The notes under the pieces: model-generated
What the model was told of the DNA's origin: nothing
The model's input: the letters and a program-made list of their open reading frames with translations, nothing else
Database searches by the model: none
Assembly: GCA_014905635.1 (NCBI GenBank)
Contig: JABVCE010000004.1
Location: 1,116,001 to 1,180,000, forward strand
Origin: Scenedesmus sp. PABB004
Lineage: Eukaryota
Direction of reading: 5' to 3'
DNA length: 64,000 bases
Program-made: the position numbers and the translations under genes
Shown here: one piece after another, positions 1-64,000 of the stretch
How positions within the stretch are numbered: the stretch's first letter is position 1
How the letters are laid out: each line of letters starts with the position of its first letter

Positions 1-3000
1 GCTGCGAGGTCGGCCCCCACCGTCGCGTCGCCGGCGGCGGTCAGCGCGGCCAGCGCCAGCCGCAGCCGCTCCGCGGCCGCGGCCGGCAGCGCCGCGCCCG
101 GCCCCTGGCCCGGCGCCGCGCCCGGCGCGGCGCCTTGCCCCCGGGCGCGGAGCAGCCGCGCCTCCTCTACGGCCAGCCGGCGCCGGAGCGCCGCCGCGTG
201 CGCGTCCTTGCGCTGCAGGCGGCGCAGCCGGTTGCGGGCGTGGCGATCAGGGACCGTAGCGCCGGCGACCTCCCGCTGCAGGCCCTTGAGGGGTTCCTTG
301 CGCAGACGCACGGCCGCCTCGCTGGCATCCACGGCGGCGCGCAGGCGCTGCACCGCCGCCTCGAGCTTGCCCAGCTCGCGCGCCCGCTGCAGCTCGCGCA
401 GGCGCGGCTCCTGGGCGCTGGCGTCCAGCAGCTTGGGGGGCGCCGGCGGACGCTGGCCGCGGCTGCGGCTGCTGCTGCTGCTGCCGCTGCCGCTGCCCCC
501 GCTGCTGCCGTCCAGCGCCTCTGCCAGCGACTCGACGGCCGCCGCGAGCGCGCCGGCCGACGCCGGCTCCGGGGCCGCCCCGAGCGACGCGGCGCGGCGC
601 AGCATCGCCTCCAGCGCCGGCCGCGCCGCCGCGCCCTGCTGGGCTGCCAGCGAGTCCGCGAGCCGCGGCGCGCAGGCAGCAAACATGTGCTGTTGGCCGA
701 GCATGACGACAAAGTCGCGCGCGACGCGGCGCGCCATGGCGTCGGCGTCGCCCTCCCGGTACGCCAGGCCCTCGAGCTGCCGGGCCAGCGCCGCGCGCCA
801 GGCGTCGTAGGCCGCGTCGTGCTGCTGCCGCGCCGCCGCGCCCGCGCCGTGCGCCAGCGGCTCCGACGGCTGCGGCACGAGCGGCGCGCCCCCTGCCTGC
901 GCGCCCGCGTCCGGCGCGCGCGGCATGCCGCTCCGCGCCCAGTCGAGCACGCGGCCGTGCTTGCCGGCCGCCTCGTCCGACTCCCAGCGCTGCAGGCCGG
1001 GCGTCGCCTGCGCCCCTGCCGCCTGGCGCGTGCGCGCCGCGCCGGCCGCGGGCGCGCGCGCCTCGCCGTCCGCCGCCGCCGGGAAGGGCTGCTCCAGGTG
1101 CAGGCGCATCCGCGCGAGCATGTCGCGCATCATCGCCATGGCCAGCCGCAGCCGGCCGGCGTCCTGGCCGTCGCCCGCCGCTGCGGGCACCACGCCCTCG
1201 CCCGGCTGCAGCACGCCCTGGCGCTCCCAGAGCAGCGGCGACGCGCTGTACAGCAGCGCCGCGCCGCCGGCGATGAGGCAGTCGCGCGCGGCGCGGCTGG
1301 GCGTGCCGGCGCAGCCCGCGGCAAACCACGCCTGCAGGGCGGCGGCGTCGAGCGCCTTCTCCAGGCGCTGGCCGTCAGCGAGGTGGAGCTGCATGTTGGT
1401 GTTGTACAGCTCCGCGAGAGGGTTGAGCAGGTGGTGGTGCAGGGTTCCGGTCACCCAGGCCGGCAGGGGCACGCGCTGCAGCTCGTTGACGCCGCAGGCC
1501 TGCTCCAGCGCGTGGCGCAGGTCGCTGGACAGGCCGCCGCCAACGCGCCGCCAGTTGCCCTGGCTAAAGAAGTTCATCAGGTCGTACACGAGCGGCGCGC
1601 CGCCGCACGCGGCCTGCAGGTAGCAGGCGCACGCGGGCGGCGGCGGCGCCGGCTGCTGGGCTGGCGGCGCTGCGGGCGGGGGCTGCTGCTGCTGCGGGCC
1701 CTGCTCCTGCGCCGCCGGCTGCGGCGGCGGCTGGCGCGTGTCCAGCCCGTACAGCCGGCTGCGCAGCGGGCGGGCGGGCGGGCGGGCGGCGCGACTCGGC
1801 GGGCGGCGCGGAGGAGGGGGCGCAAAGCGCGCGGGCGCGCCCCACCCGCGCGCGCGCGCACCTCGCCCCATACACGAGCGCCACGTGGTGCGCGTCGCGG
1901 CCGAGGATGCCCAGCCGGCTGTAGGCGCACACGAGCGCCTCGAGGTAGGGGACCACCTCTGGCTTGCGCACGGCGCCGCGCAGCGCGCAGACGCGCACGC
2001 CTGAGGCGGGCGGGCGGGCGGGCGGGCGAGGGCAGGTGAGGGGGGCGCGGGCAGGGCGCGGGGCGGCGGCGGCGCAGGGTGCCGAGAGAGCGGCCCGGCG
2101 GCCCGGCAGCGCGCCGCGCGGCGGGCACACTCACGCATGCCAGAGCCGGCCGCTGCCTTTTTGGCCTGCTCGGTCTGTTGTTTCCTGCGCTTGGCGAAGT
2201 GCCGCGGCAGCGCCTGCTGCTGCCGCCGCCCTGCCTTGTCGCCTGCCTCGGCCGCCGCTGCACCGCGCGCGGGCGAGCCGCGCCCCGACGCCTCGTCGGC
2301 GCCGCGCGAGCGCTTGCGGCGGCCGCGCGGCGCCGCCGCCGCGCCGCCGCGCGAGCGCGCGCGGCCGCCGCCGCGCGAGGGCGTGCGGCCGCCGCGCGTC
2401 GCGGCCTTGGCGCTGCCGCGCAAGCGCGCGCGGCCGCGGCCGCGGCTGCGGCGCTGCGCCGCGTCGGCGCCGCGCGCGCGCTTCGCCGCCGGGCCGCCCT
2501 CCTCCTCATCGCTGCTGGCCGCGGCGCTGCCGGCGGACCAGCCGACGCTGGCGGCGGGCGCCGAGAGCACCGCCGCCATCGCCGCCGCGCGGGCGGCCTC
2601 GCCGCGGGCCTGCGCGTGGCGGCGCAGCGCCTCCCAGTCGGCGCCGCTCACGGGCTGCGCCGCGCGCTCGGCGGGGTCGATGCCGCGCGCGGGCGGGGGG
2701 CCCGGGGTGCCCCCGCCGCTGCGCGCGCCGCTCGTGCCGCCGCCGGTGCTGCTGCCGGCGCTGCCGCCGGCGCTGTCGCTGCGCGCGCGGCTCGTGCCGC
2801 CGCCGCTGACGCTGCCACTGCGCGCGCCGCTCTGGCCGCTCTGGCCGCCGCCGCTGGCGCCGCCGCCGCGGCGCGCGTGCTTGGCGTCGTAGCTCGCGCG
2901 CTGCTTGGAGCGCCGCACGTCCTCGTCGGACGGCCCGGCCGCCTCGGCGCGCGCCTTGGACGCGTCGAGCTCCGCGCGGCGCTCCACCGGCTTCTCCCAC

Positions 3001-4372
3001 GCCGCGTCGATGGCGGCGGCGGTCGCGGCGCGGCGGCGGCGGCGGCTGCTGCTGCTGCTGCTGTCGCTGTTGCTGGTGCCCAGCGGCGCCGCGGCGCCGT
3101 TGCCCTTGCCGCGGCGCTCCTTGCGCCCGAGCTGCTGCGGCTGCAGCGGCTGCAGCGGCTGCAGCGGCTGCAGCGGCTGCCGCGGCTGGCCCGCCGCCGG
3201 GCCGCCCTCCTCGTCGCTGCTGTCCGCGGCGAGCTCCGCGGCGCGCGGCGCCGCCTCCTGCAGCCGCTGCTGCGCCGGCGCGCCGCGCGGCGGCTCGCGC
3301 ACCTGCTGCAGCTCCGCCGGCGCGCCGCGCGGCGGCGGCCTGCGTGCCGGCACCACCGCCGCCCAGTGGTTGAGCGGCAGCGGGTTTTGCGCCCCGAGCA
3401 CGGGCGCAAACTCCGGCGCCGCGGCGGCCGGCAGCGCGAGCGCCACGAGCCGGTTGCCCTCGCTCGCCTGGAACGCGTCGCCCTGCTCCTGCAGGGCGAT
3501 GAGGAGCGTGTCAAGGCTGTAGACGTCGGTCAGGAAGACCAAGTCTGCCAGGCGCATGCACAGCGCCCGCAGCTCAGCCTCGCTGGGGTAGCCCCCGGCC
3601 TCCAGGTCTCGCGCCAGCTCCTCCACGGCGTCCGCGCCGGCCACGCCGAGCACATCGCGCCAGGGCACGCCGCTCGGGTGCAGCTGGTCGCTCAGGCCCA
3701 GCTCGCGGATGAGCTCCACCGTCCGCGACCGCAGCTCGCCCGCCTGCTCGTCCAACATGTCCAGCACGTCGGGTTCGAAACTGCGCAGGTCGTGGGTCGG
3801 CTCCTGCAGCTCCGCCGCCTCCAGCATGCGCAGCACGGCAATCGCAATGAGGGAGAACCCGCACAGGCCGTTGGCGCGGCCGTGCACGAGCGCGTACCCC
3901 TTGTCCTCCAGCTCGCGCTTCAGCAGCGCGAGCTGCGCGCCGGTGCACGTGCCCGCCGGCGCCATGAGCTTCGGCGGCGCCCGCGCCGGCGCGCCGCGCG
4001 GCGCGGCCGCCGGCGGCTGCCGCTGCTGCGGCGCCACGGGCGGCGGCGGCGCCGGCGCCGGCACCGGCGCGTCGTCCGGCCGCGGCGCCGGGCTGCCGCC
4101 GCGCCAGCCGCTCCCGCTGCCGCTCCTGCTGCTGCTGCTGGGCCCGGGGCTGCCCCTGCCGCCACCGCCGAGCGCGGCTGCGCGGCCAGGGCCCGGCCCG
4201 CGCGCGGCGGGCAGCGCGCCGCCGCCGCCGCCGCCGCCGCCGCCGGGGGGCGGCGCGCGCGCGCCACGGTGCGCCACGGCGGCGACGCGTCGCTGGGTTG
4301 CTGCCCCTGCTGCGGCGGCGGCTGCGGCGGGCTGCGGCTGCGGCTGCGCCCGCCGCACGGGGCGGGCACGCC

Positions 4373-4411
<39 letters not shown>

Positions 4412-5025
4412 GTCGCCAAGCGTAAACACCGCCGCCTGCTCATCGGGCGTGAACCCGATGTCCCAAACCCCGGCGGGGTCTCGGGAGGCGCGTGCTTGGC
4501 GCGGTGCCGCGACGCGGCCTGCAGCGCGGCCGGGGCCAGCGCGTGCGTGCACGGGAGCAGCATCATGGTGCCCGGCGCCGGCGCGCCCCAGGTGGAGAGG
4601 GCGCCGTAGAAGTCGCGGCACTGAGCACAGTCGTGCCCCGGCAGGTCCTGGCGCGCCGGCCCGCGCACCACCTCCTGGTACGCGAAGCCGCCGGCAGCGG
4701 GCGGCTGCCGCGGCGCCGACGCGCCCGCGCGCTGCTGCTGCTGCTGCTGGTGCTGGTGCTGCTGCGGCGGCGGCGGCGGCTGCAGCCAGTCGTCCTCCGC
4801 CGGCCCGCGATACGCGCGGTGCCAGCCGGCGCCCGCCGGCGGCGGGCGCGGCTGCGCTGGCGCCGCCGGCTGCGGCGCGCCCCAGTTCAGCACCGGCAGC
4901 GCGAGAAGGCCGGCGGGCGCCACGGGGTGCGCGGGATCGGCCTGAGCCGGCGCGCCGGCGCGCTGCTGCGCCTCCTGCTGCCCGCCGCCGATCGGCGGCG
5001 GCGGCGGCTCCGGCTCCGGCTCCAT
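1..5025 (-). CDS. Large multi-domain protein, 3'-truncated by the window edge: N-terminal CtIP/Sae2 (COM1)-type motif, OTU-like Cys-protease module, low-complexity linker, then Fanzor1-like N-terminal/REC region
   Basis: ATG at 5025. Sae2 motif FAYQEVVR..LPGHDCAQCRDFY..SRHR..PPETPPGF/WDIGF (4686-4450). OTU-like GYALVHGRANGLCGFSLIA..NHWAAV (3900-3350). GT-AG introns 2134-2001 and 1861-1759 join in frame (M-R-VRVCALRG..; ..YGAS-RLYGLD). Last exon 1758->1 is open with no stop seen. Joining the 5' part needs two single-base frame corrections (4465-4467 and about 4245-4250) or an intron. Confidence 0.6.
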
Positions 5026-5441
5026 GGCGCCCAGCGCGCCCTCAACCGAGGCCGTGGCGCCTGACGGCGGGGCGGCGCGGCGCGGCGCGGGGCGGCGCGG
5101 GGCGGCGGCATGAATCTTCCGGAACGCGGCGGAGTGCGCGATCCGAGCGGCCGCGACGCACGCACCACACACGCGCCTCACAGGCTGCCCATCGCGGCGG
5201 CGCCGGCTTGGGCTGCCAGCAGCGCGCGCGCCCCAGTCGCCCGATCGACCGGCTGTGCATCGCGGGAGGCTCTCGCCGGGCGCGGGTGACCGCTGCGTGC
5301 CTCCGACCGTGCACGATCTGGTGCCCAAGCGCCGCGCACCGGATTGTGCAGACGGTCGCGGCGTGCCGCCCTGAACCGCCGAGCAGCCCCGACGGCGTCG
5401 GGGCTGCTCCAGGGCGCGAAGCGCATGAGGGGAGCTACCGC

Positions 5442-6311
5442 ATGCGGATGATGCGCAGGGTTGCTCAGGCATCCGCATTTGCCTCATTGATCTGCGCAAG
5501 TGCTCAACCGCCCGGGCGCCAGACCAGCCGCTCGACGTGCCGCCGCGTCGGGGGCGGGCACTGTCCCCGGGACAGCCCGGCGTGGCCGCCACGCCGGGCG
5601 TGCTGGGTGGCGCCCCCGGGGGCATGCGCTCACCGTAGCGCCGCCCGGGGCCTGGTCAACGCGGTCGGCTACTACGCGCCCTCCACCTCGGCCGGCTGCG
5701 GCTCGAGCATCAACGCGGGCCCGCTCTGCGGCGGGCTGCCCAACAGGCTGGCCAAGCGCATCAACTCCACCCGCTCGCTCGACCAGACCTGGTGCACGGG
5801 CTGCCGCGACCTGCGCTTCTTCTGCCAGACCTCCGTGAGCCAAGCTGCGACTGCCGGCATCGCCTACCCGGCCGAGCAGCTCTGCGTGCGCTGGGCCGAC
5901 GCGCCCGCCAAGAGCTGCGACTCGCTGCCGCCGCCCGAGACGCTGCCCCCCAACGCGCGGCCCTGGCCGGAGCTCTGTCTTTTCATCCAGGACCAGGGCC
6001 TCTGCGCGACGCGCTGCAAGGCGGGCTACACGGGCACGCCGACGACGCTCTGTGACAACGGCTCGTGGCGCCTGCCGGCCCAGGGCGCGTGCGTGCAGGC
6101 GAGCTGCGACCCGCTGACGACGCCGCCGGTCAACGGGCGCTGGCCGCTGCGCTGCCGCACGCCGGACAAGCGCGTGCCGCTCGGCGCGTCGTGCACGGCG
6201 CGCTGCAACAACGGCACCATCCCCTTCCCGGCCGCGGTGAGCATCTGCAAATCCAACGGCACGCACGCGAGCTGGTTTGTGCAGGCTGGCACGTGCAAGG
6301 CCTCACCCTGA
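5442..6311 (+). CDS. Cys-rich, probably secreted protein with two sushi/CCP-like modules
   Basis: 3' end of ORF 2079..6311. Cys/Trp spacing C..PP..NA..W..C..C..C..GY.G....C.NG.W....G.C occurs twice. Weak hydrophobic N-terminus after ATG 5442; start and possible intron uncertain. Confidence 0.55.
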   Translation: MRMMRRVAQASAFASLICASAQPPGRQTSRSTCRRVGGGHCPRDSPAWPPRRACWVAPPGACAHRSAARGLVNAVGYYAPSTSAGCGSSINAGPLCGGLPNRLAKRINSTRSLDQTWCTGCRDLRFFCQTSVSQAATAGIAYPAEQLCVRWADAPAKSCDSLPPPETLPPNARPWPELCLFIQDQGLCATRCKAGYTGTPTTLCDNGSWRLPAQGACVQASCDPLTTPPVNGRWPLRCRTPDKRVPLGASCTARCNNGTIPFPAAVSICKSNGTHASWFVQAGTCKASP

Positions 6312-6686
6312 TCGGCCCGCTGGCGCGTGTCGGCGGCGGGCGCTCGCGCCCGGCGGCGGCGTGTGCTGCCGCTGGGCTGCCTCTGCCGAGCTCTGCGCGA
6401 ACGAGTACTCAGTTGGGTGTTGCGGGGGGCTGCACTCTGTGCGTCCGCGCTGCGCATGCTGCGGCCCCGCCGCCGCGGTGGCTGCGCGCGCTGCCACCGC
6501 TCCTTATGTGAACGCATGTGAACGCACGAGCTCTATTACGGACTCCCGCGCTGCGGGCTGCTGCTGGGACTACACTGCCCTCTGCCCGCGCCATGCTGAC
6601 GACCGCACGCGCTGGGTTTTTACTCGCACGCGGGGCTTCTCCTCGCACCTCCCGCCTGCCTCATAGGCGCCATCCCGCAGCGCAGC

Positions 6687-7135
6687 ATGGCCCCCACCAC
6701 CCGCGCCCTGGCGGCGCTGCTGCTGGCCTCCATGCTCGCCGCCGCCGCGAGCGCCGCGCCGCTCACCTGCTCGTCCGCCAAGGCCCTCGGCGGCGGCGGC
6801 TGCGACGCCCTTTGTTCGTGCGTTTCGAAGTCGCCAGAGGTGAGGCGCGACTCTCTCAGCGGCCCCCCGCAGCGGACGCCGGCGCGGCCGAGGCGCCCGT
6901 CGAGCGCGGCCGCAAACGGCGCGCCGCCGCCGCCGCCACGCAGTACGCCAACTCGGGGCGCGCGCTGTCCGAGTGCACAGACCCGTGCGCCGCCTGCGCC
7001 GCGGCCCGGGCCCTACATCGCCTTCTCAAACCTCAAGTGGCTGCCCCAGGTGATGACTGGCCGCCACCCCCGCGCCGCGCCGCCCAGCCCCGCCCACCGC
7101 GTGGCGAGCGAGGCCGGAAGGCAGTGGCGCGCTGA
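6687..7135 (+). CDS. Small secreted Cys-rich protein (about 115 aa)
   Basis: Clear signal peptide MAPTTRALAALLLASMLAAAASA. Exon 1 6687-6839, intron GTGAGG..CAG 6840-6943, exon 2 from 6944 (YANSGRALSECTDPCAAC). 3' end uncertain. Confidence 0.55.
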
Positions 7136-7244
7136 TGCAGGCGCTGCGCGGGTGCGCTCGGGCGGGGGCCGCTCGCCTGGGCGAGCAGCAGCAGGCACTT
7201 GCTGCCGCGCCCTTGGGTGCCCTCAAAAGCCGAGCGCGGGCCCC

Positions 7245-9349
7245 ATGCGCGCTCTCGCCCGCGCGCCGACCCGCAGGCGCGCCAGCCGCGCCGCCGGTGC
7301 CGCGCCAGCGGCGCGGCAGCAGCAGCGCCGCCCGCGCGTCGCCGCCGCCCGGGCAGGCACCAGCGGCACCAGCAGCAGCCCCAGCAGCAGCAGCAGCAGC
7401 AGCAGCGTGAGCCTCGCGCCGTCGTTCACGACCTTTGACGACGACCTCGAGCACAGCTGCGATTTCTGTGAGCGCCCTGCGGCGCCGCCGCGCCGCGGCG
7501 CCGCCGCGCCGCCGCGCCGCCGCGCCGCGGCCCGCGCCCTCGCCCACACAACGCGCGCCGCAGACGACTGGAAGTGGGGCAGCAAGATCAGCTACGTCCG
7601 CGCCGGGCGCAAGGGCCCGCCGCTGCTGCTCGTGCACGGCTTTGGCGTGGGGGCTTACCACTTTGAGCGCAACCTGCCGGAGCTCTCGCGCAGCCACCGG
7701 GTGAGCCGCGGCGGGCCGGCGCGCGCGTCGCGGGGCGGTCGCAGCGAGGCGCGGCGGCGGCCGACCCTGCCCCCCGCCGCACCGCGCAGGTGTTCGCGAT
7801 CGACCTCCTTGGCCAGGGCGGGAGCTGGCCGGATTTGCCCGAGTGCGCGGAGAGCGGGCCGCTGCGCTTCAGCGCGGACACGTGGACCGAGCAGCTGCTG
7901 CACTTCATTGAGGAGAAGGTCGGAGAGCCGGTCTACATCGCGGGGAACAGCCTGGGTGCGGCGGCGGCGGCGGGGGCGGCCAGCGGCGCGGCGGCCCAGC
8001 GCCTCGCGGGCAGCCGCAGCGCGCCCCGACGACGCGCGGCCGCCGCGCGCGCAGGCGGCTTCCTGGCGGTCAACCTCGCGGCGCGGCACCCCGAGGCGGT
8101 CAAGGGCGTCGTGCTGCTCAACTCGACGCCCTTTTGGTCGTCGCGCCCGCCGCTGGGGCGCGAGGGCCCCATCTGGCGGCTGCTCCCGTGCGGCGTGCTC
8201 CCGGTGCCGCAGGTGCGCGCCGCGTTCCCGCCGCCACGCGGTCCCGCACCCCGCGCCGCGCCGCGCGGTCCCGCGCCGTTGCCCACGGCCGCCGCCGCCG
8301 CCGCCGCCGCACCCGGCGCACCCGCCGCCGTCAGTCGCTCAAGTCCCTCATCGAGCGGCTCTGGTGGAACCGCATCCGCAACCCCTCGACCATCCGCTCG
8401 CTGCTGCAGCTCGTCTACGCGCGGCCGTCGACGATCGACGCGCGCCTGCTGGACCGCATCCTCGCCGCGACGGAGCGCCCCCAGGCGCTCGACGCGTTTG
8501 CGAGCATCGCGCTCGCGCCCCGGACGGAGCTCAGCTTCGACGAGATGCTCGACGCGCTCACCTGCCCTGTGTGCCTCGCGTACGGTGCGCGCCGAGGCCC
8601 GCGAGCGCCGCGAGGCGCCGCCCCCCGAGCCGCACGAGCGGCGCGCGGGGGCCCGGCGGGCGGGGCACCCGCGCCGCGCGCGCCGCGCGCGGCGGGCGCG
8701 GCCCACACGGACGCCCCGCGCCGCAGGCTCCCAGGATCCGTGGGTCGTGCCGCTGTGGGGGCAGCGCCTCAAGCGCCGCGTGCCGTCGGCCGCGTACCTG
8801 GAGCTCTCGCCCGTGGGGCACTGGTGCGCCGCCGCCGGGCGGGGCCGGAGGGGCGCGGGCCGGGGCCGGGCCATGCGAGCGTCCCGAGGCCGCCGCTTGC
8901 CGACGCGCGCACGCCCCGCGCGCCCCGCGCGCAGCCCGCACCACGAGGCGCCCACCGCTGTCAACCACATCATCACCACCTGGGTCGCCGCGGTCGAGGC
9001 GGGCGAGCACGAGTCCCACGAGCTGGTGCAGGTGCGGCCGCCAAGCGCGCGCCCGCGGCGCCGTGCCGCGGTGCCGGCTTGCGCGCCGCGCCGCGAGCGC
9101 GGACGGCCGCCGCGCGCCGTCCCACTCAGGCGCGCGGCGCCGCCGGCGCTCGCTCGCACGTGCGCGCGCGCGCAGGTCGGGTCGCAGCAGCAGTTTGTTG
9201 AGGACAGGCTCGATGGCGCGGTCATCACGGTCACGTGCCTCGACGGCTCGCCGCGCAACGCGTTTGAGCGCGAGGACGCCGCCAAGTGGCAGCTCGCGCG
9301 CGCGCTGCGCGCAAGCCGCGGCGCCGGCGGCGGCCAGCCCGCGGCGTGA
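7245..9349 (+). CDS. PPH: Pheophytinase (pheophytin pheophorbide hydrolase), alpha/beta hydrolase with plastid transit peptide
   Basis: Spliced motifs LLVHGFGVG, AIDLLGQG, EPVYIAGNSLGG (nucleophile), LLNSTPFW, DPWVVPLWG, GHCPHHE. About 8 GT-AG introns. Ser/Ala/Arg-rich N-terminus. Confidence 0.85.
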
Positions 9350-9930
9350 GCCGCGGCGCGGGCGCGTGTACAGCAGTTTTTTTCCTCGTGAGCGAGTGGC
9401 GGTGTCGTTGGCGTGCTGTTTGTCTGGTCGTGATTGGCGCTGTGGTTGGCGATGAGCGGCGAGCGACCGCGGCGGGCTGCAACCGCGCGACGAGCAGCGC
9501 GGCGCTGACCGGGCCGCCGCACCAAGAACCCTGGCCAGCCCGGCTGCTCGCGTCCCGCGCGCCGATCGCGTTCCACTAGCCTGCCACCGGCCTGGCCTGC
9601 CGGACACCCAGGGGGTCGCACGAGCGCGCAGGCAAGGCGGAGATCGCACTCGGTGCTGCTGCCCTCTCCGCCTGCCGCACCGTGGATCGCGCGGGTGCGG
9701 CTGCGGTGTCGCTGCATTGGGTCAACCCGCTCGCGCCCACCGCCGCTGGGCCGCGCGGCCGGTGCAGCGCGCGCGGGGGTCGGTTGCGGCATTGCCGGAG
9801 CCAACTTCCCGCGCGTGGGAGCCGTCTCGTGCCCCAGCACCGCGCCCCAGCGCGTCTCTATCGCGTGAAGGAGCTGACGCGATCCCTGCGCCCGCCCGCA
9901 GAGCGCCGCTGAGCTCGCGCGCCTGCCGAG

Positions 9931-12900
9931 ATGGCGGCGGCCGACGGCGGCGCGCCGGGCGGCTCGGACTGGGCGCTCGACTGGGCGGCCGCGCTGGGCG
10001 CGATCGGCGGTGACGGTGGTGGCGTCGGCGGGCCGGGCGACCTGCCGCCGCTCGGCGCCGCCGGCGCCGGCGCCGGCGTCGCGCGCCCGACCGAGGTGGC
10101 CATCAGCTGCCAGGGCTGCGAGGGCCTCCTGTACCTCGACCCCTCCTGCATGCCGCCCCCCGAGGTGCTTGCGAGCGGCGCGGCGCTCGCGCTCCTGCTG
10201 CCCGCGCGCGCGTGGCTCGTGCGCTGCCTCTGCCGCGAGTGCCAGGCCGAGGCGGGCGCCGGCGGCGTGGTGATGGGCCCGACGCGCTTCGAGACGCACG
10301 CCGGCAGCAGCGCGTCCAAGAAGTGGCGCAGCAGCTGCAAGGTTTGCGGGGCGCAGCAGGGGGAGGGAGGGGGCGTGCGCGCACGCGCGGGGCTGCGCCA
10401 GCCCGCCCGCGGCCAGCCCAGCGCTGCGCGCGCCCGCAGCCGCCGATCCCCCGCCCGCCGCCGCGCTCGCGCCAGGTTTCGGACCCGCGCAGCGCCCTGT
10501 GCGGCCGGCCCGTGGGCGTGTGGCTCGAGCGCCACGGTTACGACCTCACGCCCGAGCAGCGCGCGGCGGCCGAGGCGGCCGGCTGGGCGCCGCCCGGCGC
10601 GCGCACCGGCGGCAAGGGACCCAAGGGGCCGTCGGGCGGCGGGGGCGCGGGCGCGGCGCAGAAGCGCGCGCTGCTGCGCCGCCTGCGGCTGCTCGTGGGC
10701 GGCGTGGCCGTGCTGCGGCTCGCCGTGCCACCGGCCGCGGCCGCCGCGGCCACGGCTGGGGACGGCAGCGCGGGCGGCGCGGGCGCGGGGGACGCCGACC
10801 CGGCTGCAGCGGCGGCGGCGGCGGCCGCCGTGGCCGACCCCGAGCCTGCTGCCGACGCGGCGGCGGACGAGGCGGCAGACCCGGCGGCGGCGGCGGCGGC
10901 GGCGGCCGGGGCCGCGCCCGCCGGCGCTGCCGCGCCCGCGAGCGTCGCCAGCCTGCTGCACGCCGCGGGCCTGCCAATGACGCTGCCGCCGGGCCGCTTC
11001 GGCGCCGCGTGGCAGCTGCCGGGCGCGCACTACCAGCACCTCCCCGCGGTCGAGGCGGCGGCCGCCAGGAAGGGCCCCGGCGGCGGCAAGGCCGGCGGCG
11101 GCAAGGGCCCGCAGCACACGTGGGCGGTCGGCGGGGGCTACGCCTTCAGCCCCGGCCCCGGCGCGGGCCCGGGCGGGGGCGGCGGCGGCGTGCGCTTCCG
11201 GCGCGCGCGCGTGCTGCGCGACGGCGACCTCACCATGATCCCCTGGGGCGTCGACGAGGGCCAGCTCTGGCTGCAGCGCGTGCACACCTTCATCGGAGCC
11301 GTCAGGCGCGCCCGGCGGCGGGGGCGCGGCGCGGCCGTGGGCGGGCCGGCGGGGCGCGCAGGGCGCGCCGCGCGCTGCCGCAGTCGAGCGGCCCCCGCTG
11401 CCGCCGGCGCGCAGGTCGGTGCTCGGCGGGCGGCACTGCAGCCACCTGTGGGGCGGCAGCGTGCTCGACTCGATCGTGGGCGCGTTCCTCACGCAGGCGG
11501 TCAGCGACGTGCAGAGCAGCACCGCGTTTATGAACCTCGCGGCCACCTGGCCCGCGCGCCCGCGCCCCGCGGCCGCCGGCGACGCGGGCGAGGCGCCCGC
11601 GCCGGGCAGCGCCGGCGAGGCGGGCAGCGCCGACGGCGACGCGGCGCGGCCCGCGCGTGCCGGCAGCGAGGGCGCGGGCGCCGTGAGCGCGGAGGGCGCG
11701 GCCGGCGCCGGCGGCCAGCCGGCGGCTGGCCCAGGAGAGGCGGCGGCGGAGGCCGCGGGCAACGCGGACGGCGGTGTGGCAAAGGCCACGGGCGCCGCGG
11801 ACGGCGGTGCGGCGGCAACCGCCACGGCGGAGGCCGGCGGCGACGAGGCGGGCGGTGACGCGCTGCCGCCGTGGTACCTCCGCGGCGCCGTGGGTGCGCC
11901 TCTGCCGCCGCAGCAGCGGCCGCCGCGTGCTGCTGCGCGCTGCCGTGCGCCGGCGCCAGCGGCCTTTGAGCGCGCGCGCGCCGCCCGCGCTCAGGCGTGG
12001 GCACGGACATCATCGACTGGGTCGCAGTCATGAACGCGCCCCAGCACCAGCTGGAGGAGGCACTGCACGGCAGGCGCGCCGCGCCCGCGGGGCCGCGCGA
12101 GCGCGCCGCCGCCGCCGCAGCAGCAACTGGTGCGGGGCGCGCGCTCCGAGGCCGACCCCGCCGTGCGGCCGCGCGCGGGCTTGCAGGGGCCTGCAGGGGC
12201 TGCTCGCGCGGCGCATTCAGCTCTTCCTCCGCCAGCTGGCGTCGGACGCGCGCTGCGTCGTGCTCGCAGAGGCGCAGCCAGAGCAGCAGCACCCGGCGCC
12301 GCCGGCGCTGCAGGCACAGCAGCGCGCGGAGGGTTCCGACGGTGCAGCGGCAGCGGCGGCGGCGGCCGCCGCCGCCGCTGACGCTGCGGCTGCGAGCGCA
12401 GCGTGGAGCTGGCAGGCGCAGAGCGGGGGCGTGCGCCAGGCCAGCGACGGCGCCGTCAGGGGGCAGTGGGCTGCGGCAGACGTCGCCGGCAGCGAGGCCT
12501 CGGACAGCTGGGCGCCGGCAAGCAGCTTCTGGCCGCCCGCCGCCGCCGCCCACGAGCGGGGTCAGAGCAGCGGCCTGAGCAGCGTCAGCGGCGCGACAGT
12601 GGTGGCGGCGGCGGTGCCGGGGGCAGCAGAGCAGGGCACAGAGGTGGCAGAGGTGCTGGCAGCGGCACCCGCGCCCACGGTCGCTCAGGAGCCCAGCATG
12701 CAGCAGGCGGCCGGCGGCTCGCCCGCGAGCAACAGCGAGCCACCTGCGCTGCCTGGGGGCGCCACGCCTGCTGACAGCCCGCAGATGGCGGAGCCCAGCC
12801 CCTCGCCGCCCCGCGGGGCGTCGGCAGGCGCGGCAGAGCAGCTGCTGGCGCCGATGTGCGCCGAGCCGGTCGCACAGCCGGCGGCGGTCAGCCCGGGCGA

Positions 12901-15900
12901 CACGCCGCCGAGCCCGCCTGCGGCGGCCGGCGCTGCGTGGACGGTGCAGGTGCCGCCGTGCTGCGCTGGCGCGCCGCCCGCGGCGGCGGTGACGGCCGCA
13001 GCCCCGGCGGGCGTGCAGCGGCAGTCGCGCTCGCTGCAGCCAGAGCTGAGCTCCGACGGCTCAGAGGCCGCCACGAGCAGCGAAGAGGAGGGTTCTGAGG
13101 TGGTGGAGGAGGAGGCGGAGGAGGAGGGCGACGCCATGGGCAGCAAGCCGTGGTCTGAGGTCGCACAGCAGCCCCAGCAGGAGCCCTCACCCGCGCCTGA
13201 CAGCAGCGCCGCGCTGGCCGCAGGCGACACGGCGCAGGCGCAGCCGTTTGCGCCCTGCGGTAGCGAGCCTGGCAGCCCGCTGGCAGACGCAGCAGCGGCG
13301 CCAGCGACGGCGCGCGGCGGCGGCGGCGGCGGCGCCCGGGGCGCGGCCAAGCCGCGGCCGCGGCCGGCGCTGGTGCTGCCTTCCAGCCCCACCAGCCCGG
13401 GGCCGGCGCCCCCGTGCACGCCCCAGGCGGCGCAGGTCGCCTTGGGCAAGGGCGGGGGCACGGTGAGCCCCGTGAGTCGGGGGAGCCCGCCAGCGGCGCC
13501 GGCAGTCGGGCGGGCACTGCGCAGCAAGTTCAAGCTGGAGCAGCAGGCGGCGCCGCCCGGGCGCAAGAAGCCGCGCCTCGCTGCCGTCGCGGCCCCGGCC
13601 GGCGGCGCCAAGGCTGGCCGCGGCAAGCAGCAGCCGCAACAGCAGCCGCAGCAGCAGCCGCTGAGCCCGCGGCCGCCACCCACGCCCAAGGCGGCCGCTG
13701 CGGCTGGTGGCGGCGCCGGCGCCGCGCCCAAGCGCGCCTGCACGCGCGCGGTGAGCAAGCTGCTCGGCGTTGCGCCGGAGCGCCTCGTCGACATCCAGCT
13801 CGGACGCAGCGGCAGCAGCAGCGGCAGCAACAGCGCCTCGTCGGGCGGCGGCGCCCGCCGCGCCGCGCCGCCCCGCGCCAAGGGCGCGCGGGCGGCCGCC
13901 GCCGCGCGGCGCCCGGCAGCCGGCGGCGAGCCGGCGCCGCCCAGCGCGGACGCTGAGCCGCGCGCGGAGCGCGCCAGCAGCCGCATCGCGGCGCGCAGCG
14001 CGCGCTCGGCCAACATCTCGGCCGCCGCTGGCGCGCTGGCCGCTGGCTTTGCCTTTTTGGCGCCCGCGGCGCAGCGGCGGCGCGCGCGGCCGCAGCGGGC
14101 GCGCCCCAGCGGCGTGCAGGGCGCGCAGGAGGGCGGGCGGGACGAGGCGCCCGCCCCCACCCCCGCCGCGCCCGCCAAGCCCAAGCCGCGCCCGCAGGGC
14201 GGCTCTGCCAGCCGGGCCAGGATCGCGGCGGCCGCCGCGACCGCGGCCGCGCTGCGCCGGCCGCGCGGGCGGGCGGGCGTCGCCAAGCCGCCGCTCGCGC
14301 GGCCCGCCGCCGCCGCGGCGGCGGCGCCGCCGCGGCCGCGCCTTCCGCCGCCGCCGCCGGCGTTTGGCCCCGACGGCCGGCCGCTGCGCCGCTCCGGCAG
14401 GGAGCGGCTCGCGGCTGCCGACCCGGTGTTTGAGTACAGCGACGCTGGCGAGGAGCTGGACCCCGCCGAGGCGGCGGCCATGCCCGTGCCGCTGCCGGGC
14501 CGCTCGAGCGCCAGCAGCGGCGACGCCGGTGTGACGCTGTCGAGCGGGGGCAGCGACAGCGAGTCCAGCGACACCTCGGGCGGCGGCAGCAGCACGGAGG
14601 GCGGCAGCGAGGACGAGGCGCCGCGCGGGCGCGGCCGGGAGCGCGGCGACGCCGGCGGCGGCGCCGCGCCGCTCGCCGGCGTGAGCGGCGGCAGCAGCGC
14701 CAAGGTCGCCGCGATCGCGGCCGTGCGCGCGCTCCTCGCGGCGCGCGGCGCTGCGGCGGCGCCGCACGGCAGCGCGGCGGCCGTGCTGCCGGGTAGCTCG
14801 GCCGCGGCCGCTGCGGCGGCGGCCAGCGGCTGGGGCGCGGGCCTCGCCGCGCTGAGCTCGCAGGGCAGCGCGGCCGAGAGCAGCCTCACTGCGGCTGGCG
14901 GCTGGGGCCAGGCAGGGCAGGCCGCGGCGTACGGCGCCGCCGGCTGGGCCGGCGCGCAGCCGCAGCTGGGCTACGCCGAGCAGGCCGGCCTCGCGCTGGT
15001 GCTGGCTGGTGCCGGCAGCGGCGCCTGGGCCGGCGGCGGCGCCTGGGCCGGCGGCGGCTGGCAGGGCGGCTGGGCGCTGGCCGCCGCGCCGCGCGCGCCT
15101 CCGGCGCCGCCCAAGCCCAAGGCCAAGCCCGGGCCCAAGCCCGGCTGGAAGGCGGGCTGGAGCGCGCGGGCCGCGAGCGCGGAGCTGGCGACCATCTGCG
15201 TCCCCGACATCCGCGTCCGCACGCCCGGCGCGACGGCCGGCGCGGCGGCGGCCACCGCGGCCGCCGCGCCCGGCGCGGCCGCGGCCGGGCCGACCGGCGG
15301 CGCGCTGCTCGGCGCGCAGCGCGAGCTGCTGCGCCTCCAGGCGGCGGCCGCGCCGCCGGCGGCCGCCGAGGCGCTCGCCGCGGCGCCGGCGGCCGTTGCC
15401 GCCGCCGGCGGCGCGCCGCTCGCGCGGCTCAGCCTCGAGTGGCTGCGGGGGCGGCCGGTCGAGGAGGTGCGGCCGTTCCTGGGCAGCGTGTTTGGCCTCG
15501 GGCGCAAGAGCATCGCGTGCGTGAGCCTGCTCACGCTCGGCCTGCGTGACTTCCCGGTCGACGTCAACGTCGGCCGCATCTCCGCCCGCCTCGGCTGGAT
15601 CCCGCTGCAGGCGCGGCGCGCGCGGCGCGCACGGCGCGCGCGGCGCACGGCTGCTCCGCGCCGCCGCGTCGCGCCGCCGCGCCCGCCCGCCGGCGCCGCG
15701 CTCACCTGCCCCGCCGCGCTCACCGGCCGCGCTGCCGCCCGCGCCACTCCGCGCAGGCGCAGGAGGCGCTGGAGGACCTGGAGCGCTACCCGTCTGAGCC
15801 GGAGGTTCACAAGTACCTGCTGGACCGGCTCACGCGCGTGACCGACCTCGCCTCACTCTACGAGCTGCACTACCTCTCAATCACACTCGGCAAGGTGTGG

Positions 15901-18900
15901 CACCCGCCTGTGGCGGGCGCCGCGCGGCGCAGCACGGGCGCTGCGGGCGGGCGGGCGGGGCGCCGTGCGCGCGCGCGCACGCAGCAGGGAGGCGGCCGCC
16001 GCGCCGACCGAGCGCGCCGCGTGCGCCGCCGCCGCGTGCGCCGCCGCAGGTGCTGTGCACCAAGCAGATGCCCAACTGCGGCGCCTGCCCGCTCGCGAGC
16101 GTGTGCGAGTATGCGCTGGCGAGCGGGCCGCGCCTCACCGACGACGGCCCGCGCCGCCGCCCGCTGCGCCAGACGGGGGCCCCCGGCTGGGGCCAGCAGG
16201 GCGGCGCCGACGCCGACGAGAGCAGCGTCAACGGCGGCGGCGACGCCGGCGACGCTGGCGAGGGTGCCGCCGACGGCGGCGGCGGCGCCGAGCCCGGCGC
16301 CGGCATGGCGCGCGCGACGCGCGGCGCGGCGGCAGGCCGCGGCGGGGGCTGGCGCGGCGGGGACTTTTGGTACGGCGACGACGCGCGCTACTTCAGCGCC
16401 ACGGACGGCGCTGAGCTGGAGGACCTCGCCACGCTCTTTGCGGCCGCGCCGCGCAACCTGCGGAGCGCCCGGTCGCGCCGTGCCGCCGGCGCGCCGCCCT
16501 GGGGCGCCGCGGCGGCGGCGGCGGGCGTCGATGCCGACCCGGACGCCTGGCGCGGCGACGGCGGCAGCGAGCCGAGCGCGGAGCAGCTGCAGGAGAGCTG
16601 GGGCCGCCTCTACGAGGGCCTGCAGCGCGCTACGAGCAGCGACGACGGCAGCGGCGGCGTGCCAGGGGCGCGGCCGGGGCGGGCAGGCTCGCAGGAGCAG
16701 GAGCAGGGAGCAAGGGGGCAGGAGCAGGCGCTGGGGGAGCAGCAGGCGCAGGATGAGCAGGCGATGGACTGCGAAGAATCGGGGCGGCCGGCGCATGCTG
16801 GGGGCCAGCAGGAGGAGCAGCAGCAGGAGCAGGGCGGCGGGGCGCAGGCGGCGCCAGACCTGGGGGAGCCGGAGCCTGGGCTGGAGCAGCCCTGGCGGCA
16901 GGATCAGGGGCAGGCGGCGGGCGCGATCGGTTGCGAGCTGGACGCCGCCGCCGCCGCGGCCGGCCTGGAGGAGCAGCAGCGCCAGGAGCTGGCGCGGCTG
17001 CTGGCCGTGGCCGTGCCGCACGAGTGTGCGGCGGAGGCGACGGGCCACCATGCGTGGGGCAGCAGGGGCCCCGGCGCGGCGGCGGCCGCGGCGGCGCAGG
17101 GGCACCTGCCCGGCGCGCCCGCCCTGCTGGCGAGCATCGGCTGGTGCTTTGAGGTTCTGGGCATCACGCCCGGCGCGCAGGAGCAGCCGGCGGAGGCCGC
17201 CGCTGAGAGCGGCGACGCAGCAGGCGGCGGGAGCCAGGACGACGAGGGCGAGGAGGCGCCGGCGCCGGCGGTGGCGCCGCCGCAGCTGCCAAGCGAGGCG
17301 GACGTGCGCGGCGCGTACCGCCGCCTGGCGGTGCTGCTGCACCCGGACAAGTGCCCCGACCCCGGCGCGGCGGCGGCGTTTGCGCTCGTGCGCCGCGCGC
17401 ACACGACCGCGCTGCAGGCGCTGGCGGGGCTGGACGGCGCCGAGCCGGGCGAGGCCCGCGACGGCGCCGCCGGGCAGCAGCAGCCCGCGCGCAGCGTCGC
17501 GCCCACGAGCAAGACGCGGCGCCTGGCGCTGGGCCTGCAGCTCACGCCCGACGTGGCGAGCCTGCTGGGCCTGCCCGAGGCGCTGACTGTGCCGCCAGTC
17601 GACGGAGACTTCCAGCTCCCGCTGCTGCTGCTCGTCACCGTGGTGCCAGGTGGGTGGGCAGGGGGTGCGGGTGGGTGGCCGGGGGCGCTCGAGGGCACCA
17701 CCGCACGGTGCGAGCTGTGCGCGAGGCCTGATGGCTGCGCGCCGCGCACGCAGGCGCGCTGCGGTCGGCCAAGGCGGAGCGGGAGCGCGCAGCGCAGCGC
17801 GCGGAGCGCGAGCGCGCGCGGCGTGAGGCGGAGGAGGCGGCGGCGGAGGCGGCGCTGGAGGAGCAGTGGCAGGCGCTTTGGCAGGAGCAGGGGGCGCTCG
17901 CGCCGCAGCACGGCGCGGTGCAGGCGCAGCAGACGCAGCAGGAGCAGGTGGCGCAGGAGGCGCAGCAGGCACAGGAGCAGGGGCAGGGGGCGCAGGTGGC
18001 GCAGGAGGCGCAGCAGGTGCAGCAGCCGCAGGAGGTGCAGGGGGCGCAGGAGGTGCAGGGGGCGCAGGAGTTCTGTGCCCAGCGGGGCCGCGAGCTTGAG
18101 CAGGGGGGGCAGCAGCCGGCACAAGACACCGACATGGACGAGGCGTCCCGCGCCACAGCAGTCGCAGAGGCGGGCGAGGCAGACGGGGGCAAGGCAGAGG
18201 CGGGCGCGCCGGACCTGATCTGTTGCGAGGAGCTCCCCTCGGCGGCGGCGAGCCCCGCCAGCCCGGGCCCGGCGGTCACCCCGCCAGGCAGCGACGACGG
18301 CAGCGCTGACAGCCAGGCGCCGCAGGCGGCGCTTCAGTTTGTGTTTGACAGCACGCAGGGCCCGGGCGCCGCGCCGCTCAACAGGGACCTGCCGGGCGAC
18401 GGCGGCGAGCGCGGCATAGACGACGCCGGGCTCATGGACTGGGAGCCGCCCGGCGGCGCGGCGCGTACCTCGGCCGCCGCGACCGCCGGAGGGCAGGGCG
18501 GCGAGGCCGCCGCCGCGGAGCAGCCGGCGGGCGCGTGGGGCTACGCGGCGCCCGGCTCGGCGGACGACTACGCCGCGTGGCAGCAGGAGCAGCAGGCGGC
18601 GCAGCAGGGCGGCGGTGCCCACGCCGATGCCGCGTGGGCGGCAGCGCAACCGCAGTGGCCGGTCGAGGCGTTCGAGTGGGCGGGCTACAGCTACGACGCG
18701 CGCCAGCTGCAGCAGCTCCAGGCGGGCAGCGCCGGCGGCGGCGCGGCGGGGTGGACGACGACCTGGATGGCCGGCGAGCAGCAGGCGGCGGGCGGGGGCT
18801 GGGGCAAGCAGCGGAGGGCGTCCAAGCCCGGCGCCTTCTATCGCTACTCGGGCATGGCGCCGCCAAAACCCAAGAAGTGGGCCGCTGCCAAGGCGGCCGC

Positions 18901-19778
18901 AGCGGCGGGCATCATCCCGCCCCTGCCCGCGCCCGAGGTCGTCGCGGCGCGCTCCGCGCCGCAGCTCCCGCGCGCGCCGGGCCCCGCACCGCCGCCGCCG
19001 GCGCGCGTGGTCGCGCTGCCCAACGCGCAGCTGCTCGCCAGCCGCGCGCAGCTCGCTGCGCAGCTGCAGCGCTGGGCGGCGGCGGGCGCGCGCGGCAGAG
19101 GGGCGGCAGCGGCGGCAGCGGCGCCACCGAGATCCGCGGCCTGCTGCTCGTCCCGGTGCTGGCCGCGGTGCGGGGGGCCTTCCCGCTCAATGGTGAGCAG
19201 CCCCGCGCTGCACAGCAGTGCGCGGCGCGCCGCCGCGCGTGGCCGCGTCCCAGCGCCGCGCGCCGCACCCCGCCGCGCCGCGCGCTGCCGCGCCCCGCCG
19301 CCGCGCCGCAGGCACGTACTTCCAGAGCCTCAACGAGCTCTTCGTGGACCAGCGCACGCTGCTGGAGCCACTGCCCCTGCCAGCGGCGCTGCTGGAGCTG
19401 CTGCGCGAGCGGCTGAAGGCCGCGACACCGCGCGGCGGCGGCGCGTGGGCGCAGCATGTGCCGTCGCTGCCGCAGCTCACCGCGGCCGCGCACGGCGACG
19501 GCGCCGGCGGCGGCGGCGCCGGCAGCAGCGCCGCCGCCGCGCGGGGCGCGGCGCCGGCCGCTGCCGACGACGGCGACGCGGCGTCCGGCGTGGAGCTGCG
19601 CTGGCGGGAGGTGTACTTTGGCAGCAGCGTCTCGAGCCTCTGCAGCGGCATGACCTGCGGGCAGCTGCGCTGCTTTTTCCACGAGAGCACGATGGCCATC
19701 CGCAGCTACGACCCGGTCTCGGGCGGCGTGTGCAGCAAGCTGCCCGCGTACCTCATGCCGCCGAGCTCGGGCGTGTGA
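9931..19778 (+). CDS. DML: DEMETER/ROS1-like 5-methylcytosine DNA glycosylase/lyase with N-terminal SAND-like domain, internal J-domain and C-terminal RRM-fold domain
   Basis: Domain A GSVLDSIVGAFLTQAVSDVQSSTAFMNLAATWP (about 11455-11553). DIIDWVAV..RGLQGLLARRIQLFL. HhH-GPD LEWLR..GLGRKSIACV..FPVDVNVGRI (15430-15610). LYELHY.ITLGK. FeS motif CTKQMPNCGACPLASVC. J-domain YRRLAVLLHPDKC. RRMF RGLLLVP..RGAFPLNGTYFQ..NELF..VYFGSS. About 8 introns; one frameshift at about 19100. Confidence 0.9.
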
Positions 19779-20111
19779 CACGGTGCAGGGCTCTGCGGCG
19801 CAGGGCTTTGCGGCGCCTGCCAGCAGCCCTGGGGGAGCAACGAGATCTTGGGGCTCACTGCAACTTGCGCGCGATCGGCCGGCGCCCCGCTCGCGAGCGC
19901 GCGCCGCTGCCGCCGCTGCCGCCACTGCTGCCGCCGGCGGGAGCACAGCGCGACTCGTGGGGCGTGCGCAGGGTGGAGCCAGGTCGGTAGTAGCCCTCAC
20001 AAGTGGGTGCCGGGGCAGCTGCGAGGCGTGAGCCGGCGGCGGCGCGGCGGCCGCACATCTCGCTGCCAGCGCGTGCCCGTGCGCACAGCTGCGCCAGGCG
20101 CGCCGCTCACC

Positions 20112-23100
20112 ATGATGGCGGCGACGCCCACGGTCAAGGTGCGACCACCGTCGCGATGGCGCCTGCCGCCCGGCCGCCGCCACGGCTGATCGGGCGCGCG
20201 CTGCCGCCGCTGCCGCCGCGCGCCGCAGGAGCTGGTGCTCCTGGGCGGGGGCCACAGCCACGTGGAGGTGCTGCGCAGCTGGGGCATGCGCCCGGTAGCG
20301 GGCGTGCGGCTGACGCTCGTCACGCGCGACGTGCACACGCCGTACTCGTGAGCCGCAGCAGCGCGCGCGTCGCGGCCCGCCGCCCGCGCGCGCCGACCCG
20401 CGGCCGCGCCGCCACCCGCAGGGGCATGCTGCCGGGCTACGTGTCTGGCTTTTACGGCTACGACGACGTGCACATCGACCTGGGCCGCCTCGCCACGTTT
20501 GCGCGCGCGCGGCTCGTGCACGCCGAGGCCTGCGGCATCGACACCGCGGTGCGCGCACCCCCGCCGCCATGCTTGACGCCGCCGCGCGCGGCGCCGCGCG
20601 GCGCGCGCGGCCGCTGCCGACGCGCCGCCGCCGACGCGCGGCCGCCGCCGCCGCCGCCGCCGACGCGCCGCCGCGGCAGGCGCGGCGCGTGCTGTTTGCG
20701 GGGCGCCCGCCGGTCGCGTACGACGCGCTGTCGGTCGACGTCGGCATCACGCCCGCGGCGAGCGGCGTGCCGGGTGCGGCGGAGCACACGACGCCGGTGA
20801 AGCCGATCGACACGTTTGTCGCGCGCTTCGACGCGCTGCTCGCGCGCGCGGCACGCGCGGCGCGGCCGCTCGCGCTCGCGGTCGTCGGCGGCGGCGCGGG
20901 CGGCGTGGAGCTCGCGCTCGCGCTCGCATACCGGCTGCGCCGCGAGCGCGAGGCCGCGGCGGCGGCCGGCGCGGGAGGCGGCGTGGCGCCGGGGCAGGAC
21001 GCCGTCGCGTGAGCGCCCTCATGCGCGCGCGCGAGCCAGCGAGGCACTGCTGGCGCCACACTGCCCGCCGCCCACGGGTGCCCCGGCTTGCCCCGACCCA
21101 ACACCTTCGCTGCGCCCCCGCCCCGCCAGGCTGTACTGCCGCGGCGCGCTGCTGGCCGGCCACCCGGCCGCCGCGGCCGCGGCGCTGCGGCGCAGGTGCG
21201 CCGCCGCGGGCGTGTCGCTGGCGGAGGGCAGCGGCGTGGCGTGCGTCGAGGCGGGGCGCCTGCGCACCGAGGACGGCGCGTGGCACGCCTTTGATGAGGC
21301 GCTCTGGTGCACGCAGGCCGCCGCGGCGGGCTGGCTCAAGGCCACCGGCCTGCCCACGGGTGCGCGTGGGTGCTGCGCGGCGGCCGCGCCCCTCTCGAGC
21401 GCGGCGGGCCAGCGGCCGGCGCCGCTCGCTCACCGCCGCCGCGCGCCGCCGCTGCACGCCGCCCCGCCAGACCCCTCCGGCTTCCTGCTGATCAGCGACA
21501 CGCTGCAGAGCGCGGGCGGGCCGCCCGAGGTGTTTGCCGCCGGCGACGTCGCGACGAGCGTGACCCACCCGCGCCCCAAGGCCGGCGTGTACGCCGTGCG
21601 CCAGGGCCCGCCGCTCGCGGCAAACCTGCGCCGCTTCCTCACGGGCGAGCCGCTGCAGCGCTTTGTGCCGCAGCGCCAGGCGCTGGCAATCATCAGCGCC
21701 GGGGACCGGTGCGCGCGCCACGGGCGGGCGGGCGCGCCGCCGCGCGCGTGCCCCGTCGCGCGCCCCGCGCGCTCCCCTCCGCCCACAAGACGCCGCCGCC
21801 GCCGCCGCGCGCCAGGTACGCGGTGGCGACGCGGGGCTGGCTGATGCTGGAGGGCGGCTGGCTGTGGGGCGCCAAGGACTCTATTGATCGGGCCTTCATG
21901 GCAAGGTATGGAGCGGAGCTGCCGCTCGAACAGATGATGATGGCCCGCGCCGGCCAGGGCGGCCAGGGTGGCCAGGGCGGCCAGGGCGGCCAGGGCGGCC
22001 AGAACAGCGGCGGCGGCGGCAGCTGGTGGTGGCCGCGCGCGTGGTGGGGCGGCAGCGGCGGCGCGGCCGCGGCGCCGCCGCCGGGCGCGTTTGCGGCGGC
22101 TGGGCCCGAGGCGCTGGAGCTGCTCGCCGCAGCGTCGATGCGCTGCGGCGGCTGCGGGTCCAAGGTCGGCGCGAGCACGCTCGCGCGCGTGCTGCGCCGC
22201 GTGCGCGCCGCGCAGGAGCAGCGCGGGGGCCTGCGGACGCTGCTGCCGCCGGCGCCCGGTGCGGCCGCCGGTGCGGCCGCCGCCGCCGCCGCCGACGACG
22301 CGGGCGCGGAGGCGTGGCCCGACGCACGCGGGCTCGGCCTGGGCGGCGACGACGCGGCGGTGCTGCCGCCGCCGCCGCCGGGGCACCTGCTCGTGTCGAC
22401 GATTGACTTTTTCAGGGCCTTCAGCGCCGCGCCGGACGCCTTCACGCTGGGGGCAGTCGCAGCCAACCACGCGCTCGGGGTGCGTGGGGCGTGGCAGGCC
22501 CGTGCCTCTCACGCGCGCGCGGCGCCCTCGCGTGCGCGTGAGCGCGCGCGCCGTGATGCCCTGCGCCCGCCCCCAATGCTGCGCAGGACTGCTACGCCAT
22601 GGGCGCGACGCCGACGTCGGCGCTCGCGCTCGCCGTCGTGCCGCACGGCAGCGCGGCGTTCCAGGAGGCGGAGCTCGGCGACCTGCTGTCGGGCGCGCTC
22701 GAGGTGCTGGGCGCCGCCGGCTGCGAGCTCGCAGGCGGGCACAGCAGCGAGGGCGCCGAGCTCGCGGCGGGTGCGGCCGCCGCACGCGCCCCGGGCGCCG
22801 CGCCGCGCGCCGAGCACGCCCCCGCCGCGCCGCGCCGCGCCGCCGCGCGCGCGCACCCCCAAGGCCCCGCCGTCCCCGCCCCGCCCTCCTGCTCCTCGCC
22901 CTCCAGGCTTCAGCGTCGTCGGCCACGTCCACCCCTCCCGCCTCATGGCCAAGGGCGGGCTGCGCCCCGGCCAGGCGCTCGTGCTGACCAAGGCCCTCGG
23001 CACGGGCTGCATCCTCGCCGCGGCGATGCGTGGCGCCGCGCGCGCGCGCTGGGCCGCGGGCTGCGTCGCGGCGATGACCACAAGCAGCGCCCCCGCGGCG

Positions 23101-23553
23101 GCCGCGCTGCAGGCGCACGGCTGCCGCGCCGCGACCGACGTCACCGGCTTCGGCCTGCTCGGGCACGCCGTGGAGATGGCGCGCGCGTCGCGCGTGTCGC
23201 TGGAGCTGTCGCTCGGCGCGGTGCCGGCGCTGCCGGGGGCGCTCGAGGTCATCGCCGCGGGGGCGCTGAGCTCGCTGCAGCCCAGCAACGTGCGCGCCGT
23301 GGCGGCGGTGGTCAACGGCTACGCCGGCCACGCCTCGGACCCCCGCGCCGCGCTGCTGAGCGACCCGCAGACCGCCGGCGGGCTGCTCGCGGGCGTGCCG
23401 GCGGAGAGCGCCGACGCGTGCGTGGCCGCGCTGCGCGCGGCGGGCTGCGCCGACGCGTGCGTGGTCGGCCGCGTCGTCGGCGCGCTGGTGGACGTCGACG
23501 GCGACGGTGGCGAGGGCGGCGGCGAGCCGCCGCTGGTGCGCCTCGTCGCGTGA
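20112..23553 (+). CDS. selD: Selenide,water dikinase (SelD-like) fused to an N-terminal FAD-dependent pyridine nucleotide-disulfide oxidoreductase (NADH-dehydrogenase-like) domain
   Basis: [55 protein letters not shown]; then [60 protein letters not shown]. Multiple introns. Confidence 0.9.
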
Positions 23554-23775
23554 GCGGGCGCAGGTGATCACTCAAGAACTCTTACTGCGGTGCGCCGCGC
23601 TGGGGCACGGCGCGTGTGTCAGTGCTGCCCCCGGCTCGCGGCACGAGACCGCCGCCCGCACCAGCACCACCGCCGATCAATCCCCGCCCCCGTTCCGCAC
23701 GCTGCGCCTGCTGCTCGCCAGACCCCAGTCCAATCGTGCGCCCGCCACGTGGTGGGCGCGCGACGCTGAGTGCAC

Positions 23776-26700
23776 TCAGCGCGCGCCCGCCGCGCCCGCC
23801 GCCGCCGCCGCCGCCTCCGCGGACGTCGCCGCCGCGACGACGCCCGCGGGCAGCGGCGCAGACGTGACCGTCCCCGGCCCGACCGCAAGCAGCAAGGCCG
23901 GCAGCGGCCCGCTCGGCGCGCGGCTCTCGCCGGGCGTCGCGAGCGCGCTCGGGGCGTGGCTGTTGGCGGCGCTCAGCGGCGCCGCGAGCGCGACCTGGAG
24001 CTGGTAGTCCGTGGGCTTCTGCTTGCCGCGGGCAAAGCCCCCGACCAGCGAGTGCAGCCGCGCGAGCGGCACGCCGGGCGGGTCGGTCAGCGCGACGCGC
24101 GGCTGCGTCGGCAGCGTGTGGTCGGGCCGCTCCAGCGCGGTGGGGTCGTAGTGCGCGCCGTTGCTGAACTGGACCTCAACCAGGAAGCGCTCCGGGCTGT
24201 CCACGGGGACCTGGCGGGCGGCGCGGCCGGGCGGGCGCGTGGGCGCGCGGCGCGGGCGTGGTGGGCGCGTGCGCGGCCGCGCCGCGCGCCGCCGTGCCGC
24301 GCGCATCCCGTGCCGCGAACATGGCGGGTCGGCCCGCCGGACCTGCTTGTTTTCGTACATACGGAAGACGATGTGTGTCAGGTAGTCAAACTCATCGGTC
24401 GCCTGCGAGCGGGCCAGGCGGCGGAGCAGGGGCGGGCGCAGGTGGAGCAGGGACTGGGGGCCAGCTTGGCGCGGCGCGGGCGGGGGCGAGCTGAGCCCCC
24501 GGCGGCAGCGCCCGGCGGCGGGCCCCGCCGCGCGGCACGCACGTCAAGCAGCGCCTGGCCCTCCGCGTTGACGAGCGGCGGCGCGTGACCGCCAGCGCCG
24601 CCGGCGGGGGGCGCCGAGTCGCAGCCGCCGCTCGTCGCGCTCGCAGCGCCCGGCGCGCCGCCGGCCGGCGCACCGCCGGCCGCGGCGCCGCCGCCGCCGT
24701 CGGCCGCGCTCGCCGCCGCCGCCGCGGCGGACGCGAACGCGCTGCTGCCGCCGCCGCCGCCGGCGCCCGCGGCGGGCGCGCCCTCTGCGGCCGCCGGCGC
24801 CGGCGCGTCGCCGGGCGGCGCGTGGCCGTTGCCGCACGCGGAGGCGCCGCCGCCGCCGCCGCCTGCGCCGCCGCCGCCGCCGGCCGCGAGGTGGCAGTAG
24901 CGGAGCACGTTTATGAGCGAGTGGACGTGGCTCTCACTCGTGAAGTAGATGCGCGTGCGCACGTGGCGCAGCGGGCTGTTTACGTCGCTCGCGTACGTCG
25001 GGCAGAGCCGGTGCAGCGTCTCGGTCTCGTCGCCCTCGCCCTCCTGGCTGGGGCCGAGGCTGCCCACGCCCGTGCACACCTCGACCGGCCCGCCGCCGCC
25101 GCCGCCGCCCGCCTCGAGCAGTGCGGCCGCGGCGCGCGCCGACGCGCTGCCCGGGTCGCTGCCGCCGGCGCTGCTGGCCGCGGCGGCGGCGGCGGTGCCG
25201 CAGCTCGCGGAGCGCATGACCCCCGGCGGCGGGCGCACGGGGCGCATGCGCTCGTCGGCGAGTGACATCTCCCCAAACTCCGCGTCAAAGCTCTCGCCCC
25301 GCCCGTCCAGCAGCCTCGCGTGCGACGTCGCGCGGCCGCGGCCGCCGCCGCGCTCCGCCGCGGCCGCGCGCGCGGCGGCGGTGTCGGCCTCGATCGCGGC
25401 GGTGATGACGCTCTCCGCCTGCAGTGGCGCGGGCGGCACGGTGGCGGCGGTGCAGGCGAGGGCGGCGCGGCGGGCGCGGCCGCGCGCCGCGCGGGAGAGA
25501 GGGAGGCCCCCGCGCGGCGCCGCGCGGGCGCGCGTCGGGCCCTGAGCCGGGGCTGGTCGGCCGCCCGCACCTTCATGGAGTCGAGGTCGCAGAGCAGCTT
25601 GCCCAGCAGCTCGGCGCAGATCTTGCTGCCGATCAGCAGCTTGCCCGGCCCGTCCAGGCCTGCGACGCGCGCGGCGGCGGCGGCGGCAGCGGCGGCGGCG
25701 GCTGCTCGGCGCCGACCGCCGGCCGCGCCCGGGCGCGGCGGCGGCGGCGGCGCGCCTCACCGTACTCGTGCGGGACCACCACCGCCGCGAGGCGGCGCGA
25801 CACGGCGTAGAGCTCCTGCGGCGGCCGGCGGCGCCGGGCGCCGGACGTCGGCGGCCCTATGCACGGCTCCGCCCCCTCCGCCCATCGTGCAGCCCGCGCG
25901 GCGCGCAGCCCGCGCCCCGCGCCGCGCCCGCGCGCACGTGTAGCGTGGAGAGGCCGAGGTGGCTGCTGTGGATGGCGTCGTACTTGGCGGCGTCGTAGAT
26001 GTCCGGCACCTTGCTGCAGTCAAACTGCGCCTTCTTCTCGTTGTAAAAGCTCTTGAGCAGCTTGCGCCACCTGGGCGGGGCGCGTGCGCGTGTGTGTTCA
26101 AGGGCAGGGCGGCGTGGCGCGCGTGTGGAAAGAGGGCGCCGCGCCGGAGCGGGCGCAGCGCTCCAGGGGCCTGGGCGCGGCAGGCGGCGCACCGGTCAAA
26201 CATGAGCAGCAGGCGCTCGCCGCTGCACGGCCGCGCGCCGTCGAGGCGCCAGTCGTCGGGCGACGTTGTGAGGCTGCTGTAGCCGCCGCCGCCGCCGCCG
26301 CCCTCGCCGCCGCGCTCCTCGAGGCACTTCTCCCGCAGCTCGTCCACCAGCACCTGCACCGCGGCGCGCGGCGCGCGCGCGCGCGTGGGTGGGCGCCGCA
26401 CGGCGCTCGGCGCCAGCGCGGCGCGGCGCGGCGCGGCGCGGCCAGGCGAGCAGCCTCCAGCAACAGTCGCACCTTCATGAGGTCCACCAGGCGGTACAGC
26501 AGGCCCAGCGGGCGCTCAGGCATGGCCCGGATGCCCCCAGCGCCGCCGCGCGCGCGTCGGCCGCGCGCTGGCGCCAGCTGAGGCTGCCGTTCAGGCTGCC
26601 GGCCCGTGACAGCGACGTGGACGGCTGCGCCGCCGCACCGCCGCCGGCGTTGGCGCCCGCGGCGTTGGCGGCCGCGACCGCGCGCAGGTCGGGGCCGCTG

Positions 26701-29700
26701 CCGCTCGCCGGCAGGCCGGCGAGGCTGCTCTTGAGCGCCGCCGCGACGGCGGCGGGCGTGGCGGGCTCGCTGCCGGGCGCCGAGCCGGGCGTCGACGGGC
26801 GGGGGCGCCCGCCTCCTGCGGTCACGCGGGCGGGCGGGCGAGCGGCCGGGGCGGGGCGCCGTCACGAGCGCGCGCAGGGGGCGCGGGCGGCGCGCGACAC
26901 GGCACGCCACGCGCACGCGCGCGCGCTGGTCGGCGGGCCTCAGGTTAGCATGACCAGTGTTCGTCACGGCGGGGCCCCCGAGGGGGCCCCGTGGTTCAGC
27001 GGTGTAATGAGAAGGTTGTGGTCTGTCATCACCGGCCGCCGGCGCGCACGGGCAGACGCACGTGCATGCGCCATGCGCACGCACGCGCGCGCACGCGCAA
27101 CAAGCACACGGCTGCACGCTGCGGCGCGGCCCCAGGCGCGCGCGCACCCTGCTGCTCGGCGCCGCGCGGCGAGCCCGGCGGCGAGCCGTTGGCGGGCGTG
27201 CTGAGCGGCAGCGCGAGCTTGCTGCACATGCTGGCCGCCTTGTCGGCGTCCCTGCGAGCCGGCCGCGCGCGCGTGTGAGAAAGGCCGCGCCCTGGACCCT
27301 GGGCAGGCGCGCGCGGAGGAGGGCAAGCCCGCTCGGCGCTGCTGACTGAAAAACCCCTAGTCACAGTGGGCCCCCTCACCAGGTGAGGTGCTGATAGAGC
27401 GTGTTCTTGGCGGACAGTATGTCGTCGCTCGCGCCCTGCCGCGGCGCCGGGCGGGGCGCGGCCGCGGCGGCGGTGGGGCGCGCCCCGCGTGGGCCACGCC
27501 GGCCCTCGCCGCAGCGCGCGCCGCGCCGCGCCGCGCCACACCAAGCCGCGCGCCGCGCCGCGCCGCACCTTGCCGAACGCGTCGAGCATGCTGGCGTTCT
27601 TGGTGACCAGGCTGACCAGGATGGGCGTGAGGCTGCTGCCCTCCAGGTCCAGCAGGCCCTGGATGAACGCGGCCGCCGACATCTGCCGCGCGGGCGCAGC
27701 GCAGGGCGCGCACGGCGGCGGCGCGGCGGCGCGGCGGTCGGGGGAGCCCTGGCCTGACCGGACGGCGCGCCGCGGCGCGCGCCGCCGCCGGCCCCCGCCC
27801 CGCCCGCGCGCCCCGGCGACGCCGCCTCCTCGGCGCGGCCGCCGCGTGGGGCAGTCGGAGCAAGGAGGCGGCGGCGCTGGGGCGCGCGGGCGGGGCGGGG
27901 CACGCTGCCCCGCGCCGCGCCGCGCCGCGCCGCGCCGCGCCGCGCCGGTGGGGGCCTGCCGCGCCGGCTGAGCGCGTGCGCGCGCGGCCGCGTGCCGCCG
28001 TTGCCGCCGCTGTCCCGTCCTGCCCCCGTCCTGCCCCTCCCCCCCCCTCCCCGCCCCGCCCCGCGCGCCTGCACGCGGCCCTCGTCGCTGCTGTAGATCT
28101 TCATGTCGTGCCGGTACGTCGAGTGGAGGCGCAGGAAGCCGCCGCCAGCGGGGCCGTACCTGCGCGCGCGCGGCGGGCGGGCGGCGGGGCGGTCGGGCGG
28201 CGGGGCGGCGGCGTGCGCGGCGGACGGCGGCGTGCGCGGCGGGGCGGCGGCGGGCCCGGCGGGCGCGGCGCGGCGTAGGGCCTGACGGCGCCGCCCCTGC
28301 TGCTGCCTGCCGGCGCCGCTGCGCGGCCGCCGCGCCGCACCGCGGGTACATGCAGGTGCGGAAGATCTTGCCCAGCTCCTCAGCCTGGCGCGGTTGTCAC
28401 GCACGCGTGAGAGCGGCGGCGGGAGAAGCCCAGCCCCCTGCCACCGCGCGCTGCACGCGCAGTCCCCCGGCGCGGCGCGCCCCCGTGCGGCGCGCCGCGC
28501 CGCACCTGGGCACGGCCCGCGTGGGTGAGCACGCCGCCGTATTTGAGGATGAGCAGCAGCTCGGTCACCTCCGGGCCCTCCTCACCGCCGCCCGGCGCCG
28601 GTGGCGCCGCAGGTGCCGCGGGGGGCTTGCCCCCGCCGGGCTCGCGCGGCGCGCCGCCGCCGCTGCTCACCCGCGCGTCGGCCGCGCCCGGCGCGAGCGG
28701 CGGCCGGCCGCCGCCCGCGCCGCCGCCCGGCGCAGCGCCGCCCTTGCTGCCGTCGCCGGTGGGCGGCGCGGGCTGCTCCGCGGGCGCGCGGCGGCCCCAC
28801 TTGGTGGGCTTGAGCTGGACCTTGCGGTTGATGCCGCTGAATTGCCCGCCCTGGCCGCAGTGCAGGCGCACACGCACACGCGCACGCGCGGCAGCGGCGG
28901 CGGCGGCGTCGGCGGCGTCGGCGGCGGTGTGGGCACGGGGACGGCGGGCGGGGCGGGCACGAGCGCGGGGCGCCAGCACACAACGCCCGGCCGCCCACCT
29001 GCTCCAGCACAGTGCGCACGATGCGCAGCTTCTCACGCTGCTCCTCGTGCTGCGTGGCAGGGAGGGCGGGGGAGGGAGACAGCGGGCGCGCACCGCGACA
29101 GCAGAGGCCGGCCCGAGGCGGTCAGCAGCGGCGGCGGCGGCGCCGCGCGCGCGCGCGCGGGGCACGCAGTGCGGCCGCGGCGCCGCCCCCTCACCAGCTC
29201 CTGCTCGCGCTCCTCCTCGCTGCCGCCGGGCGCCGCGGCGCCGGCGCGCGCAGCCGCGGCCGCCGCGGTGCTGCGGGCCTCCATGCCAGCGAGCAGCGTG
29301 CGCACAACGTCCAGCAGCTCCTGCACGGCGGCGGCGCAGCACGCAGCCCGCGCGGCAGCGGTGGGCAGGGCGCGCCGCGCCGCGCGCCGCGCGCCGCGCC
29401 GCGTGCCCTTGCGCGCCTGCAGCTGGCCGGGGCTCTTGAGCTTGGCCTGCTTGCCCTTGGAGTCCTTGTACTTGTCAAACAGCTCCAGCAGCGCCGGCTG
29501 GGGCGACGGCGCGGCGGCGGGGCAACGCACGTCGGCGCGGCGCGGCGCGGCCCGGCGCGCGCAGGCCCGCCCCGCCGCCCGCTGCCTGCCCCCATCCATC
29601 CACCAGTCCAACAGGAAGAGCCGCCGCCGCCCCCGCCGCCGCTGCCGCAGGCACAAGCGCGCCTGCGTGACCGTGACCTTCATCTTCTGCTTGGGCGTGC

Positions 29701-32006
29701 GGTCGCCGTGCCGCACGACCGCGAGCACGCAGCGCAGCTCCAGCCAGCGGCTGCCGTCGCCGCCCGCGCTGCCCGCGTCGTCGCCGCCCTCGTCGTCGTA
29801 GCCGCCGTCCAGGACCGCCAGGTCCTGTGGCCGCGGCGCCACGCGCGCCGCGGCGCGGCGGGCGGGCTCGGGTCAGCGCCACGGCCAGCGCCGCCGAACG
29901 GGGGCGGGGCCAGGGCCGGCCGCGCGGGGGCGGCGTGCGGGCACACTCACCTGCAGGGACGAGACCTCATGCATGCTGTGCGATCCGTCGTCGTCGTCGC
30001 CGCCGCCGCGGCGCGGGCTGAGCGGCAGGTCATCGTCGAACGAGCCGGAGCTGGGGTGCGCCGCCGCGCCCGACGAGCCTGCGCCGGCCGGGCGTGGGCG
30101 CGCGCGGCACGGGACCGCGGGGGCGGGGAGGGCCAGGCGCGGCGTCCAGGCGTGCCCGCGGCGCCGCGGTGGCGGCGCGCGCACCCGCCTCCTCCAGCAG
30201 GCCGGTCAGCGGCGCGGGCGTGTTGGGCGCGACGGCGAGGCGGTGCGGCGCGAGCTGGCTGAGGATGATGCTCCGCAGGATGCCTGGCGACGACGCGCGC
30301 GGGCGAGTGCGGTGCGTGACGCGCGGCGCGCAGCGCGGGCGCGAGTGCGCCGTCGGGCGCGCGGCGCGGGTGGCTCCGGCGCCGCGCCGTGCGCCGAGCG
30401 GCGGCCGCGCCGTTGCGCGCGGCGCGGCGCGCCGCGCGGCGTGGCGGCGTGCACCCGCTGCGTCGTCGTAGTACTTGCGGCTGTTCTTCACAAACGACCA
30501 GCCGTTGACGTCGCACACGTAGCTGCGCCCCGTCTCGCTGCGCAGCAGGTCAAAGCCGCACACGCGCTGCCCGAAGGCAAGGCACACCTGCGCGCGGCGG
30601 GCGCGGGGCGCGCCGCACGGCGGCGGCGGCGCGGCGACGGCTCGTGGAGGGGCGGGGCACGCGTGCAGGGGGGCGCGCAGCGCGCCGCGCGTGACCCGCA
30701 CGCGTGCGCCGCACCATGCGCGCGATCTCCTTCTCCTGGGGCGACAGCAGGACGGGGAAGCGCACCTCCTTGCCTGCGGCGCGCGGCGCACGGGGCGCGG
30801 CGCGCGGCACGAGCTCAGCGCGGGCTCAGGCCGCCGACGGTCGCGGCGCGGGCTCAGCGGCGCGGCGGCCCGCCGCCCGGCCCGCACCGTCTGGCGTGCG
30901 GTTGACCTTGCCGTCCACCACGGGGCTCTTGCGCGCCTCCGCGTGCGCGTAGCGCGGGCCCACGGTGTAGACCTGCGCGGCGCGGCAGAGCACGGCGCGC
31001 GCCGCGGCCGCCGGCTCAGGCGGCGCGCGCTGCCGCCGCCGCGGCGCGCGGCGCGCGCGCGCGTCCCTCCCAAGCCACCCCAAACAAAGCCACGACGCCC
31101 CGGGCTCGACTAGCTAGCTAGCCAGCTAGCTCAATAACAATAACAGCAAGTGGCGCGCGCGCGTGCGGGAGGCGCGCCTTGACGTCGGTGCCGCCCGTGG
31201 TGAGGAACTCCTCGTAGATGTACGACCCGTCCCGGCGCACGGTGCCGGGGTGGTGGGGGTCGTAGTCGCCGCTCTTGTTGTCCACCTGGGCAGGGGGCAG
31301 GGGGCAGGGGGGGGGGGGGCAATGGACGTGGGGCGAGGGGCAAAACTCGCCCCGGCGTGGAGGGTTTTGAGGGAGAGACTGGGCCGCAGCGCCGGCGCCG
31401 CCCGCACCTTGCGGAAGAGGCGCTTCACGCCGCCGCCCTGCGGCGCGCGGCGGCGGTGGTGGGCGCGGGCGCGCGGTGAGGGCCTGGCCCCGTTTGCACA
31501 CACGCAGACGCCCACACACACCCGCACACACATTCACACATTCAACACACACTTCAACACACATTCAACACACATTCAACACACATTCAAGCACCCGCCC
31601 GCCCCGCCCACCATGGAGAAGGGGTAGTAGATGTGCACCCGGTGGTCCTCCCCGCTCGCGGGCTTTTCGACAAACGGCTTGTCGATGCTGCGCGGGGGCG
31701 CGGCGCGGGTCAAGGCCTCTCCGAGCCGCTGCCGGAGCTGCTCCGTAAACGACACAATGCGACGCAATGCGACGCAGCGCAGCGCAGCGCAGCGCAGCGC
31801 AGCGCAGCGCAGGTCAACGCACCGCACGCCATCCAGCTCCACATAGTCCTCGCCCTCCACAAAGCCGGGCGGGTCGGGCAGCGCCGGGCCGGGCGCGTCG
31901 CCGCCGCCGCCGCCCGGGCCGCCGCCGCTGGGCCGGGGGCCGCGCGAGAGCGACGACGCGAGCGAGCCCGCGCCGCTCAGCGCGCCGCTGCCGCCTGCGC
32001 GCGGTG

Positions 32007-32039
<33 letters not shown>

Positions 32040-33537
32040 TGGGCGCTCTCGCGCGCGGCCGCGCGGCCGGGCGTCGAGCACGGGGGTGCCAGCCCAGCGG
32101 CGGGGCGCGCTCACCGCCGGGCGGCAGGCTGCCGGTCGCCGACGCGCGCGCCGAGGGCGGCCCGAGCGGGCTCGGCGGCGGCGACGGCCGCGCGACGGGC
32201 GCGGGCGACGCGGCGCGGCTGCCGGCGCGGCTGCCGGCGCGGCTGCCGGCACGGCTGCCGCCGCCGCCGGGCGAGGGCGCGCCGGAGCGCGCGGGCGACG
32301 TGCCGCGCGGCGTCGAGGCGGCGCTGTCGCTGCTGGTCGTGAGCTCGTCCTCCTCCTGCGGGGGCAGCGGCTCGCGCGTGACGATGATGTGCCGCGGCAC
32401 CGGGATGGAGTTGTCCTGCGTGCGGCGGGGCGGGCCGGCGGGTTGGGCCGGCGGGTCGGGCCGGCGGGCCGGGTCGGCGCCTCCGCCGCTCCCCCGCTGA
32501 CCCCTGCCCGCGCCCGGTCCCGGCGCGCGCCGCGCTGCCGAGGGCCCCCGCCCGCCCGCCCGGCCGCACCATGAGGGTTTTGTAGACGCGGCGGCGGTCC
32601 AGCAGCACGTCCTGCATGTTGAGCTGCGGGCGGCGGCGCGCGCCCAGTGTGCACACATGGAGTCAGCCAACACGCACGTGCGCTGCGCTGGCGGCGTGTG
32701 CCGCTGGTCGCCCCTCCCTCCCCCTCCCTCGGTCCCTCCCGCTCACGTTGTTGACGAGGAACGGCGAGCGCAGCGCCGCGTAGGCCTGGGCCTTGGCCAG
32801 GGGGAAGCCGTCACTGTGCCACGAGAGCATGACTGCGGCCGGCGGGGCGGCGCCCCCCAGTGAGGCGCGCAGCACGCGGCCACAGCGTGCCCCTCCCCCT
32901 CCATTAGCACGCCCGCCGACGCAGCACGGCGCGCATGCGCGCGCACCGTCGCAGAGCGGCCACGCCTCCACCGGCTCCTCCAGGATCACCTGCGGTGGCG
33001 CGGCGCCGCGCCGCGTCCGGGGCCGCGCCGCGTCCGGGGCCGCGCGGCGCGGCGCGGCGCGGCGCGGCCGCCCCTGTGCCGGCCCCCGCCGTCGCTGCCC
33101 CGCCGCGGCGGCGCCCCGCCGGCGCCGTGGCCGCGTGCCGCGGGCGCCGGCGCGCCGCGCCTGGTCGCCAAAGGAGACCACCTCAAACTCGCCGCCCGCG
33201 GTGAGGCGGGCGAGGATCTCTGACATGGGCTTGGACCGCGCCTTCTTGTCCATTGCACACAGGCCGATCTTGATCTTGCTGCCGAGACCGTGCTTGCAGT
33301 CCGGCGCCTGCGGCGCGGCGGCGCGGCGTGAGGTGCGGGGCGGCGCCCAGGGCTGCCGCGCGCGCGCGCGGGGCGGCGCCCAGGGCTGCCGCGGCCGCCG
33401 GCCGGCGGCTGCGCCGCGAGCGGCGCGGGGCGCGTGGTGGCGCGCGCGCGCGTGCGCGCGGGGCCTGCAGCGCGGGGCCGCACCGAACGGCTCCGCGTCA
33501 TCCGCCCCCGCCGCCGCCGCGCGGCGGGCTGGGTCAT
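23776..33537 (-). CDS. VIP1: Inositol hexakisphosphate/diphosphoinositol-pentakisphosphate kinase (ATP-grasp kinase plus histidine acid phosphatase-like domain)
   Basis: [135 protein letters not shown]. More than 20 introns. Start ATG is 33537 or the in-frame 33501. Confidence 0.95.
26936..27037 (-). ncRNA. Intronic box C/D snoRNA, candidate U6 snRNA 2'-O-methylation guide
   Basis: Lies in an unusually long VIP1 intron (27147-26816). Sense strand: box C GTGATGA (27032-27026), D' CTGA (26999-26996), GC hairpin, C' GTGACGA (26967-26961), box D CTGA (26943-26940), terminal GGCC/GGCC stem. Locally much lower GC than the flanks. Guide GGTCATGCTAA is complementary to the conserved U6 sequence UUAGCAUGGCC with one G-U pair. 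Confidence 0.85.
31499..31590. repeat. AC-rich tandem repeat (CACACATTCAA)n in a VIP1 intron
   Basis: About 5 imperfect copies of acacacattca, directly visible. Confidence 0.8.
31773..31812. repeat. (GCAGC)n pentanucleotide microsatellite in a VIP1 intron
   Basis: gcagcgcagcgcagc... about 7-8 copies. Confidence 0.8.
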
Positions 33538-34061
33538 GACGAGCCCGGCCCCGCCGCCGGGGGCTGGCGCGCGCGGCGGCGCGGGCGGCGTGCCGCCGCC
33601 CGGCGCCGGCGGCGGGTCCGCCAGCGCGATGCCGCGCGCTGCTGCCGTGTGCGCGCGCCGCGGCGGTGCCTGGCCCTGGCGGCGCGCGCAGCGGCTGTCA
33701 CGTGTGTGTCGCGGCTGCGAACAGTCTGGGCCGGCGCCGCCGATCGCCGGCGCGCGGGCGTGGCGGTGGTGCGGCGCCGCGCGTGTAGCAGCGGCGGCAG
33801 CGCAGCACGCGCCGCTGGGCCCGGGCACGACGACGAGCTGCCGCGAGGCGGCGTGAAGTGACGGGCGCGCTTGGGGCGGGCGGCCAGGCAGCGAGCGGGG
33901 CGCGGAACCCTGGTGCTGGCCGGGATACCTTTGCCCTTTGCCCCGCGTGCCAGCAGCGCCACTCGTGCGCAGCGCTCCCGGCCCGGCACCCCGTGATCGC
34001 CACCGCCACCACCGAAGCCTCAGACGACCACCCGCACCCCCCACATCGCGGCTTCGCGGCG

Positions 34062-35332
34062 ATGGCGACGCCGCGCGCGCTGGTGCTGCTGCAGGGCGCC
34101 CGCCCGCTGGGCGACCTGGTCGGCCTGCTGTCGGAGCACGGCCTGGACGCCGCCAGCGCCGACATCTGCAGCTCGCCGGCGAGCTGCAGCGGCAGCGGCT
34201 ACGCCGCCGCCCTGCTCGCGTGCGCCCACGCCGACGCCGGCGCGCTGGGCGGCGTGGCGAAGCTGCTGGCGCCGGGCGCCAAGGCGGTGCTGTGCCTGCC
34301 GCGCGCGGAGCAGGTGCGTGCGCGCGGCGCGTGTGGCGCAGCGGCGGCAGCGGCCGCGGTCGCTGCGGCTGACGCCGCACGCCGCCGCACGCCGCGCGCG
34401 CCGCCGCAGGGCGACGCCGTGAGCGCCATGATCCTGGCGGGCTTCACCGACTGCCAAGCCAGCACCTCGCCGGCGGGCACCACGGTGCGGCGGCCGGCCG
34501 GCGCCCGCCGCCGCCGCGCGCGCCCCCCGCGCGCATGCATGCGCCCGCCGGCCGCCGTCGTGCGCCAACCCCGCGCCCGCCCGCCCGCCCTTTCGCGGAC
34601 GCGCCCACACACACAGGTGACCGCGAAGCTGCCCGCCTTTGCAGTGGGCAGCAAGGACGCGATCAAGCTCAAGCCAAAGGCCGCCGCCGCGGCGGCCCCG
34701 GCCGCGTGGGTGCTCTCGGCCGACGACGGCGACGAGGAGCTGGTGGACGACGAGGAGCTGCTCACGGAGGACGACCGGCGCCGCCCCGTGCCGGGTGCGC
34801 GCCGCGCCGCGCCCGCGCCCGCAGCGCACGGGCCGCTGGCAGGGCCGCAGGCTCGGAGGGCCGGGCGCCGCGCCGCGCCGGCGCGGCGCACGGCGCGCCA
34901 CGCGCGCTGTGTGCGTGCGCGCGGGCCCGCGTGACCCGCCGCCGCCGTTGCGCCGCACGCGCAGGCGTGGCCGCGGACGACTGCGAGGTCGGCGCGGGCG
35001 GCGCGCGCAAGGCGTGCAAGAACTGCTCGTGCGGCCGCGCCGAGGCAGAGGCGGCGGGGCAGAAGGTGACGCTGACGCAGGAGATGCTGGACAACCCGCA
35101 GAGCTCCTGCGGCAACGTGAGCCCGCGGCCGCGCGCGCGGCGCGCGCAGACGGCGGGCCGCCGGCGGCTGGCGGTCGCGAGCTGGGCTGACACCTGCCCG
35201 CCGCGCGCGCCGCCGCAGTGCTCGCTCGGCGACGCGTTCCGCTGCGCGGGCTGCCCCTACCGCGGTCTGCCCGCGTTTGAGGCGGGCAAGAAGATTGAGC
35301 TGCCGGCAGACTTCCTCACCGCCGACGCGTGA
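34062..35332 (+). CDS. DRE2: Anamorsin/Dre2 (cytosolic Fe-S assembly)
   Basis: Methyltransferase-like N-terminus (ILAGF), acidic linker [14 protein letters not shown]-terminal [14 protein letters not shown] and [25 protein letters not shown]. 4 introns. Confidence 0.93.
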
Positions 35333-35615
35333 GCCGGCTGGCCGCGGGCGCGCCGACGCGGCGAGCTGCGCAGGCGGCGAGCGGCGAGCTGCGCTGGTGG
35401 TGCTGGTGGCTCCTCCTGGCAGCCGTTCCTGGCGCAGCCCGGCCGCCGCGGGCGCCGGGGCGTCAGTCGCCGCCTTGTGCCGCCGCCGCCGGCGGCGGGC
35501 GCGCGCACGGCATGCATGCTCGCAACTCGCCGACGCCGCCCCAGTCGCTCGCGCGGACGCGCCAGGCCGCCTGGTCCGGTACCCGCGCGCCGCGCCGCCC
35601 CCGGAGCCTGCGTCG

Positions 35616-36512
35616 ATGCTCGGGACCCGCACAGCGCCGCATGCGCGGCCCGGAGCAGCTCGACACGCCGCAGTCCCGCGCGCTGCGGGCCCGTCACTGC
35701 AAGGGGCACGCCCCGCAGCGCCGGCAGCGGCGCTGGCCCCACACGCGGCGGCGGGCGGCGCAGCCGGCGGCGTGCGCCAGCGCCCGCCGCAGGCCCCGCG
35801 CGGCGCCAGCAGCCCGCGTGCGCGACGCTGCGTGGCTGCAGCAGCTGTTGAGCCCGCGGCGGCAGCAGCCGGCGGCGGCGGCGAGCCCGGCGGCAGCGGC
35901 GGCAGCAGCGGCGACGCGCGCTTCTCGGAGCCGCAGCTCGCGGCGCTCTGGGACAGCGTGAGCCGCGCCCTGCTCAAGCTGGGCCGCACGGGCGTCACGG
36001 AGACGCACGCGCGGTCGCTGGGCGAGCTGCTGACGGCGCACAAGCTCGTCAAGGTGCAGCTCAACGGCGCGCGCGACGAGCCGGCCGCTGTGGCCGACGC
36101 CGCGGCCGCGCTCGCGGCCGCGTCGGGCGCGGCGCTGCTGCGGGTCAAGGGCAGCACCATGCTCTTTGCGGACGCCGCGTCGAGCGACGAGCACCTGCTC
36201 GCGGTCGCCGAGGCGGCCGCCGCGGGCACGGCGGCGTGGAAGCTCAAGCGCGCCGAGGCGGCGTCGCAGCGCGCGGCCGCGCGCGAGGCGGCCGACGCGA
36301 AGCGCACCGCCAACGCGAGCCGCAGCCGGCGGCGCGTCGGGCGGCTCATCAGCGGCGTCGCGGCGCCGAGCAAGGGCCCGCTGGACCGCAAGGCCCTCGC
36401 CGCCGAGGCGGAGGAGCTGGCGGGGAGGATTGTGGCCGAGGAGGCCGCCGCCGAGGCGGGCGGCGCGAGCGGCGCGCGCAGCGGCAGCCGCAAGCCCCTT
36501 TGGCGCAAGTGA
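35616..36512 (+). CDS. CRM (CRS1/YhbY) RNA-binding domain protein, probably organelle-targeted
   Basis: Intronless. LLKLGRTGVTETHARSLGELLTAHKLVKVQL..LLRVKGSTMLF matches the CRM pattern. Ala/Arg-rich transit-like N-terminus. Confidence 0.8.
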   Translation: MLGTRTAPHARPGAARHAAVPRAAGPSLQGARPAAPAAALAPHAAAGGAAGGVRQRPPQAPRGASSPRARRCVAAAAVEPAAAAAGGGGEPGGSGGSSGDARFSEPQLAALWDSVSRALLKLGRTGVTETHARSLGELLTAHKLVKVQLNGARDEPAAVADAAAALAAASGAALLRVKGSTMLFADAASSDEHLLAVAEAAAAGTAAWKLKRAEAASQRAAAREAADAKRTANASRSRRRVGRLISGVAAPSKGPLDRKALAAEAEELAGRIVAEEAAAEAGGASGARSGSRKPLWRK

Positions 36513-36536
36513 GCGGCCGGCCCGGGGCAGGGGAGC

Positions 36537-36558
36537 TGTAACAAACGGATCAATTACA
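36537..36558. terminator. Back-to-back TGTAA polyadenylation signals of the convergent CRM (+) and PP6 (-) genes
   Basis: TGTAA at 36537-36541 (+) and TTACA at 36554-36558 (TGTAA on -). UGUAA is the established chlorophycean poly(A) signal. Confidence 0.7.
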
Positions 36559-36810
36559 TGGCGGCCGCATCGCGCGGCCGCCAGGGACGGCGGCGGCAGC
36601 CAGCCAGGCGCCGAGTCTGTTCGTTGAGTTCGCAAAGTCGCGTCCGACAGCAGCAGCGCGACTGCGCCGCAGCGGCCCCACACCTGCCCACCAGGCGCGC
36701 GCGGCCCGCGAGCTGCAGTCCGGCTGCAGCCGCCGCGGCGCGCGGCGCGCGGCCGGCGCGCGCAGCGCGCCGGCCGCGGCCCCTCCTCCCCGCCGCGCGG
36801 CGGCGGCGCG

Positions 36811-38580
36811 TCACCAGAAGTAGCGCGTCGGCACGCGGGGCGCCATCATCGTGCTGTTCTCGGCCGTCTCGGTGAAGTAGCGCACGTCGCGCTGCGGTGC
36901 GCGGCGGGCGGCGGCGCGCGCGTGGGCGTGAGCGGGCGGCAGCTCGTGCGCGTGCCCGTGCGCGTGCGCGTGCGCGTGCGCGCAGCCGCCGCCGGCGCGC
37001 TGCCCCGGCGGCGGCCCCGGCAGCGCGCGGCGCGCCGCGGACCTGCAGGTTTTCGTCAAAGATGAGTATGCTTGCCACGTTGCCGCAGCGGTAGCAGTAG
37101 TTTGGCGCGCTCCACACCGTCACGAGCGACTGGTCGGGGAACATGTACTTCAGGCCCTCCTGCACTAGCTGGTGCGCGCGGCAGATGAGCTCCAGGCCTG
37201 TGTGTGTGTGTGGGGGGGGGGGGGGGGGCGGGAGGGGATGCAGCAGGCCGCGGGCGCGGCGCGCGAGGCGCGGCGCGGGGGCCGCCGGCGGGCGCAGCGC
37301 GGCGGCGCAGCGGCAGCAGCGGCAGCGGCGGCGGGTCGCACCGTTGATGGCGTTGAACTCTGCGGTGACCTTGCGGCCGAAGAGCCAGCCCGCGCCGCGC
37401 GGCGAGACGGCCCAGGTCTCGATGTCCTCCGGGTCGCTCCACATGAGGTCGCAGAAGGGGCCCTCGTGCGGGATCTCGCACACGCGGTCGATCGTGCGGA
37501 TCTGGCGGGCGGGTGGGCGGGTGGCAGGGCAGGAGGGTGAGGCGGCGGAGGGGAGGCAGGAACGGCAGGTGTGCGCGGGCGCACGCGGCGGCGGCGGCGC
37601 GGCGTCGCGGGCGGCGGCGCAGGCGCGCCTGGTCGAGCGTGCGGATGTCTGGGCTCAGCCCGCCGTGCACGCACAGCACCTTGCCGTCGATCAGCGCCTG
37701 GCGCGGCGCGGCGCGGCGCGGTGCGGCGCGCGTGAGCGTGAGCGCGGCCGCCCGCCGCCGCGCGCGTCCGCTGCGCGCCACCGCTGCGCGTCCGCTGCGT
37801 CGGCGCACCGAGAGCGTGAGGTAGTCAAAGACCTCGGTGCAGTACCGCCAGCCGTTGGCGTTGCCGTACTTGCGCTGGCACTCGTCGTAGAAGCCGTACA
37901 CCTGCAGCGGCCGCGGGGGCTCAAGGGTCGACGGCCGGGGCCTCGGCCGGGGCCTCCGCCGGGGTCGCCGCCGCGGCGCCACGCGGACCCCCAGCACCGC
38001 CGGCGGCGGCCGCGGCGCGCGCGTGCGCGCGCCTGCGTGATCTGCCGGCTCTCGTGGTTGCCGCGCAGGAGCGTCATGTTGGCGGGGAAGCGCGCCTTGA
38101 GCAGCAGGAGGAGCGTGAAGACCTCGAGGCTGTTGTAGCCGCGGTCCACAAAGTCGCCCATGAAGATGTAGCTCGTCGACGGCACCTGCCCCAGCGCGGG
38201 ACGCGGCGAGGGGCGCAGGGACGGTGAGGGGTGCTGCGGGTGAGGCGGCGGCGGCGTCGGCGGCGGCGGGCGCGGCGCGCACCTCGCCGCCGGTCTCGAA
38301 GAGGCGGAGGAGGTCGTGGAACTGGCCGTGGATGTCGCCGCACACGGTGACGGGCCCGTGCACCGGCTGCACGTTGCTCTCCTCCACCAGGATCTCCTTG
38401 ACCTGCGGCGCGGCGCGGCGCGCGGTGTCGGCGCGCGGGCGCAGCAGCGGAGCAGCAGCGGCGGCGGCGCCGGCGCCCGCGGCGGGCGCGCACGTATTCG
38501 CAGAGCGACTTGAGCTCATCCTCGGCCAGGTACTCGCAGCGCTTGACTTTCTCGATCCATTTGTCCAGGTCCACGCCCAT
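36811..38580 (-). CDS. PP6: Ser/Thr protein phosphatase 6 catalytic subunit (FyPP-type)
   Basis: [113 protein letters not shown]. 7 introns. Confidence 0.95.
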
Positions 38581-39065
38581 CCTGGCGCGGTGGGCCGGCG
38601 CCCAAGCCTGCCGATGCGCGCAGTCGGCCGCTGCTGCCGTGCCGGGGGCGCGCGGCGCGCCCGCTGCGCTCAGGAACAGGCGTCCTAACGACTCCTTGCG
38701 CGTGCGGAAGCAGGCGCGAGGGTGGGACGCAGCAGGGCGCGGGGCGGGCACGAGCGAGAGCGGAGGTGCAGCGCCGAGAAGGAGTGGAGCGCGGGCAGCT
38801 GGGAGGTGGCTCCGGCAGCGCAGCGCGCCTGCCTGGCCTGAGCTGCGGCGCCTGCCCACCCAGAACCGCGCGCCGGCAGCGGCGCAGTCGACCGCGCCGC
38901 CTCGCGCCGCACAAAGCTCGGCGCTCCCCCTCCATCGCAACGCTTGATCGACGCATCCCTGACGCCGTCACTCCACGCACGCGGCATCCGCACGCGCCGA
39001 GCACGCAGCGCGACGCAGCAGCGCGCGGCGCCATCACGGCAGCGGCGGCCGTCGCAGCGGGCGCC

Positions 39066-42000
39066 ATGGCGGCCTCGCCCCGCGATGCGCTGCTGGGCCT
39101 GGGTGCAGCCAGGCACCTGGACCGCGAGCGCGCGCTGCGGCGCTTCCAGGAGCTGATCGCCGACGCGGGTGCGCGGGCGCGCCGCCGCCGCCGCGGCGCG
39201 CGCCACGCGCCCGCGGCGGCCCGCCCCGTCACGCGGGCGCGCCCGTATGCACGCAGGCGAGTCGCCGCCGCAGCTGGAGGACCTCGCGGCGGGCGTGCGC
39301 GAGCTGCTGGCGGGCGAGGCGTGGGAGCACAAGCTGGGCGGCCTGATGGGCGCCAAGGCGCGGCGGCGCCGCCGCCGCGCCGCCCTACCGCCCGCGCCCG
39401 CGCCCTCCGCGCGCACGCGGCGGCCGCCGCCGGCGCACACGCACACACGCGCACGCGCCGCAGGTGCTGGTCGAGCGCAGCGACATCCCTGGCTTTGACG
39501 CCGCCATGGTCGACGAGGCGCTGCGGCTGCTGGAGGACGGCGAGCCGCGCGTGCGCCTCGCGGTGGGGCAGCTGCTGCGCGGCCTCGCGGCCAAGCGCGG
39601 GCTGGAGGTGCTGGAGGCCGCGCAGGGGCGCGTGCTGGACAGCATCAACAACCACTTTGTGAGTTGGGCTTGTGAGCCGTCCGCGCATCGCGGCGCCAGG
39701 CGGCGGCGCCAGGCGGCGGCTGCGAGCCGGGCGCCCTCGCCCCACGCCTTCCCCTCGCCCCGCGCCCGCCCGCGCGCGCGCGCAGGACCGCGAGGGCGAG
39801 GGCAGCCGCGCCGACAGCGCGTGGACGAGCGGCAGTCTCACGCCCGCCGCCGGCGGGCGGCCGGGCAGCCCCGGACCCGCGCCGGGCAGCCCCAACCTGC
39901 TCTCCGCGCTGCTCGCGAGCAGCTACCAGCCGCTCGTGCCCGGCGTGGGCCAGCTGCGGCACGGCAGCGAGGGCTGGAAGTGCCTCGAGACGAGCATGAA
40001 GGCGTGGCAGCAGCTCGTGGAGGGCGTGGGCACGTCCGTCGCGCCGCACGTCACGCCCGAGGTGCTCGACCTGCTCTACAGGCGAGCGAGCGCCGGGGCG
40101 CCGCCACGCCAGGCGTCGCGCCGTGGCGCGCGCCGCGGCGCGGCGCGCGCGCTGTGAGCTGCGAGCGACTCGCAGCGCCCCGCGCACGCGCGCGCAGGTC
40201 GATGCACCACCCCAACCGCTTTGTGCGGGAGACGGCGCACTTTACCGCCGCGAGCGTGTGCGAGGCGCTCGCGGGCGGCCGCCTCGCGGGCGTGGCGCAG
40301 GAGCTCGCGGAGCGCCTCGCCGACGGGCTGAGCGACAACTGGAGCCAGGTGCGCTACGCCGCGTGCGTGGCGACGCGGACGCTCATGGCCTGCCTCGCCC
40401 CCGACGACCGCGCGCGCCTGCTGCCCACGCTGACGGGGCCGATGTGCCTCAATCGGTGAGGAGGGCGCGTGGGGCGGCGCGGCGCGCGCGGGGCGGCGCT
40501 GCGGCGCGCGCGGGGCGGCGGCACGCGCCCGACGCCCCGCCTTGAGACCGCCCCGGCCGGCCGGGCCGCGCGCAGGTACTACGTCGCAGAGGGCGTGCGC
40601 CTGTACGCGCAGGAGACGTGGCGCCGCGTCATGGCCGACACGGGCCGCGCGGCGGTCGCGCGCCACATCGACCAGGCGCGCGCGCGCGCGGCCGCGCGCC
40701 GCCGCCGCCGCCGCCCGCTCCCCTCCCACGTGCCCGCCTGCCGCCTAAACCCTGCCTCTCCTGCCCCTCCCCTAAACCCTGACTGCCTCGTACACAACAC
40801 AGGTCGTGTTCTACTACGTCTCGCAGTCCAAGGCCAACAACCACGCCGTGCGCGAGGCCGCGTGCGCGGTGATCGCGGAGCTGATGGAGAAGGTCGACCG
40901 CGCCGCCGTCGCGCCGCACGTGCCCGACCTGCTCCGCGCGCTGCTGCTGTGCTTCAAGGACTCCAGCTGGCCCGTGCGCGACGCCGCGTGCACCGCGTGC
41001 GGACGGTGCGCGCCGGCGGCGGGCGGCGACCGCGGCGGCGACGGCGGCGCGGGCGCGCGCCCCTCCCTGCGCGTGTCTCCTCACCGCGCGTGACGCCGCG
41101 CCGCGCCCGCAGCTGCGTGGTCGCGTACCCGGGCGAGGCGCGTGAGGTGCTGGAGCACCTCTACCCCCTCTGGGCGGAGCACCTGTGGGACAACATCCCC
41201 GCCGTGCGCGCCGACAGCGCGGCCGCGCTCGCGCAGGCGGTGACCGCGTACGGCCAGGAGGCACTCGACCGGGTGCTGCCCGTCGTGCGGTGCGTATGTG
41301 CGCGGGCTGGCCAGCGCGCCGTGCCGCTGGCACGGCACGCTTGCCACCGCTCAGGGCCGCGCCCGGCGCGCAGCACGCCGCGCCGCCGACGCTGCCGCCG
41401 CCGGCGGCCCACCGGCGCTCGCGCTCGCGCGCGCGCGCGCGCTGCGGCGCAGGGACCTGCTGCCGCGCGCGCACGCGCAGCCGGCGGAGAGCCAGCGCTA
41501 CAGCGGGCTGGAGAACACGACCACGTTTGGCGTGGCGGCGCGCCGCGCGCGCGACAACGACCCCGCCGTGCACACCAACCAGGACATGTTCAGCTGCGGC
41601 AGCCTCTCCGCGCGCTTCAGCACGGAGCGCCTCGTGCGCTCCGACGGCTGCAACGACTACGGCTTTGCGCGGTGGGCGCGCCGCGCCGCGCGCAGCGGGC
41701 GGGTGGATGCCGGGGGGCCACAGGGCACCGCCGCGCCGCGCCGCGCCGCGCCGCGCCGCGCCGCGCCGCGCCGCGCCCCGCCGCGCCGCTGCGCTGGCGC
41801 CGGCGCGGGCGCCCGAACCGCGCCGTCTGTCCGCCCGCGCGCCGCGGCGCAGCGCCAAGGAGCCGTGGGAGGCGTCGGACGGCGCGGTGCACATGGTGCG
41901 CGAGCTCGCCGCCGTGTCGCCGGCGGCGGCCGAGGAGTTCCTGCCAGGCGTCGCGGAGCTTGCGCGGCTCGCGAGCTTCCAGCACGCGTTCAGCCTGCAC

Positions 42001-42315
42001 GAGACGATCTGGCGCAGCCTGCCGGCCATCGCGCGCGGGCTGGGGGCCAAGGCGTTCAAGGCGCGGCACCTCGAGGCGTTCCTGCCGCCGCTCTTCGCCG
42101 ACCTGCGCTGCGGGCACCAGCTCGCAGAGGCTGAGGCGGGCCGGGCGATCAGCGCGCTGCGTGACCTGATCGGCCCGCGCATCTTTGCGGGGCGCCTCGA
42201 CGACGCGCAGCGCGCCGCGCTCGAGGCCGACCCAAACATCCTGCCGCCGGCGGGGCCGCTCGGCGGCGGCGGCGGCAGTGGCGGCGCTGCGGTCACCGCG
42301 CAGCCGCCGCAGTGA
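39066..42315 (+). CDS. Uncharacterised HEAT/ARM-repeat protein
   Basis: HEAT-like motifs LLEDGEPRVRLAV, HPNRFVRETA, GLSDNWSQVRYAA, ANNHAVREAAC, FKDSSWPVRDAAC, LWDNIPAVRADSA across about 11 exons. Confidence 0.8.
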
Positions 42316-42417
42316 GCGCGCGGGCGCCGGGCGCGGGGTGGCACGGCGCGCGCGCCGCGCGCGCCCCCGTCGGTGTCAAGGGTTACAGGCGGCCTCGTGC
42401 GTTGTTGGTCGAGCGAG

Positions 42418-43021
42418 TCAGTCGGTCAGTGAGCTGCTGTCGTCGCCGTCGTCGCCGTCGTCGCTGCGGTCCCAGAACCACCACCAGCTCGAGTCCTGAA
42501 AGTCACCCGGGCTGAAGCTGCCGGGCTCGCCGTCCGCGCCCTCGCCGCCCCGGTTCTTTCCGAACGCGACCGCGACGAGGAACAGGGAGGCAAAGATGAA
42601 GATCGGCCAGCTGCTCCCGTCGTCGGACGCGCCGTTCGAGAAGTCCGGCAGCTGCAGGTCCGCGAGCGCGGCCAGGTGCGCGCCGGCGCCGCCCGCAGCG
42701 CGCGCGGCGCCTGGCGCCAGCGCCGCGGCGGCGGTGGCGGCGGCAGCGGCCGCCGCCCGCTTGGTCCTGCCCGCGCCGGCGCGGGGCTGCTGTTGGGCCG
42801 TGCGCGCGACCAGGCTGGTCCGCAGCCGGGCCGCCCTGTGCGGCGCTCGTGAGCGTGAGGAGAGAGATGCAAGGCAGCTCCGGGAGCTGCTGCGCAACTT
42901 CTGGCGCTCACCTGGCGGCGCCCAGGCGCGCGGGCAGGCCGGCAGCAGCGGGCGCGCCACCGCCGCAGCCGCGCAGCCTGGAGCCAGGGGCGACCGAGCG
43001 CAACCCTGCTGCGGAGCTCAT
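42418..43021 (-). CDS. Small single-pass membrane protein with bipartite plastid/thylakoid-type presequence
   Basis: ATG 43021, exon 1 to 42912, intron GTGAGC..CAG 42911-42836, phase-consistent join. Hydrophobic Ala stretch ending ARA, TM helix WPIFIFASLFLVAVAF, acidic tail. TGTAA at 42387-42383. Confidence 0.65.
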
Positions 43022-43280
43022 TGAGCAGCGGGGTTGCAATCTGCCGGGCGGGAAGGCGCGCTCGCTCGACACACCGGTCGCAGAGCAGCGGCGGCGGACA
43101 GCGTCACCCGGGCTCGTCGCTGGCCCTGCGCGCCGCTGGCGGGCCTCCTTTGTGCGCCCCGCTGCGCCCGAGAGCGGTCACGAGCTTCGTTACAACAGCC
43201 CGCGGTCCGACTGACGTTGAATCACGGGTGAGCGCGGCCCCAGATCCGCCGCGCCGCCCGCCCCGCTCCCCCCCCCCGGG

Positions 43281-45514
43281 TCAGCTGCTCGCCGCGAGCG
43301 CCTTGTCCGTGGCGGGCTTGACGAACAGGTAGTGACCCACCTGCGGCACGCGCGGCAGCGTCAGAAACGCGCCGAAATGCGCGCGTTGGCACCGCGACGA
43401 CCGGCGCGCGCCGGCGGGCGCGGCGGCGGCGGCAGCGGCGCGCGGGACGCACGCCCCACTCCTCGCCGCGGTTGAATGCGAAGAGCTCGCTGCAGGCGAG
43501 GTAGAAGAGGCGCCAGTAGACAAACCACTTGAGCGCCGCCTCGCGCCCGTACGTCTGCGCCCGCGCCCGCGCCGCGCGCGCGCGGGCGGGCGGGCGGCGG
43601 GGCTCGCTCGGGGGCGCGTGCGCGCGCGCACGCGCGTGCGGAGCGCCGCCGCAGGCCCTGGCCGCGGGTGCGGCTGCGGCTGCGGGCGCGGCTGCGGCGC
43701 GCGCCTTGGCGAATATGGGCATGATCGCCTTGCGCTGGCGGTCCTGGTTGGCCAGCCACGCCTCGCACGTCGCGCTGCGCGGGCGGGCGGGCGGGCGGGC
43801 GGCGGCGCGTGGGCGCCGCGCCGCGCACGCCGCGCACGCGCGTCGCGCCCACGCGCGCGCGCGCACCTGTAGTTTGCGCCGTTGACCCACCACTGCTGCT
43901 GCAGCGTGAGGTGGGCCTGGAAGTAGAGCAGCAGGTCGAGGGAGGGCATCGTGCCGCCGCTGAAAAAGTAGCGCGCCATGAAGTCGCTCTCATCACGCAC
44001 CTGGCGCGGGCGGTGTGTTGGGTGCGCGCGGGGGAGCGAGCGCGGCGGGGGCGAGCGTGTGCGCGTGAGCGTGTGTGGGTGGGTGTGTGGGTGGGTGTGG
44101 GGAGGGAGGCGAGAGGGAGCGTCAGCGGCGAGCCGGGCGCGGCGAGCTGGGCGGCGGCGGGTGCGACGGCAAAAGCGGCGCGCCTCGAAGTGGTACGGGC
44201 AGGCCTTGTGGCAGAAGATGTGGACGAAGAGCGCGCCGCCGGGGCGCAGCCAGCTCGCGACGCGGCGCAGCAGCTCGGCGTAGTTCTTCATGTGCTCAAA
44301 CATCTCGATGCTCACGATGCGGTCGTACGTGCCCGGCGCCTGGGGCCGCGACGCGACGCGACGCGACGCGAGCGCGGTGCGGGAGTGGCGCGGTGTGGGC
44401 GCGGTGTGGGCGGGGTCGGCCCGGCGCGCCTTGGCGCGGCCGCGCCGCGCGCCGGCGCGCCGCGCGCCTCGGCGCTCTTCCGGCGCTCTTCCAGCGCCGC
44501 GCCCGCTGGGCACGCTGGGCCCGCCGGGCCGCGCCGCGCACCTGGAAGTCGACCACGTCTGCGGTGATGACCGTGAGGTTGGTCAGCTCCAGCTCGCGCG
44601 CGCGACGCGTGATGAACTCGCGCTGTGTGCTGCTGTTGCTCACGCTCGTGATGGCGCTCCCCGGGTACGCGGCCGCCATGAAGAGGCTCAGGCTGCCCCA
44701 GCCGCAGCCGAGCTCCAGCACCGCCTGCCCGTCCGAGAGGCGCGCGCGCGCGCAGTACAGCGCTGCGCGGCGGGCGCGGCGGCGGACGCGCGTCGGCGGG
44801 CGCGCGGCGCGCGCCGCTGCGCCGCAACGGCACCCCGTCGCGCGGCGGGCGCGCGCGCACCGAGCATGTTGCGCTCCGCCGTGTCGAGCGAGTCTGCGGG
44901 GGAGTTGTAGAGGCAGCAGCTGTACTTTAGGTGGCGGCCCAGGACCATCTGGAAGTACTCGGTCGGCACCTGGCCGGGGCGCCGGGCAGCTGCCGCGTTG
45001 GACGCCGGGAGGGAGCGGCCGCATGCGCGCGGCCGGCCCGCCGCCGCCGCGCCGCGCGCGCTGCCGGCGGCCCACCTCGTAGTGCTGCTCGTTCGCGGCG
45101 GCCGTCTGCACCGCGACGGGCATGCACTTGAGGTCCTGCACAAACGCGATCTTGCGCTCGAGCTGCTGCTCCAGGCTGCCCGCCATCTGGGCGACGCGGC
45201 GGCGGCGCACGCGCGCGGCGGCGGGCGGCGGCGCGCCGAGCGGTCGGCGGCCGCCCGCGCGGGCAGGCGTGCCCGTAGCGCGTGGCGCGCCGCGCTCGGT
45301 TGCGGGCGGCGGCAGGCGGCCGCACCGACGCGAGGCGGACGCGCAGGAGCATGCGGATGCCGGCGCGCAGCACGCAGTCCGGCACGACGTTCAGCTCCAC
45401 CACACGCAGCGCGCCGCGCATGGCCGCGTCCAGCGCCGCGCCGACGCCGAGCAGGTCATACAGCCATGTCAGCAGGCGCGCCAGCACCGCACTCGCGTGG
45501 TGCTGGAGGCCCAT
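43281..45514 (-). CDS. SAM-dependent methyltransferase, cyclopropane-fatty-acyl synthase / coclaurine N-methyltransferase-like family
   Basis: [79 protein letters not shown] at 43194-43190. Confidence 0.9.
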
Positions 45515-45783
45515 CGCGGCGGCGCACGGCGTGGCAGCAGCGGCGGCGCTGCGCCGGCCTGCGCGGTGGCCGCCCCGCTCAGCGGTGGCGCTTGGGGTGG
45601 AGGCGCGGACGCGCTGTGCCGATCACCAGCACGCACGCGGGGGTGGGTCTTTTCCTCGCTCGGCAGGCAGGCGGGCAGTGCTGGGGCTCTGCTGCTTCGC
45701 CGCCGTGCGGAGCCGGGATCGCGCGCGCGGGCCTGCCGCCTCGCACACGCGCGGCACACATCGCGCCTCGCGCTCCAGGCGCC

Positions 45784-48146
45784 ATGGCGGTGCTGCTGGA
45801 GACGTCCAAAGGCGACCTGGTGGTCGACCTCTTCGTTGATGAGGCGCCCACGGCCTGCAAGAACTTCCTGAAGCTCTGCAAGTGCGCCGGGAGCGACGGC
45901 CATTGCCCGCGCTGCCGCACGCGGGCGGGCGGTGGGCCGGTGGCCGCGGCGTGGCGGCCGCCGCCGAGCCCGCTGTTGCGCTCGCTCACGTGCCCCTCGC
46001 GCGGCGGCGCCGCCGTCAGGATCAAGTATTACAACAACTGCCTCTTTCACAATGTGCAGCGCAACTTCATCGCGCAGACGGGCGATCCCAGCGGCACCGG
46101 CAAGGGCGGCGACTCGGTGTTCGGGTGCGCGCCGGGCAGCGGCGGGCAGCGGGGCGCTGGCAACTGCAGCGGCAGCGGTTGGGAGCAGCAGCAGAAGCAT
46201 CAACAGCAGCACCAGCAGTCGCAGCAGCAGCGGTCGCCCGCGCGGCTCACGCCCCCCACCGCACCCGCACCGCACCCGCTCCGCGCACGCCGCTGCCGCC
46301 GGCGCGCCGCGCAGGCTCATGTACGGCGGTCAGGCGCGGTTCTTCGACGACGAGATCACGCCCAAGCGCAAGCACGAGGCGCGCGGCTGTGTGGGCATGG
46401 CGAGCGCGGGGCCGGGGCTGAACGCGAGCCAGTTCTACATCACCCTCGGAGACGCGCTCGACTCGCTCGACGAGCGCCACACGCTCTTCGGCCGCGTGAG
46501 CGAGGGGCTCGACGTGCTCGAGGCCCTCAACGAAGCCCCCGTCGACGGCGCCGGCCGGCCGTTGCAAAACATACGGTGCGCGGCGGCGGCGGCGCCGGCG
46601 GCGGCGGCGGCAGCGGCGGGCCTGCAGCGGGCGCGCTGGCGCGCGCGGCTCACGGCCCTGCGCCCGCCCGCCGCAGCATCCGGCACACCATCCTGCTGGA
46701 CGACCCCTTTGACGACCCGCCCCAGCTCGCCGACCTGGTGCCCGACGCGTCGCCGCCGCCGACGTTTGAGCACGTGCGTGCCTGCGTGCCTGCGCGCCCG
46801 CCGCGCGCATGCGCGGCGCCCGCGCTCGCTCTGCCGGGGCGCCCACGCGCCGCGCCGCCGCCGCGCCGCCGCCGCGCGCAGGGCGACCGCCTGGAGGAGG
46901 ACTGGGTGCCGGCCGAGGACGCGCGCCCCGAGGAGGAGGTCGAGGCGGAGGCGCGCAAGGCAGAGGCGGCCAACCGCGCTGTCGTGCTGGAGATGATCGG
47001 CGACCTACCCGAGGCGGACGCCAAGCCGCCGAGCAACATGCTCTTCGTGTGCAAGCTCAACCCGGTCACCACGGAGGAGGACCTGGAGATCATCTTTGGC
47101 CGGTGAGCAGAGAGACACGCCGCGCCGCCGCGCCGCCGCGCCGCCGCTCGCGCCGCGGCCCGCGCCGCACGCCGTGGGCCGCGCGCGGCCTCACCCGCGG
47201 CCCCACCCCGGCTCCGCCGCACCGCACGTCGCAGCTTTGGCACGGTGACGAGCTGCGACATCATCCGTGACTTCAAGACCGGCGACAGCCTCTGCTACGG
47301 CTTTGTCGGCTTTGACGGCGAGCCCGCGTGCGAGGCGGCGTACTTCAAGATGAACAACGTCCTCGTCGACGACCGACGCATCAAGGTCGACTTCAGCCAG
47401 AGCGTCAGCCACATCTGGCGCCAGTTCAAGCGCGCCGGCAAGGCCGGCGGCGACGCGCGGCTCGCGCTCGACGCCGGCGGCGGCCCCGGCGGCGGCGGCG
47501 GGGGCCGCACGAGCGCGGCGGCGGGCGTGGCGGCCCCGGCGGCGGCCCTGACGGCGGGCGCGGCCCCGGCGGGCACGGCGGCGGGCGCGGCGGCGGGTAC
47601 GACGGCCGCGGCGGCGGGTACGACGGCCGCAGCGGCGGCGACCGTGGGAGCGGCGACCGCGGCGGCGGGCTGCTGTTCGACCACCACCACCGCCAGCCGC
47701 CGCAGCACCTGCCCGCGCCGGCGCCGGCGCCGCCGCGCAACGGGCACGGTGGCGGCGACCGGCGGCGCTGGGAGGACGCGGCGCCGCCGGTGCCGCGCAG
47801 CGCCGGCGGCGGCACGCACAGCCGCAGCCGGGGGCGCAGCCGGAGCCGCAGCAGGAGCCGCAGCCGCAGCAGGAAGCACAAGGAGCACAAGAAGGAGAAG
47901 AAGGAGCGCAGCGGCCGCAAGGAGCGCAGCAGGAGCCGCAGCCCGGCGCGGCGGGGCGAGGCGGAGCGCCACGGCGGCGACCGGCGGCGCCACGACAGCC
48001 GCGAGCGCGGCGGCGACGAGCAGCGGCGGCGGCAGGAGCGCGAACTGGAGCGGCCGCGGGAGCGCTCGCGCGAGCGGCGGCGCTCGCGGTCGGCGGAGCG
48101 GCGGCGCTCGCGGTCGCGCGAGCGCGGCCGCAGCGGGCGGGACTGA
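45784..48146 (+). CDS. CYP59: Cyclophilin-RRM-RS protein (CYP59/PPIL4/Rct1)
   Basis: [94 protein letters not shown]. The RGG/RS tail is in another frame, needing a 1-nt correction at about 47500. Confidence 0.92.
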
Positions 48147-48404
48147 GCTGGCAGCGGCGCGGGGTTTTGCTGACCGCCTGCTTTCCGCGTCCCGCGCCGT
48201 GCAACCATCCTGCGTGCTGTTCGTCCCTGCTGACACAGCAGCAGCAGCACCACCACCACCGTTGCCGCGCTCGCCGCCGTGCACGCCCCGTGCCGCTGCT
48301 GCCGAGTCGCCGCCAGCCCCAGGCCAGAGCCCGGCGCTGCTGCGTGCTGATGATACCGCGCAGCTCGTGATAGCCCTCGCCCGTCGTGGGGGCCGCCCGC
48401 CGCG

Positions 48405-51400
48405 ATGCGGGCGGCGGCGGCAGCGGCGCAGCAGCGGCGCGCCGCCGGCGCCGACGCCGGCGCTGCCGGGGCCCGCCAGACCGTGCTGGCGCGCCGCAGC
48501 GGCGCGCGTGGGCGCTGTGCGATTGTTGCTCGCGGCGTGCGCAAGGCCAAGCAGGGAGTGCCGCGGCGGGAGCTGCAGCAGGCGGCGAAGCACGAGTACC
48601 TCAAGCAGTTCTACGAGGTGCGCGCCGCCAGCGCGGCCAGGGGCTCTCGGCGGCGCCATGCATCGACTCCGCGCGCTGCGCGCCATGCGGCGGGCCGCGG
48701 CGCCGCCGCCGACCGCACCGCTGCCGCCGCCCGGCGCCTCGCCGCCCGCCGCGCGCTGCTGCTGCTGCGCCCCGCCGCCGCCGCGCCACACAGAGCGCGG
48801 ACCGGGTGGAGGCTGACCACCTGGTGTACGAGCTCAAGCCCGCCAGCCCGCGCCTGCGCGCGGAGCAGGACGCGGCGGCCGCGGCGGCGCTCGCGGGCCG
48901 CGGCCTCGCGGCGCGCATCCCCGCCATCGCCTCCTGGGCGGAGCTGGACGCCTTCCTGGAGGCCCACGGCGCCGCGGCGCACTTTGGCGCGCTCACCGCG
49001 CTCGCCGGCCGCGCGGCGGCGCTGGCCGGCGCGCGCGGCGCGGCGCCGCCGCCGGACGGGCTGCTGCCGCGCCTCGGCGCGGCGCTGCTGGGCGCGTCGA
49101 GCTGGTTCCAGGCATCCCACTTTGCCGCCGTCGCGGACGCGATGCGCGCCTGCGGGCTGGCCGACGCCGCGTTCTGGGACGAGCTCGCGGCCGCGGCGGA
49201 GCACAAGGTCGGCGCCTTAAGCTTCCCCCAGCTCACGACCGTCCTCTGCGCGCTCGCGACCGTGGGGTGAGCGAGCGAGCGCCCCCGCGGCGGCGCCGGG
49301 GGCGGGCGCTGACAACGAGCGGGGCGCGGTTACGGCGGCCGCGGCCGTGCGCGCGGCGGCGCTGAGCGCCCCGTCCGCCGCCGCCGCCGCCGCCGCTGGC
49401 GCAGCTTCACGCCGCCGCTTGAGTGGGTGGAGCGGAGCTACCGGCAGGCGGCGAAGCACCTGCACGCGGCCGACCCGCGTGACGTGTGCGGCGTGATGTG
49501 GGCGTGGGGCGAGATGGGCTACACGCCGCGCGACCGGCTCTTCATCAACCAGGCACGGCCCCAGCGGGACGGGGCGAGGCTGCGGGGGCGCGCTGGGGCC
49601 TGAGCGCAGCGCGGCTGACCGTCCAGCCGCGCCGCACGCCGCGCCGCGCCGCTGCGCGCCGCAGGTCAAGATCATCACGCGCCGCGCGTTTGACGCGGGG
49701 CGGCTCAGCGGGCCGCAGCTCGCGCGCCTCGCGCACGGCCTCGCCCGCATGCCCCGCTACGCGCCCAACGCCGGCTGGCTCGCGGCGCTCGCGCGCCAGG
49801 CGGCGCGGCGGCTGGACGAGCTGGCGCCGGGTGCGCGCACTCGCGCGACCCCGGGGCCGGGCGGGCTGGGGCCAAGCGTGCGTTGCGCACGAGGTTGCCC
49901 CCGACCCGGCTCCCGACTGCGCCGCCGCCGCCGCACTCGCGCGCAGAGACGGTGGTGGACCTGCTGCTCTCGCTGCTGGCGCTAGGGTTTCAGCCGACGG
50001 AGGCCTGGACGGCCGCCGCGCTGGGCCGCGTGGCGCAAGGCTTTGGCAGCGCCGGCGACGGCGACGGCAACGACGCCGTGCTGCTGCTGGAGCTGCCCGA
50101 CCCGCTGCGCACGCAGCAGGGGCCCGCCGGCGTCCAGGCGCCGGGGCTGCTCGCCGACGGCGCAGCGGCCGGGGACGCGCCGAACGGGGCGGGGCCGCGG
50201 GAGCTCGCGCAGCTGGCGCAGCTGTTTGACGACGCGGCCGAGGCAGAGGCACTGGGCGAGGGCGAGGCAGACGGCGAGGCGGCGGCTGCAGCGGCAGCCG
50301 CCGCGGCAGAGAGCGGCCAGCCCCTGTCGCAGCCGGCGCAGGCGGGCGCCGGCGACGGCCCTGCGCAGCCGGACGAGCAGCCGCCGCTGTCGGCGGAGCA
50401 GCTGGGCGTGCTGTGCTGGTGCCTCGGCCGCCTCTCGCGGCTCTCGCCGCCGCACGGCTGGACGGCGGCGCTGGCGCGCGAGCTGCTGCGCCAGTGCGGG
50501 TCGGCGCCGGCGGAGGTCGTCGTGGACGTGCTGCTGGGCCTCGTCGCCACGCGCCGCCTGCCCGTGGGCGCGCTGCAGGCGGCGCTGCTGGCGCGCGCGC
50601 TGGAGCTTGTGCCCTCGATGGGTGCGGAGCAGCTGCGGCGGCTGTGCATCGCGCTCGCAGACCTGGAGGGGGGGCTCAAGGCGGCGGCGGCTGCAGACGC
50701 AGCCGCCGCGAGCCAGCAGCAGCGGGCCCCCGAGCCGGCGCCGGCGCCAGTGGCGGCGGCGCAGGCCGGCGGCGGCGGCGGCAGCGCCGCGGCGCGCGGC
50801 GGCGCGCGGCGGCGCAGCAGGTGCGGGGGCAGGAGCGAGGCGCGCGACGGCGGCGGCGATGCGGCGGGCTCGGCCGCGGCGGCCGGCGGCGCCGCAGCCT
50901 GGCTGGCCGCGTTCCGCGAGCAGCACAAGGCCGCGCTGGCGGAGGCGGTCACGCACCGGCAGGGCATCATCCTCTGGCAGAGCAGCACGGCGCAGCTCGC
51001 GGACGTGCTGGCGTTTGTGGCCGCCTCGGGGCTCAAGCCCAGCGCCGAGTTTCTGGCCACGGGCGTCGGCCGCGCGGTGGACAAGCTGCCGGCCGGCGCG
51101 CCCGCGCCCGCGGTCGTGACGCTGCTCTGGGCGCTCGCGCGGCTCGGGTTCAAGCCTCACCCCGCGCTGCTGCACGCGCTGCTCGCGGCGCTGCAGCGCG
51201 GCCTGCACCTGCTCAGCAGCCGGCAGCTCGCCGACGCGGGCTGGGCGCTGTGCACGCTGAAGCACCGCCCGGGCGCTGCGTGGCTGGGCGTGTACATGCA
51301 GCAGGTCGCGTCCAAGGCGGGGCTCATGGAGCAGCAGGCCCTCACCGACACGCTCTGGGCACTCGCCTGCTTTGCCGCGCAGCCCGACCGCGAGTGGCTC

Positions 51401-51595
51401 AAGCGCGCGGCCGGCGCCGCGGCGCGCGCCGGCCTGAGCCGCCGCAACGCCGCGGTCGTGGTGTGGGCGCTGCAGCAGCTCGGCTTTGACGCGCTCGTGC
51501 GCGGCGGCGCGGAGCCCGGCGGCGAGCTCGAGGGCGCGGTGTCGGCGCTCGCGGCGCTCGTGGCGCAGCCCGAGGCAGGCGCGGCGGGCGCGTGA
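48405..51595 (+). CDS. Octotricopeptide-repeat (OPR)-like helical repeat protein, probably an organellar RNA factor
   Basis: Repeats such as [41 protein letters not shown] and CWCLGRL...PPHGW at about 38-aa spacing. Transit-like N-terminus. Confidence 0.75.
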
Positions 51596-51666
51596 GCCGC
51601 TGGCAACCCGCGTGCTTGACTGTTGCCGTCCCGTCCCGCACCGACGGCCAGCCCGCGCGCGCCGCC

Positions 51667-52514
51667 TCACAGCAGGCCGTCCAGGTCGACATCGCCGCCC
51701 AGCAGCTCGTCCAGCAGCGACGCGCCGGGCGGGCGCAGCGCCGAGCCCGGCCGCGCGCCCCCGCCCCAGGCGGCTGCCGCGGGCGGCCGCGCGCGCTTGG
51801 CCAGCGGCTCGTCCGCGCAGCCGCCGCCGCCCCCGGGCGGCTGCCGCGGGGCGCCCCGCGGCGCGGCGCCGCGCCCCGGGCCCAGCTGGGCCGGCGGCAG
51901 CTGGCTGCCAAAGATGGCCGCCACCACGTCCTGCGCGCCGTCGTCATCGCCCAGCTGCGTCGCCGCCACACTCTGCGGGAACGCGTCGCACCCGGCCTGG
52001 CTGTCCGGCGGCGCCGGCTCGCCCCAGCCGCCCTGCGTGCCTGCCGCGCCCCACGCCGGCGCCTGCCGCGGGCGCGTCTGGCACGGCGGCGCGCCCGCTG
52101 GGCCGCCGAAGCCGCCGCCGCCGCTGGAGCCCGAGCCGCCGCTGCCGCCCCCCGAGTGCGCGCCGCTGCACTGCGCGAGATCGTCCAGCAGGCTGCTCAG
52201 GCCGCCGCCGCCCCCCAGCTGCGACCGCCCCTCGCAGCGCTGCTGCGGCGGCTGGCGCTGGTGCAGCTGCTGCAGCGGGATCCGGAAGGTGGACGGCTGC
52301 ACCACGCGCGGCGGCGGCGGGGGCATCGTGCCACCGGGACCGCCGCCGTCGCCGCCGGCCACGGGCGTGCGCAGCTGCGTGCCTGGACCAGGCAGCCGGG
52401 CCTGCCCGCCGCCAACGGCAGGGCTGACCTCGCCCTGCTGCTCCAGCAGCGGCTGCTGCGGTCGGTGCAGCTGCGAGCTGCCGCCGGGCCACTGCTGCTG
52501 GCTGCGGCTGGGCC

Positions 52515-52555
<41 letters not shown>

Positions 52556-53931
52556 GACGGTGGCGCCCGGCCCCCCAGGATGGTTGAGACGTCGGGGCTG
52601 GGCGGCGGCAGCGGCAACGCCCGGCTGCTGCCCGACAGCCCCTGCGCGTGGCCGCCGTGCAGAGGCGCCGGCGGCTGCCGGCGCTGCGTGGCGCCTGGCC
52701 CCGCCGGCTGATGGCTCTGGCCGCCGCCCGGGCGGCCGACGAGGCCCGGCTGCTGCTGCTGCTGCTTCCCCGGGCGCTGCGCCGGCTGCTGGTGCTGCGT
52801 TGGCCGCTGCGTGCGCTGCGGCGCCTGCGTCGGCGCCCACGGCCGCTGCGTCGCCGGCTGGGCGGCCAGCTCCTGCGCGCTGCGCACGAGCTCGGAGCGC
52901 CCGTCCGCCGCCCACACCGTGACGAGGTTGGGCGGCGTGATTGCGAGATAGGCACAGCCAGGGGCGGGCGTGAAGACCGACACCTCGCGCAGCAGCAGCA
53001 CGCAGCCCGGGCCCAGCGCCGCGGCCTGCGCCACCACGGAGCAGTGCAGCGCGGCGCCCACGCTGCCGGTCGGGTCCTGCGGGGCGCGCCGGAGGCGGGG
53101 GGGGGGGGGTCGCGGCGCTGCGCTGCGCGGGGGAGCCGCGGCGGCGCGGGGGCGGTGCGGCGTCTGCCGCAGCTGCAGCCCGCCCGGAGGCCCCGCGCCC
53201 TGCGCCGCGCCTTTAGCTTGACAAAGGCGCTGCCCGACCCGGACGGCGCGTAGGAGGCGGCCATGGCCAGCATCTGCCCGGGCAGCGAGGCAGGCGGGGA
53301 GGCGGCCGGCGGGGAGTCGGCGGTGGTGGTGCTCACGCGCGTGCTGCCGCCCGCGCGCTGCCGCGCCGCCGTCGCCGCCGCCGCCGCCGCCGTGGCTCAC
53401 CAGCGGCACCTTGCCCAGCCCGATCTGCTTGGCCTGCGCGATGGTGTGCAGCCGGCCCGCCTGGCCGCCTGCGGGCGGCAGCGTCGGCGCGCGCGCGCGT
53501 GGGCCGGCGGGGCGCGGCGCCGACGCGCCGCGGGTTTGCTTGCGCCCGCGCCCGCGCCCGCGCCCGCGGCCCCGCGCCGCCGCACCGCTCGCGCCGCGCG
53601 CCTCTTCCCGCGCGGCCGCGGCGCGCGCGTGCGTCCAGACCGCGGCCTGGAAGGACGGGTCGTGCCCGCGCGGCTGCGCGTGCGTGTTGCCGCCCGCGGG
53701 CTCGCGCAGGCCGAGCACCTCGGGCGTCGCCGTGTGCAGCGCGCCCGCCGCGGCCAGCGCCTGCAGCTTGCCCGCAGGGCCGGGCAGCGTGCGCGCGACC
53801 TGCCGCAGACGGCGGGCGGGCGAGCGGCGGTCGGCCCGCGCTCGCTGCTGGCGCTGTCGCGGGGCCCTTGCGTGCGGCCGCCGCCGCCGCCGTCCCACCT
53901 CCGGCACGTGCAGGGGCGGCTGCGTGGCCAT
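51667..53931 (-). CDS. HROB: Homologous recombination OB-fold protein (HROB/MCM8IP/C17orf53-like, DUF4539)
   Basis: LPGPAG motif. OB fold GKVPL..VKLKDPTGSVGAALH..LGPGCVLLLREVSVFTP..YLAITPPNLV. Long Q/G-rich tail. Confidence 0.8.
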
Positions 53932-54377
53932 GAAGGCGGCACACGGCGCGCTCTCGACCGGCGGCGCGCAGCAGCGGCGTGCGCAGCAGCGCCGCTGGCC
54001 GTGCACCCTCCCCACTGCGCTGGCCGGACTGCCACCCCGTGCTTCGAGGCGACGTGGGAGTGCGCCGCAGGCGCGCTGCGGGATGCGGCAGGGGCGAGTT
54101 CGCGCGCGCCGCCGCTTCGAACGCAAAAAAACGCACCGTCACGGCCGCAGCAGGGGGCACATGCATCATTGCTTACAGCTGCAGGCCCTGCGGACGCTGG
54201 CGCTGCGCCTTTCGGGACAGCGACCACCAACGCGGGTTCCCCTCGCGGGGGCGCGCTGCGGTTCTGGAACAGCTCAGTGCGGCAGCGGCGGCGGCGCTGG
54301 CCCCTGCTGCCGCTCTCAGCCACGTTGAGCAGGGGCCAGCGTGCCGGTGCTTGCAGCGCATTCCCAGCACCTCCTCC

Positions 54378-55941
54378 ATGCAGGCCCGTTCGGTCCCACA
54401 GCAGCAGCAGGCGGCGGGGCAGCGCCCGCGCGGCCGCTGCTGCCGCCGCCGCGCCGGCGCCGCAGCGCCGGCGCGAGCGGCGCGCCTGCTGTACACACTC
54501 TGCGATGCTCGGGGGCATGACATGGTGCGTGCGTGGCGCCGGCGTCGACGCGGCGGCGACAGGCTGCGGCTGACCACGCCGCCGATCGCCGCGCGCAGGC
54601 GGGCCACCCGGAGACGGCGGGCCGCATCGCCGCGATCGCCGACGCGCTGCACGCGGCGGGCCTGGCGGCGGGCGACCCCGACGTCGAGCGGCTGACCCCC
54701 CCGTCGGCGCGCGGGGGGCGCGAGTGCGAGCGCGTGGCGGCGGCGCTGTCGCGCGTGCACCCGCCGGCCTACATCCGCCGCCTGCAGGAGATCTGCGCGG
54801 GCCTGCAGGCGGGTGTGGCGGGCGGCCGCGCCGCGCACGCGCGCGACCTGCGCGCGGCGGTCGCCCATGCTGCCGCTCCTCGCGCGCGCGCGCAGGGCCC
54901 GGCAATGGTCGACGACGCCACATACATCGCCCCTGGTTCGTTTGACGCCGCCTGCGACGCCGCGGCCGCCGTGCTGTGCCTGCTCGACCCCGTGCTCGCC
55001 GGCGGCGGGCCCGGCGGCGGGCGCGGCCCCGCCGGCTTCGCGCTCGTGCGGCCGCCCGGGCACCACGTCGGCGCGGCGCGGCCGCAGGGCTTCGGCCTGG
55101 TCAACCTGGTCGCCGTGGCGGCACGCGCCGCGCAGGCGCAGGGCGCCGCGCGCGTGCTGCTGGTCGACGTGGACGTTCACCATGGGAACGGCAGTGAGGC
55201 GCTGTTCTACGACGACCCCTCCGTCCTCTACGTCAGCATGCACCAGGCCGGCCTCTGGCCCTACACCGGTGCGCGCTGCTGCCGCGCGCGCGCGGCGCAG
55301 CACTCGCGCCGGCGCCGGCGCCGGCGCCGGCCGCTGCCGCTGAGGCCGCGCCGCCATCCCGGGCCCGCGCCGGCCAGGGAAGCTCGGCGACACGGGCGCC
55401 GGCGTGGGGCGCGGCGCGACCATCAACCTTCCGCTCCCGGGCGGCGCGGGGCACACCGCGGCGGCGCGCGCGTTTGAGACGGTCGTCGCCCCCGCCGCCC
55501 GGCGTTTTGCGCCCGACCTCATCCTCGTCAGCGCGGGTGCGCGCGCCCGCGCGCGCCCCACGCCCCAGCCCCAGCGGCGGCGCGCCGCCGTCGGCGCCGC
55601 TGAGCGCGCGGGGTGGGCGGGGTGTGGGGGCTGGCCGCCCTCCAGGCTTTGACGCGCACGTGCTCGACCCCCTGGCTTCGTGTTCATTCGAGGACGCCAC
55701 GTACCACATGCTCTTTGCCGGCCTGGCGGCCCTCGCGGACGAGATGTGCGACGGGCGGCTGCTCGCTGTGCTGGAGGGCGGCTACCACACGCCCTCGCTG
55801 GGCGGCGCGGTCGCCGACGCGTTTCGCGGCATCCTCGCCCGCCCGCCGCGGCCCGGCGGCGGCGCGTGGCGGCCAGCGGAGGAGCCCCTGGACAAGGTCG
55901 ACGCGCTGCTGGCCGACGCGCGCCGCCTGCACGGGCTGTGA
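54378..55941 (+). CDS. HDA14: Class II histone/lysine deacetylase, HDA14-like (probably plastid-targeted)
   Basis: GHPE..RI, GFALVRPPGHH, DVDVHHGNG, SMHQ...PYTG, NLPLPGG, PDLILVSAGFDAHVLDPLA, LEGGY. Confidence 0.85.
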
Positions 55942-56115
55942 GCGGTCTGGGCGTCATCTCAGGTCGGCGCGCACGGCTGTAGCGGCCGGCGCCGCCGCGA
56001 CCCGCGTCCTCGCCGAGCATTTGTCTCGTTCCTGCAGCTCTGTCGCCGCTTCGGGGAGCTGCCCGGCCCGCGGCGAGCGCGGAGCGCGACGAGCTCGGGC
56101 CCGCGCGCGGCCAGG

Positions 56116-58312
56116 ATGGCCGGGCGCGGCCTGCCTCGCTCGGGCTTCGGGCACGACGCCCACGGCTGGAACTGTGAGGTGCGTGCTTCATTATTGAGCT
56201 ACCTCGCGCCTCAGGGCGGCCTGGCGCGCGGCCTGGGGCGGCGGCGGCGCGCCCGACTGCCGCTGCTGCTCTCGCCGCCGCCCGCCGGGCGCAGAACCTG
56301 CGGAGCCTGGCCGTCCTGCCCGGCGGCCTGCGCACCGACGCGGCGTGGCGGCACGAGGTCGCGGACGCGCGGCAGCGCGGCGCAGTGCGCAGCCGAGAGT
56401 CCGCGCGCCTCCGCACGGAGGGCGCGGCGTGCGCCGCCGCGGCGGAGGCGCAGGTGGCGGCGTGCGGCGCGCGCGTCGAGGCGGCGCTACGCGGCAAGCT
56501 TGCCCAGACGCAGGCCTTTGCAGCGGCGCTCAACGCGGCGCTGGCGAGCGTGGGGTCCGAGGAGGCGGGCCTCGGCCGCGCCGGCGCGCGGCTGGCGGCG
56601 ATGCTCGCCCGCGTCCAGGCCAAGGCGGGTGTGAACCAGAGTCGGCAGGCGGTGCGTGGGCGGAAAGGCGGGCAGGCGGCGCGGCCGCTGCCGGCGGCGC
56701 CGCGCGCGCGCGGAGGCCCCTCACGGCGCCCCGCGCACGCACGCCGCAGGCGCGCGGCGAGCGCTCGGCGGGCGAGCTGACCTGTGACGACGTCTCCCGC
56801 ACGCTGGCGCGGCAGCAGGCGCTTCTTTCTGCCCTGGCGGAGCGGCTCGGCCGCGCGAGCGCGGCCGTGAGCGCGGAGGGCGACCGCCTGCGCGCGTGCC
56901 GCGTCGCGCTCGCCCGGGATCTCAAGGACAAGGTGGGCGGGCACAGGGCGGGCACGCAGCACTCTGTGCGGCCTGCACAGGCCGGCGGCGCCGGTGCAAG
57001 GGGCCCTTGCACCGGCGCCTGAGCGCCGCCGCTGCCGCCGCCGCCGCCGCCGGCAGGTGTCGGCGCTCAACATAGACACGGCGGTGCTCGCCGTGCAGCG
57101 GGGCGACGCGGCGGCCACGCCAGCGGCCTGCACGGGCGCAGGCGGCACGCCGGTGCGCCCGCACAGCTCAGGGCGCGGCGGCGCGCGCGGCCGCGCGTGG
57201 GCGGCGGCGACGCAGGCCCTGCTGCAGGAGGCGGCGGCGCTGGCGGGCGACGCCGGCCGGCTGCGCAAGGCGGTCAGGCAGCTGCTGCAGGAGGCGGCCG
57301 CGGCCGGGCAGGCCGCGGGGTCGGCGGTCGACGCCAGCCTGGCGGCCAAGCTGGCACAGACGCGGCTGCTGCGGGACGACCTCGCGGCGCAGCTGCGCGG
57401 CATGCAGGAGGAGCGCGACCGCGCGGCGGCCGCGCGCGACGGCCTGAAGAAGTGCATGCAGGACAAGCGGTGCGCCTGGGGGAGGGGCGCGACGCGCGCG
57501 CGCGCGCGGTCTTACCCGTCTGACCTCGCGCCGCGCGCCACGCGCGCGCACACGCAGGCTGCCGCTGCAGCAGCTGGAGGCGCGCGTCGCGCTGCGCAGC
57601 GCGCACCCCGGCCGCGACGACGAGGTCGGCGCCGTGCTCGCGGCCGAGGCGGCGGGGCTCGCTGCGGTGTCGGCCCGCCTCTCGGCGCGCGCCGGCGCGG
57701 CGGAGGGCCAGGTCCGCGGCCTCGACGCCCTCAGCAGCGAGCTGCTGGCACACATCGAGGCCAAGGCGGCGGCGCTCTCCCTGCACGAGCGCGTCGCGAT
57801 GCTCGACGGCCGGCGCTGCCCCGCGGTGCCGCCGACGCCCAGCGTGCTCAGCGTGAGGCGCGGCTGCCGCGTGGCGGGCGCGGCGGCGCGAGCGGCCGCG
57901 CGTGCAGCCGGCCCGCCGCGTGTGCGCGCGCGCATGCTGACGCCGCCGGCACCTGTCCGTGCGCATGCAGGTTGCCAGCAGCGTTGCCTCGGGCTTCAGC
58001 GGCCTGGGACCATCTGCGTCCGAGGCCTGCTGCTCGCGCGCCGGCACGCCGGCCGCGGGCGCCTCGCGCGCCGGCGGCGGCTCCGCGGCCGGCAGCACGG
58101 TCGCGCGCATCGAGGCGCTTGAGGTTGAGCTGGTGGCGGCCAGGGCGCACACGCAGGCGCTGCAGGAGGCGATCCGCGGGATGCGGGCGCCGGGCGGGGA
58201 CGGGCCGCGCGCCGGCCAGCCCGCCAGCGCTGCCGCCGTGCCGGCAGCGCCTGCGGGCGCCACGGCTCGGCCGCGGACGGCCGCGTCGGCCCAGCCCGGG
58301 CCGGCGGCGTGA
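56116..58312 (+). CDS. Tektin-like coiled-coil protein
   Basis: Two-fold internal repeat with tektin landmarks: R.ER..GELTCDDV...L, LARDLKDKVSALNID, MQDKRLPL..LEARVALR..HP..DEV...L..E, HIEAKAAALSLH. 5 introns. Confidence 0.7.
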
Positions 58313-58430
58313 GCGAGCGCGCGCGGTTACTCGTGCGAGCCCCCGCAGCCGGGTCCGCGCCCCGCTCTCCGCGCCGCTCCGCGCCGCGCCGCGCCGCGCG
58401 CTCTGCCACCACTCCGCCGCGGCGCGGCGG

Positions 58431-60510
58431 TCAGATGCGGACGAGGAAGTCGCCGCTGCGCGTGACCTTGCGCACCCACTTCTCTGCCGCGTAGTCGGCG
58501 CCCGCGCGGCGCTCCAGGATCTTGAGGTACGCCACGCGCAGCCCGCTCGCGCTGAACATGGGCACCTGGAAGCTCATGCTGATCGGCGGGCGCGGCCAGG
58601 CCTTGCGCTCCTTGGTCGTGCTCACCATGCTCACCTCAGCGCGCAGGCTGTGCTCCGCGCCGCCGGCAAAGCGCTTGATCTTCCACACCTGCGCAGCAGA
58701 GCCGGCGCGTCGGCGGGACGCCGGGGCGCCCTCTCGCCCCCGCCCGCGCGTCCCGCGCCGCTGCCGCGCGCGCCGCCCGCCGTGCGCCGCCGCCGCGGCC
58801 CGCCCCGGGCCACCCCGGCTCACGATGGCCTTCTTGGTCGCGTCATACTTGGCCTTGCCGGCCGACACGGTGATGGCGGCGCGCGCGGTCGTGTCGGGCA
58901 CGGGCACGAGCAGCACGACGTTGAGCCCAAACAGCTGGCCCCCGTACAGCGACCGCACCGCGACGCACGCCTCGAGCCGCGTGCGCCCGAGCTCGCGCAC
59001 GACGGGCAGCACCTTGAACGGCACGCTGATGTTCTCGCTCGCGCGGTACCTGCGCGTGCGCGTGGCGTGGGGGCTCTGGGCAGGCCGCGCACGCGCGCGC
59101 CGCGCCGCCGCGAGGCCCGACCCCACCCGCGCCCCCGCGCCCGCGCCACCTCAAGCACGCAGCGCGCGCCGGCGGGCGCGCACCGCATGAGCTCGAACTC
59201 GCCGTCCGGCGGTATGAACGTGACGACCTTGGTCGCCTCGTAGGCGCCGAGGTTGACGCACTGGTGGAACGTCACGTCCTCCGCCGCGTCGGCGAGGCCG
59301 AGGCGCAGCTCGGGCATGTCGCTGAGCCGCGCCTTCATCATGACCTTGCCAGCCACGTCGGCGCGCAGCACGCTGCCTGCGCGCACGCGCGCGGCGCGGG
59401 CGCGGGCGCGCGCGGGCGGCGTCGCGCCGGCAGCCCCGCGCGGCCGCGTGGGTGCCCCTGCCTGCCCGCCGCGCGGCCGCGCGGCCGCACCCGTTGCGCT
59501 GGTGAGCATGTTGACCTCCTCCACGATGTCCAGGAAGACCTCGTTGCTCTTGTACACCAGCCCCGGCCGCCGCCAGCTCACCGCGCCCGTGACCGTCAGC
59601 GTCGCGCTGCGCGCCTGCGCCGCCGACGCGGCCTGCGGCGCGCCCGGGCGCGCGCGGGACGCGGCTCAGCGCGCCGGTGCCAGGCCGCGCGCCCGCGCCC
59701 GCCCCGTGCCCGCCGTGCCGTGCCGCACCCCTGCCGCGCCCCGCGCGCGCGCCGCCGCGCCGCGCCCGCCGCACCGCGTCTGCCTCGCCGCGCACGCCCT
59801 TTTGCAGTATGAAGTTCTTGAGCGCGGCGGGCTCTGTGAGCTGGGGCACGCCCGCGTCCATGGCCTCGTCGAGCAGCTCGTAGATGAGCACAAAGTTGCG
59901 CTTGACCGCGCTCTCATTCAGCGCGCCCTCAAAGTAGGAGCGGAACAGGTCGACCAGCTGCGGGCGTGTGCGCGGGCGGGCGGCGCGCGGGGCGGGGCGG
60001 GGCGCGCGGGCGGGGCACGCGGTGCGGCGTGAGTGTGTGCGAGGCAGGACGCGAGGCGGTGGGCGCCGCCCTGCCCTGCCCTGCCCTCCCCGCCCCCGCG
60101 CCCCGCACCGCGGTCATGAACTTGAACGCCATCATCGCGTTGGCGTTGTTGCGCGTGACCATGAGCACGTAGAGGTCGGACGTGCGGAGGTACATGAACG
60201 TGACGCTGCCCAGCGTGCGCACCGGCGCCGCCGCGGCCGCGGCGCCGCCCGCGCCGCCGGCGAGGCCCTTGGCCGCGAGGATCTGGGTGCGGAAGTTCTC
60301 GGCCATGTCGCGGCTGCACGGCGCGGGCGCGGGCGGTGGGAGAGGGGAGAGGCGGCGGGCCGCGGCACGCGGCCGCGGCACGCGGCGCGCCTCCGCGAGC
60401 AGCGGCGCGGCGGCGCGGCGCGCGCACTCGACGTCATCGCGGTAGCGCCGCTCGATGAGGATGTCGCCGCGGAGGTTCAGGAAGTAGATCGCCGCGCAGC
60501 AGTGCGCCAT
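58431..60510 (-). CDS. AP2M: AP-2 adaptor complex mu subunit
   Basis: IYFLNLRGDILIERRYRDDV, NFVLIYELLDE, VTGAVSWR..G..YKSNEVFLDIVE, DVTFHQCVNL, TFIPPDGEFELMRYR, WKIKRF, PPISMSFQVPMFSASGLRV.YLK. Confidence 0.95.
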
Positions 60511-61320
60511 CGCGGCGCGCCGCCCGACCCGCGCCGCCGCCGCCGGCGCGCGGCGCCGCTGCTGCCCCGCCGCGCGCGGTGCGGCCCTCCTGCCCCGCGC
60601 TGCGAGCCGCGCCCGCCGCCACGCCGGGGCTGGGGCTGCCCCGGGCTACGGCCAGCCTGCGCCCACGCTGCTGCTGCGCTCGCTCGCGCGGCGGCGCTCG
60701 CCCGCAGCGGCGCGCGCGCCGGGCGGCGCCGTTCGCTGCCGCCGCGCCGGACGATTGATGCGCGTGGCTGATCAGCGTCGTTGCACCGCGGGGCGTCGGT
60801 TAACGCGGTGCGGGGCCGCGAGGGGCCGCGGCGAGGGCGCGGGGGGCGGGTAATGGCCTTCGCGCGCTGCTGCTGCGCCTGGCGCCGGCCGGCGAGGGGC
60901 GCCGATCCGCCGACGACGAGAGAGTCGACCCGGGGAGGCGAGGAGAACGCTGGAGCAGAACGAGCGAGGGTCCCAGCAGCGGGTTCGCCAGGGGACGCGC
61001 CAACCGACTGCCGCCTCGCTCCTCGCTCGTGCGGCGACACCCGATCGTGATCGTCGCACCCCTCGTCGCCACGCGCCACCCGCCGCGCCTGGCCCAGTCC
61101 CGCAGGCGCCCGCCCTCGCACGCCATCGCAAGCGGCAGGCTGCTGCTGCCAGCCGCTGCGCCCCCGCAGCGCCTGCCTCTCACCGATCCAGACCTGCCGT
61201 GAGCGATTGCGGCCGGGCCAGCGCTCGCCGCAGCCGGCGCGCGGCGGCGGCGGCAGCAGCGGCGCGGCGCGCGCCCCCCCCCCCCCGCACGGGCGCGCGC
61301 CGGCGCGCGCGGCTGTGACC

Positions 61321-62566
61321 ATGATCGCGGCGGACGAGCTGTCCAAGCTCGTGTCCAGCGCGGTGGAGAGCGCGCGCGCGGCGGAGGGCGGCGACGCGGG
61401 CGAGGCGGGGCGGTGCGTCGACGCGCTGAAGCTGCTCGCCCGCGCGGCGGTGAGTGCGGCGCTGCTGAAGGAGACGGACGCCGGCAAGCGCGTCAACCGG
61501 CTCACCAAGAGCCCCGAGCCCAAGGTCGCCGCGGCGGCGGCCGCGGTCGTGGGCGCGTGGAAGGACTGCGTCAAGCGCCAGGCCGCCGAGCCGGGCGGCG
61601 CCGGCGCCGCCGGCGGCGCGGCCGAGCTGAGCAGCCAGCGCAGCCTCGGCGCGGCCGAGCTGAGCAGCCAGCGCAGCCTCGGACCGGCGACGAGCAGCGG
61701 CGGCGAGGCGCCGGCGCCGGCGCCGCCCGCGCGCACGGCGAGCGGCGCGTCGAGCGGCTCGGGCGCGCCGCCGGCAGCGGCCAGCGGCGGCGGCGGCGGC
61801 GGCGGCGGCTGCGCGCCCGCGGGGGCGCCGCCCCGGCCGCCGCCGCGCACGGGCGACCCGAAGCGCGACAAGATCCGGCAGCTCCTCGCCGACGGCCTCG
61901 CGCTCGTGCCCGAGGCCGCGCGGTGCGGGCAGGACCCGGGGGAGGTCGCGGCGGAGGTGGAGGTCGCCATCCACGCGCGCTTTGGCGGCACGGGCCCCGA
62001 CTACGGAGCCAAGGTGCGCAGCCTGAGCTTCAACCTCAAGGACCCCGCCAACCCCGACCTGCGCGCGCGCGTGCTCTCGGGCGCCATCGACCCCGCGCTG
62101 CTCGTCGAGCTGAGCCCCGAGGAGCTCGCGAGCGACGGGAAGCGGCGGGAGAATGCAAAGATCCGGCAGGAGGCGGCGGCCGAGGCGGTGCGCGGGCAGC
62201 AGCAGCAGGCATCGACCGACATGTTCAAGTGCGGGCGCTGCAAGCAGCGCAAGTGCACCTACTACGTGAGCGGCGCGCGGCGGCGCGCGGCGGCGGCGGC
62301 AGGCGCGGGCGGGCGGGCGCCGCGCTGCTGCGGCGCGCCGGCCGCGCGTGAGCCGCCCGGCGCGCGCGCCCGACTGCGGCGCAGCAACTGCAAACGCGCT
62401 CCGCGGACGAGCCGATGACCACGTTTGTGACGTGCGTCAACTGCGGCAACAAGTGGAAGTTTTGCGTGAGCGGCCGGGGCGCCGCGCGGCGGGACGGCGC
62501 TCGCCGCCGGGCCGCGCGGCGCGGCCTCACCGCCGCCGCGCCTCTGCTGCCGCCCGTGCGCAGTGA
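61321..62566 (+). CDS. TFIIS: Transcription elongation factor TFIIS
   Basis: N-domain [16 protein letters not shown], central [23 protein letters not shown], Zn ribbon [41 protein letters not shown]. Stop TGA 62564-62566 follows the last intron. Confidence 0.95.
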
Positions 62567-62933
62567 CCGCCTGCTGGCGACGGCTGGGGCTTACAGCCGC
62601 CGCGGCCGCTGCGACGCGGTGCGGCGGCGATGGAAGCGGGGCGCGCGCGCGGGCCGAAGGGGCGGCAAGCCCCGCCGCGCGTGCAACCGGCCTGCCTCGT
62701 CCGTCCGCGCCGCGTCGCCCGCGTGGCTGTTCAGCTGGGGCCAGCTGGGCTGGCAGCCGAGCCAGCGGCACAGGCCCAGCCCGCCGCGGGCTGCGCGGCG
62801 GTGTGCCCTGGGGCCTGGGGCCGCGGCGGTTGTGCACGGGCGGGCCGCTGTCCTCGCCGCTTGGTGCGTGGCCACTCCCACGAGTCCGCGCTCTCCCTCA
62901 CGACCTGCCCGCCGACCCGGCTGCACCGCGGGC

Positions 62934-64000
62934 ATGCACGCTGCACGTGGCGGCAGCAGCGGACGCGACAGCAGCAGCGCACGGCCGCCGCGCCCCGCCG
63001 GGGCCCCGGGAAGGCCAGGCCGACCGCCCACGCACGGTGCGGGCCTGCGGCTCACTGCTGGGGCGCGGGCGGTCGAGCTGGGAGCCGCCCGCAGGACGCG
63101 CGAGCAGTGGCAGCAGCGGCGGCGCGCTCCCAATGCCGCCGCCTCCGCGCGCGCGCGCCGCCCCCCGCCAGGCCGCCCCGGCGGGCGGAGGGGCTGCTGC
63201 TGCTGCTGCGCCGCGCCGCCCAACTACTATGAAGTGCTCGGGGTGCCGACCGACGCCGAGCCGGCGACGATCAAGGCCGCGTTCCGCGCCGCGGCCAAGT
63301 CCACGCACCCAGACGTCGCCGGCGCGGCCAGCGGCGACGCCTTTCGCCGCGTGCGGCGCGCGTACGAGGTGCTGTCGAGCGCGCCGCTGCGCGCCGAGCA
63401 CGACGCCGCGCTGTGCCTGCCGGGCGCGCGCGCGGCCGACCCGCGCTTTGCCCGCTTTGAGCGCTGGCGGCGCGAGGTCGTGCCCGACCTGCGCCTCGTG
63501 CTTGACGAGTGGGGCGACGAGGTGCGCGCCGGCGTGCTCGGCGCGGCCGACGCCGCGCTCGCCGCGCGCGAGGCCGAGCTCGCCGCGGCGCTGGCCGCGC
63601 CGGGCGGAGCCGGCGACGCGCGCGCGGCGCTCGAGTCGATGCGCGGCCTGCTGTGCGACGCGGCCGCCAACACGCAGCGACTGTACGACAAGCGCTACGA
63701 GCAGCTGCAGGTGCGCGGCCGGCGGCGCGCGCGCGCTCGCGACGCAGCCGGCCGCGCAGGCGCCTCGCGCTCGCGGCGCTGCCGGCGCTGCCGGCGCTCA
63801 CAGCATCACCAGCCACTCCAGGCGCCAGCCGTGCACGCTGAGCCCCCCGGGCGCGCTGCTGCGCCGCGCACAGACTCGGTACCCGGCGTATCCTGCGATC
63901 GTGTGGTACGACGTCTGGCTCGAAGAGTCGGACGCCTGGCTCGCCGCCGCGGACGCGCTGCGCGCGCGCTGGGAGCCCAGGCTGGACGCCGCCGCCGCCG
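62934..64000 (+). CDS. DnaJ-domain protein (3'-partial), probably plastid-targeted
   Basis: [36 protein letters not shown] from 63222. In-frame ATG at 62934 (start uncertain). Intron from 63711; runs off the window. Confidence 0.85.

What the first reader, a model, noticed from the sequence alone, without database searches (positions are those of the whole stretch)
26936..27037. Intronic C/D snoRNA predicted to methylate the U6 catalytic AGC triad
Seen: complete C, D', C' and D boxes with a terminal stem in a 332-nt VIP1 intron. The D-box guide GGUCAUGCUAA pairs with conserved U6 UUAGCAUGGCC (11 bp, one G-U). By the D+5 rule the target is the G of the AGC triad (G54 in human numbering), one base off the A53 targeted by mgU6-53-type guides. 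A second element, CUUCUC near the 5' end, is complementary to the adjacent U6 GAGAAG, which suggests bipartite pairing. The host gene (inositol pyrophosphate kinase) is atypical for a snoRNA. A link with the many GC donors is speculative.
Basis: partly seen in the sequence, partly recalled or inferred. Interest (0 to 1): 0.7.

Follow-up and report, generated by a model that had tools for sequence, protein, structure and literature searches.

The report
Algal guide RNA for U6 methylation
A small RNA gene hidden in an intron of an algal enzyme gene looks like a guide that chemically marks one base at the catalytic heart of the splicing machine, a mark known in humans whose guide has not been found, and similar genes turn up in several other eukaryotes.

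Summary
Confirmed in sequence: a single-copy C/D snoRNA gene (C, D', C', D boxes, terminal stem) in a 332-nt VIP1 intron, minus strand. Its D guide pairs 11 bp with this genome's own U6; D+5 falls on the G of the AGC triad (human G54). The best rRNA match is 9 bp. A metagenome scan that allowed both the A53 and G54 spacing gave 118 loci; 7 look like real snoRNAs (10 copies, at least 4 different host genes; one prasinophyte-like, one alveolate-like), all with G54 spacing, and 3 carry a second guide for U6 A70. This genome has separate A53 and A70 guide candidates, so this is not a slipped mgU6-53/snoR53Y. No Rfam family matches. Human U6 Gm54 is a known mark listed without a guide. Weaker points: no expression or methylation data; CUUCUC pairing to GAGAAG is no better than shuffles, and four homologues pair better with the U6 3' end; the host gene is not unusual; no link to GC donors. 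Verdict: an apparently undescribed, conserved family of ordinary C/D guides for U6 G54.

The parts
26931..27041 (-). C/D snoRNA gene including terminal stem (mature RNA probably about 100-110 nt; ends inferred)
   Evidence: single copy in genome
27034..27041 (-). 5' arm of terminal stem
27026..27032 (-). box C (GUGAUGA)
27009..27023 (-). 5' element: GACC (27023-27020) and CUUCUC (27014-27009); U6-complementary, partner uncertain (U6 37-42 or U6 3' segment 82-92, local numbering)
26996..26999 (-). box D' (CUGA); the region before it has no canonical target longer than 7 bp in own rRNA or U6
26970..26991 (-). 9-bp GC hairpin between D' and C'; absent from homologues
26961..26967 (-). box C' (GUGACGA)
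26945..26955 (-). D guide, 11 bp with U6 44-54 (human 51-61); D+5 base at 26948 faces U6 G47 (human G54)
26940..26943 (-). box D (CUGA), one spacer base (26944) after the guide
26931..26939 (-). 3' arm of terminal stem
26816..27147 (-). 332-nt GT-AG host intron; box C 115 nt from the donor, box D 124 nt from the acceptor
   Evidence: boundaries inferred from sequence
23776..33307 (-). host gene VIP1/PPIP5K (kinase plus histidine-phosphatase domains); extent approximate, 5' end not traced

Best explanation
An intron-encoded box C/D snoRNA that guides 2'-O-methylation of U6 snRNA at the G of the catalytic AGC triad (human G54). Steps: (1) it is co-transcribed with VIP1 and trimmed from the spliced intron (inferred from position and general knowledge); (2) it binds the C/D core proteins through C/D and C'/D' (boxes shown, binding inferred); (3) the D guide pairs with U6 44-54 and puts G47 under fibrillarin by the D+5 rule (pairing shown in sequence, methylation inferred); (4) the 5' element may add an extra grip on U6, at GAGAAG or at the 3' segment (open). 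It belongs to a family whose fuller members carry a second, D'-box guide for U6 A70; in this alga that guide is lost and a separate gene (L136) has it. The likely effect is fine-tuning of U4/U6 and U2/U6 helix stability rather than an essential step (inference from mild phenotypes of other U6 guides).
For: 11 bp/1 G-U with own U6 against 9 bp/1 G-U for 18S and no more than 7 bp elsewhere in 18S, LSU, 5.8S and 5S when pairing must start at D+2; duplex -17.6 against -10.9 kcal/mol for the 18S site. The metagenome pattern allowed spacers of 1 (G54) or 2 (A53): 121 matches in 118 loci, 55 and 66; TTCTC between C box and guide in 9 of 55 and 0 of 66; after collapsing duplicates and widening the element, 7 of 26 against 2 of 43 clusters, Fisher p = 0.022. 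Seven loci look like snoRNAs (L026, L042, L058, L075, L090, L114 with 4 copies, L131), all spacer 1. Features the pattern did not ask for also point to U6: D' guides of 10-13 bp on U6 60-73 with D'+5 at A70 in L075, L026, L114 (8 bp, one mismatch near the box, in L042), and a G extending the D duplex in L026 and L114. A strict family pattern matches the window and 4 of the 118 loci and nothing in 596 Gb of prokaryote genomes. Separate own-genome candidates exist for A53/18S (L015, 10 bp on U6, D'+5 = A46) and A70 (L136, 11 bp, D+5 = A63). Gm54 is a real mark in human U6 (PMC7960923, PMC5855946).
Against: No expression, processing or methylation data. The guide core was fixed by the search pattern, so its invariance is not evidence; my choice of the 7 snoRNA-like loci was not blind, and terminal stems of 5 bp or more also occur in 7 of 43 spacer-2 clusters. 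Arabidopsis U6 has no Nm listed at the equivalent G49 (PMC8053127 Table 3), and no such guide is among the held plant and Chlamydomonas sequences (file cut). The U6 sequences of the homologues' organisms were not available; the own U6 stood in. Looser, bulged rRNA duplexes reach -17.2 kcal/mol.
Confidence: 0.72

Rival explanations
1. The main or a second target is rRNA: the 18S site that shares UUAGCAUGG with U6 (G next to the snR53/snoR53Y adenosine), or an LSU site paired from D+4.
For: 9 bp/1 G-U with 18S in the same register; snoR53Y and Nc CD11 are dual 18S/U6 guides at this shared motif; an LSU site pairs 9 bp from D+4, and Arabidopsis SnoR1a is reported to pair from position 4. No separate guide for that LSU site was found.
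Against: The two 5' G's of the guide pair with U6 but face A's in 18S; -10.9 against -17.6 kcal/mol. The LSU site has mismatches at D+2 and D+3 and lies 66 nt before the G2815/2816 anchor (anchor recalled), where the part of the Arabidopsis table seen shows no Nm. Second guides of homologues point to U6.
Confidence: 0.1
2. It is a slipped or backup A53 guide of the mgU6-53/snoR53Y/snR53 kind that in fact methylates A53.
For: Same 8-nt guide core as snoR53Y and CrCD56; some C/D guides break the D+5 rule.
Against: A53 would be D+4; reported exceptions are positions 5 and 6 or 5 and 7 and use D' only. All 12 snoR53Y and CrCD56 keep a two-base spacer at D'; this family keeps one base at D in 7 of 7 loci; the genome has its own A53-register gene L015.
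Confidence: 0.07
3. It binds U6 but acts mainly as a chaperone that opens the internal stem-loop or holds U6 for other guides, with little methylation.
For: Several homologues could grip U6 at three places (44-55, 60-73, 82-92); the G-U wobble is kept in 7 of 7 loci although the pattern allowed G-C.
Against: A canonical D box and a fixed spacer are what a methylation guide needs; the window's RNA has only one strong U6 duplex.
Confidence: 0.07
4. A decayed or unexpressed copy, or a chance arrangement in an intron.
For: The short guide+D motif is at chance level genome-wide; the D' guide has no target.
Against: All four boxes near consensus, stem intact, 61% GC inside 82% GC flanks, 0 of 100 shuffles, only copy in the genome, homologues in other eukaryotes.
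Confidence: 0.04

Closest known systems
mgU6-53 (SNORD8/SNORD9), plant snoR53Y, yeast snR53, Neurospora Nc CD11, Chlamydomonas CrCD56
   Same: C/D guides that pair with the same U6 stretch around the AGC triad; same 8-nt guide core in snoR53Y and CrCD56.
   Different: They use box D' with a two-base spacer and select the A (A53, and 18S A796/801 in plants and fungi). This RNA uses box D with one spacer base, selects the G, and its 5' end fits U6 and not 18S. The genome has a separate CrCD56-like gene (L015). SNORD8/9 and snR53 sequences were not seen.
SNORD23 (vertebrate) and S. pombe sno530
   Same: Guides for U6 A70 (A64 in S. pombe); SNORD23 does it with box D', as homologues L075, L026 and L114 would.
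   Different: No G54 guide is reported for them; the window's RNA has lost the A70 guide.
Plant snoR26 (Rfam RF01286)
   Same: Weak collinear matches to L026 (27.4 bits) and L075 (14.2 bits): a D' guide on the U6 stem-loop and a G-rich stretch before D.
   Different: Below the gathering score of 47; assigned to Arabidopsis U6 C63; the plant copies shown lack an intact AGC-triad guide; no match to the window's RNA.

Membership tests
Box C/D methylation-guide snoRNA | Box C (RUGAUGA) and box D (CUGA) closed by a terminal stem | tested here: met
Box C/D methylation-guide snoRNA | Internal D' and C' boxes | tested here: met
   CUGA and GUGACGA
Box C/D methylation-guide snoRNA | About 10 bp or more of complementarity to a target directly upstream of D or D' | tested here: met
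   11 bp, one G-U, with own U6
Box C/D methylation-guide snoRNA | Conservation of boxes and guide in other organisms | tested here: met
   7 snoRNA-like loci among 118
Box C/D methylation-guide snoRNA | Stable processed RNA bound to fibrillarin, Nop56, Nop58, Snu13 | not testable with these tools
   needs RNA and protein data
Box C/D methylation-guide snoRNA | 2'-O-methyl at the D+5 position that depends on the RNA | not testable with these tools
   needs RiboMeth-seq and knockout
mgU6-53 / snoR53Y / snR53 (A53 guides) | Fifth base upstream of the box faces the A of the triad | tested here: not met
   faces the G
mgU6-53 / snoR53Y / snR53 (A53 guides) | Guide at box D' | tested here: not met
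   guide at box D; snoR53Y, CrCD56, Nc CD11 use D'
mgU6-53 / snoR53Y / snR53 (A53 guides) | Match to the Rfam model | tested here: not met
   0 matches at gathering score in the window; no C/D family among 8 matches at E up to 10
snoR26 (RF01286) | Score over the gathering threshold and D' guide on U6 C68 | tested here: not met
   27.4 and 14.2 bits against 47 for homologues, none for the window
SNORD23 | D' guide for U6 A70 | tested here: not met
   absent in the window's RNA; present in homologues L075, L026, L114
SNORD23 | Sequence homology outside the guide | not tested
   sequence not held; only absence from the weak Rfam list for L075
LARP7-dependent U6 guides | LARP7 binding | not testable with these tools
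   known for SNORD7, 8, 9, 10, 67, 94

The most novel reading that the evidence does not exclude
This is the surviving half of an ancient, pan-eukaryotic double guide that clamps U6 at up to three places and methylates both G54 (box D) and A70 (box D'), the two catalytic-core marks listed without guides in humans in 2023; SNORD23 and plant snoR26 would be its eroded descendants, and the missing human Gm54 guide would lie in the D-proximal part of SNORD23 or in an unannotated relative findable with this family's model.
Probability: 0.2. Interest if true: 0.75.

Novelty: new member of a known kind. Interest (0 to 1): 0.55.

Why it matters
G54 is the middle base of the AGC triad at the spliceosome's catalytic centre. 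[quoted passage not shown] A dedicated single-copy guide in an alga makes the role of this one methyl group testable by a clean intron edit, and the family gives a template for seeking the vertebrate guide. It may not transfer to humans: an A53 guide at D' could also reach G54 as position 6, as U24 does on rRNA (inference). The mechanism itself is the ordinary C/D one.

Tried and rejected
Rfam: 0 matches at gathering score in the window; only chance-level matches locally. Sequencing runs: no RNA holder listed, so no reads were laid; no evidence either way. Viral contigs: 3 matches, none snoRNA-like. Prokaryote genomes: 0 with the strict pattern. L064 was dropped from the family: the match lies inside a 262-codon phage-like reading frame; it remains inside the 9-of-55 and 7-of-26 counts. 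The model R1 found no further members among the 118 loci: non-members scored at most 21 bits against 48-61 for members, which match by construction; a model search of the own genome was not available, so paralogues were sought by DNA and pattern only. One search had a miscounted spacer and was repeated. My notebook calls the LSU site 'G2791-like'; one search shows that this recollection was wrong. Two searches for a separate guide of that LSU site found none (the one non-rRNA match is in coding sequence). Four other genomic places with the 11-nt target motif show no RNA-gene features. The D' region has no canonical target (7 bp at best). GC-donor link rejected: G54 is not among the U6 bases that read the 5' splice site (general knowledge) and the family occurs beside GT introns in other organisms. 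Earlier-findings look-ups returned nothing. Literature: 10 searches; none showed a G54 guide; (mgU6-54, U6-G54, U6-Gm54, MeU6-G, U6-Gm) gave 0 papers. The library lacks most subscription papers: Chen 2008 on Chlamydomonas snoRNAs, Ganot 1999, Krogh 2017, Hasler 2020 and Wang 2020 were not read, the PMC8053127 supplement was cut before its snRNA and guide tables, the PMC5122169 sequence file was cut, and the preprint's supplements were not seen; any of these could hold a G54 guide.

Full report
The observation. On the minus strand there are box C (27032-27026), D' (26999-26996), C' (26967-26961) and D (26943-26940), closed by an 8-bp stem with one bulge; the fold beats 200 of 200 shuffles, largely through a GC hairpin between D' and C'. 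The body is 61% GC in 82% GC intron flanks. It lies in a 332-nt GT-AG intron (27147-26816) of a gene whose exons match PPIP5K2_N and His_Phos_2, i.e. VIP1 (3 of 6 exons gave a family). It is single-copy and matches no Rfam family. The full pattern occurs once in the window and in 0 of 100 shuffles. The short guide+D motif alone is at chance level in the genome. The organism appears to be a very GC-rich green alga (inferred from a Chlamydomonas-type snoRNA orthologue).

The target. The genome has one full U6 gene and one 3' fragment. The D guide pairs with U6 44-54 over 11 bp with one G-U and D+5 faces G47. An offset of 7 maps 10 of 10 modified human U6 residues (list) onto identical bases, so this is human G54. 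With pairing required from D+2, the next best are 9 bp on 18S, at the motif shared with U6, and 7 bp; energies are -17.6 and -10.9 kcal/mol. Only 1 of 1000 shuffled guides binds U6 as well. Bulged rRNA duplexes of -17.2 and -16.2 exist but do not fit the guide geometry, and one LSU site pairs 9 bp from D+4.

Not a slipped A53 guide. All 12 plant snoR53Y sequences and Chlamydomonas CrCD56 in the supplement of PMC5122169 carry the same core at D' with two spacer bases; snoR53Y is assigned to Arabidopsis U6 A48 and 18S A801 and Nc CD11 to the like pair in Neurospora. This genome has its own CrCD56-like gene, L015, in an intron, with D'+5 on U6 A46, and a further intronic C/D candidate, L136, with D+5 on U6 A63, human A70. 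The G54 register is therefore a gene of its own.

Homologues. Of 121 matches, 55 have one spacer base and 66 two; most are chance matches in bacterial genes. TTCTC lies between C box and guide in 9 of 55 and 0 of 66; after collapsing near-duplicates and widening the element, 7 of 26 against 2 of 43 clusters, p = 0.022 (these counts include the chance locus L064 and count L114 twice). By reading, not blind, 7 loci are snoRNA-like, 10 copies, all with one spacer base and all with the G-U wobble. Hosts: an SNF2-type helicase intron (L058), USP5/UBP14-like introns (L042; L131 by reading only, no Pfam match), an unidentified gene (L075), an SF3B4 intron (L026); no host was seen for L090 and L114, the latter with 4 tandem copies. 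The host exon of L042 has Cymbomonas as best named close match (90%) and that of L026 coccidian apicomplexans (66-70%, with an unnamed 92% match); these lineages rest on one exon each. L058 and L131 look green-algal to me; not tested. L075, L026 and L114 carry a D' guide of 10-13 bp on U6 with D'+5 at A70, L042 a weaker one; L131 has a 14-bp D' match to 18S instead. A strict family pattern finds the window and 4 of the 118 loci and nothing in 596 Gb of prokaryote genomes. The guide core was fixed by the pattern and is no evidence of conservation; the spacer, the wobble, the 5' element and the second U6 guide were not fixed.

The second element. CUUCUC can pair with U6 GAGAAG (-8.8), but the whole 5' region binds U6 no better than 591 of 1000 shuffles and neither co-fold forms the pair. 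It is kept in some form in 6 of 7 homologous loci. Against the own U6, the window, L058 and L131 prefer GAGAAG (-8.4 to -10.0 against -4.8 to -8.7), whereas L042, L075, L026 and L114 prefer the U6 3' segment (-11.1 to -12.9 against -4.2 to -6.9), in line with their A70 duplex; L090 is weak on both. Extra pairing next to the site is common in C/D guides (45 of 104 Arabidopsis sites), so it would not be new. The partner is open.

Host gene and GC donors. L015 shares its host, a PurL-like gene (name from my reading of the translation; no Pfam match), with SNORD24 and Z223, and homologues change host, so VIP1 is not remarkable. Five of 32 donors read by eye are GC; 8 of my coordinates were one base off a GT. 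Nothing links them to this RNA.

Mechanism. Shown: boxes, stem, intron position, U6 complementarity, register, conservation. Inferred: release from the intron, snoRNP assembly, methylation of G47 by the D+5 rule. Loss of other U6 guides gives mild splicing effects, so fine-tuning is the likely role.

What is known. [quoted passage not shown] Arabidopsis lists no Nm at G49. Ten searches showed no G54 guide. For all 13 papers opened I saw term-matched passages only, not whole texts: PMC7960923, PMC8599867, PMC11863803, PMC5855946, PMC8053127 (plus rows of a cut supplement), PMC5122169 (plus matches in its supplements, the sequence file being cut), PMC10484740, PMC3884663, PMC6298559, PMC2780460, PMC6984369, PMC11019748 and the preprint. 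Key subscription papers were not available, so 'undescribed' is provisional. Human Gm54 could also come from an A53 guide acting at D'+6, as U24 does (inference).

Verdict. A real-looking, conserved, apparently uncatalogued family of C/D guides for U6 G54, often paired with an A70 guide; ordinary in mechanism, useful because it gives a handle on an orphan mark in the spliceosome's catalytic triad. Confidence 0.72, interest 0.55.

Noticed in passing
L015:1470-1575 (G000:C7, about 387950-388050): CrCD56/snR53-like C/D snoRNA: D' guide for 18S and U6 A53, D guide of 14 bp on LSU; in an intron of a PurL-like gene whose later introns hold Z223 (L015:2151-2241) and SNORD24 (L015:2574-2657).
   Followed up: partly
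L136:1495-1620, minus strand (G000:C1, about 750283-750408): Intronic C/D snoRNA candidate whose D guide pairs 11 bp with U6 and selects A63 (human A70); not scanned against Rfam.
   Followed up: partly
L014:1486-1600 (G000:C4, about 590890-591000): AT-rich element with a C-like box and two stretches antisense to U6 (about 44-51 and 33-43) in collinear order, a closing stem, but no canonical D box; no Rfam match, fold z -1.6. Unexplained; possibly another U6-directed RNA.
   Followed up: partly
window 26530-26640, minus strand: The VIP1 reading frame changes between 26638 and about 26535: either a 71-nt intron (26638-26568) or a one-base error in a run of five G's near 26538.
   Followed up: no
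L008:5213-5331 and 799-4119; L004: A 5S rRNA gene lies inside the rDNA repeat on the same strand; the 18S gene is 3.3 kb with at least two group I introns and the LSU gene 4.2 kb.
   Followed up: no
L001:1501-1610; L002:1501-1557: The only full U6 gene is not followed directly by a run of four or more T's; a 3' fragment of U6 lies 3.2 kb away.
   Followed up: no
L114:300-1101: Four tandem copies of the double U6 guide (A70 and G54) within 0.8 kb of AT-rich DNA; organism unknown.
   Followed up: partly
L026:1992-2087, minus strand: The double U6 guide sits in the first intron of SF3B4, itself a spliceosome gene, in an alveolate-like contig.
   Followed up: partly
window 24342-33160, minus strand: Five of 32 VIP1 donors read by eye are GC, all after CAG or AAG.
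   Followed up: partly
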